64,000 nucleotides of DNA from Setoptus koraiensis (lineage: Eukaryota > Animalia > Arthropoda). Numbering within the stretch: the first letter of the stretch is position 1; every line of letters begins with the position of its first letter. This document shows positions 1 through 64,000 of the stretch, piece by piece. The notes beneath the pieces are model-generated. The model was not told the origin of the DNA and made no database searches. It saw nothing but the letters and a program-made list of their open reading frames with translations. The translations under genes and the position numbers were made by a program. The stretch covers positions 12,648,001 through 12,712,000 of the forward strand of contig CM106586.1 in assembly GCA_048013815.1 (NCBI GenBank). The letters run 5' to 3'.

Positions 1-1578
<1,578 letters not shown>

Positions 1579-1907
1579 TTATTTTGTTGGCTCATGTAAT
1601 AATAATGATAATAGAAATAATCTAGAATAGGATAACTTCCAAGGATTTACAGAGACTCCTCTGAATAATAATAATAATAAATACATAAAAAACATCCACA
1701 AAAATTCATCAGACAGCCTGTTATATATGAATCGGCTTTGTCGATCGACTGGCCATGTAGGCACCGTAGAAGTCACACGGCACAGAACATGAAACGCTTT
1801 ATTGTGCAAAAATGCAACATTGTGCTCGATGCGCTGTGCAATTTGCCTCGGACAGTGCATCGAAAAAGGCATTGTGATAGGCACATCAGTATTATGAGCC
1901 AACAAAG

Positions 1908-2100
1908 AAAAAGTTGAGTGGAATTTCAGCACAGTGACACGAACGCAATAGCCATGGTGCCGAGCGTATGCATGGCCAGTTCACTTCAGACACCCGGTAG
2001 TCTGTCCGTTCTTCAGCTGAAACAGCACAGTTGCTCAATGAGACCAGCAGGACAACTGTCAACGGTGTTCCGGTTCATCGACGGTGGCTCCATCTACCGC
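1908..2100 (-). ncRNA. Candidate ~190-nt structured RNA ending in a T5 run (family not recognised)
   Basis: Nested helices found by eye on the minus strand, with 5'/3' end pairing followed by TTTTT (1912-1908) and TTTATA at 2136-2131. Three G-U wobbles work only on the minus strand. See finding. Confidence 0.35.
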
Positions 2101-2369
2101 TGAGATGTTAGCATCTCTCACAGCGCCAGATATAAATATTAGTTCGCTCACAGACCGGTAGAGATGTTGATATATTGTTGTAGCCGGCAACTTGTCGATG
2201 AGATATGTCAATCTTGTGTCATTATCTCAGAGATAACAAATACTTTAGCTGTTACTTTATTGTTAGTCTCGAATATTACTCGTACATACAGTTTAGACTG
2301 TTTTGAAATTGGCCTTCTTAAATCGTTGGAAAACTATCAGATTGGATTTTATTCATCGAGAGTGAGAGA

Positions 2370-3512
2370 TCAAGCATCAGTTCCGTTTGATGTGGCGACA
2401 GGTACAACATTAGCCGCGGCGACAGCGGCTGGTGTCTCTCCGGCGGTTTCTCCATCCTCTTCGTCGACCTCTTCATTATCATCGGCCTCGCTGTCTTCAT
2501 CTCCATCAACTTCAGCATTATCTCTTTCCAATTGATCAAGACGTTTGGCGAGCTCGTTCTCGTCCATGTCAGTAACAACTTTGGGCTGTGATTCATAGAA
2601 AAGATTAAAGTGATTGTTATTTGAATTGAAACAATATAAACATTTTGAAAAGAAGAGGGAAATCATAGATATTTGAGAGAGTGAACTTTTGCTTACCGCA
2701 TGCTGCACATTGAAAATTCCTCCGGCGTCTTTAATAGATTTTTCTATGGCTTTCAGAGCATTATTTAATATCTCCAATCCTTTTTCTTTATCTATTGTTG
2801 TTGTCGTGACAACATATAGTGGAGGAGCAATAAGATTAATTTTGATAGGCATATCCTCCGTGGAAAGAGCGATGCCAGCTCTAAGCGCATTTTTGACCGC
2901 ATCGATACCTTCGTAGACACAACAACCAACCTCGATATCTGCCCTGACCTTGCAGGCTTGTGGCATAAGTCGTCGTTTCATATGTGTCAATAGTGTCTCC
3001 TTGGTCTTATCATCTAACTCGCATTCATCTAGTAGAGTGGGATCATTTACAGCGGCTTTGAATATATCATATGAGGAGGCTTGCTTTTTCATTTTTTCAT
3101 CGAAACGCCAAGCTGTTTTGGTGTATAGTTCCTCCAATTGATCGTCGGACGTATAGCCAAGAATTTCGGCAACATGACGTAAAATACTATTGACTGCCTT
3201 GCCTTTGGCGAATTTTTCCTCACATCTAACAATATCCTCCGGCGAGACACGCCGCTTCGACAAGTCAATATATCCTTTCTCTTTATCTACACGAATAACA
3301 ACAACGCATTCACTTCTTCCCACTCGTATCAATTTGTTGATAGATCTTATACGTCTCCTAGATAGCTCGGATAATAATATCATGCCCTCGATATTGTTGT
3401 ATTCTAGTAAATGCACATAGGCTCCCATTTCGGCAATCTGCCTAACATTGACCATGACCACATCGTCAACCTCGGGGAATTTTTGTTTATAGAATCTACA
3501 GGTCAACGGCAT
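2370..3512 (-). CDS. EIF2S1: Eukaryotic translation initiation factor 2 subunit alpha (343 aa after splicing)
   Basis: S1 domain with the intact Ser51 context [12 protein letters not shown]. Exons 3512-2697 and 2585-2370; the 111-nt intron 2696-2586 (GTAAGC...CAG) is in frame and stop-free. Confidence 0.97.
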
Positions 3513-4322
3513 TCTGAATTCGTAGTCAAGACGGCAATTCCAATATGGCTCCGTTCACTAGTAATGATAAAAATAATAATAGTAATAAAGACAATTATTA
3601 GTCGTAATTGGAGATATTAAACCAAAATAAATATAAATAATAATAATAATGCATGTAGTATCAAATACGAGTTTAGTTTAGAATGGACGCAGCGCACACC
3701 AGCGCACAACGACGGAAAGCGCACATCGCACGGTGTGCGCTTTGTGCTCCCCCCATCCAGGGCCCCCTTTGTAACATGTGCGCATGCCCAGCGAGCGTGA
3801 TGCCGTATTGGCCGCGCCGATGCGAGGATTCTTCTGAAGAATCTTTTAAGCGCCTTGATGACATGGTGAAATATGAAATATCCAAGGATGGCAGGACCAC
3901 GAAGGCATGGTAAGCGCTGACATTCTTGTTTTAGTGTCATTTAATATCGATGACCAAACAATGAGAAATCAAATCAACGAGAGTGCCGCGAATTCTCTGT
4001 GTGCGGTGAAAACCGGAAATAAAAAAGTGCTATCAAAAAGTTACCGTATATCCAGAAAACACACGCAATATATTCTAGTTTTTTTTGCCTTTATTTTGTA
4101 TGAAAACTAGATTGAGAATAGCCTAGCTAAAATTGTTGCCATCGACAACCATACTCGAGCTTCAAACAACGCCAATTAAAACTCTTGATTACTCCGAGAA
4201 CATAATTTATAATTTTCTTTCTTCTGTGAATCCCACCATCAACTTGTGGTCAATATGTTTTTTTTTTCGAATATTGCTTTGCTCAAGTAGTGTTGATGGT
4301 TGTTGTAATGAGTAGATTGTAA

Positions 4323-4637
4323 TCAATATCGAGGAGCTGCAGGAATTCGATTTGCCAACGAGGGTCTTCTTGGCAAAGTGGCCGTTGGTGCATCTGTTGA
4401 GGTAACTAGGGGACGATCGTACGCACCTACAAATATGCTTCTAAGTAGTGTGATGTATCCATGTACCAATCTGAGATTTTGTCTAATAAAGCTCACTGTT
4501 GGCTCCCAAACATGAGTGCCTTGTCCTGCGGCGCCAAAATTACCATTTTCGGCGTGCCCTTGACAATTGGCAAGACCAATCAAGACAGACACACCGATAA
4601 CAGCTAATAAGATGTTTGTGCTGGATAATTGTTTCAT
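4323..4637 (-). CDS. Small secreted orphan protein (104 aa)
   Basis: ATG at 4637. MKQLSSTNILLAVIGVSVLIGLANC is a signal-peptide-like start, followed by an amphipathic-looking helix and a Thr/Pro-rich tail. No family recognised. Confidence 0.65.
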   Translation of the reverse strand: MKQLSSTNILLAVIGVSVLIGLANCQGHAENGNFGAAGQGTHVWEPTVSFIRQNLRLVHGYITLLRSIFVGAYDRPLVTSTDAPTATLPRRPSLANRIPAAPRY

Positions 4638-5405
4638 TGTTGACTCGTTAATTCTTTGTATAACTTCACTTGAAACTCTTGCTATGACAGATTTTATACT
4701 GAACAACCCAGAATATTTTCAGACCTCTTAACATGAGCGAAAGACGAATTCTGACTGTCGCATCTGTCTTGACGATTCACTATATATATATATAGATTTT
4801 TGCTCACCATGAAGGTTGGTGTCGTGTAATTTTAGAGTTTATCATCCAAAACATCTGCCAGACAATTGTGGTTAATTTAGATGAGGGACAAAACTCAACA
4901 GATTTGATTATGCGGTAACTTTTTGGAATGCTACAGCATTGACCCAAATGCTGATCATGCTGGAAGTGCCCTTCTAATATAACTTCAAATTAAATCATGA
5001 AATTCATCACAGGAAAGAATTTCATTGATTCTCTTGTAAAGTTTTCTCATGAGCGAGCTCACCGCCCGCAGCATTGGTAAAAAATTAAACTGTGCACATG
5101 CGCCTTGCATTGAAGGTTCATGACTGGAATTCGGATCAGATGATTCACGAAAAATTCTGATAAAGAGTTGTTGACAACAAGCATTTGATGTCGGACCTTT
5201 AAATCGACGACCGAAATTCACAATTATCCATTGGATTTTGCCTGCTTACAATAAGACTTTGGTAAACATTTAGCTAGAAAATTAATTCAATAGGATCACT
5301 TGTGCCAACTCAGCACCATCACATTTGAGCTCATCAATTATTCATTCGGTTTTATATATTAATAGATTGGAGGTTATCAATAGATATCTAAATATATTAC
5401 CAGAC

Positions 5406-6092
5406 ATGAGAATTAAAATCAGATCGTTGCAAGGGGAAGAGTACAATGTAAATGTAAGTGATAGAACTGTCACGTTTTAAAACGTAAAAAAACATTTATA
5501 CTATTTTCAAAATTTCCCTTGAGGCCATCTGTCACTGACAAATATCTACTCTCGATCATTTCTATCTATTATAACTTGACTGGTATTGATGACAAATCAG
5601 GTTGAGGCTGACCAGCTGGTTGTAAATATCAAACAGCTAGTCAGCGAACAGATCGACGTACCGGTAGAGAGACAAAAGCTGGTTTACAAAGGCAGAACTT
5701 TATTAGACTCCAGCTGTATCAAAGAGTATAATCTAGAGGAAGATTGTAAATTGAATTTATTAATTTTGAAGGTCACACCCACCGTTCCATCCGTATCCCT
5801 TTTGGCACCTCATACCAGACGATCGACCACAGACCAATCAAACCAGGCCACAACCTCGAATGACAATCATACGAGGAATGCTAAGAGAGATGAAAAGAGT
5901 GATTTCCAGAAATTGATTGAACTCAAGTTGTCAGCTCACTTTGAACCATCTGTTGTAGACAAAATTATTATGGCTTTGAATGAGGAAATTAAGGATGATA
6001 TAAAATGCTCTAGTTTAGATGATCTTGAACGACTGGCCAAACAAAAGTTGAACATTGGGATAGATGCGACAGACAATAAAATAAGAATATAA
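5406..6092 (+). CDS. UBL4A: Ubiquitin-like protein 4A (GET5-like)
   Basis: Exons 5406-5453 (MRIKIRSLQGEEYNVN, then GTAAGT) and 5601-6092. Ubiquitin-like domain IKQLVSEQIDVPVERQKLVYKGRTL, plus the C-terminal SLDDLERLA helix typical of UBL4A. Confidence 0.85.
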
Positions 6093-6484
6093 GTGTATTA
6101 TACAACATCATGTAAATATTCTGTGGATCTAATCTCAATGAACTCAAATAGTAGGATATTTTTATTTGAATATAGTGGATCGTTATCATAATCCATTATA
6201 GCGATCACTAGAAAGAAACATTTTCAAATCAAAGCGCTCTCAGTACAACCAATTAATAGATAGGTTGATAGGTATTCTCTTGACTTGGCTTATTCTCTTG
6301 ACCCAATCATCTCATTTTATTCAATCCGATCAACCGAGAAACTTGAGGATCTTTGTGTGCTCGTGAGATGAGACAAACGATAATACTTTGATATATATAA
6401 CTATATATATATATAAAAGTTGAAAAGTTTCAACCTAAATCCGCTGTACCAATATTCGTTTGAGCATGTTTATATCCCTCACTT

Positions 6485-6492
<8 letters not shown>

Positions 6493-6515
<23 letters not shown>

Positions 6516-6519
6516 CTCT
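6493..6519. repeat. (TC)13 microsatellite
   Basis: Read directly from the sequence. Confidence 0.95.
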
Positions 6520-6680
6520 ACCTATTAGAAGAGATTAAATGTTGACACCGTCTGGGTGAACGATTCAATTTATTCAGACTTAGGTTTATATTATGATATT
6601 TTTTCAGATAGATATCGAGACATTTGTGAAAGTTCTACTGATCCTTCAACTGATGCCGTACATTAGCTGATATCATTTTA

Positions 6681-7205
6681 TCATTCGAATGCTTTCGCCA
6701 GTTTGTCATTCACTTGAAGAAACTTGCTAACACCACGGTCTTGCATGAGTGACATAATGTAAGCCCGCGTGTCATATCTGTAGTGGCCACCATCTCTTTT
6801 CTCTGCATCCTTCAACATTTCAGAGGTAGGGTATTCGATCTTTTCAGCTGTTGCGGTTGCTGGGTTTTCCAGAATCGTGGCCAATCCATAAAAGTAGTCT
6901 GATACTTTCTCTTCGGCCTTGGCAAGCCAATCCTCTTGCTCCTGTCTCACCTCCAAATCAATTTCGAAATTCGCCTCAGGTGCATACTCATCCAATTGTA
7001 GCGACCCCTTAACATAACCAATATGTTAGATAAGGACACCCGAAGGACAATTTTCTTTCACATAATTGACCGCCGCTGCATACTTTTGTTGATCCAATCT
7101 TACAATGTTTCGTGACCATGACTCGCAATGAGATAAATCTTCGTTTGCGTTAGCCGTCACAACTAACAATGCGAGAATGGCTAGATTGAACAAAATTGAA
7201 TTCAT
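6681..7205 (-). CDS. Secreted orphan protein (142 aa, two exons)
   Basis: Exon 7205-7104 (MNSILFNLAILALLVVTANA signal peptide), then a 96-nt intron 7103-7008 (GTAAGA donor, CTAAC branch point, TTAAG acceptor) that removes an in-frame TAA, then exon 7007-6681 (acidic, helical-looking). Confidence 0.7.
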
Positions 7206-8444
7206 TTTTAAAGTTGTTCGAAATTTTCTCTCGTCGCTGTTACCAGAAATCTGCAGGATGTCACTGTTAACAATTTGGAATTATCGTAATTTAGCAGAAG
7301 CCTATCGATTGCCAATATCAAGTGAGAGAGTGGTTAAGTGTGAACTATTTTCGAGTCATTTTATACGCAGCACCCAATGAAAGAATTTCTCTTCTTCTCA
7401 CAAATTCAGACAAAAATTCCTAATTTCGAACACTCATCTCTCATGCGTCAGATCTCATGACAGTAGTCAAATACCATCGCGTCAGCCGTCAAAGCAACTT
7501 CATTCGACATCACATACCGTATATATATATATTTCGACAAAATATCTGATCCAACATGGATATTGCCAAAGACGCTCTCCTTTCCCAAATATTTCGAAAA
7601 ACAAGGTGACATTCAGATCATGCGTCATGTTCGTTGCCACCCATACTGTCTGGCTCGCCAGACACAACATCGAATAGAGTACGAGCAAGAAGAAAGAGTA
7701 AAAATAGTTTGGCCGCTGCAATAAATAAATTACGCGGGGAACTGTAATTAGTATTGTTCTGTGCGTTCATGAATAGCCGAAATCTCGTAACTCCGTAATT
7801 TATTTATGTTGTAATTATGAAGTTTGACCCAGTGATAATTGAATCTAAATTACTTTTCAAACTCACGTGATTAGGTGGAATGTTGTAGTTTGACAGATTA
7901 CTCTAGTTTGCAAGTAGTTCATAGCGGTCACTTAATTTCATGGAAAGAATTGCTTTGCCATACATATAGAGGGGATTGAAACATGATCATTGAATCCTCT
8001 AGATCATCCGTTCTGACATCTTCACAGTCGATTACGCATGTAACGATAGAGACCTCACGTACATCTAGAATCAGGTACTATTGCGTCCGCCCTGTTCATT
8101 TGGCCTAACAAGATATTTTTACTAATTTGCAATCAAAATGCATCAAATCATAATCCATAGTCTACTATCTGAGTACAGTTGTGTACTATATAAAATCAAG
8201 TGCGATATCAGAAAAGAACATAAGCGATAGAAAGTGGTCGAACGAGGAACGCACTTCTAATGTGATGTTCCAGGCTTGGGCAGCACTATAATTGTAACAC
8301 TAGCTTACTAATCTACCATTTTTCGATGCTGAAAGAGTCTCATCTAACGCTATCCAGTCAGTGAATAAATGTGTCTGTCGACCCAGCGCTAAATTCGCTT
8401 CGATTGTCGTCCATTTCAAATGCATTTCTGTTTAACCTCAGTCG

Positions 8445-9683
8445 TCATGCATCTCGGATCTGTTCATGATTGTTGGATGAACCATTTGTGTTTAAAAGAG
8501 GTCCTCTGATAAAGTTCTCTCCACTGACATCGCACTTTGGTTTTGGCTTAGGTCGACTGCTAACCATAAACAACTCAATCAAATCAATTCCTATTAAAAA
8601 TGATAATCCTAGTACCATAAATGATAGACAAAACGTTATAATGATACTTCGATTGCAAACGATTCCTGCCAAAATGTTGGCACAAGTCTGGAAATACAAT
8701 TAATATGTTAGAAAGAGCTTTTATTAGTTGATAGCTTCGGTCACAAGGAGCAGTCAACTGAACTATGATGGCTCTGATTATGCTTATCATTATTAACGAG
8801 CGAAAGATCCATTTCTCAGAACGGATAACCGATTCGATCTAGATTATCTGGATATTTACCTCTTTGTGGACTATCATATCGAATGTCAGATTACTGTAAC
8901 ATGATAAGGGCAATGTGTGTAAATAGTTCGCTTTATACCATTGTTCGTCGCAACATTTGAACTTTGATTAAATTGAGATCATTTCATGAGTCTGGCGAAT
9001 GTTTGACTGTACGTTTTTCATTTCAGAATTGTTTTCAAAACTTCAAAGCATCTTATAGACTTACATGTGTTTGAATTATGTCGAGAAATTCCAGAGAGAA
9101 ATCATTCGTATATTTCCTTTTCATGTGTCCCTTCAATTCCGTATTAAATTGTATCACCATCTATTGATTTAAAGAAAGTTTAAGATATAACAGTAGGTTG
9201 AGTTTTCTCTAACTGAAATGATGGTGATAACCTGATTAGAAATAAACTCTTACTTACACTGGACCATCTTACTGTAGTGGATACAAGTTGCAAGGCCACT
9301 ATACCTAAAACTACCAGGATTATCTGTACTATGGTTTTCTGATATTCTCAAAAATTAAAGTAAAAAGTTATCTACTGATTAGTTGACCGGAAATAGAGCC
9401 ACTGTAGAATTATCATATCAAAAGAACTCACCGACAGATTAAAATTGTAAGACTCTCTCCACTTTTTTCTTGTCACCATAATCGCATTACAAACTGGTAT
9501 TGCAAGAGTTAATAAGGAATGTATAGCCATAAAGAAGGTATTGTAATAATAACGACTTAAACCAAGCTGACGACGAAATTGATACAATGGACCATCGAAG
9601 AGAAACGGTCCAAATGTCAATATTAGTGTTATGATCGAAGAAACCTGAGATAAAATAACACGATGAAAAAAAGTCACCTCCAT
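8445..9683 (-). CDS. Highly divergent tetraspanin (257 aa, five exons)
   Basis: Exons 9683-9432, 9338-9258, 9160-9065, 8961-8860 and 8687-8445, all phase 0 with GT-AG. Four hydrophobic segments; large loop FLDIIQTH|FKCCD...LPLSC...E|TC matches the tetraspanin EC2 cysteine pattern, with CCD in place of CCG. Confidence 0.75.
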
Positions 9684-10644
9684 TATGTAGCATAATTGTA
9701 AATAGAAATGAATTGAAGCATTAGCAATTGATTTGATTCTGGCATAAATATCTACTTACAATTAACGCAACATTAGATAAAGAATAACATATGTCAATGT
9801 TATGTTTCCTTTTTCTCTTTAATTTTAGTTTGGGTCTGTCCATATTCATTTGCGATTTGTTCGAATTTCTAAGCGGATAGTTTTCATAATAAACTCAAAG
9901 TTTATGTAAGTGAATGATTCTATCAAGGAACATAGATTTGTGCAATAGAGATCTAAAGTATATAGTCTAGTTTGCATATTGTTGCTGCATTATCGCAGGT
10001 AGAGAAGAGAAATGATAATAAAAGTTTCGTTTAGTCACAAGAAAAGATGCCATTTATAATATGCGTGACTACTCCGTTTGTTTTCAACAGAACAAACTCT
10101 GATCTAGTTAGAATTATGGTATGCAGTTACTACGTTAACGACATGCTTCGTTAATCAAACAAGATAGCTCACATTGTTTGTTGGCGAATCGCTTTATCAA
10201 TTTCATCAATACAATAACCTCACTTGTTGTTAGTCATCAAGTAACATCACTATAAAGCACGTTGAGCTAATTAAGCCACAATAACACTAAATCTGATAAA
10301 TGTTGGCCAACTATATTGATGTATGACTCAGTATAAGAGCGTCATCGACAAAGTTATGAGCTCGATATGAGAAATTTGAGATCGACGAAGCGTCCTGTAA
10401 TAAAAGATGCGAGTGGCTACTGGTCACATCCATCAGATTATTGTTTGGGTAATGCCTCATTGTTTACATTGTCAATTGCATTGAGATTAGATAGACAGAA
10501 AAAACTTTCGACTATTGAGTGAGTCATTCATCAAAGAATGAATTAATCGTGTTAAAACATCTCATGAATAATAGTAACGATTTTATTTTTATACTAACAA
10601 GCGTGTACAATCTTAATAGAGCACCAAGTGACGAATTATGTGAA

Positions 10645-11376
10645 TCACAAGTCCGATCTTACTCCAAATCCTCTTCCTGTAGGCGGCTCAGTTAAAGATG
10701 TTAAGCCTGCTCTGGGTTCACACGAGAATCTGCCACCTCTCGGTCCTATCGTCGGTTTTTTACCCGCCTTCAGATCGTTTATGATGTCTTTCACATCGTC
10801 CGGCTTGAGATCCTCATAGTAGTCATCATTGATTTGGATCATTGGCGCATTCACGCAAGCGCCTAAACATTCAACTTCGATTACTTTAAAATCTTTATCA
10901 TCCTTACAAAGATCCTTACAGATTTTGTACGTTTCTTCGGCTCCACGTAGCATACAGGGCGTTGTTGTACACACTTGTACAAAATATTTACCTACTGGTT
11001 GCCTATTGAACATTGTGTAGAAGGTTGCCACTTCGTAGACCCTCATCCTGGGCATTTTTAGATATTCGGCAACATAATTCATGGCCTTTAGAGGTAACCA
11101 ATTATTGTTTTGACGCTGTGCTAAGTCCAATAATGGTATAACCGCCGCGGCTTTGTGACCTTCAGGATAAATTGCCACAATTGACTCGGCCCTTTTCTGG
11201 TTCTCTGGTGTCCATTGAAATTTTTCGATATCAGGTACATCCTCGGCACTTACTGGAGCATGTGAATCTCTCTTTTGTTGTTGTAATATGTTCACTGTCG
11301 GTAATGATAAGCGCTGGGAAACGATAGGCGATAGGACACCAGGTAAGCGACCTAGACAATTGGATAGATTCATCAT
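10645..11376 (-). CDS. NDUFV2: NADH dehydrogenase (ubiquinone) flavoprotein 2, 24 kDa subunit
   Basis: Single ORF with a transit-peptide-like N-terminus, [21 protein letters not shown], and 2Fe-2S cysteines CTTTPC and ECLGAC. Confidence 0.98.
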
Positions 11377-11782
11377 GGGTGCAAGGTTTATGATAAATCC
11401 CCGTATTGTTTTAGTTATATACGAACGACAGCTCTGAGGCCTGATGCGAGTTACTGTAGTTTAATTGAGTAACTTCGATTATAGTTGTCAGATCTACAGA
11501 TTGTATTTTGGTATATATTGTGTATAAATACAAAAACATGTGATTGAAATGCAACAAAACAAATAAAATAGTATTGCGCCCTCTAGTGGAGGTCACAAGT
11601 CGATTCAGTTGATTTATAAAATAAGGAAGCCGAACATGAAGTGACAGTGAGAATGAAGCTTGAATTGTTGTTCTTTAATTTGACAAGAGATTGTTTCGGT
11701 AGTTTCATATATATATGTATATATATTTATTTTGTGAATGTCAATATATCATGATATGATCAGTCGGATCCACAATACTAAC

Positions 11783-13573
11783 TCAAGTTCCGTTTTCTTG
11801 TGACTCTTTTTCACTATTCTTTTTGACAGTGTTCTCTGGCCACTCTAGTTCCTCCTTAATTCTTTTGAAACAGTCATACAGGAATATGTACTAAGATTAT
11901 TTGGGAGAGATAAAGAGACTAGTGTCAGCATCAAAACAAGTTATTTTGAGATCGTATGTGTCACAATGGTTTTTAACTTACATGTGGTGTCATTATCTGT
12001 ATCGTTCTCTGCTTATTTGGCCTCTCATATTTAAAAACAAAACACATGGCATCTTCGTCAACTTCAAACTCTTTTACAGTATCCCATTCAAATTCAACAG
12101 TATCAGATTGTATTTGACCGTCATCACCACAGGCCTGAAGCTTGAAGTTAGTCAAACTGACAGTTGGTACAATATGGCCTTCCTTATATGCACTACATTC
12201 GCAATGTGGGAATGATATTGCATTGTAGTCGTTTAGAGATCTAGCTAACGTGAGATACTGAAGAAAGAACAGATTCGATTTTTTTTTTCTTGATTAGAAG
12301 ATTATTAAGAGATCAACACTGATTGCAATGACACTTATAGCGATGATAATTTACCTCACGTCTCTTCGACCAATCCTGCAGGGCTTTCAATTCATATAAT
12401 TTGTTACCTGGCTTGATTTGACCTTTATTTACATCCTCAACAGCCTGTTTGAAGGAAGAAACAAAGATAGTAGTTAAGATTTTATCTATACTGCAGATCT
12501 AGTGAGCAGCAATAAGTCTAAATACGAACCTGATAGAAGAAGAATGACTCAGCTAGATTGTCTGAACAAATTTGAAGTTCTCTTTGTAGAGTAAACAACC
12601 ACTTTCGTATCAACAGACAAGTAGGTGTAGCAGTAGAATAGTTCTGTATATACAAATTGTGCGGAAATTCATTTGGTCTTAGCATCCTCTCGAAGTAATA
12701 TTCAACTATCTCGAACAAAGCGAAGAAAGGTGCCACTTTCTTTGATAAGTTGATGGATTCAACTACGGAATTGTAGACATCCACTGTTGTACTGTTTTTC
12801 TTAGTCTTGACAACTATGGTTGATCGATCAGGGAGCATTACTTTGAGATCGACAGGTGTTGAGCTAGCATTGTGGCCCTCATCAAAATCAGTCAAGAAAT
12901 CTTGCATTATCGTACTTTCGGCTATAACACGAACTGCACAAACTTTCTCAAGATACTGTTCTAAGCTTCGACGACGTGAATCGAGTTGTTGATCGGATAG
13001 TGCAAATGGCCACTTGCCGGGTAATTTGGGGAAATGAAAGTCTATGAACTCTTTCTTAAGATTGTTATGTAAATTGGAAAATTCTTTATAACGGCGAGAA
13101 CAAAGATGCCGGCCAGCCATATAGATGCTGAAAACAACATATTTCTCGCCACCGACGCCCTGTTCCATCCATGTGTAGTCAGGTATTGATATGGGTAGGC
13201 TTCGTTTCTCGCTATAGTCATGATAAGTGTTGTAGGATGTAGCCTCTTCGCTTGGATCGAGCCTCGCAGCCTCTATTGGACTAACTGATATTACTGTTAA
13301 TGATAATTTGTCGTTGCCAGATTTAATAAGATCGACAACTTGTTTATGTGTGGCACCCTCAACGTTGACCCCATTGACTTCTAATATTCTGTCGCCTTTT
13401 TTTACGCCAGCTCGTTCGGCCGCACCACCTTCTAAAACGGCGCTGACATGTTGTAATGGGGCGTATAATTGTCCGTTAATACTTTTTAGTGGTCCTCCTT
13501 CGTTGACTTGACCTCTTACATTAAAACCGAAGCCAGTCTCGGATTTTTGTATATGTACCACTCTGGGTCCCAT
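11783..13573 (-). CDS. SNX27: Sorting nexin 27 (PDZ-PX-FERM-like, 505 aa)
   Basis: Exons 13573-12530, 12444-12355, 12257-11982 and 11890-11783. PDZ ([10 protein letters not shown]...LQHVSAVL), PX (LCSRRYKEF...[10 protein letters not shown]) and RA/FERM-like C-terminus. Confidence 0.97.
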
Positions 13574-14083
13574 GGTGGATTTAATGGAATAGTATGATGT
13601 TTCTTTGCAATTTTTTGTTTTGGATTGTTATCAAAATGTAATCTACATTTGGTTCATTAAATATCTTGACAGGGGGGAAGCACAAAATTAATCCCTATTT
13701 GCATGACAGGGCGGGACATTTAAATTGAACATTTTTTTTTTCTTTATTATTTTGCACCAGATGACGCCTCTGGTGAGTTTCGCTCGAAACTGCCCCAATC
13801 CCACATGTGATGAGCTACTTATGAATCACACGCATTTACTTCAACAATACAGTGCAGTACGAATTGCATTACGGTTATGCCTGTAATGTAACCAATCGAT
13901 AACCTCCTCTTTTTACACCACCTCGAGCACAAACAAACAGTGATTTTCTCTTCTATAGCCACCAATCACGACCACACCAACTGTTTGTCCATCACCCCAC
14001 TATAATCCTAACATATATTATCTAATTTATATTACCAAACTATATCTAACGACAACCATTAACAACAAAATCAACAAAAGAGA

Positions 14084-15528
14084 ATGGAAGAAGAGCAAGC
14101 TAGTCAGAACAATACAGAGGAGAATGCTGTTGTTATTAAACCCCACTCACCAGTACAGCTACCTGACTCACCAAGCGCTATGTCGGTTGGGGATGCTAGA
14201 TCGTCTGAATCATCATCGCCCGAGCCACCGGCTGCACGAGAGGCCAAGTTTACTGTAGAACAATTGGAGAAAGTTTTAAAAGAAGGAGAGTTGCCAAAAT
14301 ATACTATAGTCTCAACTAAAACCCTTGATGGCCATAAATATCGCGTTCACAGGACATTCCATGATTTTCAATTTCTAGCACAGCAACTATTCCACTCTGG
14401 TCAATGCTTAGCCGGTTATATAATCCCACCATTCCCGGCGGAAACACCACAAAATCCAGATCCTCTTGTAGAAGCAAATACACGACAATTGCCAGGTTAT
14501 GGTAAATTTGTTTCTGATGAATTCCAATTATATCATTGGCTACGATTAGTTCTGGCGCATCCAGTTTTTGGTCACAGTGGGCTCATTGAACCATTTCTAT
14601 GCGAAAAAAGCCTACCGCCACCGGGAAAAATCAAGAAACACATGGGCATAATTAAATCTATACAAGAAACTATTGATAGTAGAAAGTATGCACATAAAGA
14701 TTGTGACAGCTTCTTTCAAAATGAACGTGATTGGTCATTGAAAGTTTATGACCTCATGCAACAGTCTACAGTTGCGTTCAATTCTACTGTAAATGCCAGG
14801 CACAGTCTGAGTCAAGTATTAGCACATTTATCGGCGGCCCTAAGCTTACCTGTGGGAGATAATCGCGGAATCAACAAACTTGCACTCAAGATCAATCAAG
14901 CCTTCTCTAAAACTCTCGATGGTTATAGAGAATACGTTGAAGCCGAGACAATTAATGGCGCATCCACCTTGGGTGCTACATTACATCTATGGACTCGTTA
15001 TATTGAGGCAGAACATGAAATGCTTAAGCAGAGGACCTGTCTTCTCGTAGATTATGAATCAGCTAACCGAGCTTTAGATCGAGCGAAACATACTAGACGC
15101 ACAGAGGTTAGTCATAATGTAGTCATATCGTAAAAAATGACCATAGTTGAAATATCCAACATAGTGTCATATTCTTTTATTCTATATTCTTATATTATCG
15201 TATTCTGTTCTTGTTACGTCAATCTAGGCTGAAGAAGCTAAAATCCAAGCGGAAAAGGCCTTTGAAGAATGCTCTGATATAGCCCGTAATGAGGTGAGTA
15301 ATGAGAGAATGATCTACTTATGGGTTTTGCTTTTTCTCTTAGATCACTTATTAATCATGTCAATACTTATTTTACATTCTTCTTCAACAGATCAAAAGGT
15401 TTCAAGCGATAAGAATTAGCGATTTTGCACAATCCTTGCAAAATTATCGGACCTCTCAGCTCAACCTGGCAAAAGAACACTATCAAAGGATAAACGAAAT
15501 CTATCAACAATGCACAAATGATCTTTGA
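14084..15528 (+). CDS. Divergent SNX5/SNX6-family PX-BAR sorting nexin (408 aa)
   Basis: Exons 14084-15106, 15228-15293 and 15391-15528. AGYIIPP, KDCDSFFQNER and LVDYESANRALDRAK resemble SNX5/6 motifs (AGYIIPP, KDVDDFFEHER, LVDYENANKALDKAR). Confidence 0.8.
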
Positions 15529-16475
15529 TCTAACTGTGCTTTAGTTATTTATATTACACTTACTGAGGTGTTATTCGTCAATGAATTGTCGATTAGTCTT
15601 AATTTAACACTAAAACATTCAGCCCTAGTTAATTGATCACAAAGATAAAAGTTTCTTGATAGAGTTATATATCTTGATATATTTCAGAGATGAGCTTTGC
15701 TCTTGACTGCATCAATGGTCGACGATAATCAATGTACCATGCTAAATCAGTCTAATTATAATTGAAATGTTTAATAAACTAAAGCTGTCTGTGTATCAAT
15801 TGAACCAATCTATGAGCTTGTCATCGTATGTTTTCTCAAATGTCAAGCCGACACGATGGTAACAACCGTGAATAGTGTACAACTCTTCAAATAGAAGTGA
15901 GTTGATTGTAGGTCCTTCAAAGTTTTCCATGATTCCAAGTACATCGGTGGTGAGATCTTTTTATTGGGAGTTGAAATGCTCTCGAATGAATGAATTTATA
16001 AGCGTGTACTTGTTTACTCTGGAGACCATCTTTACACTTTTTCATTTGATATTTTCATCTATTCCACAAACTACAATATAAACTCATTCAATCTTCCAAC
16101 CAGACATGAAAAACATTTCATATCAAACATATCACCAGATTATTGCTATTTCAGTATTGTTGATGTCGTTTATTAATACTCATCAAAAAACATACTTTAG
16201 TATGCATCCACAATTTGTCTGCTCTAGTTAGACGATTAGTTGTTTACTCATACTACAATGTAAACTATTAGTTATTACTATCATAGTTGACAGCTTGTAC
16301 CTACGATGAGGTGTACCAAACTAACTGAAACAGACTGCCATCATTCCAAAGCACATTGCTCGCAGTTGTAAAATAACTCTCCAACAATACACAACTAAAT
16401 TCTAAAAGAAGATTTGCAAAACAAAAGACTTGACTAAAGTGAATTACAAAAGATTGTGCGTCTCACTAATCGATA

Positions 16476-17650
16476 ATGTCTAGCTCACAGAAGAAAATTG
16501 CAATCATTGGAAGGTGAGTAAAGCCATTTTTATATATTAATAAAAGATAGAAGTTATGTCATGTTAGTTTGAATTTAATCCTCAAGGTTTCATCTAACAT
16601 TAATCCCACAAATTATCAGCGGATTGATCGGGAGATCATGGGCGATAATCTTCTCAATGGCGGGCCATAAAGTCCAACTGTACGATGTTAATCAAAAAGC
16701 TTTGGATGATGCTCTAGCATCACTGAGATCAGACATAACCGATCTGTGTGAAAAAAAACTTTCACGTGGAAGTTTAAGCGTCGATGAACAAATAGCCTTG
16801 ATATCAACGACTTCGAGCCTCAAAGAGTGTCTCGATGGTGCTTCTCATGTACAGGTAAGGGATAAATTTATTTTTTGAATCATTCATGATAACACATAAG
16901 AAAAAAATTGTTTGCCTCATACCTTAACATATTCATAAAATTCTATTATATAACTCACCCCAGGAATGCATCTTTGAAAATCTGCCTTTGAAACAAGATT
17001 TGTTTGAAGAAATTGACAATTTGGTCACAGATACCGATTGCTCACTTGCATCATCAACAAGTATTCATTTGCCTTCACTGGTTTTCTCCAAAGTGAAAAA
17101 ACATCAGAATCAGTGTCTAGTGGCACATCCAATCAATCCACCCCTACACGTATTGTTGGTCGAGCTCGTACCTCACCCTACCACAAAACCTGAACTTCTA
17201 TCTAAGACTAGAGAGTTGTTTGAAAATATTGGACAGAAGCCGGTGATACTGCGTAAAGAGGTAAGTGGTTTCGCTCTGAATCGTTTGCAGTATGCCGTCA
17301 TCCAGGAGGCTTACAGATTGGTTGCGGACGGTGTCATGAGTACCGAAGATGTCGACACAGTTGTTACTGACGGGCTAGGACCTCGCTACGCATTCATAGG
17401 CCCCTGGTTGACTTGCCACTTGAATGCAACAGGTATGCAGGATTATATTGAACGATATGCAGAAGGTATCTACAATGTAGGTATTGAATGCACTCCTTAC
17501 CACAAACTGGAGGGCAATACCGCCAAGCAAATCGTGGATGATATAACTAAAGCTGTCCCATTAGAACAGCTGCCACTTGAAAGAAAGTGGCGCGATCAGT
17601 GTTTAATCGAGCTTTCTAAAGTTAAGAAGACTCTTTCAAAAAATCAATAA
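16476..17650 (+). CDS. CRYL1: Lambda-crystallin homolog / L-gulonate 3-dehydrogenase
   Basis: Exons 16476-16513, 16620-16854 and 16964-17650. Rossmann motif IIGSGLIGRSW, HPINPP, GFALNRLQYA and GLGPRYAFIGP. Confidence 0.95.
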
Positions 17651-17732
17651 CAATAGTAGTCATCATATAGAGCCAATTATCTCATTTGGTGAGATATGGT
17701 AGTTATGTTATAGAGTGTTAATTTATAATAAA

Positions 17733-18800
17733 TTAAACTTTATTCTTGGATGCAAATTGCTGTTGCTGTCTTCTGCAATCACTGTGGAAAATCTTTATAC
17801 CTCCGGTCGGATGGAAAAACCTATAATATATAATCTAATAAAGTCGATAACATCATTGATTAGAATGTATGTATTTAGAAGCAAACTGTTTAAATGAGAG
17901 ACATAATTTACGATTTACTTACCATCAAGAGTATTCCTGTTACGAAGCAAGCGTAGTGCAAATGCAAGGCCGCATCTTTATATATCAGTGTAGGGTCACT
18001 TTCCTGATACCATAAGTACATAAGAATTGAGTTTTCAATCACCATTATAATGTAAAACACAGTGTATCTGTATCTAGTTGCACTATCAACAGGATTGAAG
18101 TAGCAGAATATAAATATTATTGCGAGGACAGCATTAAAGCCTAGTTCTTCTAATTTCGAGTTGCAGAAATTTGTTTGCATAGACATTATCCAAACAAACA
18201 TTGTTGCCCAATGTATGGCACAAACTATGGCTATGTAGTGAACGAAGACTGATGAGAATAACGCTAGGGCCAACACGCGCGCAGCTATGGTGAAAAACTC
18301 CCATAAAAACATTGCTGCTATGGATCCATAAGTCATGGGTATTTTATCCGGCAGTGATATTCTGAGAGTTTTACAGTAAGATACTAACGACCAGGAAACT
18401 GATATTAGTGATGTCGATATAGAAGCTAATTGTGCTATCACAGTCCATTTATCATCGGCATCGTAGGGGTAGTTTTTCGTTAGTATGTACATTTGCAGAA
18501 TAAGTTGTGGTGAGGCCTCCATGAATGATTCGAATAGGCGCAACAAAGTTGCATCCGCATCTTCGTTGATCATTTTAAGATATATTCTTTTCTTCTCTTC
18601 TTTGTTTGTAGCATGTCTAAACTCAATTCCATAATTCAATGATTCTAGATATCTTAGTATTGGACCGATCTGCAGAAGATGAAATATTGTTCTGAGGCAC
18701 CACTGCTTTCGGGTTACAGGTTCTGAACCATCTATTCTAGAGTCTAGAATATACCAGCGTAAACTAATGCTAGTTGTTACAAGAGTTGGGAGTACAATAA
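17733..18800 (-). CDS. XK-related (Xkr) scramblase-family membrane protein; 5' part lost in the assembly gap
   Basis: Frame open from the gap edge (IVLPTLVTTSISLRWY...LQIGPILRY) through LLRLFESFMEASPQLILQMY and ARVLALALF to 17923; last exon 17834-17733 (IIYYRFFHP...). Confidence 0.9.
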
Positions 18801-19300
18801 NNNNNNNNNNNNNNNNNNNNNNNNNNNNNNNNNNNNNNNNNNNNNNNNNNNNNNNNNNNNNNNNNNNNNNNNNNNNNNNNNNNNNNNNNNNNNNNNNNNN
18901 NNNNNNNNNNNNNNNNNNNNNNNNNNNNNNNNNNNNNNNNNNNNNNNNNNNNNNNNNNNNNNNNNNNNNNNNNNNNNNNNNNNNNNNNNNNNNNNNNNNN
19001 NNNNNNNNNNNNNNNNNNNNNNNNNNNNNNNNNNNNNNNNNNNNNNNNNNNNNNNNNNNNNNNNNNNNNNNNNNNNNNNNNNNNNNNNNNNNNNNNNNNN
19101 NNNNNNNNNNNNNNNNNNNNNNNNNNNNNNNNNNNNNNNNNNNNNNNNNNNNNNNNNNNNNNNNNNNNNNNNNNNNNNNNNNNNNNNNNNNNNNNNNNNN
19201 NNNNNNNNNNNNNNNNNNNNNNNNNNNNNNNNNNNNNNNNNNNNNNNNNNNNNNNNNNNNNNNNNNNNNNNNNNNNNNNNNNNNNNNNNNNNNNNNNNNN
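18801..19300. other. Assembly gap (500 N)
   Basis: Run of N. Confidence 1.
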
Positions 19301-19381
19301 CTGTGTTGAAAAACACGTTGTAATTGACTAACCTATGCAAAAATTAATTTTAATTATTATCTTATTCTCAGAATTAGAATT

Positions 19382-19504
19382 AAAATGGAACCGGCCGATT
19401 CAATCCCGAGTCACACCCTTTTTAGCTGTTAGTCCCGCGGCACGACAAACGCGTTCTCGAATCTACATGTACCCGTGACTCAAGTCCACTACGGGCCGGT
19501 TTAT
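19382..19504 (-). ncRNA. Candidate small structured RNA (terminal stem, internal loop, second stem, T4 end)
   Basis: Nested inverted repeats AACCGGCC/GGCCGGTT (19389-19396, 19494-19501) and GAGTCAC/GTGACTC (19408-19414, 19475-19481); TTTT follows on the minus strand. Confidence 0.3.
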
Positions 19505-20127
19505 GGGCGTGACATATATTCTACTTTATCACGATATTCATACGCCAGTTTATAAACAAAACAAAACACCAATGAACCACACCGATGGTATTGATGAATC
19601 TCGACGGAATATAATCGTTCAATTTCATCACCCATCATAAGATGTCGATAAAAATGTTTATTCATCACTCATATTCTTTTCTCTATTTTGAACAGTTTGT
19701 ACGATTTCATTTATGAACGAATCTAATTATGCTTTCGTAACATGCTCCCATGACAATGTGGTCACCGAGAAAGTTGACACTTCACATTCGGATTTGAAAC
19801 AGAATAAACCATCAAATGTTTGTGCCTTGAAGATTCTCTATTGATATTACGAAATTCTTGTTCATAAGCTAAGCACACGCCCATCCTTGTTCCGAAAAAT
19901 CTTGTCTTACTCACGTAGATTTATTACTAATCAGCTGTGGCAACAGGGCCAAGCGCTACAACAAAATCACTGATTTTACATGTAATATCGCACATATCCT
20001 CTGTTGAATTTCTAACAACTGGCCATACATATGTAATATCATGTGATTGTTCGATAAGGGGATTTATTATTATTATCATTTTTAGTATTCAAAAGTGAAA
20101 CTGATAATTTAACTAATACTTTCCGCG

Positions 20128-21079
20128 ATGGACGACTTGGGTAGCTGCGTCAGAGTACCAGTCAGAATTGAGCAGATGAGACTTGTAAGAAATCTTACTC
20201 AAGTTAAGATAACTGAGGAGCAACTGGATCAAGCTAATTTTATTGATGGTATCAAATTTACAGTCAGATGCGAGAAGCCATTCACAATAAATGCCTACTG
20301 GATAGTCAAGATTACTGATTTGTACGCTGATTTACAGGCAGACTGGAAGACTATGAGAGATTCTATATGGAACAATAAATTTTTAACAGAGAAGAAATCT
20401 ATGTATCAGAACGAGCCACAGATATTCTATGAGTGTAATGAGGACGTTGACTGCTCCGTCGCCCCGCCGAAACCTATAGATACTTCTTCTTTAGGCAGTC
20501 TACCCAGAGATTTCTATCCACTTGTTTTATTTGTGACATGTTTCGAAGAGGAACCTGATCCTCATGGTACAGATGCAGCTGCTAACATCCAGATAATTCA
20601 CATAAAAGACACAATCGTTCCAATGAGGTCACATGTTATCAAGCAATTATCCAAACAGATAGACGGCAAAATCATCGATATTTCCAAAGTATTCGCTCAG
20701 GAGACTGAATCATGCATGATTTGCTTGGAGGAGTCAGCAAGCGCTCTCTTTTGTATGCTACCATGGTAAGTCCGAATACTGATATTGTAATCTGGCGATA
20801 GTATTAGTTATTTTTCATGACCGCTAATCTCATATACTACTCAACTTTTTCTTCAGTCGTCACTCAGCTGTCTGTTATGGTTGTCTAAATATGATCAACC
20901 AATGTCCAATCTGTCGAGGTCCAATCATATCAGTATTCAATATCAACGCTAGTCCTGATGCTGCCCATCCTCCTGGTCCTCAGATAGATCCTCAGATAAG
21001 GCATCTATACGACCAGAATATTCCCAGCGAGTCAAGAAGAGGATTTTTTTCTAGTTTGAAATCCTGGATAGGAATATAG
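20128..21079 (+). CDS. CGRRF1: Cell growth regulator with RING finger domain 1-like protein
   Basis: Exons 20128-20765 and 20857-21079. LGSLPRDFYPLVLF and IIHIKD resemble CGRRF1; RING CMIC...LPC|RHSAVCYGC...CPICR. The N-terminal transmembrane segment of known orthologs was not found, so an upstream exon may be missed. Confidence 0.8.
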
Positions 21080-21366
21080 GCCATGGCCTTACGAATCTTC
21101 TATAACGTTTAGCTCTAACGTTTTATATGGATAAAATTACGTGAAAACTCAATCATGAAGTCTAGTGATAATTGGAGATTCAATTCCGACGGAAAGTCTC
21201 TACTCAGCTCGTTCGAATAAAAAATTAAATTTTATTATAGACACATCAAACTAATATATGAGAGTTATATATCATTTAAGATTAAACATTTAATGAGGAC
21301 CTCTGATGTGAGGCATATTCCCACAAAAATTCCCCTGGGCTTATAAAATTAATCAACAGTGTAAGG

Positions 21367-21894
21367 CTAACCGTTTGAAGAAGACTGAGGCTTATTCTTT
21401 CGTTTCCTCTTTTTAACTTTACTTTCTTTACCATCTGTTTTCTTTTCAAATAGATAAGGCGGTGGCAAATCCCTAAAAGTGTCCAATAGATGCTCGCGTA
21501 TTTGTGCCAGTGTCTTTTTGTATCGCCATACCTTTGGATCTTTGTTGTATTTAGGTCTAATTCTGACTGGAGTTCCAAATAATTCTAGATCTTGGAATAA
21601 AGCTAGGCAGAAGGCTACAGATATTTCGTCTTTGAAAAGAACAAACGCGTGATCATGCCTGAGTATCACTGCCTCAATCGGTCCTCCTTGCAGAAATAAT
21701 TCCCATAAAAGATTGCTAGTTGTCCTCTTGGGGTGGAATCCCTCTACCACCAGCGTTCTTTTGGCCTTCTGGTGATCGTGAACCGAGTGTGACTCAGCTC
21801 TGTCAGTGCTTGTTTCTCCTTTCGATGGCGACTTCGACATCCATTTGTCTGTCTTTTGTCTGCCTTTGTTTTTGTTTGTACGTCTAGGGGCCAT
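21367..21894 (-). CDS. RBM7/RBM11-like single-RRM protein
   Basis: Probable ATG at 21894 (MAPRR). RRM RTLVVEGF...LLWELFLQGGPI...AFVLFKDEISV...LFGTPVRI resembles RBM7; Lys-rich C-terminal tail. Confidence 0.8.
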   Translation of the reverse strand: MAPRRTNKNKGRQKTDKWMSKSPSKGETSTDRAESHSVHDHQKAKRTLVVEGFHPKRTTSNLLWELFLQGGPIEAVILRHDHAFVLFKDEISVAFCLALFQDLELFGTPVRIRPKYNKDPKVWRYKKTLAQIREHLLDTFRDLPPPYLFEKKTDGKESKVKKRKRKNKPQSSSNG

Positions 21895-24650
21895 GATGGC
21901 GGAGAAAATTATGAATAGAGTATATGGAATAAATGAAAATTGTTTGAGGCCGATCACAACATGGTGTATAAGATTATTGACGCTCTGGAGGCATCAGTAA
22001 TAATTAAAAGGAAACACACGTGAGAATCAACAAGACGTTCACAAAAACTCCGCCAGGGGCTCACGCAACGCTTTTGCAGAGCAGTGTTACAATTCGTTTA
22101 TACAGTATCAGTATATATATCTACCTAGAAATATCAGTGGATATTTCATGATGGCCAATCTGAGCCAGATCTGCTCTTTTCAACGAATAAACCATTTCTT
22201 ACAACATCGGAAGTCAAACTGGCAGATATTCTCAATGATTCCAACCACGAGCAGAAACCCTCTCTACGTGAACATGAGAAGTGGATGAACGAGCGCGGTT
22301 TGCGACGCATTAATTTTGCCCATAACTTTTGAGTACAGATCCTATTATCTGATTTCTCATAGAGCTTTCCTGTAACCTTCATCTCAGAGTCCAAGATCAC
22401 AGAGCAATCATTATTGAGAACGGACATTCACTTGTTGGTCGCTTTCGTTTTCATCATTTACTTTTTGGATCAATAAAGTAATTCCTCGAAAGGCATTCAT
22501 TTAGATCAGCTCGTTTGGTTTTTTATCAACAATTTGAAGATCCCAATCAATTGTCACCTTCTCGAATCCCGGGTCCGAGAGCCATTTCGACATAAGCGTC
22601 GCAGCTCAGTTTTTGAAGGCTGCTTCGCTGTATGCCTCATGTTTTTGTCGGACCACTTACTTATAATGGTAACATCACAATATTCATTATAAAAGCCTCA
22701 AAACGTCCCCATGGTATCATCCAGCCCTTAACGTTGCTGTTCATTACAATCGACGATGAATAAACTCATAAGCCCATCATGAGTGTTCAACAGTTTTTGA
22801 ACAAGATATGCATCGTTGCAGTGGTTACATATGGTTCAACCGGTTCATAGTTACCTGTTGCTGCGTTGTTGTCGTTGCTGTTGATTGGTTAGGTAAATGA
22901 AAAAAGAGTGAGTGAAAAAGAAAAGTGATCGCTATCTAGCAGTCAGTTGGGCATCTATGGAGTGAGTAGCGATAACACATTTCGCATGACTTATGAGCAC
23001 TTTGATCATCGTCTTCTTCATCATCTACTATCACTATGCAATGGTCAGGTATTTAACAACAACGGGATTGAATTGGATTAGATTGGACAACAACAACGAC
23101 AACAACAACAAGTGGTTATTGCATCATCTATCTAGAGGAGATATCCAGCGGCAAGTAGGCTGGTCCCTATTGTGTCTTTGTTGTCGCTTTGTTGTTGCTT
23201 CGTCTCTAGGTATTTGCTAGCTTTAATCGGAGTGAGTGTGCATGTGATAAACAACATTTCGCTAGCTGACTCTCTATGTCAAGAGTTAACTGTAGTAACT
23301 ATGTCGTTGGTGGCAACGGTGGCAATGGCGACAACGATGGCGATAATAGCGATGATCAGATAGAGATAATTTTTTTGCTTTCTTTCAATTTAGTAGTTTT
23401 ATTTGTCATCGTAGTTGCAGTATTTTGTTGCTATACTGTAGCTACTCTGGCTATATTAGCTACATATTAACGGGACTTACCCTTCTTTTCCTTGTGCTCA
23501 AACGAGACTAGAAAGATTTATTTTTTTCCAGTGGAAAGAGTGAGTGGAAAGAAGCAAAGAGGCAAGGAGACAATGACAAAGAAAGTAAAGAGCGAACGCT
23601 CGTTCCTCAAAGGAGACTGGTCAGGCAAACGCATCTGGAGAGGTGTATAAATGGCAGACTGAGCGATGTGTGAGATGAAGAATAGAGAAAAAAAAAGTGA
23701 AAGTCTGCTGCTGAAAATGAAATTATACCTATAAATACTCATCACTCAATGAATTTCAATGTGTCCATATGAACTTCTTTGCTACATAGGAGCCTATCCA
23801 ACTGTGTAACTATCCGGACACTAACCTCATCATGTCTGCCGTCATGTTCATCACTAGCTAGCCACTGGTAAGACGGCTCCAACGAGCATGGCCAGCCGGT
23901 TGGCAAGATGTTGGCGCATTGCTGATGCAGTTGTTGCTTCTCTAATATGTTGTAATATGGTTCATAACACAAGCATGAGTTTAGCCAGTGGACACAGCAA
24001 CGACCAACTACTACAACAACAACAACTAAACAAGGCAATCAACGGCGACAACTTCGCGCGACAGGTGACATACCAATCGTTCATTGTGACTTAAGGGCAT
24101 GGTAAATACACTCTGTCTACTCGACAATCTATCTAGAGTAGATGTCAAGTGATGGCAATTTTTCAAAGTGTTGATTGTTCTCTGTCTTGGTTGCTGTTGT
24201 TGTTGCTGCCTGAATGTACCGCATAACAACGACTTACATATCTAATTTATAAACTAGGCATACTTGTTAGTTTGTATACACGACAAGACACGTCAGAACT
24301 TGTTAGATCTACAGGAAAAGTGAAGCAACAACAACTGTTATGCATCTCAATCAACTTGTGTAATTCATGTAACTCATAAAACAACAATGACCAATATGTC
24401 TTGAGCGAATATTTTTCGACTCCGAAAGGGCCAATTTAATTGATGATGCTGCTGGTTTTAGTGTTGAAGGTGAATTACTGATCAGATTGTTGGTGCAAAA
24501 ATGGTCTTGTTTATAAATAAGCTCCAAGGAATTATGGCTGAGGCAAATACAGTAGGTGTATTTTGGCAACTAACAACAAGCTGCTGAGTGATGAATTTGT
24601 CATGACTCATATCATGTCGCTCTCGGAACAAAGATTACCGGCTGATGACC

Positions 24651-24670
24651 TCTCTCTCTCTCTCTCTCTC
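24651..24670. repeat. (TC)10 microsatellite
   Basis: Read directly from the sequence. Confidence 0.95.
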
Positions 24671-25542
24671 TTTTCTTTGCAAAGATGAGCGCCTTAAATA
24701 AGCGCCGAGTTTATGCTGATGGGTTATGAAAGAAAGCATTGCAGAGAAGAAAATTTCAAACTCGAAAGAGAAAATTGTCGGAGCAGTAGCAAAATGAACT
24801 AAAATAAACTACTACCACATGTTGCCCAACATCTCGTCGTCATCTAACATGCTAATATTTGTTCAATTGGCACTTCACATCAGCAACAGTAATGAAGTGT
24901 TGGCGCTTTTTGTTGTCGACCATTGAATACAGATGGACACAACAAGAAGAATAACGACATAGAGTGTGGTTGAAGCAATTTAAATTTGTTTGTGTTTATG
25001 TGATTTATTTATAAATTATACGAACAAAATGAGTGCACCTTTGTTGTTAATGAACACTACGAGATGATAATTTGTCTGGTCGTTTAGAGTTGTAGCTGTT
25101 TCAATTCAATGAAAATCATATATAGTAAAGGATGAGCTAATCAATGGATGCGATGATTTATTTACTGAGGGACTTTCACTTTGCATTTCTCGTTGTCGAC
25201 GTCATCTTCTTCGGAGTTTAGCCTCTCAACTTTTATATTTATAGATACGTTCTTTTCTTTATGTCTGTTCTTTTATGGTGGTTATTTGTCAGTGAAACAC
25301 GACAAAATATATGTACACTTTTTGACACACAATCTGACAAAATGCCCAGCTACCGATATTGTGCAATCGTTCATTAGACAACGGCATATCGGATAGATGA
25401 ATAGATTAATAGATAGATAGATATTATGGATATATACATACATACATACACAGATGGACATATGATATATTGAAAAGTTAGACAGCTAAGATTCGGAATT
25501 ATTTGTCATTCTTATTACATAATAGCAACAGTGGCGACTAGT

Positions 25543-26175
25543 CTAAGTCCTCTGCCGTCTGGCCTCTCTGAGAGCGTGCTGTTGGTCGTTTTCGTCTGCG
25601 TTGAAATAGGAAGATTGATTCAACAGAAAATCGCCATCGATTGCCTCAGGGGGCGCTGTGATTATCTCGGCCACATTACCATAAATATCGGCAGACAATT
25701 TCGACGGTGGATAATTGAGACCTTCGTCGCTGACTTGTATCTTTGCGCTTACGTAGCGTTGATTTGGCGGTGGTCCACTAACTTTGCCGTGGACTGTCTT
25801 TTCTCTCAATATAGATTTATCGTCGGATCCATCGCTCACTCTCATCGAGGCCGACATAACTTGTGCGCCTTGAGTAGATTTTACCCGTGACTTTTGTATT
25901 TTGTCTGGCGAGGGCGCCTTGAATTTACCAACAACTATCTGGCTACCGTTATTATCGTTGATCGGAGAGGTCTCGTCTGTGTTGCTTGTCGATGCCGATG
26001 GCGACGAGGCAGACATTTGTAGTCGCATACTGTTGGCCGTATCTAATTGTTGTTGATTGTTGTGGTGACGTTTGTGAAGAGCATGACGCTGATGATATGA
26101 CAAGGACGTTGGGTACGCTTGAGCGCCCAATGTCAATAAGAGACAATTCAATATGATGCTTGTTAGTGGGAGCAT
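25543..26175 (-). CDS. Secreted orphan protein, family copy A (210 aa)
   Basis: Signal peptide MLPLTSIILNCLLLTLGAQA and a KR dibasic site. Clear paralog of 44258-44896 and 56115-56753, with a shared stop position and in-frame indels. A CAG acceptor 12 nt upstream of the ATG suggests a 5'UTR intron. Confidence 0.85.
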   Translation of the reverse strand: MLPLTSIILNCLLLTLGAQAYPTSLSYHQRHALHKRHHNNQQQLDTANSMRLQMSASSPSASTSNTDETSPINDNNGSQIVVGKFKAPSPDKIQKSRVKSTQGAQVMSASMRVSDGSDDKSILREKTVHGKVSGPPPNQRYVSAKIQVSDEGLNYPPSKLSADIYGNVAEIITAPPEAIDGDFLLNQSSYFNADENDQQHALREARRQRT

Positions 26176-29100
26176 GATTAATTGATCTGCAGGGTTATTT
26201 CTATTGATTTATTGTGGATAATTTGTGATTTATTATTGAAAATTACTATTTTTCAATTGAATCTAATGCAGTGGCTATAGCGTCATGTGGTGTTTATCTA
26301 TGGCTGCACTTGTGTCGGTGGGTCACTGAATAGTATTAGGTTGTTTGTTGGTAACGTGATTGCTATTATGCAATAGTTTGCGTATTAGTATACCATCAAC
26401 TATTCGATTATTTGACGTTTTCATGTAGTATTTATTTTATAAATTTATTTAATATTGTTGAAACGAAGCTCGTGATTAAGGACGATGACAGCTAATATGT
26501 CATGTGCGATGGCGATTGTGATGGATATTGTATTCAAGTCAGTGATCGGTAATTAGATAGTCATTGTCTGGCTACTCCAACTATTGTAATGATCGGTCAT
26601 TGGACTACTACCACTACTAGTGACAACTCGTGCACAACAACATAACGATAAAGAGCAACAAACTCTCATTCTAAGCAAATACACTATTATAATTATATCA
26701 AGGAACCTATTCACTACCTGAGTATGGTCCCACCTCTGGCTCTCATACTTGTCGTTTTCGTTTTGGTTGTCGCTGTTGTTGATTAAATCAATTCACTACC
26801 AACACTAAACTGTTGAAGTCTCACTATGCTTGAGACTGAGAGAAAGAGGGAGAGAATGTCAAAAATTAAATTCAATGTAGTCTAACTAGTAAGCAACCGA
26901 CACACACAACTATGCCGACTATTGACTAACTAGTCAATGGGTATGATCTAAAAACTTGTTGTCGTAGTTGCTGTAGTTAGTTCTAGTGTATGCAAGTTTA
27001 TGTTTGTGTATGTGTGTGTGTGTGTGTCTAGTTGGATAGGCCCTCTTATGTAATAGGATTATATGACATGATGGAGGCGAGAGAGAAAGTTGAAGTGATG
27101 AAGACTTGCTGTTGTTGTTACTAATGTCGCTAGTTTAGCTCTGTTGTTGGATAATCATATTTTATTTCTTACTTCGATTACTCTCACTTGCACGTACACA
27201 ATACACGCAAATAAAATTAAAACTTATTCAACAACCTCCTTGCAAACAGGCTAAGCCCACACCACCACCACCACCACTACTACTACCACCCCTGTTACTA
27301 CTATTGCCGCTGCTACCACTGCCACTACTACCATCACCAACTCAATTCAACTCAACTACTACTGGCACTAGCTTGATAATTCTTTTCACTTCTCTAACTT
27401 CTTGATTTTCGCAACTTTTCTAGCTTTCCAGCTTGTCAAATGGAGAAAGACAGCGAGAGAGAAATATCCAGTGAGTAGTAGAGGCAGGTACATCGACAAT
27501 CACAAGACTACCTCTGGCACTTGTGTGTCCAACTAGTGTACTGATAGGGTCGCGAAACTTCAACTGAGACTACTTTGCAGCCAACAAGTCTGTGCTCTAT
27601 CTGTTCGTTGCCCATTCGGCTATACGGCTAGCTAGATGATGTAAAGTCTCAATAGAAGTAGCTCAGTGAAAGTGAGCCTATTAACACTCGAATCAGCACT
27701 AGTTTAGTGAACTACGACTAGTGCTAGTATTACGTAACAGTGGCCAGTTCAAGTCTAAGCTGGCATCAACGGTTGTAACGACAACTAATACACAACAACA
27801 ACAACAACTACATATTTTACTAACCAGCTGAGGCTCATACAGGTAGTGTGTGTTTGTATTGCTGCTTAATCAACGAGCTTACCACCGCCACTAGCTAACT
27901 CGGATAACTTAGTGCTCGATGTTGCTCATTCGTTAATGATCCCATTGTAGTTGTCTTTGTTGTTGTTGTTGCTGTTGCAGGAATTGACGAAGCTATAAGG
28001 GCATAGTGATGTCTGAGTAGGTATGCATCAACTCATCAACACCAGGATATAAGAAGGATACATTAACGGTCACCGCCGATGATTGTGCCGCGAAAGAATG
28101 AAAAACGGGAGGAGTTGACAAGCCAACAACAACAACAAGCCATATGATGATGATCGCTGTGGTGGTGGCATGAGCAAGTGTGAGATCACTAGCTAATTGT
28201 AACATAAATACTACTTGTTGTTTCTTACTATGAAATGCACAACATGGTGGTAATATAAGCGACCCTTCAAACTTCTTTATGTTGATACAAATACTAATTC
28301 AGTTTCATTCCTCCACTTCATTATCATCGCCAATCGACACACAAACCCTACGATAGATGGAGGAGACAAGTGGAAAGTTGGGCAAGTTCCCTGCGGGGGC
28401 TTTTTAGAAGCTCATCTCCGGCTTGTATACAATCAATCTTTGGTAGTTGCTTGAAATATATCAGATTATATTATAGCAGCATATTGTGAAAACCGGCAAA
28501 TCAGAGTGAAATAGCGGCATGACATACAGAATAGTAAGCTGTCAGGCAGTGACAAGACGATGATCCATCATAGTTGGGTCGGCGTCATTATGCATGTAAA
28601 TAATAGTATAATTGAGTTATATAATCAAGCAGTTTGATGCGCCTGATATGGAAATAAGTCGTATATACAAGTCCTCATGCTTGCGTATCACAAAGAAACA
28701 AATTCACAGGCAATTGGATATAATTACAGCTTGCTTAAATTGCTCAGAATTTGCGCTACAATTTTAATCAAATAACCATATTATCAACACAATATGGCTT
28801 CAAATAAAGAGATAGCCACCAGTTTCAAGCCGAGACAAGTTTTGCTTGGACGAAGTGTGAGTGTTGCAAGACAATAGTAATGATGTTGATTGAATAATAA
28901 GGTAGAAAAAAGTTTAACTGGTCAAACAGCAACACTGGTCAAATGAAATCACAATCGGGGATAGGGTGAGGTTGAAAACAAAAGACGTTGATAATAAATC
29001 ACAAAATAATAGCAGTGATGATAGTTAAGTGTTAGCTGTTGTTGTTTGGTGTGACTTGTGAAATTTCCATAAACAGGTGACCACGAACAAATTGTGAGAG

Positions 29101-29599
29101 GGGGACAATCGCCCGTCTAATGACTCTCTATTGTAGTTTAATGGTCAACTGTTGGCCGTGATTTTTTCGACAAGGTCTCGAAAGTCGTTAAAAGGACAAT
29201 TCCCTGGATAAACGAAACGAGGTGTTCACAGACACACAACTCAAGTGGCAACTCAAACAATGCACACTTGTACTCAATGTTAACAAACAATGTCTACTCA
29301 ACTGGACAATAACTGTTGTTGTTAGTTAGTTCAGCCAACTAGCAACAGTTGATTGTGATATGCTGATAGGCTTGACCTAGGAAAGTCAATGTTTAGAGCT
29401 AGTGTTGCATTGTTGTTATGTGTGCGTAGCTTATCAGGCCGCCTTCATAACAGTATGTATGATGATCTAGACAAATCTCGCCAGGTAGATGTCTTTACAA
29501 TACAATGGACGCAAACACATACGAGAGCGAGAGAAAGTGAGGGATGTCGTTCCGTTGTAGTTGTCACAATGAGTGTTATTGTTGGTCGGTTGGTTAGTT

Positions 29600-29915
29600 A
29601 GTCGATTGAAATGCAGCAATTGCTATTTATTAGACATCTATCCTGACATTAGATAGGCTATAAATTGAAGAGACGAGCAAGAGTGTCGCAAATGCGATTT
29701 TTAATACACTTGAATGAATGAATCCACACCAACAAACAGTCAAAAAATACATGGCAATCAATACCGTACAATTATTTGAACTTTCAAGGTGTGTTGATTC
29801 CGATGCTGGTAGTTCCAAGATAAATGACAACAACAACAACAACAGTCAACTGCAATGTTCTTGTGTGTGCCAACTTCCTGAAACATGCCTAGCTGACACA
29901 TCAACGGTTCAGTGG
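29600..29915. promoter_or_regulatory. Conserved non-coding element upstream of the secreted-orphan family
   Basis: Alignable to 57243-57530 and, inverted, to ~43480-43770. Contains a 23-nt identical block, ACTTCCTG, AGATAA and ACTTTCAAGGTGT; reading frames are not conserved. Confidence 0.6.
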
Positions 29916-30236
29916 ACCGAATTAGTAGTTAGCTTGCTAGTAAAATAGCCAGCCACATGCCAACAAAATATTTACGTGAGGATGTGTTTGTTGTTGTTAT
30001 TGTCACATATGTCGCCAGCGAAAGTTGTTGCGCAATCACTAATCTATTAAATGGTTAAATGAAGTTATGATAGTGATTTCAAATGATACTCGAATATCAA
30101 TTGAGCCTGTAAGCGCCTCAAGTGCAAGTTGACGAATCAACCGTGTTCTAATGAACCCTCGCACCATTCCAAGTTTACCTGGTGTAACCTTACGTAATTC
30201 CTGTTTAGTGGATCAAACAAACGAACATATTAGGTA

Positions 30237-30272
<36 letters not shown>
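30237..30272. repeat. (GAC)12 microsatellite
   Basis: Read directly from the sequence. Confidence 0.95.
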
Positions 30273-30273
<1 letters not shown>

Positions 30274-31195
30274 TAGGCGACATTGAAATTGTCTCATAGA
30301 GCCACCGAGAACCAAACTAATTCGCTTTTTCACATGACCTTTTCCATTATGCTTCAATTCAATTTATCTTTTTTACAACGAGTCCATTCCTTGATTGACT
30401 TTTCCCCTCATTACTCTTCGCATAGAGTCCTATGAGCACCTACTACCTATTATAACACGGCAACCATAAATTCACATGAACATCTAGAGAGTTGTGACTC
30501 GGGTCAACTCACTCCCAGCATTCGTATGTTAGCTAGCAAAGCCACTAATGAATACTCAAAGATATGTGTCTGTGATATAAAACAACTCGGCAGCACTCTA
30601 TGCATTAGTTTTGCGAACGCTCCTTTTCACATAATCAGGTCCGATTAGGCAATTTGCTTATCTTATTTCCCATATCTAACTAGCTTCTGGCCATCAATGT
30701 CTGCCTATTTAGGGATGCAATTCCACACTCCTCTCATCATTCTATCTATAGGAAAGTGTCTATTTTTGTCAATCTGATTGAGAGACCTCCTACTAACCAG
30801 GAAAAGTGAATAGGATTATCATTGTTGCTACTATTCCATCTGTTTAGCTTCGATTGAGTCAAAAGCCCACAATTTAGGCAATTTTTGCGCTACTTTAATC
30901 TCGTTATGAATATTTGATACAACTCGAATCAGAAACATTGCACATGATAATACATACAGTAGATCTAAATCACAGGGACTATACAAAGGCCTCCCAACTA
31001 TATTTGAATAAATGAATATCATGGATTAGTTGAAACCGATTCACTTTAATTCAGTCAATAACTTAAGATTGCATGGTTGCATAGCATGATTAGATTATAA
31101 TTTTAAAACACATAGTTGTCGCAAAAGTTGACTTCAACTTTAGTGAATATCTCAGCTTCCACCTCTGTAAATAACGCCCAACAAGTTGTCTGATC

Positions 31196-32626
31196 TTAAT
31201 CTAATATAGGTTTCATGGTTTTAATTAGCCTCTCAGAGAACAACTCATCACTGTAATATTTTGCAGATTCAAATGCTTGAGTGCGTATGGCGAGACGCTC
31301 CTCTTTGGACATTTTCAGAATCTGCTCCAGCTTATCAGCAAAATCTCTAGAATCTTTAGCTAGGAATCCATTTAGTCCACCTTGTATTATATCTTTTTTG
31401 GGACCTCCACTATCATGGGCCACCATGATCAAACCGGCCGCCATACATTCTATGAGAACGATTCCAAAATGTTCGTTTGCCATAGTGTGGATTGCAACAT
31501 CTGCTTTGCCAATACCCTCGATCAAATCATCAAATGGAACATCAACTTTAATATCAACATTCTTTCGCAATCCTAACTTTGAGATTTCATCTTGTAGATA
31601 TCTGACTCGAAGTCGATCGCTGTCGTTTCTTGCCCCTCCATACAGGGTCAGCTTAGATTCTTTTGATTGAGTCTTGTCTAGAAACATTTTAAACGCCTCA
31701 AGTTGCATCAAGTGATTTTTTTCGGGCCTGAATTGAGCAATCGAAATAATGTTCAGACTTTTCTGACCATCTTTGAATCTTTGGATCGACATCGACTGCA
31801 TGACTTTTACATCACAAGGTGGGTATATAGTGAAAGCTTTGACAGCCCAAATGCTCTCTATATGCTCCCGGGTCCAATTGGAATTCACCATGACAAGATT
31901 AGCTGTGGCACCAATGTGACCATAACAAGTGGCTATAAGCCTGTAATATAACAATTTAAGTTTTCTGAGTTGAGGATAGTCAACAAATATACTACGGTTG
32001 TTAAATGAGGGATGATTAGAAGTCTCGACGTTGGTTATCATGTCTTCACTTATCATAGGATAGTGGACATAGGTAGCAATCTTACAGTTGTGGAATCGAA
32101 ATATAGGCATTGTGAAGGAGAAACCAATGCTCTCGATGAAAATGGATGGGACAATTCTGTAAGCCGCTTCCGCACCTACAAGAAATGCTGCACAATTCTG
32201 AAATAGCAGCGTCAAGTATGGGAACCTTTGGGCATCTAAATAGTGGCAGAATTTCAGCTTAACGAATTTGATTCTATTGCTATAACCCTTGCTGCCGGTA
32301 TCAGAATCGTCTTCGCAGGATATGTTTTTAGTATGTCTTTTCTTACATCTGAGATCGATCTTGAACCTTGAGGCTACGTTTTCGAGTATTCTTATTTCGT
32401 CTGTATCTGCTTCCGAATAAATGAATATGGTATATTTGGGGTAGTGGTCAAGTATAGATTTCACGGCATGCCAGAGGACCCTCTCTCCACCTCCGTGTGA
32501 GGAACAATACGGATGGAAGAACCCGATAGAATTTGGTACTCTCCTTCTTGACAGACTCCATTTTATGATTATAAATAAGATGCATCCGATAGACAATGTG
32601 AAGATAACTGCCAATAGATACGACAT
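31196..32626 (-). CDS. ALG11: GDP-Man:Man3GlcNAc2-PP-Dol alpha-1,2-mannosyltransferase
   Basis: Single ORF with an N-terminal TM segment, GFFHPYCSSHGGGERVLW, YVHYP, SIAQFRPEKNH and EHFGIVLIECMAAG. Confidence 0.97.
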   Translation of the reverse strand: MSYLLAVIFTLSIGCILFIIIKWSLSRRRVPNSIGFFHPYCSSHGGGERVLWHAVKSILDHYPKYTIFIYSEADTDEIRILENVASRFKIDLRCKKRHTKNISCEDDSDTGSKGYSNRIKFVKLKFCHYLDAQRFPYLTLLFQNCAAFLVGAEAAYRIVPSIFIESIGFSFTMPIFRFHNCKIATYVHYPMISEDMITNVETSNHPSFNNRSIFVDYPQLRKLKLLYYRLIATCYGHIGATANLVMVNSNWTREHIESIWAVKAFTIYPPCDVKVMQSMSIQRFKDGQKSLNIISIAQFRPEKNHLMQLEAFKMFLDKTQSKESKLTLYGGARNDSDRLRVRYLQDEISKLGLRKNVDIKVDVPFDDLIEGIGKADVAIHTMANEHFGIVLIECMAAGLIMVAHDSGGPKKDIIQGGLNGFLAKDSRDFADKLEQILKMSKEERLAIRTQAFESAKYYSDELFSERLIKTMKPILD

Positions 32627-32816
32627 AATTAAATTAGTGAGATAACAGTTGATAATCCAGTTAAATCACGAGCGAAACCTGTAATGAGTGACAGACTTAC
32701 CTGGGTGAAAAGGAATCCGAGATTTTTTAGCTTTCAAAACGAGCGCTACCACCAACTGCGCATGCTCTGCAGATAAAACAAGATTTACGCATGCTTTCTA
32801 GCTTCATTCCATGTCG

Positions 32817-32824
32817 CTCTTTCC
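32817..32824 (+). promoter_or_regulatory. TCT/5'TOP initiator (CTCTTTCC) of the RPS2 gene, in a bidirectional ALG11/RPS2 promoter
   Basis: CTCTTTCC is the classic ribosomal-protein gene start motif and lies ~230 nt upstream of the RPS2 ATG. Confidence 0.7.
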
Positions 32825-33047
32825 GGGTGTAGTGTTAAAGATAAATGTTCATGTCAATGCATGCTACCGCACCGGACCACAGTTTTGTATTAAGATTACC
32901 AGCGCTCGTACCCACAACTTTATTACTCAATATTGGGTCAATCAAAGAATTAATCAGCCTATCTCAGTAAAATACAGTTAAAGCCTCACTAATTTAATTT
33001 TCAAGACTCAGTTGCAAAAATATTACATTGAGCAAACAACATTCATC

Positions 33048-34173
33048 ATGGCAGAAGTGGCACCAGCCCCAAGTGGCGATCGAGGTGGTAGAGGCAGAGG
33101 TGAATTTGGTGGAAGAGGTCGCGGTCGAGGCCGTGGTGGTGGACGTGGCGGTGGACCTGGCCGTGGAGGACGCGGAGGAGCCAAAGACGGTGAAAAAGAC
33201 TGGGTTCCAGTTACAAAATTAGGTAGATTAGTGAAGGATGGAAAAATCAAGTCTCTTGAAGAGATTTACAGAATGTCACTGCCGATCAAGGAAGCAGAAA
33301 TAATCGATTATTTCATCGGCCCAAACCTCAAAGATGAGGTACTCAAGATCATGCCTGTCCAGAAACAAACTAGAGCTGGTCAGCGCACTAGATTTAAGGC
33401 CTTCGTAGCTGTCGGTGACGGAAATGGTCATGTTGGATTTGGCGTTAAATGTAGTAAAGAGGTAGCAACAGCTATCCGAGGAGCTATCACATTAGCTAAA
33501 CTATCTGTAATCCCAGTCAGGCGAGGATACTGGGGAAACAGAATAGGAAAACCCCACACTGTGCCCTGTAAAGTAAGTTACTAACATTAATTGTTTATTA
33601 CAACTGAATAGCTCCCGACACTTTGGAGACCTACTATCGGTCCTAGTGATCTTGATGGTTCTCTCTATTGAGCACCGAGAAAGTTAAGATCTTGACTGTA
33701 TCTTTACTTTTGCTCAGGTGTCACAAATCGAATGTTACTCCTCTTTCCTAATGAGAGTTGTTGAGCGACTAGTACGGCATATTCCATAGTCATCTTGTAA
33801 TGTAGTTTTTACTATCAGGACACGTTGACAGACCATGCTCGACACATTTCAACTTAAATATATGAAACAATATATCATGTAGCGGTTCAGCGTCTCTCTC
33901 ATTGTTCTATTCTAATGCTAATTCACCATCTACTATTCCTACCACCAACAGGTTAATGGTAAGTGTGGTTCAGTTAGTGTGAGACTGATACCGGCACCCA
34001 GGGGTACAGGTATCGTCTCTGCCCCAGTCCCCAAGAAATTATTGACCATGGCCGGTATTGAGGATTGTTACACGAGTGCTACCGGATCGACAGCTACTCT
34101 TGGTAATTTCGCTAAGGCCACATATCTAGCTATTCAGAAAACATATTCTTATCTGACACCAGATCTATGGTAA
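33048..34173 (+). CDS. RPS2: 40S ribosomal protein S2 (uS5)
   Basis: Exons 33048-33572 and 33952-34173. RGG-rich N-terminus, [28 protein letters not shown] and [12 protein letters not shown]. The usual residues after PDLW were not confidently located. Confidence 0.97.
33611..33728 (+). ncRNA. Candidate intronic H/ACA snoRNA
   Basis: Inside the 379-nt RPS2 intron: hairpin GCTC...GAGC with an upper stem, an imperfect H box (AGAAAG) 14 nt after the upper stem, a second hairpin, then ACA plus 3 nt. Confidence 0.4.
33760..33849 (+). ncRNA. Second structured intronic element ending in ACA-TTT
   Basis: 7-bp stem GTTGAGC/GCTCGAC encloses two sub-hairpins and is followed by ACATTT; no clear H box. 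Confidence 0.3.
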
Positions 34174-34475
34174 ATTATTTGAGATATGAAATAAAAAAAA
34201 GTATCAATTAAATACAAAATTAGAATTTGGTGCCCAAGAGTCCTTTATACACTTTTAAGATCTTTTTTTCGAACCGAAAAATCCCGTTCTCGATTTGAAA
34301 AACCCGCACTTATGTTTCTGGCGCATGCGGGTCAGCACACCAAGTTCAATCAGCGGCTCCAGAAATCAAATAAATACGCGGTTAAAACCTATTCTAGTTA
34401 GGGAATGAGCTCGTACAACTAATTCATTCATCAAAAGGCGCTTTATTATCCCGCCCTCAACTATAATCTTCAACA

Positions 34476-35012
34476 ATGTTACAGGACAATCATACTAAAG
34501 AGGAGACATCAATGGAAGGGTTTGAGCCACCTGCTCAAGACATTCGGACAAAAGATAACGGCCAAAACTCAACAGGCTCGATCGACCCGCCCTTCGTTGA
34601 GAGCATGTTGGATTGGTTCAAGAACAACGTATCAGAATATGACGAGCAATTAGTTAGGAGAAAGGCAATCAAAATGCACAACTACGTTGATAGTTGTATG
34701 ATTCAAACTTTTTCAAACTATTTCGCCGAACGAGCTGAAACCGTTGTAGATGAGCTGATGCAAGACACGGTGATACGTGTAAAGATGATTGAAGAGAAGA
34801 GGAATCACGACTGTCAGATAACAGATTCTTTGCGTTTTATTGAAGACTATTATAACACTAATCAACGAAGGATTCACCGTTTAAACCTATCTAATGATGC
34901 CAAGTCCAGACTTGAGACAGTGAGGATGTGTCACGCGCTAGTAAAATTAATGCGGCTAGACGAGACAGCACACTTAATTCAGCGATACAACGATGTCATA
35001 TCGAAAACTTGA
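34476..35012 (+). CDS. Orphan protein (178 aa, helical-looking)
   Basis: ATG-started 178-codon ORF with protein-like composition, a GCGCATGCG promoter-type motif at 34321 and AATAAA at 35231. No family recognised. Confidence 0.6.
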   Translation: MLQDNHTKEETSMEGFEPPAQDIRTKDNGQNSTGSIDPPFVESMLDWFKNNVSEYDEQLVRRKAIKMHNYVDSCMIQTFSNYFAERAETVVDELMQDTVIRVKMIEEKRNHDCQITDSLRFIEDYYNTNQRRIHRLNLSNDAKSRLETVRMCHALVKLMRLDETAHLIQRYNDVISKT

Positions 35013-35013
35013 C

Positions 35014-35459
35014 CTACGCTTTTCCAGCCTGCTCGAGATATGCAATCAAGTCTTTACGATCTTGCGGTTTCTTGAGACCAGCGAATATCATCTTTGTTCC
35101 AGGGATATACTTCTTTGGATTTTCCAAATATTCAAACAGTGTATCTGGGCCCCAGACGATACCTTAAGTAATTGTGAAGAATTTGTATCCAGAAAGAATA
35201 GCATTAGCATGATATACAGCAGAACAGTATAATAAAATTAAAAAAAAAACATACTAATAATGACACTACACACTAGAATAGACCTACCTTTGTCTATATT
35301 GGCTTTTGTGTAGTCAAAGCCCTCTACTGAGCCAGTTTTGCGCCCGAATAGACCATAAAGATTTGGTCCTTGTTTGTTGCCACCGCCTTTGGCTATCACA
35401 TGACATTGAGAACACGACCTTACGAAAATCTTTTTACCCTTCTCAGCATCTCCTTCCAT
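35014..35459 (-). CDS. CYCS: Cytochrome c (106 aa)
   Basis: Exons 35459-35288 and 35162-35014. CSQCH heme motif, [13 protein letters not shown] and [21 protein letters not shown]. Confidence 0.98.
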
Positions 35460-36129
35460 TTTGAGTTTTGTCTGTCAATGTTTAGATGAAAATGTGTGGG
35501 TATACTGCGAATTAAATAAACGAGGTAGTTAGGCCGATAATTAATATTGATGATCGAGTTGACGTTTGGTTTGATTGACCTAGTAGATTAGGTGTTCGAT
35601 ACCTTTAATTTATAAATCTTTAATGAGAGACGGTGAGGCATGCACAGTGTCTTGAGCATTTATATAGGGTGGTCCCGCAATTTCCACTACTAATGCTACT
35701 CGTGCCTTTCACAGTGCATTGTCAGTGCAGAAATGAACAGTGAAGCTTGAGCAAGCACAGATCGTGCACAGCCATGCCTGGCATTAGCAGTAGATCTTTG
35801 GAGGAGTAACATTCAGTTCAAGAGCATTTCAAGAGCGCATTCGACTAGTACTAGCGCTTGTTTCAAAAATTGATAAATCTTTCCAAAATCATGAAGTCAC
35901 CTGATTTATTTTAACTATATACTACAAGAGCAACATCGCTTTGTTGATGTCCCACAATGACACAAAAGGTCTTTTTTTATTTATCTAATTATGTCGTATT
36001 AACTGGTTGATTATAATAGGACTATATACATCTTATTTTATTTTATATCATACACCAGCATATATTATATACTATACCATTCATATACAAACACATTCAC
36101 GTACTTTATATATGTATATACATATATAG

Positions 36130-36738
<609 letters not shown>

Positions 36739-37408
36739 CACAAACAAAAAAGGTTTTTTCTATTATCTCTAAATATTAGGCTTATTAAAACTAAAGAGAG
36801 TATCCCCGCCAAAGTGAAACATGTCTCTAGTTGACGCTTAATTAGTTAATTGCAAATCTACACAGCAATCAGACACAATTGGCTCAATATTTTCTAGAGT
36901 TGACAAAACAAAGTAAATGGTCATTCTCATCAGTGGATCGGGCGACCATAGAAGTGTGATGTAGACCTTTTTAGATGTTAATACAGATTCCTCAATTCTT
37001 CAGCATGAAGATTTCTAGAGAGTCTGGCGCACCAAGCAATCAGTTGAAATAATGATATGATCTATTTTACCACAACTTCCCAACAATATTTTATTTGGCA
37101 CCACTATCTCAGCTAACATTGGTTAACATCGCTATTCCTAACGTCACTCGGACTTAGTCGCCTAGCTGAAGCTAATGTACCACCACAGATTACTCTATCA
37201 ACTATATCTATTTACTTAATGTGATTGAAACATCGATCATGAATAACAATGTACAGGTCAAGTCGAAAATGTATAAAGTAACATAACAAAAATTGTAGGA
37301 TCTGCTACTAAAACATATCCCACTCTTTCATACTCCGATTTCATCTGACTGCTTTGAGGCTACCACCTTGAGTCTCGATTCTCAATTTGTTTGGACACTT
37401 TGATAGAT

Positions 37409-38032
37409 TCAAGTCTTGATAAAGTTGTAAACCCAAACCGTATCAATTCCTTCTCCATATGAATCTATGAGCGGCAAGTTTGGTAGTGGGAAGCGACAGG
37501 CAAAAATGCACTTATCCCTAGACGAAGTCGAAACAATATATTTCTCCAGTGGCGACATTATCGTGTCTACGCCAAAGATACAGATATTATCGTAATTATC
37601 TATATTGAACTTCCACAAGTCTCTATTGTAGAATTTCGTTCTGTGAAATTGTCCTGACTTTAAAGAGATTACTCTTGAGAGCAAAACTAGAACTGGATTC
37701 AATTCTACCCCGTGTGAGCTTGTAAACAAATGTTTATGTTTGGCAGCCAATAGAACTATGTCACCTTTTCCTGACCCAATATCTAGAAATGGTTTATTTC
37801 TTATGGCATGGCGTTCGAAAGCACAAGAAAGATTGTCCAATTGTTGACTTGTGGCAGGTAGATAGGGTAAGCAATATTTACGGAATGCAGGCAACACAAA
37901 CGGAAGTGTAACTGCTACAATAGTTAAGCCGCAAGCTCCTAAGCCGATGGCAATTCTGAGTCCAGTGTTAGATGAGTTGCTTTTTTGATCTTCCTTGCAT
38001 TTCGTATTAGCATCTCTAGCGATAGTTCCCAT
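37409..38032 (-). CDS. ATPSCKMT: ATP synthase subunit c lysine methyltransferase (FAM173 family)
   Basis: TM segment followed by PFVLPAFRKYCLPYLPAT, SAM motif LDIGSGKGDIV, GVELNP and ACRFPLP. Start placed at the first ATG; the paralog FAM173A/ANTKMT is not excluded. Confidence 0.85.
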   Translation of the reverse strand: MGTIARDANTKCKEDQKSNSSNTGLRIAIGLGACGLTIVAVTLPFVLPAFRKYCLPYLPATSQQLDNLSCAFERHAIRNKPFLDIGSGKGDIVLLAAKHKHLFTSSHGVELNPVLVLLSRVISLKSGQFHRTKFYNRDLWKFNIDNYDNICIFGVDTIMSPLEKYIVSTSSRDKCIFACRFPLPNLPLIDSYGEGIDTVWVYNFIKT

Positions 38033-39143
38033 TAGATTCCTTGGCTGAGAGTTCCCATACAGCACATCCAGAAGTTGTTCAGTTGAGTTTTGGTTCAATA
38101 CCTGAATCCATTAAATTCTTTTAGAAAGCGGTCAATAGTTTTGGTTGCAGTAGTAATCTAGGTTGATTATGATCTGGATTATGTATTGCTTGATTTGTAC
38201 AGTTCTTTTTGAGCTCTATTTACAACGTGTCTAACGAAATGTGGGCGCTCTGTTGCGATTGACGCAATAACCTCATTGTAAGGATTTTGCACATGTGTTT
38301 GTGCATCTTATTGTGTTTCAGACAGCCATGTTGATGTTCATCCAAGCGTGCGCAAGGATACACGTTTTTCCATGTTTGTCATATCAATCGAAATCAACTC
38401 AAGGATGTGTTGAATTTCGGATCTATAATGAAAAACTTATGCTATGGGTATTTCTTGTTGCGGTTATGATAGAGCACCTTGAGAAAAGTAACTTCACGGG
38501 ACTGACGGAGGGGTCAAATCTAAGGGACATTCTTTTGGAATAAGTAGACCGAGTTGCATTTGATAATCACTGAACTTTTTTGGACGCTAAGCACGTCCCT
38601 AATTAGCATGATTGCACAAAACATCTCGTATTATTGTTCAGCCATTACAGTTAGGACCCTCCAGCGGTCAATTTAGGCGATTGCCAAGCACCGCACGATT
38701 GGTGACGGGTAAGGTATCTTCTGAGCTCCATTCTGAGTGTCACCTCAGTTGTTGCGAAATCACTTTTGGGAACACAAATATAGATAGGAGATCAAGTTAC
38801 AAGGATATCACAGTAAAGTCTCCGCCGATCCCATGTGAAGAGCACTCTCCAGACCCCATAGTAAAAAAACAAAATTCCAAAAATGGGCGTGACTGAAGCC
38901 TGGACCAGAAGTGAGACCCGGGTAAAAATACTCATCTCGTGCCCTATCGTGCCCACAACGAGAAATGCCCATAACAATCATTTTTCAAAATAGACCCAAT
39001 ACATCACACTGGTAATTATTGGAATGATACTCTATATATATCATATGATTGACTGTATTGTTCATTAATCGATGAGATAAAGGACCAAAACGTTTTCCAT
39101 CTTATTTGATATATCACAAGATACTAGGGTCTCTCTTATTGAG

Positions 39144-40424
39144 ATGATAGCATCCGGACTAAGTAGAAAAGTGAAATCACTCTCATTTACAGAATGCCTT
39201 GGCATAGGTTTAATTGTACGCATTGCATTGGTTCTGTACAGTGTTTATCATGACGGATCTTTCAGTCACATCAAATACACGGATATTGACTACCAAGTAG
39301 TCAGTAATGGTTCGTCAGCCCTAATCAACAAATCGAGCCCGTACACGGATCTGGAATATCGCTACTCGCCATTGCTCGCGCTTTTATTCATACCAAATGT
39401 TTTGTTCTTTGAGTGTTTCAGTAAAGTTACTCTTGTTTTGAGTGACTGTTTATGCGCTAAACTTTTGCACCTCATCAATTTACAGCAAGGAGTTTCTACC
39501 AATCATTCCAAGATATATGTAACTATTTTATGGCTGCTGAATCCACTTCCATTGGCCATTTCAACTAGAGGAAGCTTCGAACCTGTAATAGGATCTCTCA
39601 TACTTGCAACTATTTATGCATACAGTAGGAACAGACTACTTTTAGCCGGAACACTCTTCGGTTTGACCATACATCTCAAGATATACCCTATTATCTACTT
39701 GCCTGTCTTCTATCTATATCTCTCGGAGTGGACATCTAAGAAAACCGATAGAAACAACATATTGGCGAAGCTTTTCTACACACTCATGCCCAATCTGAAC
39801 CGTGTTTACTTTCTAGGCTCATCAGTGGTATCATTCTCCTTGATCACTTATGGATGTTATCTCATCTATGGTTATACTTACTTATACCAGTCATTTATCT
39901 ATCATTTTAGTAGGATAGATAAACAGCACAATTTCAGCGTATATTTCTATTTATTTAAACTGTACCCGAATCACATCGACAGTATACAGCACTTAGCGTT
40001 CTTGCCACAAGTGGGATCAATTATTCTGTGTACATTTTTGTATTACAGTCATGACAGAGAAGGTAAAAAAGTAAAACTCAGCCGACTGACATTTAGTTTA
40101 TTTTGTGAAACTTTTGCATTTGTTGCTTTAAACAAAGTTTGCACATCACAATATTTCATCTGGTACGTATTGTTCTTACCGTTGATCGGAGACAATATCA
40201 GTTTGAGCCTCAGTCAAGTAACAACACTTTTTAGTATTTGGATTTTATCACAAGCTCAATGGCTGCTTCCCGCTTACCTTTATGAATATCAAAACGTACA
40301 AATTTTAGACTTGGTCGGCCTTGCAAGTCTTATATTTCTTGCCAGCAATTTATTGATATTATATAATTTATGCGTTCATAATAGACTTTTGAATTCATAT
40401 CGAAAGAGCAAGAAAGCGCTCTGA
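39144..40424 (+). CDS. PIGM: GPI mannosyltransferase 1
   Basis: KYTDIDY catalytic motif, YRYSPLLA, ISTRGS, HLKIYPIIY, HNFSVYFY and NKVCTSQYF; polytopic membrane protein. Confidence 0.97.
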   Translation: MIASGLSRKVKSLSFTECLGIGLIVRIALVLYSVYHDGSFSHIKYTDIDYQVVSNGSSALINKSSPYTDLEYRYSPLLALLFIPNVLFFECFSKVTLVLSDCLCAKLLHLINLQQGVSTNHSKIYVTILWLLNPLPLAISTRGSFEPVIGSLILATIYAYSRNRLLLAGTLFGLTIHLKIYPIIYLPVFYLYLSEWTSKKTDRNNILAKLFYTLMPNLNRVYFLGSSVVSFSLITYGCYLIYGYTYLYQSFIYHFSRIDKQHNFSVYFYLFKLYPNHIDSIQHLAFLPQVGSIILCTFLYYSHDREGKKVKLSRLTFSLFCETFAFVALNKVCTSQYFIWYVLFLPLIGDNISLSLSQVTTLFSIWILSQAQWLLPAYLYEYQNVQILDLVGLASLIFLASNLLILYNLCVHNRLLNSYRKSKKAL

Positions 40425-41049
40425 ATGAGTGAAAAGATAAAAGGGTCAACAGTACTGGTCAGCTGATAGTGTTTGCTGTACGATGAATGCTAGCCAGACA
40501 GCCACTGCCCATTATGTGTGTGCTGTCCAGGCAGGCACAACATTCGTTCATAAAATAAATTGACCATATTATTGCATCATTGTTGACCTAAATATTTAAA
40601 TCGGACTTACTCATGTAACTATTACTAATATTATTATCATTATTATTATTATTATTGATAAAGTAGTATCCATCTCTGTGGCTAAATGATACCAGACATG
40701 GCATTGTGATACACTCAAAAGAAAGGAAATTTGTTTTTTAATTCTGACACATCATTAACAATTTCGCATTACACCATTCACTCTATTGCCATTACAATCA
40801 TCTATTATTACATCAAAAAACAATTGTCTCAATAGCAGTTACGACCAGTTGATTAATATTAATATTTTAGGTAATCACCGGAGCATAACTTATCATTCAC
40901 CAGGACTAGTGCTCTATCTAGCATCAATTATTGCAGCTACATTTCTGGGGATATGATGATATCATTAATTTGTCACACAAACTGACACTCTATTGACAAT
41001 TAGGATCTACTACTTTTCGATTCATTTGAGTAGTCGGCCAGTTGCAACA

Positions 41050-42750
41050 ATGGGCAATTTGCTCTGCTTTTGCCCTTCCATCGGCCAAAGGCGAGGGCAG
41101 AGGAAATCTGCATCGGATAGCCATCAGATTCCCGATGTCAGAGCAAATATAAGCACCTTTGTCAATGCAAAGGATCACCAAACTTTTGAATCAGCTCACA
41201 CTGCCGCTGAAATGAATCTGGTTCTGCAACGGCCCCCAGTCAATCTGGGAAACAACAACGGACTTTCAGGACATTCTCAAATACCTAGTCTTGTCGATTC
41301 GGGAGACAATGTTGCAGGCCTAAACTCTACCTCAGCCATATTAGGCGATCTTAATGGCAACGACAATAGCTCAAGCAATATGAACCTCTACCCTGTATAT
41401 ATAGCACTGTACGATTATGATGCTCGAACTCAAGACGATCTGAGCTTTAGAAAAGGAGAGTTACTTGAAGTTATAGACTCCAAACAAGGTGATTGGTGGT
41501 TAGCTAGATCAAAGGTCACAAAGTTAGAGGGCTACATACCGAGCAATTACGTTGCCAAATTCAAATCTATTGAGGCAGAACCATGGTACTTCGGGAAAAT
41601 CAAACGTGTTGAGGCCGAGAGGAGATTATTATCACCAGAAAATGAGCACGGATCTTTTCTCATACGTGACAGTGAAAGTCGCAGGTCAGACTACAGTCTA
41701 TCGGTTAGGGATGGTGATACTGTCAAACATTACAGAATAAGGCAACTGGACGAAGGTGGATTCTTTATAGCTCGTAGGACAGCATTTAGAAACTTGCCCG
41801 AGTTGGTCAAACATTATAGCCAGGATGCTGATGGTCTGTGTGTAGATTTGCGAAAACCCTGCATACAAATAGAGGAGCCAACAACTCATGGATTATCACA
41901 CAATACTCATGATATTTGGGAGATAGAAAGAGATCAATTGACATTCCTGAGAGAACTTGGGCACGGTCAATTCGGTCAAGTTTTCGAAGGCTTATGGAAT
42001 GAAACAACCAAAGTCGCCATCAAGACATTAAAGAAGGGCTCGATGGATCCCAAAGATTTCTTAGCAGAAGCACAAATAATGAAAGGGTTGAGGCACCCTA
42101 GATTAGTTCAATTGTACGCCGTTTGCACCAAAGAAGAGCCTATTTATATTGTTACAGAGCTCATGCAAAATGGATGCCTATTAGAGTATCTGCAAAAATC
42201 AAATCGCCAGTTAGATCTGCGAGTATTAATCGCTATGGGGGCACAGATAGCATCAGGTATGGCATATTTGGAAGCCCACAACTATGTTCATAGAGACTTG
42301 GCAGCTCGCAACATACTAGTTGGTGAGAATAATATAGTCAAGATAGCAGATTTTGGTTTAGCTAGACTCATAAAAGAGACAGAGTATGAGGCTCGTGCTG
42401 GTGCAAGATTTCCCATCAAATGGACCGCCCCTGAGGCCGCTAACTATAGCAAATTCAGTATTAAGAGTGACGTTTGGTCTTTTGGCATTGTATTATATGA
42501 GATAATTACATACGGACGAGTTCCATATCCAAGTATGAGCAATACTGAAGTACTCAATCAAATTGAGCATGGTTATCGAATGCCAGCACCCTCTGGTTGT
42601 CCTAAAGCCCTCTATGAGATTATGTTTGAATGTTGGCTTAAAGATCCGAACAAAAGGCCAACGTTTGAAACTCTACAATGGAAGTTGGACGAATTTTTCC
42701 AAATGGATGAAACAGAGTACAGAGACGCGAACCATTTCAATGTTAGATAA
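41050..42750 (+). CDS. Src42A: Src42A-like non-receptor tyrosine kinase (SH3-SH2-kinase), intronless
   Basis: True start MGNLLCFC (myristoylation Gly plus Cys). SH3 [10 protein letters not shown]2 WYFGKI...FLIRDSE, kinase [23 protein letters not shown] and a C-terminal regulatory Tyr (TEYRDA). Confidence 0.93.
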
Positions 42751-44257
42751 ATTTAGCCTTAATGAATAAAATTTCTATAAGTTATTCAGCCTACAATAAT
42801 ATGATTATGAGTTTGATCCTTATAATCATTTGAGATAATGAAATTGTATGAGAGCAACGTGGACGATCTATCTCTCTGCATGGAACATTTCATAATGAAT
42901 CTCAATGTACATTTCGTCATTATGAGTTTGCCGCATCACAAGTAGTTGTATATTGATAATAGATAGATGGAGGCCTCTGTGGGTCCGAATGTAGAGTGAT
43001 AAGGATCAAACTCAGCTAGGTGACGATCTCGACAACATAAATGAAAGAGATCGAATTCTGACGGAATGAGGTCACGAGAAACAAATGTATTGAATCTCCC
43101 AAATGCTCTGGAATGAAAATGGACTCAATGCTGCCTTCAATGGACTGTTGTGTGTGTGATTGTCTTTACCTATCAATAGAAAATTGATGATCGTCAGGTA
43201 GAACGACATGACGTGCGAGTTCAATGAGATGGAATTGAATGGTCATATTGCACTCGGACCATTTACAGGCTATCACGATGAATGTGTACAAAAAATTCTG
43301 AATTTTGAATACTGTGAGATCGACATCGATACTTCATTCCGCTGATTAACGCATCAGCGTCTGTTTTGTAGTTTGGATCAGCGAAATTGACAACCAATTC
43401 GAGAACCAATACATCCCCGTGCTTTTTTTCTCGTCTTTGTAGTTTTTCAACTATCAATAATGTTCGATGAACAGTTGATCAGTGTCGTCTAGGCATGATT
43501 CAGGAAGTTAGCACATGCGAGAACATCGCAGTTGATTGTCGTAGTTGTCATTTATCTTACAGCTACGAACACGGGAATCAGTACACCTTGAAAGTTGATA
43601 CAATTGTGTGCAGTATTAATTGCCATGTACCTGTTGATTGTTTGTTGTTTGTTGTCGACAGGTTGATTGTTTCATCCGAGTTGGCGGCATTCGCTAAGCT
43701 TCTCTCTCCAGTTTTCAGTCGTAATGTCAGGATAGATGTCTAATGAATAGCCATTGCAACTGATCGACAAAGTTTTCTACCAACAAACTAGAAAACAATA
43801 ACAACAACAAGACAACGATATCTTCATCTATTACATGTGTCAGTTGTATCTATAGAAAAGCATTTATCAAAACTAACTGTATACATTCCTTCTGATTGCA
43901 GCAATGACGAATGAGCTGAACACAACCAGCTCGGATCTTGGTTGTGAAATTTTATGTAGCATCACTAGACGTTCACCTGAGTAGTGACACAGTCGAGTGT
44001 TACCGAAGGAATTTCCACCAAAGTTTTGATCAACAATTTGCTTACTTTTACATCTGATTAGTCGCCGTTTTGACACGATGAAAGTTAGACAGATTTGAGG
44101 CAATTCAAGAAATGAACGACCAGAGTAATCAAGTGATTACCAAAGTGACCAGGTCAACACAATGAGTGCAACGTAGATATAGACGAATATTGCTTACTTC
44201 ATCAATGACTTACAAATCAATAAATTCATTGCGAATCACAAATTCATCACACTCAAC

Positions 44258-44896
44258 ATGCACTTACTAACAAGTATCACACTAAATTGTCTCCTAGTTA
44301 TACTGGCCAGTCAAGCTTACCCAATGGCCATGTCATATCATCAGCGTCATGCTCTTCGCAAACGTCACCACAATAATCAACAACAATTAGATACTTCTAA
44401 TAGTAGACCACTGCAAATGTCTGCATCATCGCAAACAGCGTCAACAAGCAAAACAGATGAGACCTCTCCGATCAGCACCAATCATAATGACGGTAGCCAG
44501 GTTGTTGTTGGAAAATTCAAGGCACCCTCGCCACCTAAAACACGAAAGCCACCACGGAAATTTACTCACGGTACACAAATTACGTCGGCCTCGATGAGAG
44601 TAAACGATCGATCCGATGATAAGTTCACATTGACAGAAAAGACAGTCCACGGCAAAGTTAGTGGACCACCGCCAAATCAACGCTACGTAAGCGCAAAGAT
44701 ACAAGTCAGCGACGAAGGTCTCAATTATCCACCGTCGAAATTGTCTGCCGATATTTATGGTAATGTGGCTGAAATAATTACAGCACCTCCCGAGGCAATT
44801 GATGGCGATTATCTGCTAAATCAATCTTCCTACTTCAACGCAGACGAAAACGATCGACAGCAAGCACTTAGAGAAAATAGACGGCTAAAGACTTAG
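44258..44896 (+). CDS. Secreted orphan protein, family copy B (212 aa)
   Basis: Signal peptide MHLLTSITLNCLLVILASQA; paralog of 25543-26175 and nearly identical to 56115-56753. Confidence 0.85.
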   Translation: MHLLTSITLNCLLVILASQAYPMAMSYHQRHALRKRHHNNQQQLDTSNSRPLQMSASSQTASTSKTDETSPISTNHNDGSQVVVGKFKAPSPPKTRKPPRKFTHGTQITSASMRVNDRSDDKFTLTEKTVHGKVSGPPPNQRYVSAKIQVSDEGLNYPPSKLSADIYGNVAEIITAPPEAIDGDYLLNQSSYFNADENDRQQALRENRRLKT

Positions 44897-44996
44897 GTCG
44901 TGGGCCAGTCGTGGCTACGATTGTATATTATAGTATCGTGTATTTGAAGAGATTGAGATGATGTCGGAAATAACAGCAGCAAGATTGAGTGTATGT

Positions 44997-46220
44997 TCAC
45001 TTGTTTATTAGCAGTATGTCATCGTTTCTCTCAACTTCATCATTGAGCTCCCTGACACCAAGATTGAACTTGGCCGCTTTGCAACAAATCTGATCATAAT
45101 TGTGATTTCCATCAAACAAATCGTATGGAATCCTAGGATTAATTACTTGCTTATTCACATCATTGTGTTCATTGTGCTCGATGACAGGATACTTGTGTAA
45201 TCGTCTAATCATACCTTTCATCAGGCCAAATCGGACAAGTTTCTTCTCATCAATGTTTAAGCTATTTGGGTTATATTGCAAACATAGATCTCGCACTGTT
45301 ATGCCATAATTCATGTTGCAATACATTTTGTATATAGATCTAAAAGAGGGCTCTTGTTTTGTGCCAGAATGTTTAGTTACAAATTTGATACATTCTTGTT
45401 GGAGACACAAGTTTTCATTCAGTTCAACAAGTCGATGTGTAGGCACATAAAAATTGGAATATTGGAAAATAGATATTAATGTCACTATTCCATAATATAT
45501 CATGTTCTGTATACAGGCCTTCACCAGACTCACTTCAACATCTGCCTCGGCCGCTATTTTTGATATGTGTCTGAAACCGTCTATATACGGTATTATTTGT
45601 TGTGTTGTGAGATCCCATTGCGACGGTTTCATTATACCCCGTGTAGATAAGAATACTGGCACTTGTTCATTGTGCACTTGTTCCGGATCGGGATGCACCT
45701 TGACAATTTTGAGATTGATAGTGGTTGATGAGGTAATATTGATTCTGCAAACCCTGAACTGATTCAATTGATCCATGACGTCCCTCATAATCTCGGGTAA
45801 TTTCTCTTTGTGAATGGGTTTAGATAAGTAGCCGCACTCCAGCTCTAAATTGACTAGATAATTGGCTAGTTTTTTCACTATGGGTTCATACTGGAATGTC
45901 CTCATGGAGGGCTTACAAACAAAACAAAGATTGAATATCAAACGATTTCGCGCATAACGAGCATGATCGATTCCCACTGGGTATCCGATAATTTTCAGAC
46001 CTAAAGCATTAACTGTTAATAGACGTCTCTCCAGTTCAGTCTTGGGAATCAGGTAATCGCTCAATGAGTCGAATGCCTCCTTGGATACGTATCCTGGTGG
46101 ACTCTGATATACTATCATGGGGCCAGCGGTTGGATGAAATTCGCAATAGAATATCGACTCAATGGGGCTATCCTCTTGAGCTATATCCACAACATTTGGG
46201 GCTTTTGATTTGGAGGCCAT
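44997..46220 (-). CDS. NPRL2: GATOR1 complex subunit NPRL2, intronless
   Basis: IFYCEFHPTAGPMIVYQ, YLIPKTEL, IIGYPVGI...YARNRLIFNLCFV, WDLTTQQIIPYIDG and KLVRFGLMKGMIRRLHKYP. Confidence 0.96.
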   Translation of the reverse strand: MASKSKAPNVVDIAQEDSPIESIFYCEFHPTAGPMIVYQSPPGYVSKEAFDSLSDYLIPKTELERRLLTVNALGLKIIGYPVGIDHARYARNRLIFNLCFVCKPSMRTFQYEPIVKKLANYLVNLELECGYLSKPIHKEKLPEIMRDVMDQLNQFRVCRINITSSTTINLKIVKVHPDPEQVHNEQVPVFLSTRGIMKPSQWDLTTQQIIPYIDGFRHISKIAAEADVEVSLVKACIQNMIYYGIVTLISIFQYSNFYVPTHRLVELNENLCLQQECIKFVTKHSGTKQEPSFRSIYKMYCNMNYGITVRDLCLQYNPNSLNIDEKKLVRFGLMKGMIRRLHKYPVIEHNEHNDVNKQVINPRIPYDLFDGNHNYDQICCKAAKFNLGVRELNDEVERNDDILLINK

Positions 46221-47261
46221 GTTCAGTATGCATGTGTCTAGCTGACGTTATGATTGCAGCCACAGCAAGGATAATTCACGAAAGATTTACGAGATTTAGC
46301 TGAGTTTAGTTTATTTTTTCTTCTGATACTTGTTTGTGGTTGTTGCAAATGGTCCGAAAAACTGCAAGTCGCGAGAAAACTATGCTTATTTACAAACTGT
46401 GCATCGCTCATATGTTTGCGAAAAATTTACGCTTCTCTCCACTAGAGTGCGTCGTACACCTGACGGGTTTTCCACCCAGCGAAGGAAACAATGGAGATGT
46501 GCGCTTGTTCGTGCGGACACCTTTGGTCACGAAAGTTTTACTAAATTTTCGCGCTGGCGGTGCCTTCAAGGTTGATAATTGTTAGACAGAATGCCACAAA
46601 AGCTTGCATTTCATTCTACGAGTCCTATGCCAGGTCACCTCAGCAAGCAAAGGTGTGGAAAAATTCGAGAATCAGGGCTTCATGATGACCGGCGGGTCTC
46701 TTTGGCGCCACTGTTTCGTTTATCAGTGACAGTCAAAGTTTTCGAAATCACGTAGCCCATGCTATTGTTGCAGGTCAGTTTATAACGCCGATTATTTACG
46801 TAACGAACGACATAAGTAACAGCCCTACTCTCTGGGCATGTGTCACTGGTGCGAGTAAATGATGTGACACGCAGCAACCGGTGCACCGGCCAACACAACA
46901 ACACGAACAACAAATATTGCAAATAAACATATAACTGTGATTTTCGTCTAACGAAATTACGATATTTCATTAGCCACGCCGATCGTATATTAGCATAATT
47001 AGCTCAAATCAGCGCGATTGTAGTGTGTGTACATGGTACGTACATCATTTGCTGAATTACCCCTTTCTCCGCACATGATAGATCTCGCTGTATTAATTAC
47101 GCTAGAAATCGCCAACCAGACAAACAATCAAGATTTGCGTTAGCAGTCCTGATATTTTCGGATTTTTTTGTGTCCACAGTTGTGAATCCAAATAGAACTC
47201 AGAAAATATCGAAAATTCTTTATTTGTAAATCTGACAGATTTAGCTCACTTAGACAGCACT

Positions 47262-47552
47262 TTATCCAGAAGCGGCCGTGTCAGTAGCAGTTTGTGTTTC
47301 GGTTCCGGAGGTTGTTTGAGTCGGGTTTGTGGCTGTTTGTGTATCAGTTCCAGAGGTTGTAGTAGTAGTGGTGGTTGAGCTGGAAAACAGAGCTCTTATT
47401 GTTGTGTCCTGTGTTATGTTTGGCCATCTATTTACGTAGGCACGAATACGTTGTTTGGCCCCATTTTCATTAAGACAACAATAAACCAGTTGAAGAGTTA
47501 TAGCCAACATTAAGAATGTTGCTAAGCATTTGATGGCGACTTTTGATTGCAT
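47262..47552 (-). CDS. Small secreted Thr/Ser-rich protein, copy 1 (96 aa)
   Basis: Signal peptide, conserved 34-aa core CLNENGAKQRIRAYVNRWPNITQDTTIRALFSSS and a mucin-like tail; inverted paralog at 48423-48674. Confidence 0.85.
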   Translation of the reverse strand: MQSKVAIKCLATFLMLAITLQLVYCCLNENGAKQRIRAYVNRWPNITQDTTIRALFSSSTTTTTTTSGTDTQTATNPTQTTSGTETQTATDTAASG

Positions 47553-48422
47553 CTTACTTTTGTTAGAATATTTTTTCTTGGATTGAATTGGATAGACTTT
47601 ATAATTGTTTTGAATTGCAGTGTCAACTTGTTTGCTTGAGCTCTAATCACTGGTAATGCTATCTTGATCGTATTTCTACTTGCTGTCAAAACAAGCTCAA
47701 GTGACCCCATTTATATCTGGTATGGATGACCCAGCATGGAAATATTTTTCTAGCGGATAAAGCATAAACTCGTGAATGGGCGCACAGTTTGTCAATAATT
47801 CATTTATTCATTCCAACGAAATATAACTATTATGTGTATAACAGGCATACGTAAAACACTGTGCAATCAATCAAACAAATCAGCGATCTTGCATAACTTG
47901 CAGGTCTTGCCGTAACCCGAAACAACAATCTAGCACGTAACGATCATCGTTACGAAACTAATGATTGCCAAACAACGAGGCTCATCTACCTGATGAAATG
48001 GTGAATAAATAAATTAATTATTTGCAGATGATGTATATCTCATTATTTAAGTGACAACCTATACTCAAACAGATCGCAATCAAATGCATAAATAATTTAT
48101 GGATCAATAATGCGATGACTCAGTACTTATACAGCAGTATTAGAGCTTCCTAACCTAGATGATGTAATTCAGGTTTAATATCGATGAAATACTTTCTTAA
48201 TCCAATTGAATTCATTCCGACAACTACTTCGTAAGCTGGGTGAGTTCCCGCCAGATAGAACACGAGCTATATATACTGAGCCAAGTCGTCTACGGTTTGT
48301 AGTTGAACAGTAAGCAGAAATACCATCGATCGCAAAAAAAGTTGACAGTGCAATTTAAAACAAATACAATTGATCAAGTCTATCCCAGTCAATCCAAGAA
48401 AACATATTCTAACAAAAGTAAG

Positions 48423-48674
48423 ATGCAATCGAAAGTGGCCATCAAATGCTTAGCAACATTCTTAATGTTGGCTGTAACTCTTCAATTGGTTTCTGGCTGT
48501 CTCAATGAAACTGGGGCCAAGCAACGTATCCAAGCCTATGTAAATAGATGGCCAAACATAACACAGGACACAACAATAAGAGCCCTGTTTTCCAGCTCAA
48601 CAACAACCTCCGGGACTGGGACTCAAACAACCTCCGGAACTGGTACACAAACAGCCACGGGGACAGCGACTTAA
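48423..48674 (+). CDS. Small secreted Thr/Ser-rich protein, copy 2 (83 aa)
   Basis: ATG at 48423, with the same signal peptide and core as 47262-47552 and a shorter TTSGTGTQ repeat tail. Upstream homology extends ~130 nt; TATA-like motifs lie ~155-160 nt before both ATGs. Confidence 0.85.
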   Translation: MQSKVAIKCLATFLMLAVTLQLVSGCLNETGAKQRIQAYVNRWPNITQDTTIRALFSSSTTTSGTGTQTTSGTGTQTATGTAT

Positions 48675-49797
48675 ACAGCGACCAGAACTGGATCCTAAAA
48701 TGCAGCTGATATCCGTTGCAACCGACTTAAGATTAAAAACCCGCAAGTGATGTTTTTTAATGTGAATTCGTTTCGGATTAAATCGAGTATTAGTACTCTA
48801 ACAAAAGCAAATTCTTACATCGCATCTGAAGAGTTGCTCGTGTTACTTTCGCTATGGCCAGATTCATGCAAGTCGGCTCTTGTTTCGCAGCAACTCTTAC
48901 TTTTCAGCTGGATTTGCAGTGAGAACAACAGTTGTTCGCGATATACATGACTTGTTTATTCTGATAAAAGCTCATTGTTTTTGAATGGCTTGCAAAAGGA
49001 TGAGGTTTGGAGAGATCGATCTGGTATTGCTATTGGGATGCGTTGGGAAAACGAATAAAAAAAGTGCAAAAGGATTCTAATTAGACTATGATAATTTTCA
49101 CGGTGTAATTGAATCGAGTCATTATTTAACTCTTTTGATTGTTCTTTCGTGCCACGAAAGAGCTGGCCACTCAGAAAGATGCCATCTTATCTGTGGATCT
49201 GGTGTCGACAAAGGGAAGTATCGATGTGATTGAGATGTAGTGAGGGTAATAGGCATGAAAGAGTGGCAACAACGGATAGTTAGCAGCCATTTGTATATCT
49301 TTCAAGTTTCATCTTATGCTGCTCTCTATCTCTCTTGTCTCATATTATATTGCTTCAAACTCACATAATCTTACCTAATATCCTATTGTTTTTGGAACAA
49401 AGATACGAAAACAACGTCAATCTCCAATTATCTCTAATTGTTGTTAACGATTATCGGAATTATCGCTGTGCTTCTTCCGTTGTAGTCAACAATCATTGAT
49501 CGTGAAGATTTTGCTGATGTGGCTTAGATAAAAGCATTGATTGGAGCTAATGTTGGTATATTTGACAATCGTCTATTCAAAACGGTTTACATCGGCAAGT
49601 GTCTCAAAAAAGGAAGATCTTCATTTTGTTTCTAGCGGCAATCATCACCAATAAGATAATTGATAATAAACACCGCTGCTGTCGAACAACAATCAAGTTT
49701 CTAATGACAATTGTCCGGATTGTCATGAGAAACAAGAATTGACAGATGTGTGTTCGCTTAAATTGCCTCAAGAGAGACCATCAATATCAATAGGACA

Positions 49798-51979
49798 ATG
49801 AATAAATCCACGACACAATTGATACTGGCGATTTTACTAGTTTGTCTCATACTATCACCATTTTTATTTAAGACAAACAAGTCCGACGAGCTAGAATCAG
49901 TTTTATCCCAGAACGACAATATCTGCACAACTCCAGTTTGTTTCGACGCCGGTGAGTGGATAGAGCCTCATCCTCATCTATGACAGTCATGTTTAGCGCT
50001 AAATGACAATCTGTTTATTTGTTTGCACTCACACTTTTTGTGTTTTCAGCCGCCCAGTTGATTAAGAATATAGACAGGACTGTGAATCCATGCGAAGACT
50101 TCTATGAGGTGAGTAATGTTTCACACATAAGTTCACCTTGATACACTGCGGAAAGAAAAGAATCACGAGGTTTGTATTTCAGCTTCTCGAATCTTTGATA
50201 CTTACCTTCTGTAATCGAGGTCATCACAACAATCTACAGAGAACATTCGCTCAAACAACATTTTTGAGTCGTTTTTCCGACACAGTCAAACAAGAATCGA
50301 AGAATTTCAACTGAATACTGTAGAGCATTCTGCTGATTGTCAACACAATTGCGGTGCAAAGGGATACTTTTTTCGAAAAGAGGCACCTGTTGTGTCAAAT
50401 GAGCTTGAAGGCACGAGTGAATAACGGATCAATGTCCACAGCTCAACTTACAAATGATAACTAAAAAATTCTGAAAATCACTCAGACTGCTTGTGATTTT
50501 CTCCCTGAATAATAACTTCTTTTCTTCCGATCTCATATACGGGGTAGTTCGCCTGTGGGAATTGGATGAAACAAAACATTCCTGAGGATGAGGGGACTGA
50601 GTTCTCACCATTTTTACTATTCGCCAATAATATAACGTACGAATTACGTGATTTGCTGGAAAAAGAGACCGACGAATCGCAAAAGGGAACAACTGAGGAC
50701 AAAATGCGTCTTTTCTACAAAAGTTGCATGAGAGAAGGTTAGTATAATTTCACTAGAAGACTCCACATGCCTCACCCGTCGTTGGATGCTAAATCATGAA
50801 AGGCACGCAAAAAGATCTGATATCAAGAGGACACTGTCACTTATACGAGCGATTTTTCTGAATAACTTTTCTTCAATAATGTCTGCTATCAACGATGTTC
50901 TGTTAGGCTCAAATCCACAACCGACGTATTATTTTGAGCTGTATACTAGCATAGAGCGTAGATTGCAAAAATATGAGGCATGTTTAGATTTAGTGCTGCA
51001 TCACTTCAGCCACCCTCTGGCGTTGATGTATTTAAAAAATCATTTCAATTTTGAAAACAAAGAACCTGCTCTTAGAATAGTTATCAATGTGATGCAAGCT
51101 TTCGTCGATACCATCAAGCAAGTTTCGTGGATGGACGAAGAAACAAAGAAGGGGGCTGAGGCCAAGGCGTATGGTATGTCCATTTACATCGGCTTCACAG
51201 ACATATCATTGAACAACAGTTTATCCGAAGAAAAATATAGAAAATTTAACGTCAGTAACGACCTTTTTATGAATGAAAACCATTTAAACAAGTTGTTCAA
51301 TCCACAAGAAAGGTATCTCATATCAAGAGATGTGTGGAGAGTGCTCAAGATTGAACCTTTTTACGTTGACAACGAAAACTCACTGAATATAGCAGCAGTG
51401 CTCCTACGAGGCATTTATTACGATAGAGCCAGACCAAATTATTTAAATTTTGGCACAATTGGCAGCATCGCTGGTCACGAGATCGGGCACGCCTTCGACG
51501 AAAACTGCAGAAAAAAAGATAAAGATGGTAAATTAAATGACTGGTGGAGCGAAGAGGCCAGTCGACAGTTTGAAGAACGCTCAAAATGTTTCGTTGACCA
51601 GTATGGCAAATATCTAGAGCCAGACAGTAAATTGTATGTAAACGGTAGTCTCACTTTAAGTGAGAACATTTCCGACAATCTTGGCTTCAAAATTGCCTTT
51701 CGGGCTTACAATAACTGGGCTAAAAAGAACGGAGAAGAGCCCTTGTTGCCCGGTCTGACAGATTTGACTCCTCGTCAGTTGTTCTGGGTGTCAACAGCCA
51801 ACGTGTTTTGCACTAAGTACACCCCAGAGTTTTTGAAAAAGTACATGTCAACAAACATGCACAGCCCGAAGAGATTCCGAATAAATGGAGCGTTTTCCAA
51901 CTTAAAAGAGTTCAGCGAAACCTTCAGCTGTCCTGTAAATTCACCCATGAATCCGCTCAACAAGTGTACAGTCTATTGA
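49798..51979 (+). CDS. Neprilysin-family (M13) metallopeptidase lacking the central subdomain, copy 1 (~491 aa)
   Basis: Exons 49798-49951, 50050-50108, 50548-50737 and probably 50907-51979 (alternative acceptor 50850). CTTPVC, PCEDFYEFACG, GHEIGHAFD, ENISDNLG, HSP and terminal KCTVY. Confidence 0.93.
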
Positions 51980-52133
51980 TGAGTTGCTAGATATCAGCCG
52001 AATTAGATATACTAGAAAAAAAAGTTTTCGCCGAGGATGCAAGATTTTTCGCCGCATCAGCACGTCATAGCGATTTCAAGTGCGATGCATTCTGGATGCG
52101 ATACGATAATGCCGTTTCGTCATATTTTGTCAC

Positions 52134-52164
52134 GACACAACTTGTGACTCACAAGTTGTGAGTC
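52134..52164. repeat. Overlapping double palindrome
   Basis: CACAACTTGTGA-C-TCACAAGTTGTG (12-bp arms) overlaps GACTCACAA-G-TTGTGAGTC (9-bp arms). Confidence 0.9.
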
Positions 52165-52963
52165 TTTCAAGTAGCCCTCAAGCTGTTGATTGGTGCCGTT
52201 AATGGTTTATCTTCAAATTTAGATGGTAGATAACTGTGTGCATAAAAGCAAACAATCGTTCACTATACTACAGCTATTCAGAAGAGCGGTTTTGAAGGAT
52301 ATGCCCGCCAACGATTGTCGGGATGGAGCAATCAAAAGATCTGATAGCAGTTGGAGTGATATGGTTAGGGTGTCCTGTCATCACGATGCAGCATCGTAGA
52401 GGCTTAGGGCATCTGCTGACAAGAAAGGAAAAGAAAAAATTATTGGCAAATAAACTAAATCTCTGCGATCAGTAAACAACTTTTCTATACATTTCGCTTC
52501 GGGGTATTGCATAATAAACTGATGATTGATATTGTCTAGGTAAGCACTTTTTGTGACACTAAGAAATTAAGATTCAAAGAGCATTCCTCTTATCTTGTCT
52601 GACTCTCTATCCGTCTGTTAGGATCACATATAATCTTACAGTTGAGCTGCTACTCTCGTGAATGCAAGCACTTATAATCATCGCATCTGTCTCTAGCTAT
52701 AAAAATACGATTAATGCATAATCATATTGTTGATCCTTTTGTTGATTGCAACAGGATCAAATACAACAAGGTCGTCTCAACAGAACCAATGATGGACGAA
52801 TATATCACAAGATTACTGTCACTTTTAATTGCAACCAGCCATCAACAACCAGTGAAGAGCTCAAGGGGCGTCGAGTGAATTAATGTCGCAATCATATATC
52901 GCGACAACTGTCGATTTTAGTTGAAAATAATTTCAAAACAACTAACATTTTGATATTAATAAA

Positions 52964-54950
52964 ATGTACAATACTAGTGTCAAAGGATTGATTTTGACAA
53001 AAATTCTGGCATTCTGCCTCATCGGAGCAAGCGTTTGTTGTTCATCAATCATTTCGAATGTCTCATTAGAGTTGAATTATAACAAAACAAATCCGAACAA
53101 TGCATCATTGTCAACGCATTCACCGTATCAATCAAATAGGAATCAGACCTCAACGAACGATTATAAAGAACCCAGTTCACCAATCAATGGAACTGCCAAT
53201 ATTTGCAAAAATCCGAATTGCCTGAAGTCGGGTAAGTGAACGCTCAGAATTTTCAAATCTATTCGTTAGAGACAACATTTAGTTATGTTTTGCGATACAA
53301 AGTATTTATTGGCAATCTGTTTCATCCCAATCTATGAATTGACATTCAAGCTGATAGAATATTGAAAACTATGGATAGTTCTGTGCAGCCATGCGATGAT
53401 TTCTATCAGGTAAATGGTTAAAATTATAAGTGGTCTTCCGCAATCTCTACCATTGATTAGAAAACGTGAATCAATAATCTTTACTCAAAATTCTTATTCA
53501 TCGCAGTATGCCTGCGGCAATTGGATCAACTCAAGTATCGTACCTAATGACAGATTAGAGTTAAATCAGTTTACTCAACCTATTCAAGATATGTTAGAAA
53601 GATTCTTTGAAATTGTAGAAAGAGAAACCAACGAGTCGGACAAGAATACGACTGAGGGGAAGATGCGACTTTTTTACAAGAGTTGCATGAAAAATCGTGA
53701 GTATTTCGACCATATTGCAATACTTTTTTTTTGTGATTTGGGCACCTCCTTCGATTTGTTATATAAATTTATAGTCAGCAAACAATTGAGTTGATATGTT
53801 AATAACATATTGATTCCCACATTCTCGTTGTTGCTGTCTTCGCTTTTATTCAGGAACACCTCCTGCAAAGTTGGGATCTTCAAGAGTTCTGAAACCTATT
53901 CTTGGTCAGCAGTATAAACCAACAACAAGGAGAGAACAATGTTTAGAGATTGCAATGATATCTTTTAACCAGCCTTTTTCATTAGCATATTTGAAAAAAA
54001 TTGCTCACTTCAAAACAGACACTAAAACTGTTCAGGACTTGATTCCGCATGTGAAAGACGAATTCATCGCGATAATAAAACAAACTGCATGGTTGGATGA
54101 GGAGACGAGGAAGGGTGCTGAGGCAAAAGTCAACAACATCTCTCATTGGATCAACTTCGATGGAGAATTGATGAACGAGACTAGCTCAGAAGAAGCATAC
54201 AAAAACTTACGTATCGGTCCCAATTTTCAAGCTAACATGAGAGCCTTTGGGCAATTTTTCATGCACGAAAATGAAGACATTTGGGGAAAAAGAATTGAAG
54301 CAATGTTCAGAGCAATCAAGATGAATCCTTTTTACACAGAAGACGACAATACAATTCATGTTTCGACAGAATTCATTCGAGCTGTTCACTACGATAAAGC
54401 AAGACCAAATTATCTAAATTTTGGCACAGTTGGCAGTGCGATAGGTCACGAGATCGGACATGCCCTAGACGAAAGTCGCAGAGAGAGCGATAAAGATGGT
54501 AAATCAACTAATTGGTGGGGCGAAGAGGCCAGTCGACAGTTTGAGGAACGCTCGAAATGTCTTATTGACCAATATGGCAAATATCTAGATCCAGATAGTA
54601 AAATGTATGTAAACGGTAATCTCACTTTAGATGAGAACATTTCGGACAATCTTGGCTTCAAAATTGCCTTTCGGGCTTACAATAACTGGGCTAAAAAGAA
54701 CGGAGAAGAGCCCTTGTTGCCCGGTCTGACAGATTTGACTCCTCGTCAGTTGTTCTGGGTGTCAACAGCCAATATGTTCTGCACCAAATATGATCCATAT
54801 CTCTTAAAACAATATCTGCTCGAAAATCCTCACTCTCCGAGGAAATTGCGGATAAATGGTGCATTGTCCAATATTAAAGAGTTCAGCGATACATTCAATT
54901 GTCCGACCGGTTCACCAATGAATCCCATCACCAAGTGTATTGTCTGGTGA
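52964..54950 (+). CDS. Neprilysin-family (M13) metallopeptidase lacking the central subdomain, copy 2 (537 aa)
   Basis: Exons 52964-53231, 53351-53409, 53507-53696 and 53854-54950; internal exons of 59 and 190 nt match copy 1 exactly. GHEIGHALD, ENISDNLG, HSP and KCIVW. Confidence 0.93.
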
Positions 54951-55970
54951 TGGGTGTTTTATACACTGATAGGGCTCTTGGTGATATCCTGTATCGGAAA
55001 TATTTTGTCGCATGAGCAAAAAAATACTCCAGATACTTTGGTCCCCTACAGAACTAGAGATATTCACACGTTATCATAAAGGTTCGGGTCTCGACATTCG
55101 CAGAGGCTTCCTTACATGGATTTTTTAACAATCCAAGGAGAGAAACTCATCTCCGTCAATGCTATTTGATAAGATTCTTAGTTCTAGTTTATACATACTT
55201 TGCCATGGATACCAGACGAGACAAACTTCAAATATCACCCGTAAACGAAGAAAAAGATCCCAAAAAGACCGGCCTGTCATCATGAGCATGAACCTGTTGA
55301 CTCAGACATTTGACTTCGTTGATTACACTCTAATTTTTTCCATTATCGTTGCTGCTACGTAGCGCATATACAATAAACATGAAAGAAATCATAGGATCGC
55401 GACAGCCGTTTTTTCCAACCAGTCAAATATTACAACTTCTTGTGAGCTTGAAACATCTTAGCGTTTTCAAATGTATGAGAATTGAACAAGATAGAGCAAT
55501 CCAATGATGACTACTCATCCACATTCAAGAGGCTTCTGAAAAAAGAATAAGATTCAAAATTTCTGTCCTCTGCAATTAGTGTGATATAGAAAAACAGAAA
55601 GAACAATATTCATACAAACAAATGTCAAGAGGAGCCCCAACATTTGTCATCATGTTCTACGGACGATTCATTTCGCCCATTCGTTGCAGCAAAAGATGAT
55701 CAACTATGAGAAATCGGGGCAGCATTTCCGAACCACGATCTCCCTGCCTCAGTCGACTGACTGGATGAATACCGTTGCGGAAGCTTCGATATAAATTCAA
55801 AAAGAGGGCAACCCAGCGGAAAACCCGTCAGACATATGAAGCTCTCTAGTGGAGATAGGCGTAAATTTTTGAAAACATTTGAGCGATGTACAGTTTATAA
55901 ATGAGCGTAGTTTTCTCGCGACCTGCAGTTTTTGAGACTATTTTCAACAACCGCAAAGAAATATCAGAAT

Positions 55971-56064
55971 ATTGATGAAAAGAAACTTGTCCGATTTGGT
56001 CTGATGAAAGGTATGATTCGACGATTACACAAGTATCCTGTTATCGAGCACAGTGAATACATGA
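55971..56064 (+). pseudogene. NPRL2: NPRL2 remnant (31 codons)
   Basis: Translates to IDEKKLVRFGLMKGMIRRLHKYPVIEHSEYM, matching the intact gene at ~45160-45254; both flanks are deleted. Confidence 0.93.
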
Positions 56065-56114
56065 CAAATACAAGATACTATAATATACAATCGTAGCCAC
56101 GACTGGCCCTCGAC

Positions 56115-56753
56115 CTAAGTCTTTAGCCGTCTATTTTCTCTAAGTGCTTGCTGTCGATCGTTTTCGTCTGCGTTGAAGTAGGAAGATTGATTTAGCAGAT
56201 AATCGCCATCAATTGCCTCAGGAGGTGCTGTAATTATTTCAGCCACATTACCATAAATATCGGCAGACAATTTCGACGGTGGATAATTGAGACCTTCGTC
56301 GCTGACTTGTATCTTTGCGCTTACGTAGCGTTGATTTGGCGGTGGTCCACTAACTTTGCCGTGGACTGTCTTTTCTGTCAATGTGAACTTATCATCGGAC
56401 CGATCGTTTACTCTCATCGAGGCCGACGTAATTTGTGTACCGTGAGTAAATTTCCGTGGTGGCTTTCGTTTTTTAGGTGGCGAGGGTGCCTTGAATTTTC
56501 CAACAACAACCTGGCTACCGTCATTATGATTGGTGCTGATCGGAGAGGTCTCATCTGTTTTGCTTGTTGACGCTGTTTGCGATGATGCAGACATTTGCAG
56601 TGGTCTACTATTAGAAGTATCTAATTGTTGTTGATTATTGTGGTGACGTTTGCGAAGAGCATGACGCTGATGATATGACATGGCCATTGGGTAAGCTTGA
56701 CTGGCCAGTATAACTAGGAGACAATTTAGTGTGATACTTGTTAGTAAGTGCAT
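56115..56753 (-). CDS. Secreted orphan protein, family copy C (212 aa)
   Basis: One amino-acid difference seen versus copy B (PPKKRK vs PPKTRK); ATG at 56753. Confidence 0.85.
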   Translation of the reverse strand: MHLLTSITLNCLLVILASQAYPMAMSYHQRHALRKRHHNNQQQLDTSNSRPLQMSASSQTASTSKTDETSPISTNHNDGSQVVVGKFKAPSPPKKRKPPRKFTHGTQITSASMRVNDRSDDKFTLTEKTVHGKVSGPPPNQRYVSAKIQVSDEGLNYPPSKLSADIYGNVAEIITAPPEAIDGDYLLNQSSYFNADENDRQQALRENRRLKT

Positions 56754-57696
56754 GTTGAGTGTGATGAATTTGTGATTCGCAATGAATTTATTGATTTGTA
56801 AGTCATTGATGAAGTAAGCAATATTCATCTATATCTACGTTGCACTCATTGTGTTGACCTGGTCACTTTGGTAATCACTTGATTACTCTGGTCGTTCATT
56901 GCTTGAATTGCCTCAAATCTGTCTAACTTTCATCGTGTCAAAACGGCGACTAATCAGATGTAAAAGTAAGCAAATTGTTGATCAAAACTTTGGTGGAAAT
57001 TCCTTCGGTAACACTCGACTGTGTCACTACTCAGGTGAACGTCTAGTGATGCTACATAAAATTTCACAACCAAGATCCGAGCTGGTTGTGTTCAGCTCAT
57101 TCGTCATTGCTGCAATCAGAAGGAATGTATACAGTTAGTTTTGATAAATGCTTTTCTATAGATACAACTGACACATGTAATAGATGAAGATATCGTTGTC
57201 TTGTTGTTGTTATTGTTTTCTAGTTTGTTGGTAGAAAACTTTGTCGATCAGTTGCAATGGCTATTCATTAGACATCTATCCTGACATTACGACTGAAAAC
57301 TGGAGAGAGAAACTTAGCGAATGCCGCCAACTCGGATGAAACAATCAACCTGTCGACAACAAACAACAAACAATCAACAGGTACATGGCAATTAATACTG
57401 CACACAATTGTATCAACTTTCAAGGTGTACTGATTCCCGTGTTCGTAGCTGCAAGATAAATGACAACTACGACAATCAACTGCGATGTTCTCGCATGTGC
57501 TAACTTCCTGAATCATGCCTAGACGACACTGATCAACTGTTCATCGAACATTATTGAAAGTTGAATAACAACAATTACTAATTAGCGAGCCAGGATAAAA
57601 TCGATGATACACAGAAGAAACTAAACCTCACCAAGGTCATATTTATAACAAATTAATTTATCTTCTTTTCATTGACAGATCTATTCACAGAAATTA

Positions 57697-58855
57697 TCAC
57701 TTTGCTGCCTTGCCAAATAAGAGGCCAAAATAAACAGAGATAAACTGCGCTATTTGATTATCGCCTTGCTTTCTTTTAGGTTTGTACGAAGCTGGTGGCA
57801 AGGCTTTTTCACATATGTTCGAAGATGGACTAAAAACATGCTCCGGACATATTTGAGCAATGAATCCACCGAATGTATTCAGAATATATGTTTCAAATGC
57901 TTCATATGCATCTTTTCCGCAAGCAGTTGTCACGAAATTTTTGGTACATCTTTGCCACTGAGTGAATCCACAACAGCCAGTGTCGTATCTATCGTCTTGA
58001 GTAACTCTTGAGGTGCTATTGAAATAATCGATCGTGGCAATAAACTTGTCCAAGCAATGTGTTTTATAATTGACAGTCTCCAACACTTCATCTACCAAAC
58101 AAGATGAGTAATTGAGAAATTCTGAATATGAGGATTATATATTATGTTAATATTGAGTTTGGTACGTGAAGTTTGATTAAAGAAATGCGAGAATCATCGA
58201 ATTGTCGAACTCACTCTGTTTGTCCTCGGTAGTGTTACAAAACTCCTTAATGGTCTTTGAGATGGGTTCTAGGAAAAATTCAGACAATTCCTTCTGAATA
58301 GGAGTGGCGCATTTTTTTATATAGGTATTTTGACATTCGGCGACACCATCGAAGAAACTTTGTTTGAAAGTTGACAGTTTGTATTAGAAAATCTAATTGT
58401 TACCTATTGAACTAGACTGTTTATACGAAATGCCAATCTACTCACTTGCATAGGCTTTCAATACCCTCTTTGGTTTTGATTACATCAGTTGGCTGGTTCA
58501 CCTTACCATAAGCTAGAACCGTTCCATAACACTTATCTATTTCCTTGCCATGACATTCATCAACTTTTCCTCTACTTCTTGTTCGTGGAGAGGTTCCTCT
58601 CTGTCTGATCGGACGTTGAGCTTGACTATTACTCAATGATCCGGACACCGACACAAGAGGCACAACAACGAGGGCTATGATAATCAGTCCAACTCTAAAC
58701 TCTTAAGTTGTAGATCATTTTAAAGATTTTTTGTCATTATAAGGAAGGGTGAATCGTTGATATTTGTACAAAGCGTATTAATCACTATATCCCGCTATGG
58801 ATACTATGGTCTAGTTCTTCAATAATTGTGACTAGTTCTCACCTGAATTTAACAT
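57697..58855 (-). CDS. Cysteine-rich secreted protein (278 aa, four exons)
   Basis: Exons 58855-58843, 58701-58446, 58357-58215 and 58121-57697 splice in frame. Signal peptide, spaced cysteines including CC, and a C-terminal CEKALPP...FISVYF pattern like the Cys-rich helical secreted proteins expanded in ticks and mites (family assignment from recall). Confidence 0.8.
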
Positions 58856-60756
58856 GCTTCAAATTTGACGGAATGAACTATTGAAAGGATATATGGACTT
58901 TTATTGATTACGATAATATGATATATGGTATACCAAACAACTAATTGGTAGACTGCCTAATCAACTGAAAAAGAAGGTGAGTGAAATTGAGAGGAAGATA
59001 GAAATTGAATTGGTTAGATTAGAAAATATGTCAAGTTTCAGATGTGAATAGCCTTGTCTCACACTTTCTCACAACTCACTTGATAACCGCTGTATTACGT
59101 ATAGTGTATGTAAATTACGATTTGCGACAACTGCTATAACTGTATGATATGATTTACGCCCATAATCTCGTAGTTAACTGACAACATGTGAAATTTAGCT
59201 CGAGCATGTTTTGTTGTTTGTTTTAAATTATAAGTGCGCAATTTATATGATATGTAAATTACATCATGTAATAGACAAGCACAATTAATCATTTAAATTG
59301 ATGATCTCCCAAGCCCAGTTGGAGATACTTTTTCTTGATGATTTGTACCAATATTATTTTTTTTTTTATCGAAATGAGTTTCTCTAAGTTGAGGTAGCCA
59401 CTTACACATAGTTACTCGAACCAGTAGCTCATTGAGTTTGTCCACTGTAGATATTTGCCGCCAGGTACATATAATGAGGAGGTGAGGTGAGGTGTACCTC
59501 GGCATAGATAAGGAAAGGATGAGAAAACGAGGAAAACACGTTATTTCTATTCGAAACAAGGACGAAAAACGTGGAGTTTTCTATGTCGTTGCGTTTTTCT
59601 TATCGATGTGGATCCAGTGCCATAATTACTGGGCTTGTTCCAGGATTCTACCTCGTACCCAGTTCTTGGAGGCCTCGAAACTCCCTTTGATATGGCTACT
59701 TGTTGCCTGATTATATTTTCAGAATGATTTAAATCGGCGTTTTCGCACCATTCATGCACATATAATCACACATCTCGAGTTTGAAAGCCCATTCCATATG
59801 TACCCAGCACATTGCTCAAGGACATTTTCTCCAAAGTAATGTCCTCTGGAATATCAGAAAATATGTCGATTATTACTAGAGCGGACAAATTGATTGTTAA
59901 CAGATGGCTCATCCTTGTATCACGCCTAATCTGATGATAGTAGAGTTTGCTCAAGTTGGATACTGTTGTTATCCAACTCTTTGTGTAGTAATTTGATAAT
60001 TTGGTTCATTCGTACAAAGCAATTTTGGCTCTGTTTTATCGCTCGATCAAAGTGATCATACTGATGCATTATTTATCTCGCATTACGGCAACAAGTGCAA
60101 TTTGGATTGTCTAACTTGAGAGATGAAAAAAGTTTGTATCTCTCTTGAAAAAAAAAATATCTTGTTTATAGATTCGTTCTTTCTCATTGGTTTTTCGCCA
60201 TGACGTCAACAAACGACTTCAGTCCGACACTGTACGTAAGACACCGAAATCGGATTATCTGTTGCTCGTCTAATTATAAATGTATTTTGTTATTCCTGTG
60301 CTAGTTCCAACTTGGATCTTCCAAGATATCACCGGTCTGCGCAAAGAACTTTGGACGATTAGCATTTTCTACTCGTGGCCACAATTTTCTTTCGTACGTT
60401 CAACGATCCTTGGATTGTTTACTGGTCATCCGGTATTCAGGCAGAGCTTGAACCTCCTCGTGACTGGCCCGATTCTTTCTTTCGGAGCTGATTATCCGCA
60501 TTATCGAAATGCTCGTCGTAGCACCGTTATATCATTCGAATCCAGCCAGACCAGCATAATGGTCAAGGACAATGCTAGAGACTGCAGGGTTGCGATCAGT
60601 TTCAGGAGGATAGATACTCGGTCAAAGGTGCACAGGTGCAGTGGACTTTCCAATGCTGTTGTGGAAAAGTTAAGAGTGATCGGTGCTCATGGGTGTTATC
60701 AGTTTTTTGCTGTTGTTGCATGTCATTGCTCTTGTGACTCGGGAGCCTCGAGACAA

Positions 60757-60907
60757 CTCCCACCATCAAAGATGGGAGATCAAACACCTCCCATCTCTTT
60801 CGTCCGTCGCCAAAAATAAGCCAGCCGCGAGACGTCCCGCTGGCTGGCTTATTTTTTCTTGGGTACCGTTAATATTGGCAAAAAGTTAAACTGGTTGCCA
60901 GCTTTTT
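60757..60907. other. Cluster of three strong hairpins
   Basis: AGATGGGAG/CTCCCATCT (with a competing CTCCCA), a perfect 15-bp stem AAAAATAAGCCAGCC/GGCTGGCTTATTTTT, and AAAAAG..CTGG/CCAG-CTTTTT. Confidence 0.85.
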
Positions 60908-63840
60908 CGGCGTGTGGTTTCAGAAATCTATTTGGATGTGAATGTATTCGGCAGCCATCTATGTTTCGACTGTTAAGGTGAGGGCATGTGGCGATAGACA
61001 GCTCATCTAGAACTCTAAAATCAGTCGGGCAGAGGCGCTGCCAGTCAGGAAGGACAGGCGCGAGACGAGAGAAGTTTCGGACTCAATTTTGGTTCAAATT
61101 GCGCGCGCCATGTTTTAATTTTTCTAATTACTTGTCTCGTTAGTTGCGTAAGTCGTAAGTGCGATGCATGTTATCAAGTGTCTAATTTACTAATTAAACA
61201 ATTTATGAGCTGAGAAAAGGCCGTCCAAAGTCCAACTTGAACTTGTCCGCCGGACCGCTCTTTGACGGGGCAGCTCCGCTGCGTTTTGCGTTCGTCGTCG
61301 CGATAATCAGACTTGGATTATCATAGAGAGGACCCGCGAACGTACACGAGAATAGAGGCAGACAAACAAACATGAGAAACAAGAGAGTAGCGAGATTTTC
61401 AATGCCTATTCAAGGGCAAGTTGAGCCACTGTGAGCAGTATATTTGTGTAATTATTAATGGATTTTGTTTACGTGACACGGCATCATCGTTTACATTCAA
61501 TGAAATAGTGACAGTCGATAATGTCGAGCTACCCTCTGTTGAGATAGCTGTCGTGAGGGGCACAATGAAGCTCTAGAGATATGATGCAAACAAAAAGAAA
61601 AGTTATAATAATGACTGTCATAGACTGATGATGCTTCATCACTTTGGCAGTGATTTGCCGCTGAAGGCTAGGTTAGTGGGGAAAGTTTTGCTCAAAGCAT
61701 AGAAATAAAATAAAGAAAATAATTATTTGTTTGCTCAAGATGATGATGACGAGCCAAGAGAAGATTTATTTCGACAATTGAGTGCAATAAAGTTGATTGA
61801 ATCACTGTCTCCAGTTGCGTATTACACATTACACTGTATTACACACTTTACTACACACTATATTACACATATCACACATAGAGATTTGTTTCATATCTAG
61901 TGTCTTGCCAGCTAGCAATGAATGAATCAATGTTTATCATGAGTACAGTGCAAGAGATAATTACAGCTAACATTGCGACTTATTATCGTGATGTGATTAG
62001 CATCGTCGACTCGATGCTCTGTCACTTGGATTGTATGAAGTCGGCCTAGACAACTTTGCGCGGCTTTGGTGGTAGTGTTGTTGTTGTTGTCGGCGCGGCC
62101 GCATGTATAATTGTCGATTGGAATTTATCTTGGATCAATTAAGTAAATCATAACAATCATTAGCATGATGATATTATGTCGCGCATGCAATGAGTTGTGA
62201 CAATGGATGTCGCTGGCACAGTTGCAAGATCACATGTGTGTAAGTGGAAGGCCCCAGATAATGGCTTCGCTCGAGTTGCGCTTGTGTCGCATCGGCCCGA
62301 TATTTGGGAGCTCGTGATGTTTTTGAGCATCATTAATCGCATCACAATTATTCGCCCCATCGAACAGAGTGAAAAGTCTAAATTCTGCTGCACAGTTGAT
62401 CATGCAGCTGAAACAGTTAGCGCCGACATCGAGACAACTGACTAGAGAGAGAGTGGGGAGACTAGAGAGATCAGAGCGAGAGTAGAGAGATCAGAGAGAA
62501 AGAGCGAGCATAATTGAGTGCCAGCCAGGAGCGGCCAATAATGGTTGTCATTGTGTTCGCGAGGGGGTATTGTGTGTTTGAAATTCAATGGATTGACTCT
62601 AATGGATGTGAAATGAATAAAATCACTGCAGTCTGCAGCGACTATCTTTGGTGTCAGTGCTGTCAGTCACATTGTCGCCCGTCTCCGGCAACAAACTGAA
62701 ATCACTGCGCAAAGGCGATGGCCGCAACAGCGAGTTGTTGTCGTTGTCTCATTCATTCCGACGGTTTGTCGGATTTTGCACGAATATAACTCGGATATAG
62801 CCGGCTCATATTAGCTGCGACGACAAATTTAAATATAAGCTACATGCAGTGACATTTATGTGTATATCTCCGCAGTTATATGTGTATTTGTGTTGTTGTC
62901 TAGCCACCAATCATGGGCACCAACAGATGCAAACAGCGACAGTTGTCTCATGTGACGATTGAATTTATACAATACTGGTGCTAAATACTGGCGCTGCCAG
63001 CCAGTGTAGCGCGAACTTGATAATGATGCTGCCGCCGCTGATGATTATCATTATCATGGTGGTTTTCGAGTGACAGACAGCTCTGAATTGAATGAATGAA
63101 CGACACTCATACGGCGACACAGAGATACAACCATACGGCCATACAACCATACAGCGTCGGGTTCAACTCGCCCGACGTGCCGTCAGACTTTTTGACAGTT
63201 CAAGCCTTAAGCGGGCAAGAGCTGACGTTGTAATGTATGCAAGCGCCATTGTTTAAATGGTCGTTGTTTTGCAGAAATTTTCAAAGTTTCATTTGAAAGC
63301 GAGCGAGCGCTCGATTATGCGTCACAACTGGAATAGAATGGCCGGTTCGGAACGCCGCGCCGCGGCTGTCTAATCGTTCATAATGGAGCTCTATAATGGA
63401 GTCATAATGATTATCATTGCAAATTAGGCTGCATCCGCCCAACCCGGCCACTGGCTGCCACTCGCCGCTGCTCGCCGCCGCTCGGGCCGCTATTGGCCGC
63501 CGCTCGGGCTGTTGCGATCGAGCCGGCCCGCCAGAGCGAGCCAGATCGGGCCGGAGCGAGCCGACGCAAATTTTAAATTTTTGGGCGAATTGGCGAGAGT
63601 TTGCTGGCGAATCGGCGAGAGTTTGCGGACGCAATTTGCGTCCGAAACTTGGCCGGCGACTGATTGCAGCTCGTGTGACACACGATGCTCATTAGTTGGC
63701 CGATTAGCGCGCCACCGTCGGTGGTCACTGTCGGTGGTCACTATCGGGTTGCGCTCGGTCGCCGCGGCCGCCCGCGGCCGCGTCAGAAGCGCCAGCCAGG
63801 TTGGGGCCCGGCGTGCGCTCGCCGGCTCGGGTTTCAAGCT

Positions 63841-63990
63841 GCGGCGGTTGTCGGCGGTTGTTGGCGGTTGTTGGCGGTTGTTGGCGGTTGTTGGCGGTTG
63901 TTGGCGGTTGTTGGCGGTTGTTGGCGCTGTTGTCGGCGGTTGTCGGCGCTGTTGTCGGCGGTTGTTGGCGTTGTCGGTGGCGTTGTTGTG
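63841..63990. repeat. 10-bp minisatellite (TTGGCGGTTG)n
   Basis: Six exact units at 63861-63920, with degenerate units on both sides. Confidence 0.95.
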
Positions 63991-64000
63991 CGCTTTGTTT

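What the first reader, a model, noticed from the sequence alone, without database searches (positions are those of the whole stretch)
49798..54950. Two tandem lidless neprilysins: the whole distal subdomain is cut out between a conserved disulfide pair
Seen: in both genes the N-terminal M13 segment ends at FYKSCM, and the next landmark, the Cys equivalent to neprilysin ...TWRRC, follows only ~28-32 residues later (SCMREGSNPQ...QKYEAC; SCMKNRTPP...RREQC). The introns at this junction (~170 and 157 nt) cannot hide the missing sequence. Established: in human neprilysin these cysteines are the C143-C411 disulfide, and the ~265 residues between them form most of the smaller, non-catalytic subdomain that roofs the active-site cavity and limits substrates to small peptides. 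The other cysteines (57/62, 80, 88, 621, 695, 735, 747), HExxH (HEIGH), the third zinc ligand with its Asp (ENISD) and HSP are all retained. Only the C234-C242 pair, which lies inside the deleted part, is lost. Inference: these are intact, secreted or signal-anchored, open-cleft M13 enzymes that might cut folded proteins rather than oligopeptides. I do not know of a described M13 with this architecture.
Basis: partly seen in the sequence, partly recalled or inferred. Interest (0 to 1): 0.85.

Follow-up and report, generated by a model that had tools for sequence, protein, structure and literature searches.

The report
Two neprilysin genes missing their lid
A mite genome carries two neighbouring neprilysin-type zinc protease genes, at least one of them expressed, that keep every catalytic residue but have lost about 235 residues, which include every residue I could check against published assignments to the domain that roofs the active site, so they may be natural open versions of an enzyme otherwise restricted to small peptides.

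Summary
Two tandem four-exon genes on the + strand (g1 49798-51979, 491 aa; g2 52964-54950, 537 aa; 50% identical) encode M13 (neprilysin-family) proteins. They match a full-length M13 profile at positions 16/38-142 and 377/378-728 only. About 235 positions are absent, and nothing else in the 64-kb window encodes them.

Spliced RNA contigs from two runs reproduce all three g2 junctions exactly, including the exon 3/4 joint. DNA contigs are collinear with the window, so this is not a mis-assembly. No RNA run holds g1.

- **Retained residues:** the zinc ligands, catalytic Glu, Asp650, His711, Arg717 and ten conserved cysteines are kept in both copies.
- **Selection:** the copies diverged long ago (dS about 1.1) under purifying selection (dN/dS about 0.35).
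- **Fold:** the exon-4 product models confidently as the neprilysin catalytic domain (Z 37).
- **Origin:** the intron-3 donor sits at the same site and phase as an intron of the ordinary neprilysin of a related mite. This fits loss of the internal exons.

An open cleft and larger substrates remain inference. The full-length fold could not be run.

The architecture is not unique. Two helminth proteins have the same excision but dead active sites, and some arthropod models show partial deletions. None is described in the searchable literature.

The parts
49798..49951 (+). g1 exon 1: start codon, 7-residue N-terminus, 17-residue hydrophobic segment (signal peptide or short anchor), first Cys pair
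   Evidence: in-frame stop 39 nt upstream
50050..50108 (+). g1 exon 2 (Cys equivalent to neprilysin C80)
50548..50737 (+). g1 exon 3: Peptidase_M13_N profile 8-69, ends SCMRE plus 1 base (phase 1)
50738..50906 (+). g1 intron 3 (169 nt), the site of the excision; no M13-like reading frame inside
50907..51979 (+). g1 exon 4: M13_N profile 294-380 plus complete Peptidase_M13; HEIGH, ENISD, HSP..R; Asn542 replaced by Glu
52665..52963 (+). g2 5' leader as seen in the RNA contig, unspliced, with short upstream reading frames
52964..53231 (+). g2 exon 1: hydrophobic N-terminus, N/S/T-rich stretch with five N-glycosylation sequons, first Cys pair
53351..53409 (+). g2 exon 2
53507..53696 (+). g2 exon 3: M13_N profile 8-69, ends SCMKN plus 1 base (phase 1)
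53697..53853 (+). g2 intron 3 (157 nt), removed exactly in RNA contigs of two runs
   Evidence: joint 53696|53854 in X4 and X5
53854..54950 (+). g2 exon 4: end of M13_N plus the complete catalytic domain; modelled at pLDDT 85, Z 37 to neprilysin residues 394-749
51473..51772 (+). 300-nt tract 90% identical to 54444-54743 (catalytic core of both genes); local dS 0.24 against more than 1 elsewhere, so probable gene conversion

Best explanation
g1 and g2 are real paralogous genes of an acariform mite that encode M13 zinc metallopeptidases consisting of the thermolysin-like catalytic domain (domain 1) and the flanking N-terminal segment. The roughly 235-residue stretch that carries the residues published as belonging to domain 2 has been cut out between the two cysteines that form the C143-C411 disulfide in neprilysin. 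Shown: the architecture, transcription of g2 with this junction, retention of all catalytic, zinc-binding and disulfide residues, purifying selection, and a neprilysin-like fold of the exon-4 product. Inferred: (1) They enter the secretory pathway through the short N-terminal hydrophobic segment and are secreted or minimally anchored and glycosylated. (2) They are active zinc endopeptidases. (3) Without domain 2 the active site is no longer enclosed, so the roughly 3-kDa size limit of neprilysin should not apply, and the altered S1'/S2' residues imply a different specificity. (4) The short form arose once, before the g1/g2 duplication, through loss of the four internal exons and the head of the last exon of an ordinary neprilysin gene.
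For: Gene models and paralogy. Profile coordinates. RNA joints at all three g2 introns in X4, two of them also in X5, no letters between the sides, and DNA contigs of X1/X2 collinear with the window. Catalytic motifs and cysteines. dN 0.40 / dS 1.13 overall, and dN 0.06-0.16 in the catalytic part. AF2 model of g2 exon 4: pLDDT 85.2, pTM 0.85; Foldseek to neprilysin E 8e-23, TMq 0.81; VIA-align Z 37 with model 15-364 aligned to neprilysin 394-749. Literature: the catalytic machinery comes from domain 1 only (PMC4908401); domain 1 is thermolysin-like and the enclosed chamber gives the preference for peptides (PMC4121237); N144, N284 and N324 lie in subdomain 2, and the size limit is about 3000 Da (PMC11700742); V399 lies in domain 2 (PMC4121237). 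Origin: the ordinary neprilysin in locus L003 has its donor after SCMNT plus 1 base, the same site and phase as intron 3 of g1 and g2, and encodes profile 143-342 in four further exons. Neighbouring genes also start with signal-peptide-like segments.
Against: No activity data exist. The full-length protein could not be folded, because a spliced protein has no reference in these tools. So it is untested whether the N-terminal segment and the retained linker helices pack stably without domain 2, or whether the cleft is really exposed. g1 is absent from the only RNA runs found and has Glu in place of the substrate-binding Asn542. In both genes the PAGILQ stretch and Trp693 that line S1' are replaced. 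The only other proteins found with the same excision, from a helminth, have lost their zinc ligands. Exact domain boundaries of neprilysin were not found in the readable literature, so 'whole domain 2' rests on four marker residues and on the structural alignment starting at residue 394. DNA run X2 shows lower depth over the 5' part of g2 and an odd junction at 54174, so g2 may not be fixed in every sample.
Confidence: 0.6

Rival explanations
1. The proteins are made but are not proteases. They would be binding or decoy proteins (pseudo-enzymes) built on the M13 scaffold, or genes on their way to being lost.
For: The helminth proteins with the same excision carry HExxR, Arg for the third zinc ligand and Tyr for His711. 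g1 is unseen in RNA and has Asn542 replaced by Glu. The S1' lining is remodelled in both genes. Bland et al. report many invertebrate M13 non-peptidases (PMC2259306). X2 depth hints that g2 is not present in the reference form in all chromosomes.
Against: Both copies keep every zinc ligand, the catalytic Glu, Asp590, Asp650, His711 and Arg717 after a divergence of dS above 1. The catalytic part has the lowest dN (0.06-0.16) and a conversion tract that keeps it uniform. Known M13 non-peptidases typically lose these residues.
Confidence: 0.17
2. They are active enzymes but the cleft is not open. It would be closed by a homodimer, by the retained linker helices and the glycosylated N-terminal stretch, or by a separate partner protein that stands in for domain 2, so substrates remain small peptides.
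For: About 90 residues before and about 60 residues after the excision (the helices that link the two domains in neprilysin) are retained. ECE-1 and other M13 enzymes form dimers (established knowledge, not tested here). The first 60 residues of the exon-4 model have lower confidence, pLDDT 39-78.
Against: No reading frame in the window resembles domain 2. Nothing here shows a partner or a dimer interface.
Confidence: 0.18
3. Artefact: the missing 235 residues exist but were lost through mis-assembly, or lie in unrecognised exons.
For: None found. The only irregularity is the loose end at 54174 in one DNA run.
Against: Independent DNA contigs (X1, X2) are collinear across both junctions. RNA contigs from two runs skip exactly 157 nt at GT..AG with nothing inserted. 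Two paralogs diverged to 50% identity share the same junction. No domain-2-like frame exists in 64 kb.
Confidence: 0.03

Closest known systems
Human neprilysin (PDB 1dmt, 6suk) and ECE-1 (3dwb), the canonical M13 peptidases
   Same: Same family by sequence (phmmer E 3.5e-62 to ECE-1 and 2.7e-55 to neprilysin). Same catalytic-domain fold (Z 35-37). Same zinc-binding and catalytic residues and five of the conserved disulfide pairs.
   Different: About 235 residues between the C143 and C411 equivalents are absent, and these include the published domain-2 markers. The N-terminus has 7 residues before the hydrophobic segment instead of a 27-residue cytoplasmic tail. Arg102 and Arg110 of the S2' site, Trp693 and the PAGILQ stretch are replaced. 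Asn542 is Glu in g1.
Helminth predicted proteins UniRef A0A0K0G372 / A0A0K0G371 (P0325, P0326; 488 and 489 aa)
   Same: Same architecture: signal-like N-terminus, the CxxFYxxACGxW start, then only about 11 residues between the two cysteines, then the catalytic domain (profile 59-102 + 382-728).
   Different: Dead active site: HExxR, Arg for Glu646, Tyr for His711. Only 28-30% identical. They sit on a separate long branch of the tree, so the loss is independent. They are uncharacterised predictions, and no transcript evidence was seen here.
Shortened M13 models in arthropod proteomes: Chironomus tepperi neprilysin-2-like XP_070490330.1 (493 aa) and Centruroides sculpturatus ECE-1-like XP_023229247.1 (593 aa)
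   Same: Internal deletions within the Peptidase_M13_N region with an intact catalytic domain.
   Different: The deletions are only partial (about 90-200 profile positions), and part of domain 2 is kept. These are automatic gene models that may lack exons.
Thermolysin (MEROPS M4)
   Same: It works like what is proposed here: a zincin with HExxH plus Glu and an open cleft that accepts proteins. Neprilysin domain 1 is described as structurally related to it (PMC4121237). Weak structural matches to M4 enzymes were found (1npc Z 4.7, 6yze Z 5.4).
   Different: A different family with no sequence relationship detectable here. The mite proteins are M13 by every sequence test.

Membership tests
MEROPS M13 / Pfam Peptidase_M13 (PF01431) | Complete C-terminal catalytic domain above the curated threshold | tested here: met
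   201.6 bits (g1) and 192.5 bits (g2) against a cut-off of 24.5, profile 1/3-203/205 of 205
MEROPS M13 | HExxH, the third zinc ligand Glu in ExxxD, and His711/Arg717 equivalents | tested here: met
   HEIGH, ENISD and HSPxxxR in both genes
MEROPS M13 | Substrate-binding Asn542 in the NAFY strand | tested here: inconclusive
   g2 has MNPFY (Asn kept, Ala to Pro); g1 has IEPFY (Asn to Glu)
Pfam Peptidase_M13_N (PF05649) | Contiguous N-terminal region of 381 profile positions | tested here: not met
   Only profile 8-69 and 294/299-380 are matched; about 224 profile positions are absent. On the home-built profile, 143-376 are absent.
Neprilysin-type two-domain architecture | A second helical domain (domain 2) that with domain 1 encloses the active-site cavity | tested here: not met
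   The absent stretch corresponds to neprilysin about 146-393 and includes N144-adjacent, N284, N324 and V399, all assigned to domain 2 (PMC11700742, PMC4121237). The structural alignment begins at neprilysin 394. Sequence level only; no full-length model.
Neprilysin-type M13 | Conserved disulfide cysteines (57-62, 80-735, 88-695, 143-411, 621-747, UniProt numbering) | tested here: met
   Ten cysteines at the aligned positions in both genes. Bond formation itself is not testable.
Neprilysin-type M13 | Type II membrane anchor with a cytoplasmic tail | tested here: inconclusive
   Seven residues followed by a 17-23-residue hydrophobic segment. This could be a cleaved signal peptide or a short anchor; no predictor was available.
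Neprilysin-type M13 | Catalytic-domain fold | tested here: met
   pLDDT 85, Z 37, rmsd 3.2 A over 343 residues to 6svy
MEROPS M13 | Zinc-dependent, phosphoramidon-sensitive endopeptidase activity | not testable with these tools
   Needs recombinant protein

The most novel reading that the evidence does not exclude
These are naturally lidless but catalytically competent neprilysins. Secreted by the mite, they would act on whole proteins or long polypeptides, possibly of its host, rather than on short signalling peptides. That would amount to a natural experiment showing that domain 2 is dispensable for M13 catalysis and serves only as a size filter.
Probability: 0.25. Interest if true: 0.75.

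Novelty: new variant of a known kind. Interest (0 to 1): 0.55.

Why it matters
In neprilysin, ECE and their relatives, the second domain is held to explain why these enzymes cut only peptides of up to about 3 kDa. How larger substrates such as amyloid beta enter the cavity is still debated (PMC4121237). A natural, transcribed M13 gene under purifying selection, with an intact active site but without that domain, offers a direct test of what the domain contributes to folding, catalysis and size selection. It also offers a compact scaffold for enzyme engineering. For mite biology, it adds a lineage-specific pair of probably secreted proteases, lying in an island of duplicated secreted-protein genes, as candidates for interaction with the host.

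Tried and rejected
- **Full-length fold of g1 or g2.** Not run. A spliced protein has no single reference, and the rules forbid typing it. Only the exon-4 product was modelled.
- **Orthologues elsewhere.** Two word-index searches and one exhaustive HMMER search of 1.84 billion representatives gave nothing above 51% identity. The best hits are fragments of ordinary neprilysins. The window's own proteins are not in those collections.
- **Expression of g1.** A second run search limited to g1 found DNA holders only.
- **Exact domain boundaries of neprilysin.** Four literature searches and three papers gave only marker residues, not ranges. The original structure paper is not in the library.
- **Literature on truncated or short M13 proteins.** Searches gave nothing relevant. 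Bland et al. 2008 mention 30 invertebrate sequences with 'significant deletions or substitutions' without detail.
- **Domain 2 encoded separately nearby.** Rejected: no six-frame match in the window.
- **Species identity.** Only narrowed to an acariform mite with an intron-poor genome. The best named eIF2-alpha hits are Dinothrombium and Leptotrombidium at 72-73%. Sample accessions of closer relatives could not be resolved to names.
- **AFDB cluster search.** It listed several 430-550-residue hits, but their sequences are not retrievable here, so I could not tell whether they are lidless.
- **Modelling a helminth lidless protein as a proxy.** Considered and dropped. The alignment would be dominated by full-length M13 sequences, so it would not test foldability independently.
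Full report
**What is there.** The window is eukaryotic, about 39% G+C, and very intron-poor. A complete Src-type kinase, ALG11, PIG-M and eIF2-alpha each lie in single reading frames. The eIF2-alpha frame is closest, among named proteins, to the acariform mites Dinothrombium and Leptotrombidium (72-73%). Unnamed assemblies reach 87%. I therefore treat the source as an acariform mite with a streamlined genome; the species was not identified.

**Gene models.** Between 49798 and 54950 I built two gene models on the + strand.
- g1: exons 49798-49951, 50050-50108, 50548-50737 and 50907-51979; 491 aa.
- g2: exons 52964-53231, 53351-53409, 53507-53696 and 53854-54950; 537 aa.

All six introns are GT..AG, and positions and phases are the same in both genes. 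The proteins are 50% identical.

**The excision.** Pfam places exon 3 on Peptidase_M13_N profile positions 8-69. It places exon 4 on positions 294/299-380 followed by a complete Peptidase_M13 domain at 193-202 bits.

I built a 728-position profile from 33 full-length relatives. On it, g1 covers 16-142 and 377-728, and g2 covers 38-142 and 378-728. No reading frame anywhere in the 64 kb, on either strand, matches positions 143-374. The missing part is therefore neither hidden in an intron nor encoded as a separate gene nearby.

Exon 3 ends two residues after the Cys of FYKSCM. The next Cys follows after 28 (g1) or 32 (g2) residues. Alignments to the crystallised chains identify these as the C143 and C411 equivalents in UniProt numbering.

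One detail needs correcting. The C234-C242 pair that is 'lost' exists only in mammalian neprilysins (PMC2259306).

**Is it real?** Contigs of two DNA runs (X1, X2) are collinear with the window across both genes. Two further runs (X4, X5, a different organism label) cover only exons and give contigs that skip 119, 97 and 157 nt at exactly the three predicted g2 introns. X4 shows all three in one 2915-nt contig with no mismatches. X5 shows two. No letters lie between the two sides of any joint, so the short form is the transcript. g1 has zero depth in those runs, and a search restricted to g1 found DNA holders only. Its expression is therefore unproven.

**Is it maintained?**
- Between g1 and g2, dS is about 1.13 and dN 0.40.
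- In the catalytic part, dN is 0.06-0.16.
- A 300-nt tract (51473-51772 and 54444-54743) is 90% identical with dS 0.24, which points to gene conversion within the catalytic core.

Both copies share the junction, so the excision predates a duplication that is itself old, and both frames have stayed open since.

**Active site and fold.** Both proteins keep the following, in literature numbering:
- HEIGH: His583, Glu584, His587.
- The Asp seven residues after the first His: Asp590.
- ENISD: Glu646, Asp650.
- HSP..R: His711, Arg717.
- Ten cysteines at the positions of five neprilysin disulfides.

Several differences lie around the specificity pockets:
- Asn542 is kept in g2 (NPFY) but is Glu in g1.
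- The PAGILQ stretch and Trp693 are replaced in both.
- Arg102 and Arg110 of the S2' region are lost.

An AlphaFold2 model of the g2 exon-4 product, built with a 50-sequence alignment, has pLDDT 85.2 and pTM 0.85. It matches neprilysin with Foldseek E 8e-23 and TMq 0.81. VIA-align gives Z 37, with model residues 15-364 on neprilysin 394-749.

**What the missing stretch is.** According to the papers I could read:
- The catalytic machinery is formed by domain 1 alone (PMC4908401).
- Domain 1 is thermolysin-like, and the enclosed chamber explains the preference for peptides (PMC4121237).
- N144, N284 and N324 lie in subdomain 2, and substrates are limited to about 3000 Da (PMC11700742).
- V399 is in domain 2 at the interface (PMC4121237).

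All four markers fall in or at the edge of the absent stretch, roughly neprilysin 146-393. This supports the reading that the excised stretch is most or all of domain 2. Exact boundaries were not available, and the retained linker helices may still project over the cleft.

**Limit of the structural test.** A spliced protein cannot be given to the tools by reference and must not be typed, so the full-length fold was not predicted. I rely instead on two points. The cysteines that tie the N-terminal segment to the catalytic domain (80-735, 88-695) are retained. And the two ends of the excision are joined by a disulfide in the parent fold, so they are neighbours in space.

**Origin.** An ordinary neprilysin of a related mite (locus L003) lies next to a TALE homeobox gene. 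It encodes profile positions 46-143, 142-220, 222-298, about 268-303, 301-343 and 342-728 in successive exons. Its donor lies after SCMNT plus one base. That is the same site and phase as intron 3 of g1 (SCMRE plus G) and g2 (SCMKN plus C).

The acceptor of g1/g2 exon 4 lies 25-29 codons before the Cys. The ordinary last exon starts about 49 profile positions before it. The simplest history is a genomic deletion that removed four internal exons and the head of the last exon, with an in-frame phase-1 acceptor then used inside that exon. This is inference.

**How unusual is it?**
- No protein above 51% identity exists in the two large collections.
- Among the 150 best representatives and 59 length-restricted hits, most short entries are fragments of ordinary enzymes.
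- Partial internal deletions occur in automatic models from Chironomus, Centruroides, Tubulanus and a fish PHEX.
- Two adjacent-accession helminth proteins (A0A0K0G372 and A0A0K0G371) have the same Cys-to-Cys excision, with only about 11 residues between the cysteines. They carry HExxR, Arg for Glu646 and Tyr for His711, so they are not peptidases.
- In a tree of the catalytic region they are far from the g1/g2 clade, so the losses are independent.
- I found no paper describing a domain-2-less M13. The library does not hold subscription journals.

**Mechanism proposed.** The proteins start with a 7-residue N-terminus and a 17-23-residue hydrophobic segment. g2 follows this with an N/S/T-rich stretch carrying five sequons. 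The neighbouring genes also begin with signal-like segments. I propose secreted or minimally anchored, glycosylated zinc endopeptidases whose cleft is no longer roofed. They would accept longer or folded substrates, and their specificity would be altered by the remodelled S1'/S2' residues.

My estimates:
- The architecture and its expression are real: about 0.9.
- The proteins are catalytically active: about 0.65.
- They act on larger substrates: about 0.3-0.4.

The rival readings are a non-catalytic scaffold protein, an enzyme whose cleft is closed by a dimer or by the retained helices, and an artefact. The data here largely exclude the artefact.

**Open irregularity.** In DNA run X2 the depth falls from 15 over g1 to about 6 between 51.5 and 54.2 kb, then rises again. 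A loose end before 54174 equals the reverse complement of 55190-55216. RNA run X5 also holds a second contig over 54071-54213 with six differences, four of them non-synonymous. g2 is therefore structurally or allelically heterogeneous among samples. I could not resolve this.

**Verdict.** The structural-functional interpretation is plausible but untested. This is a new variant of a known enzyme family with a rare architecture that is not unique. Interest is moderate to high for protease specialists.

Noticed in passing
window 43437-44946 and 56065-57574: A 1510-nt inverted repeat, 99% complementary, with arms 11.1 kb apart. It brackets the NPR2-like gene and both short M13 genes. Each arm carries a copy of a 212-237-aa reading frame with a signal-like start and no Pfam match.
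   Followed up: partly
window 47262-47552 (-) and 48303-48674 (+): A head-to-head inverted pair (arms 47368-47602 / 48373-48607, 91%) of small Thr-rich, mucin-like reading frames with signal-like N-termini. With the above, this makes the region an island of duplicated secreted-protein genes.
   Followed up: no
window 51473-51772 and 54444-54743: A 90% identical DNA tract inside genes that are otherwise about 50% identical at protein level, with local dS 0.24. Probable gene conversion across the catalytic core.
   Followed up: partly
window 51500-54200 and 54174 / 55190-55216: In DNA run X2, depth drops from 15 to about 6 over the spacer and the 5' two thirds of g2. A contig end before 54174 continues as the reverse complement of 55190-55216, the junction expected of a 1-kb inversion or a fold-back copy.
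   Followed up: partly
window 54071-54213: RNA run X5 holds two contigs here. The minor one has 6 differences in 143 nt (E255E, A261A, N267S, W271L, E277G, S283R). It is either a divergent expressed allele or a further paralog.
   Followed up: partly
window 52665-52963: The g2 transcript contig starts at least 300 nt upstream of the start codon and contains upstream ATGs with frames of 54, 29 and 13 codons. It also runs about 1 kb past the stop, possibly merging with a convergent transcript.
   Followed up: no
L003 112-1839 (-) and 3316-7203 (+): In a related mite, the ordinary six-exon neprilysin lies next to a TALE (Homeobox_KN) homeobox gene on the other strand. This echoes a first-stage note that places an Iroquois gene at the ordinary neprilysin of this genome.
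   Followed up: partly
window 50109-50547: g1 intron 2 is 439 nt, against 97 nt for the same intron in g2. It contains no M13-like frame.
   Followed up: partly
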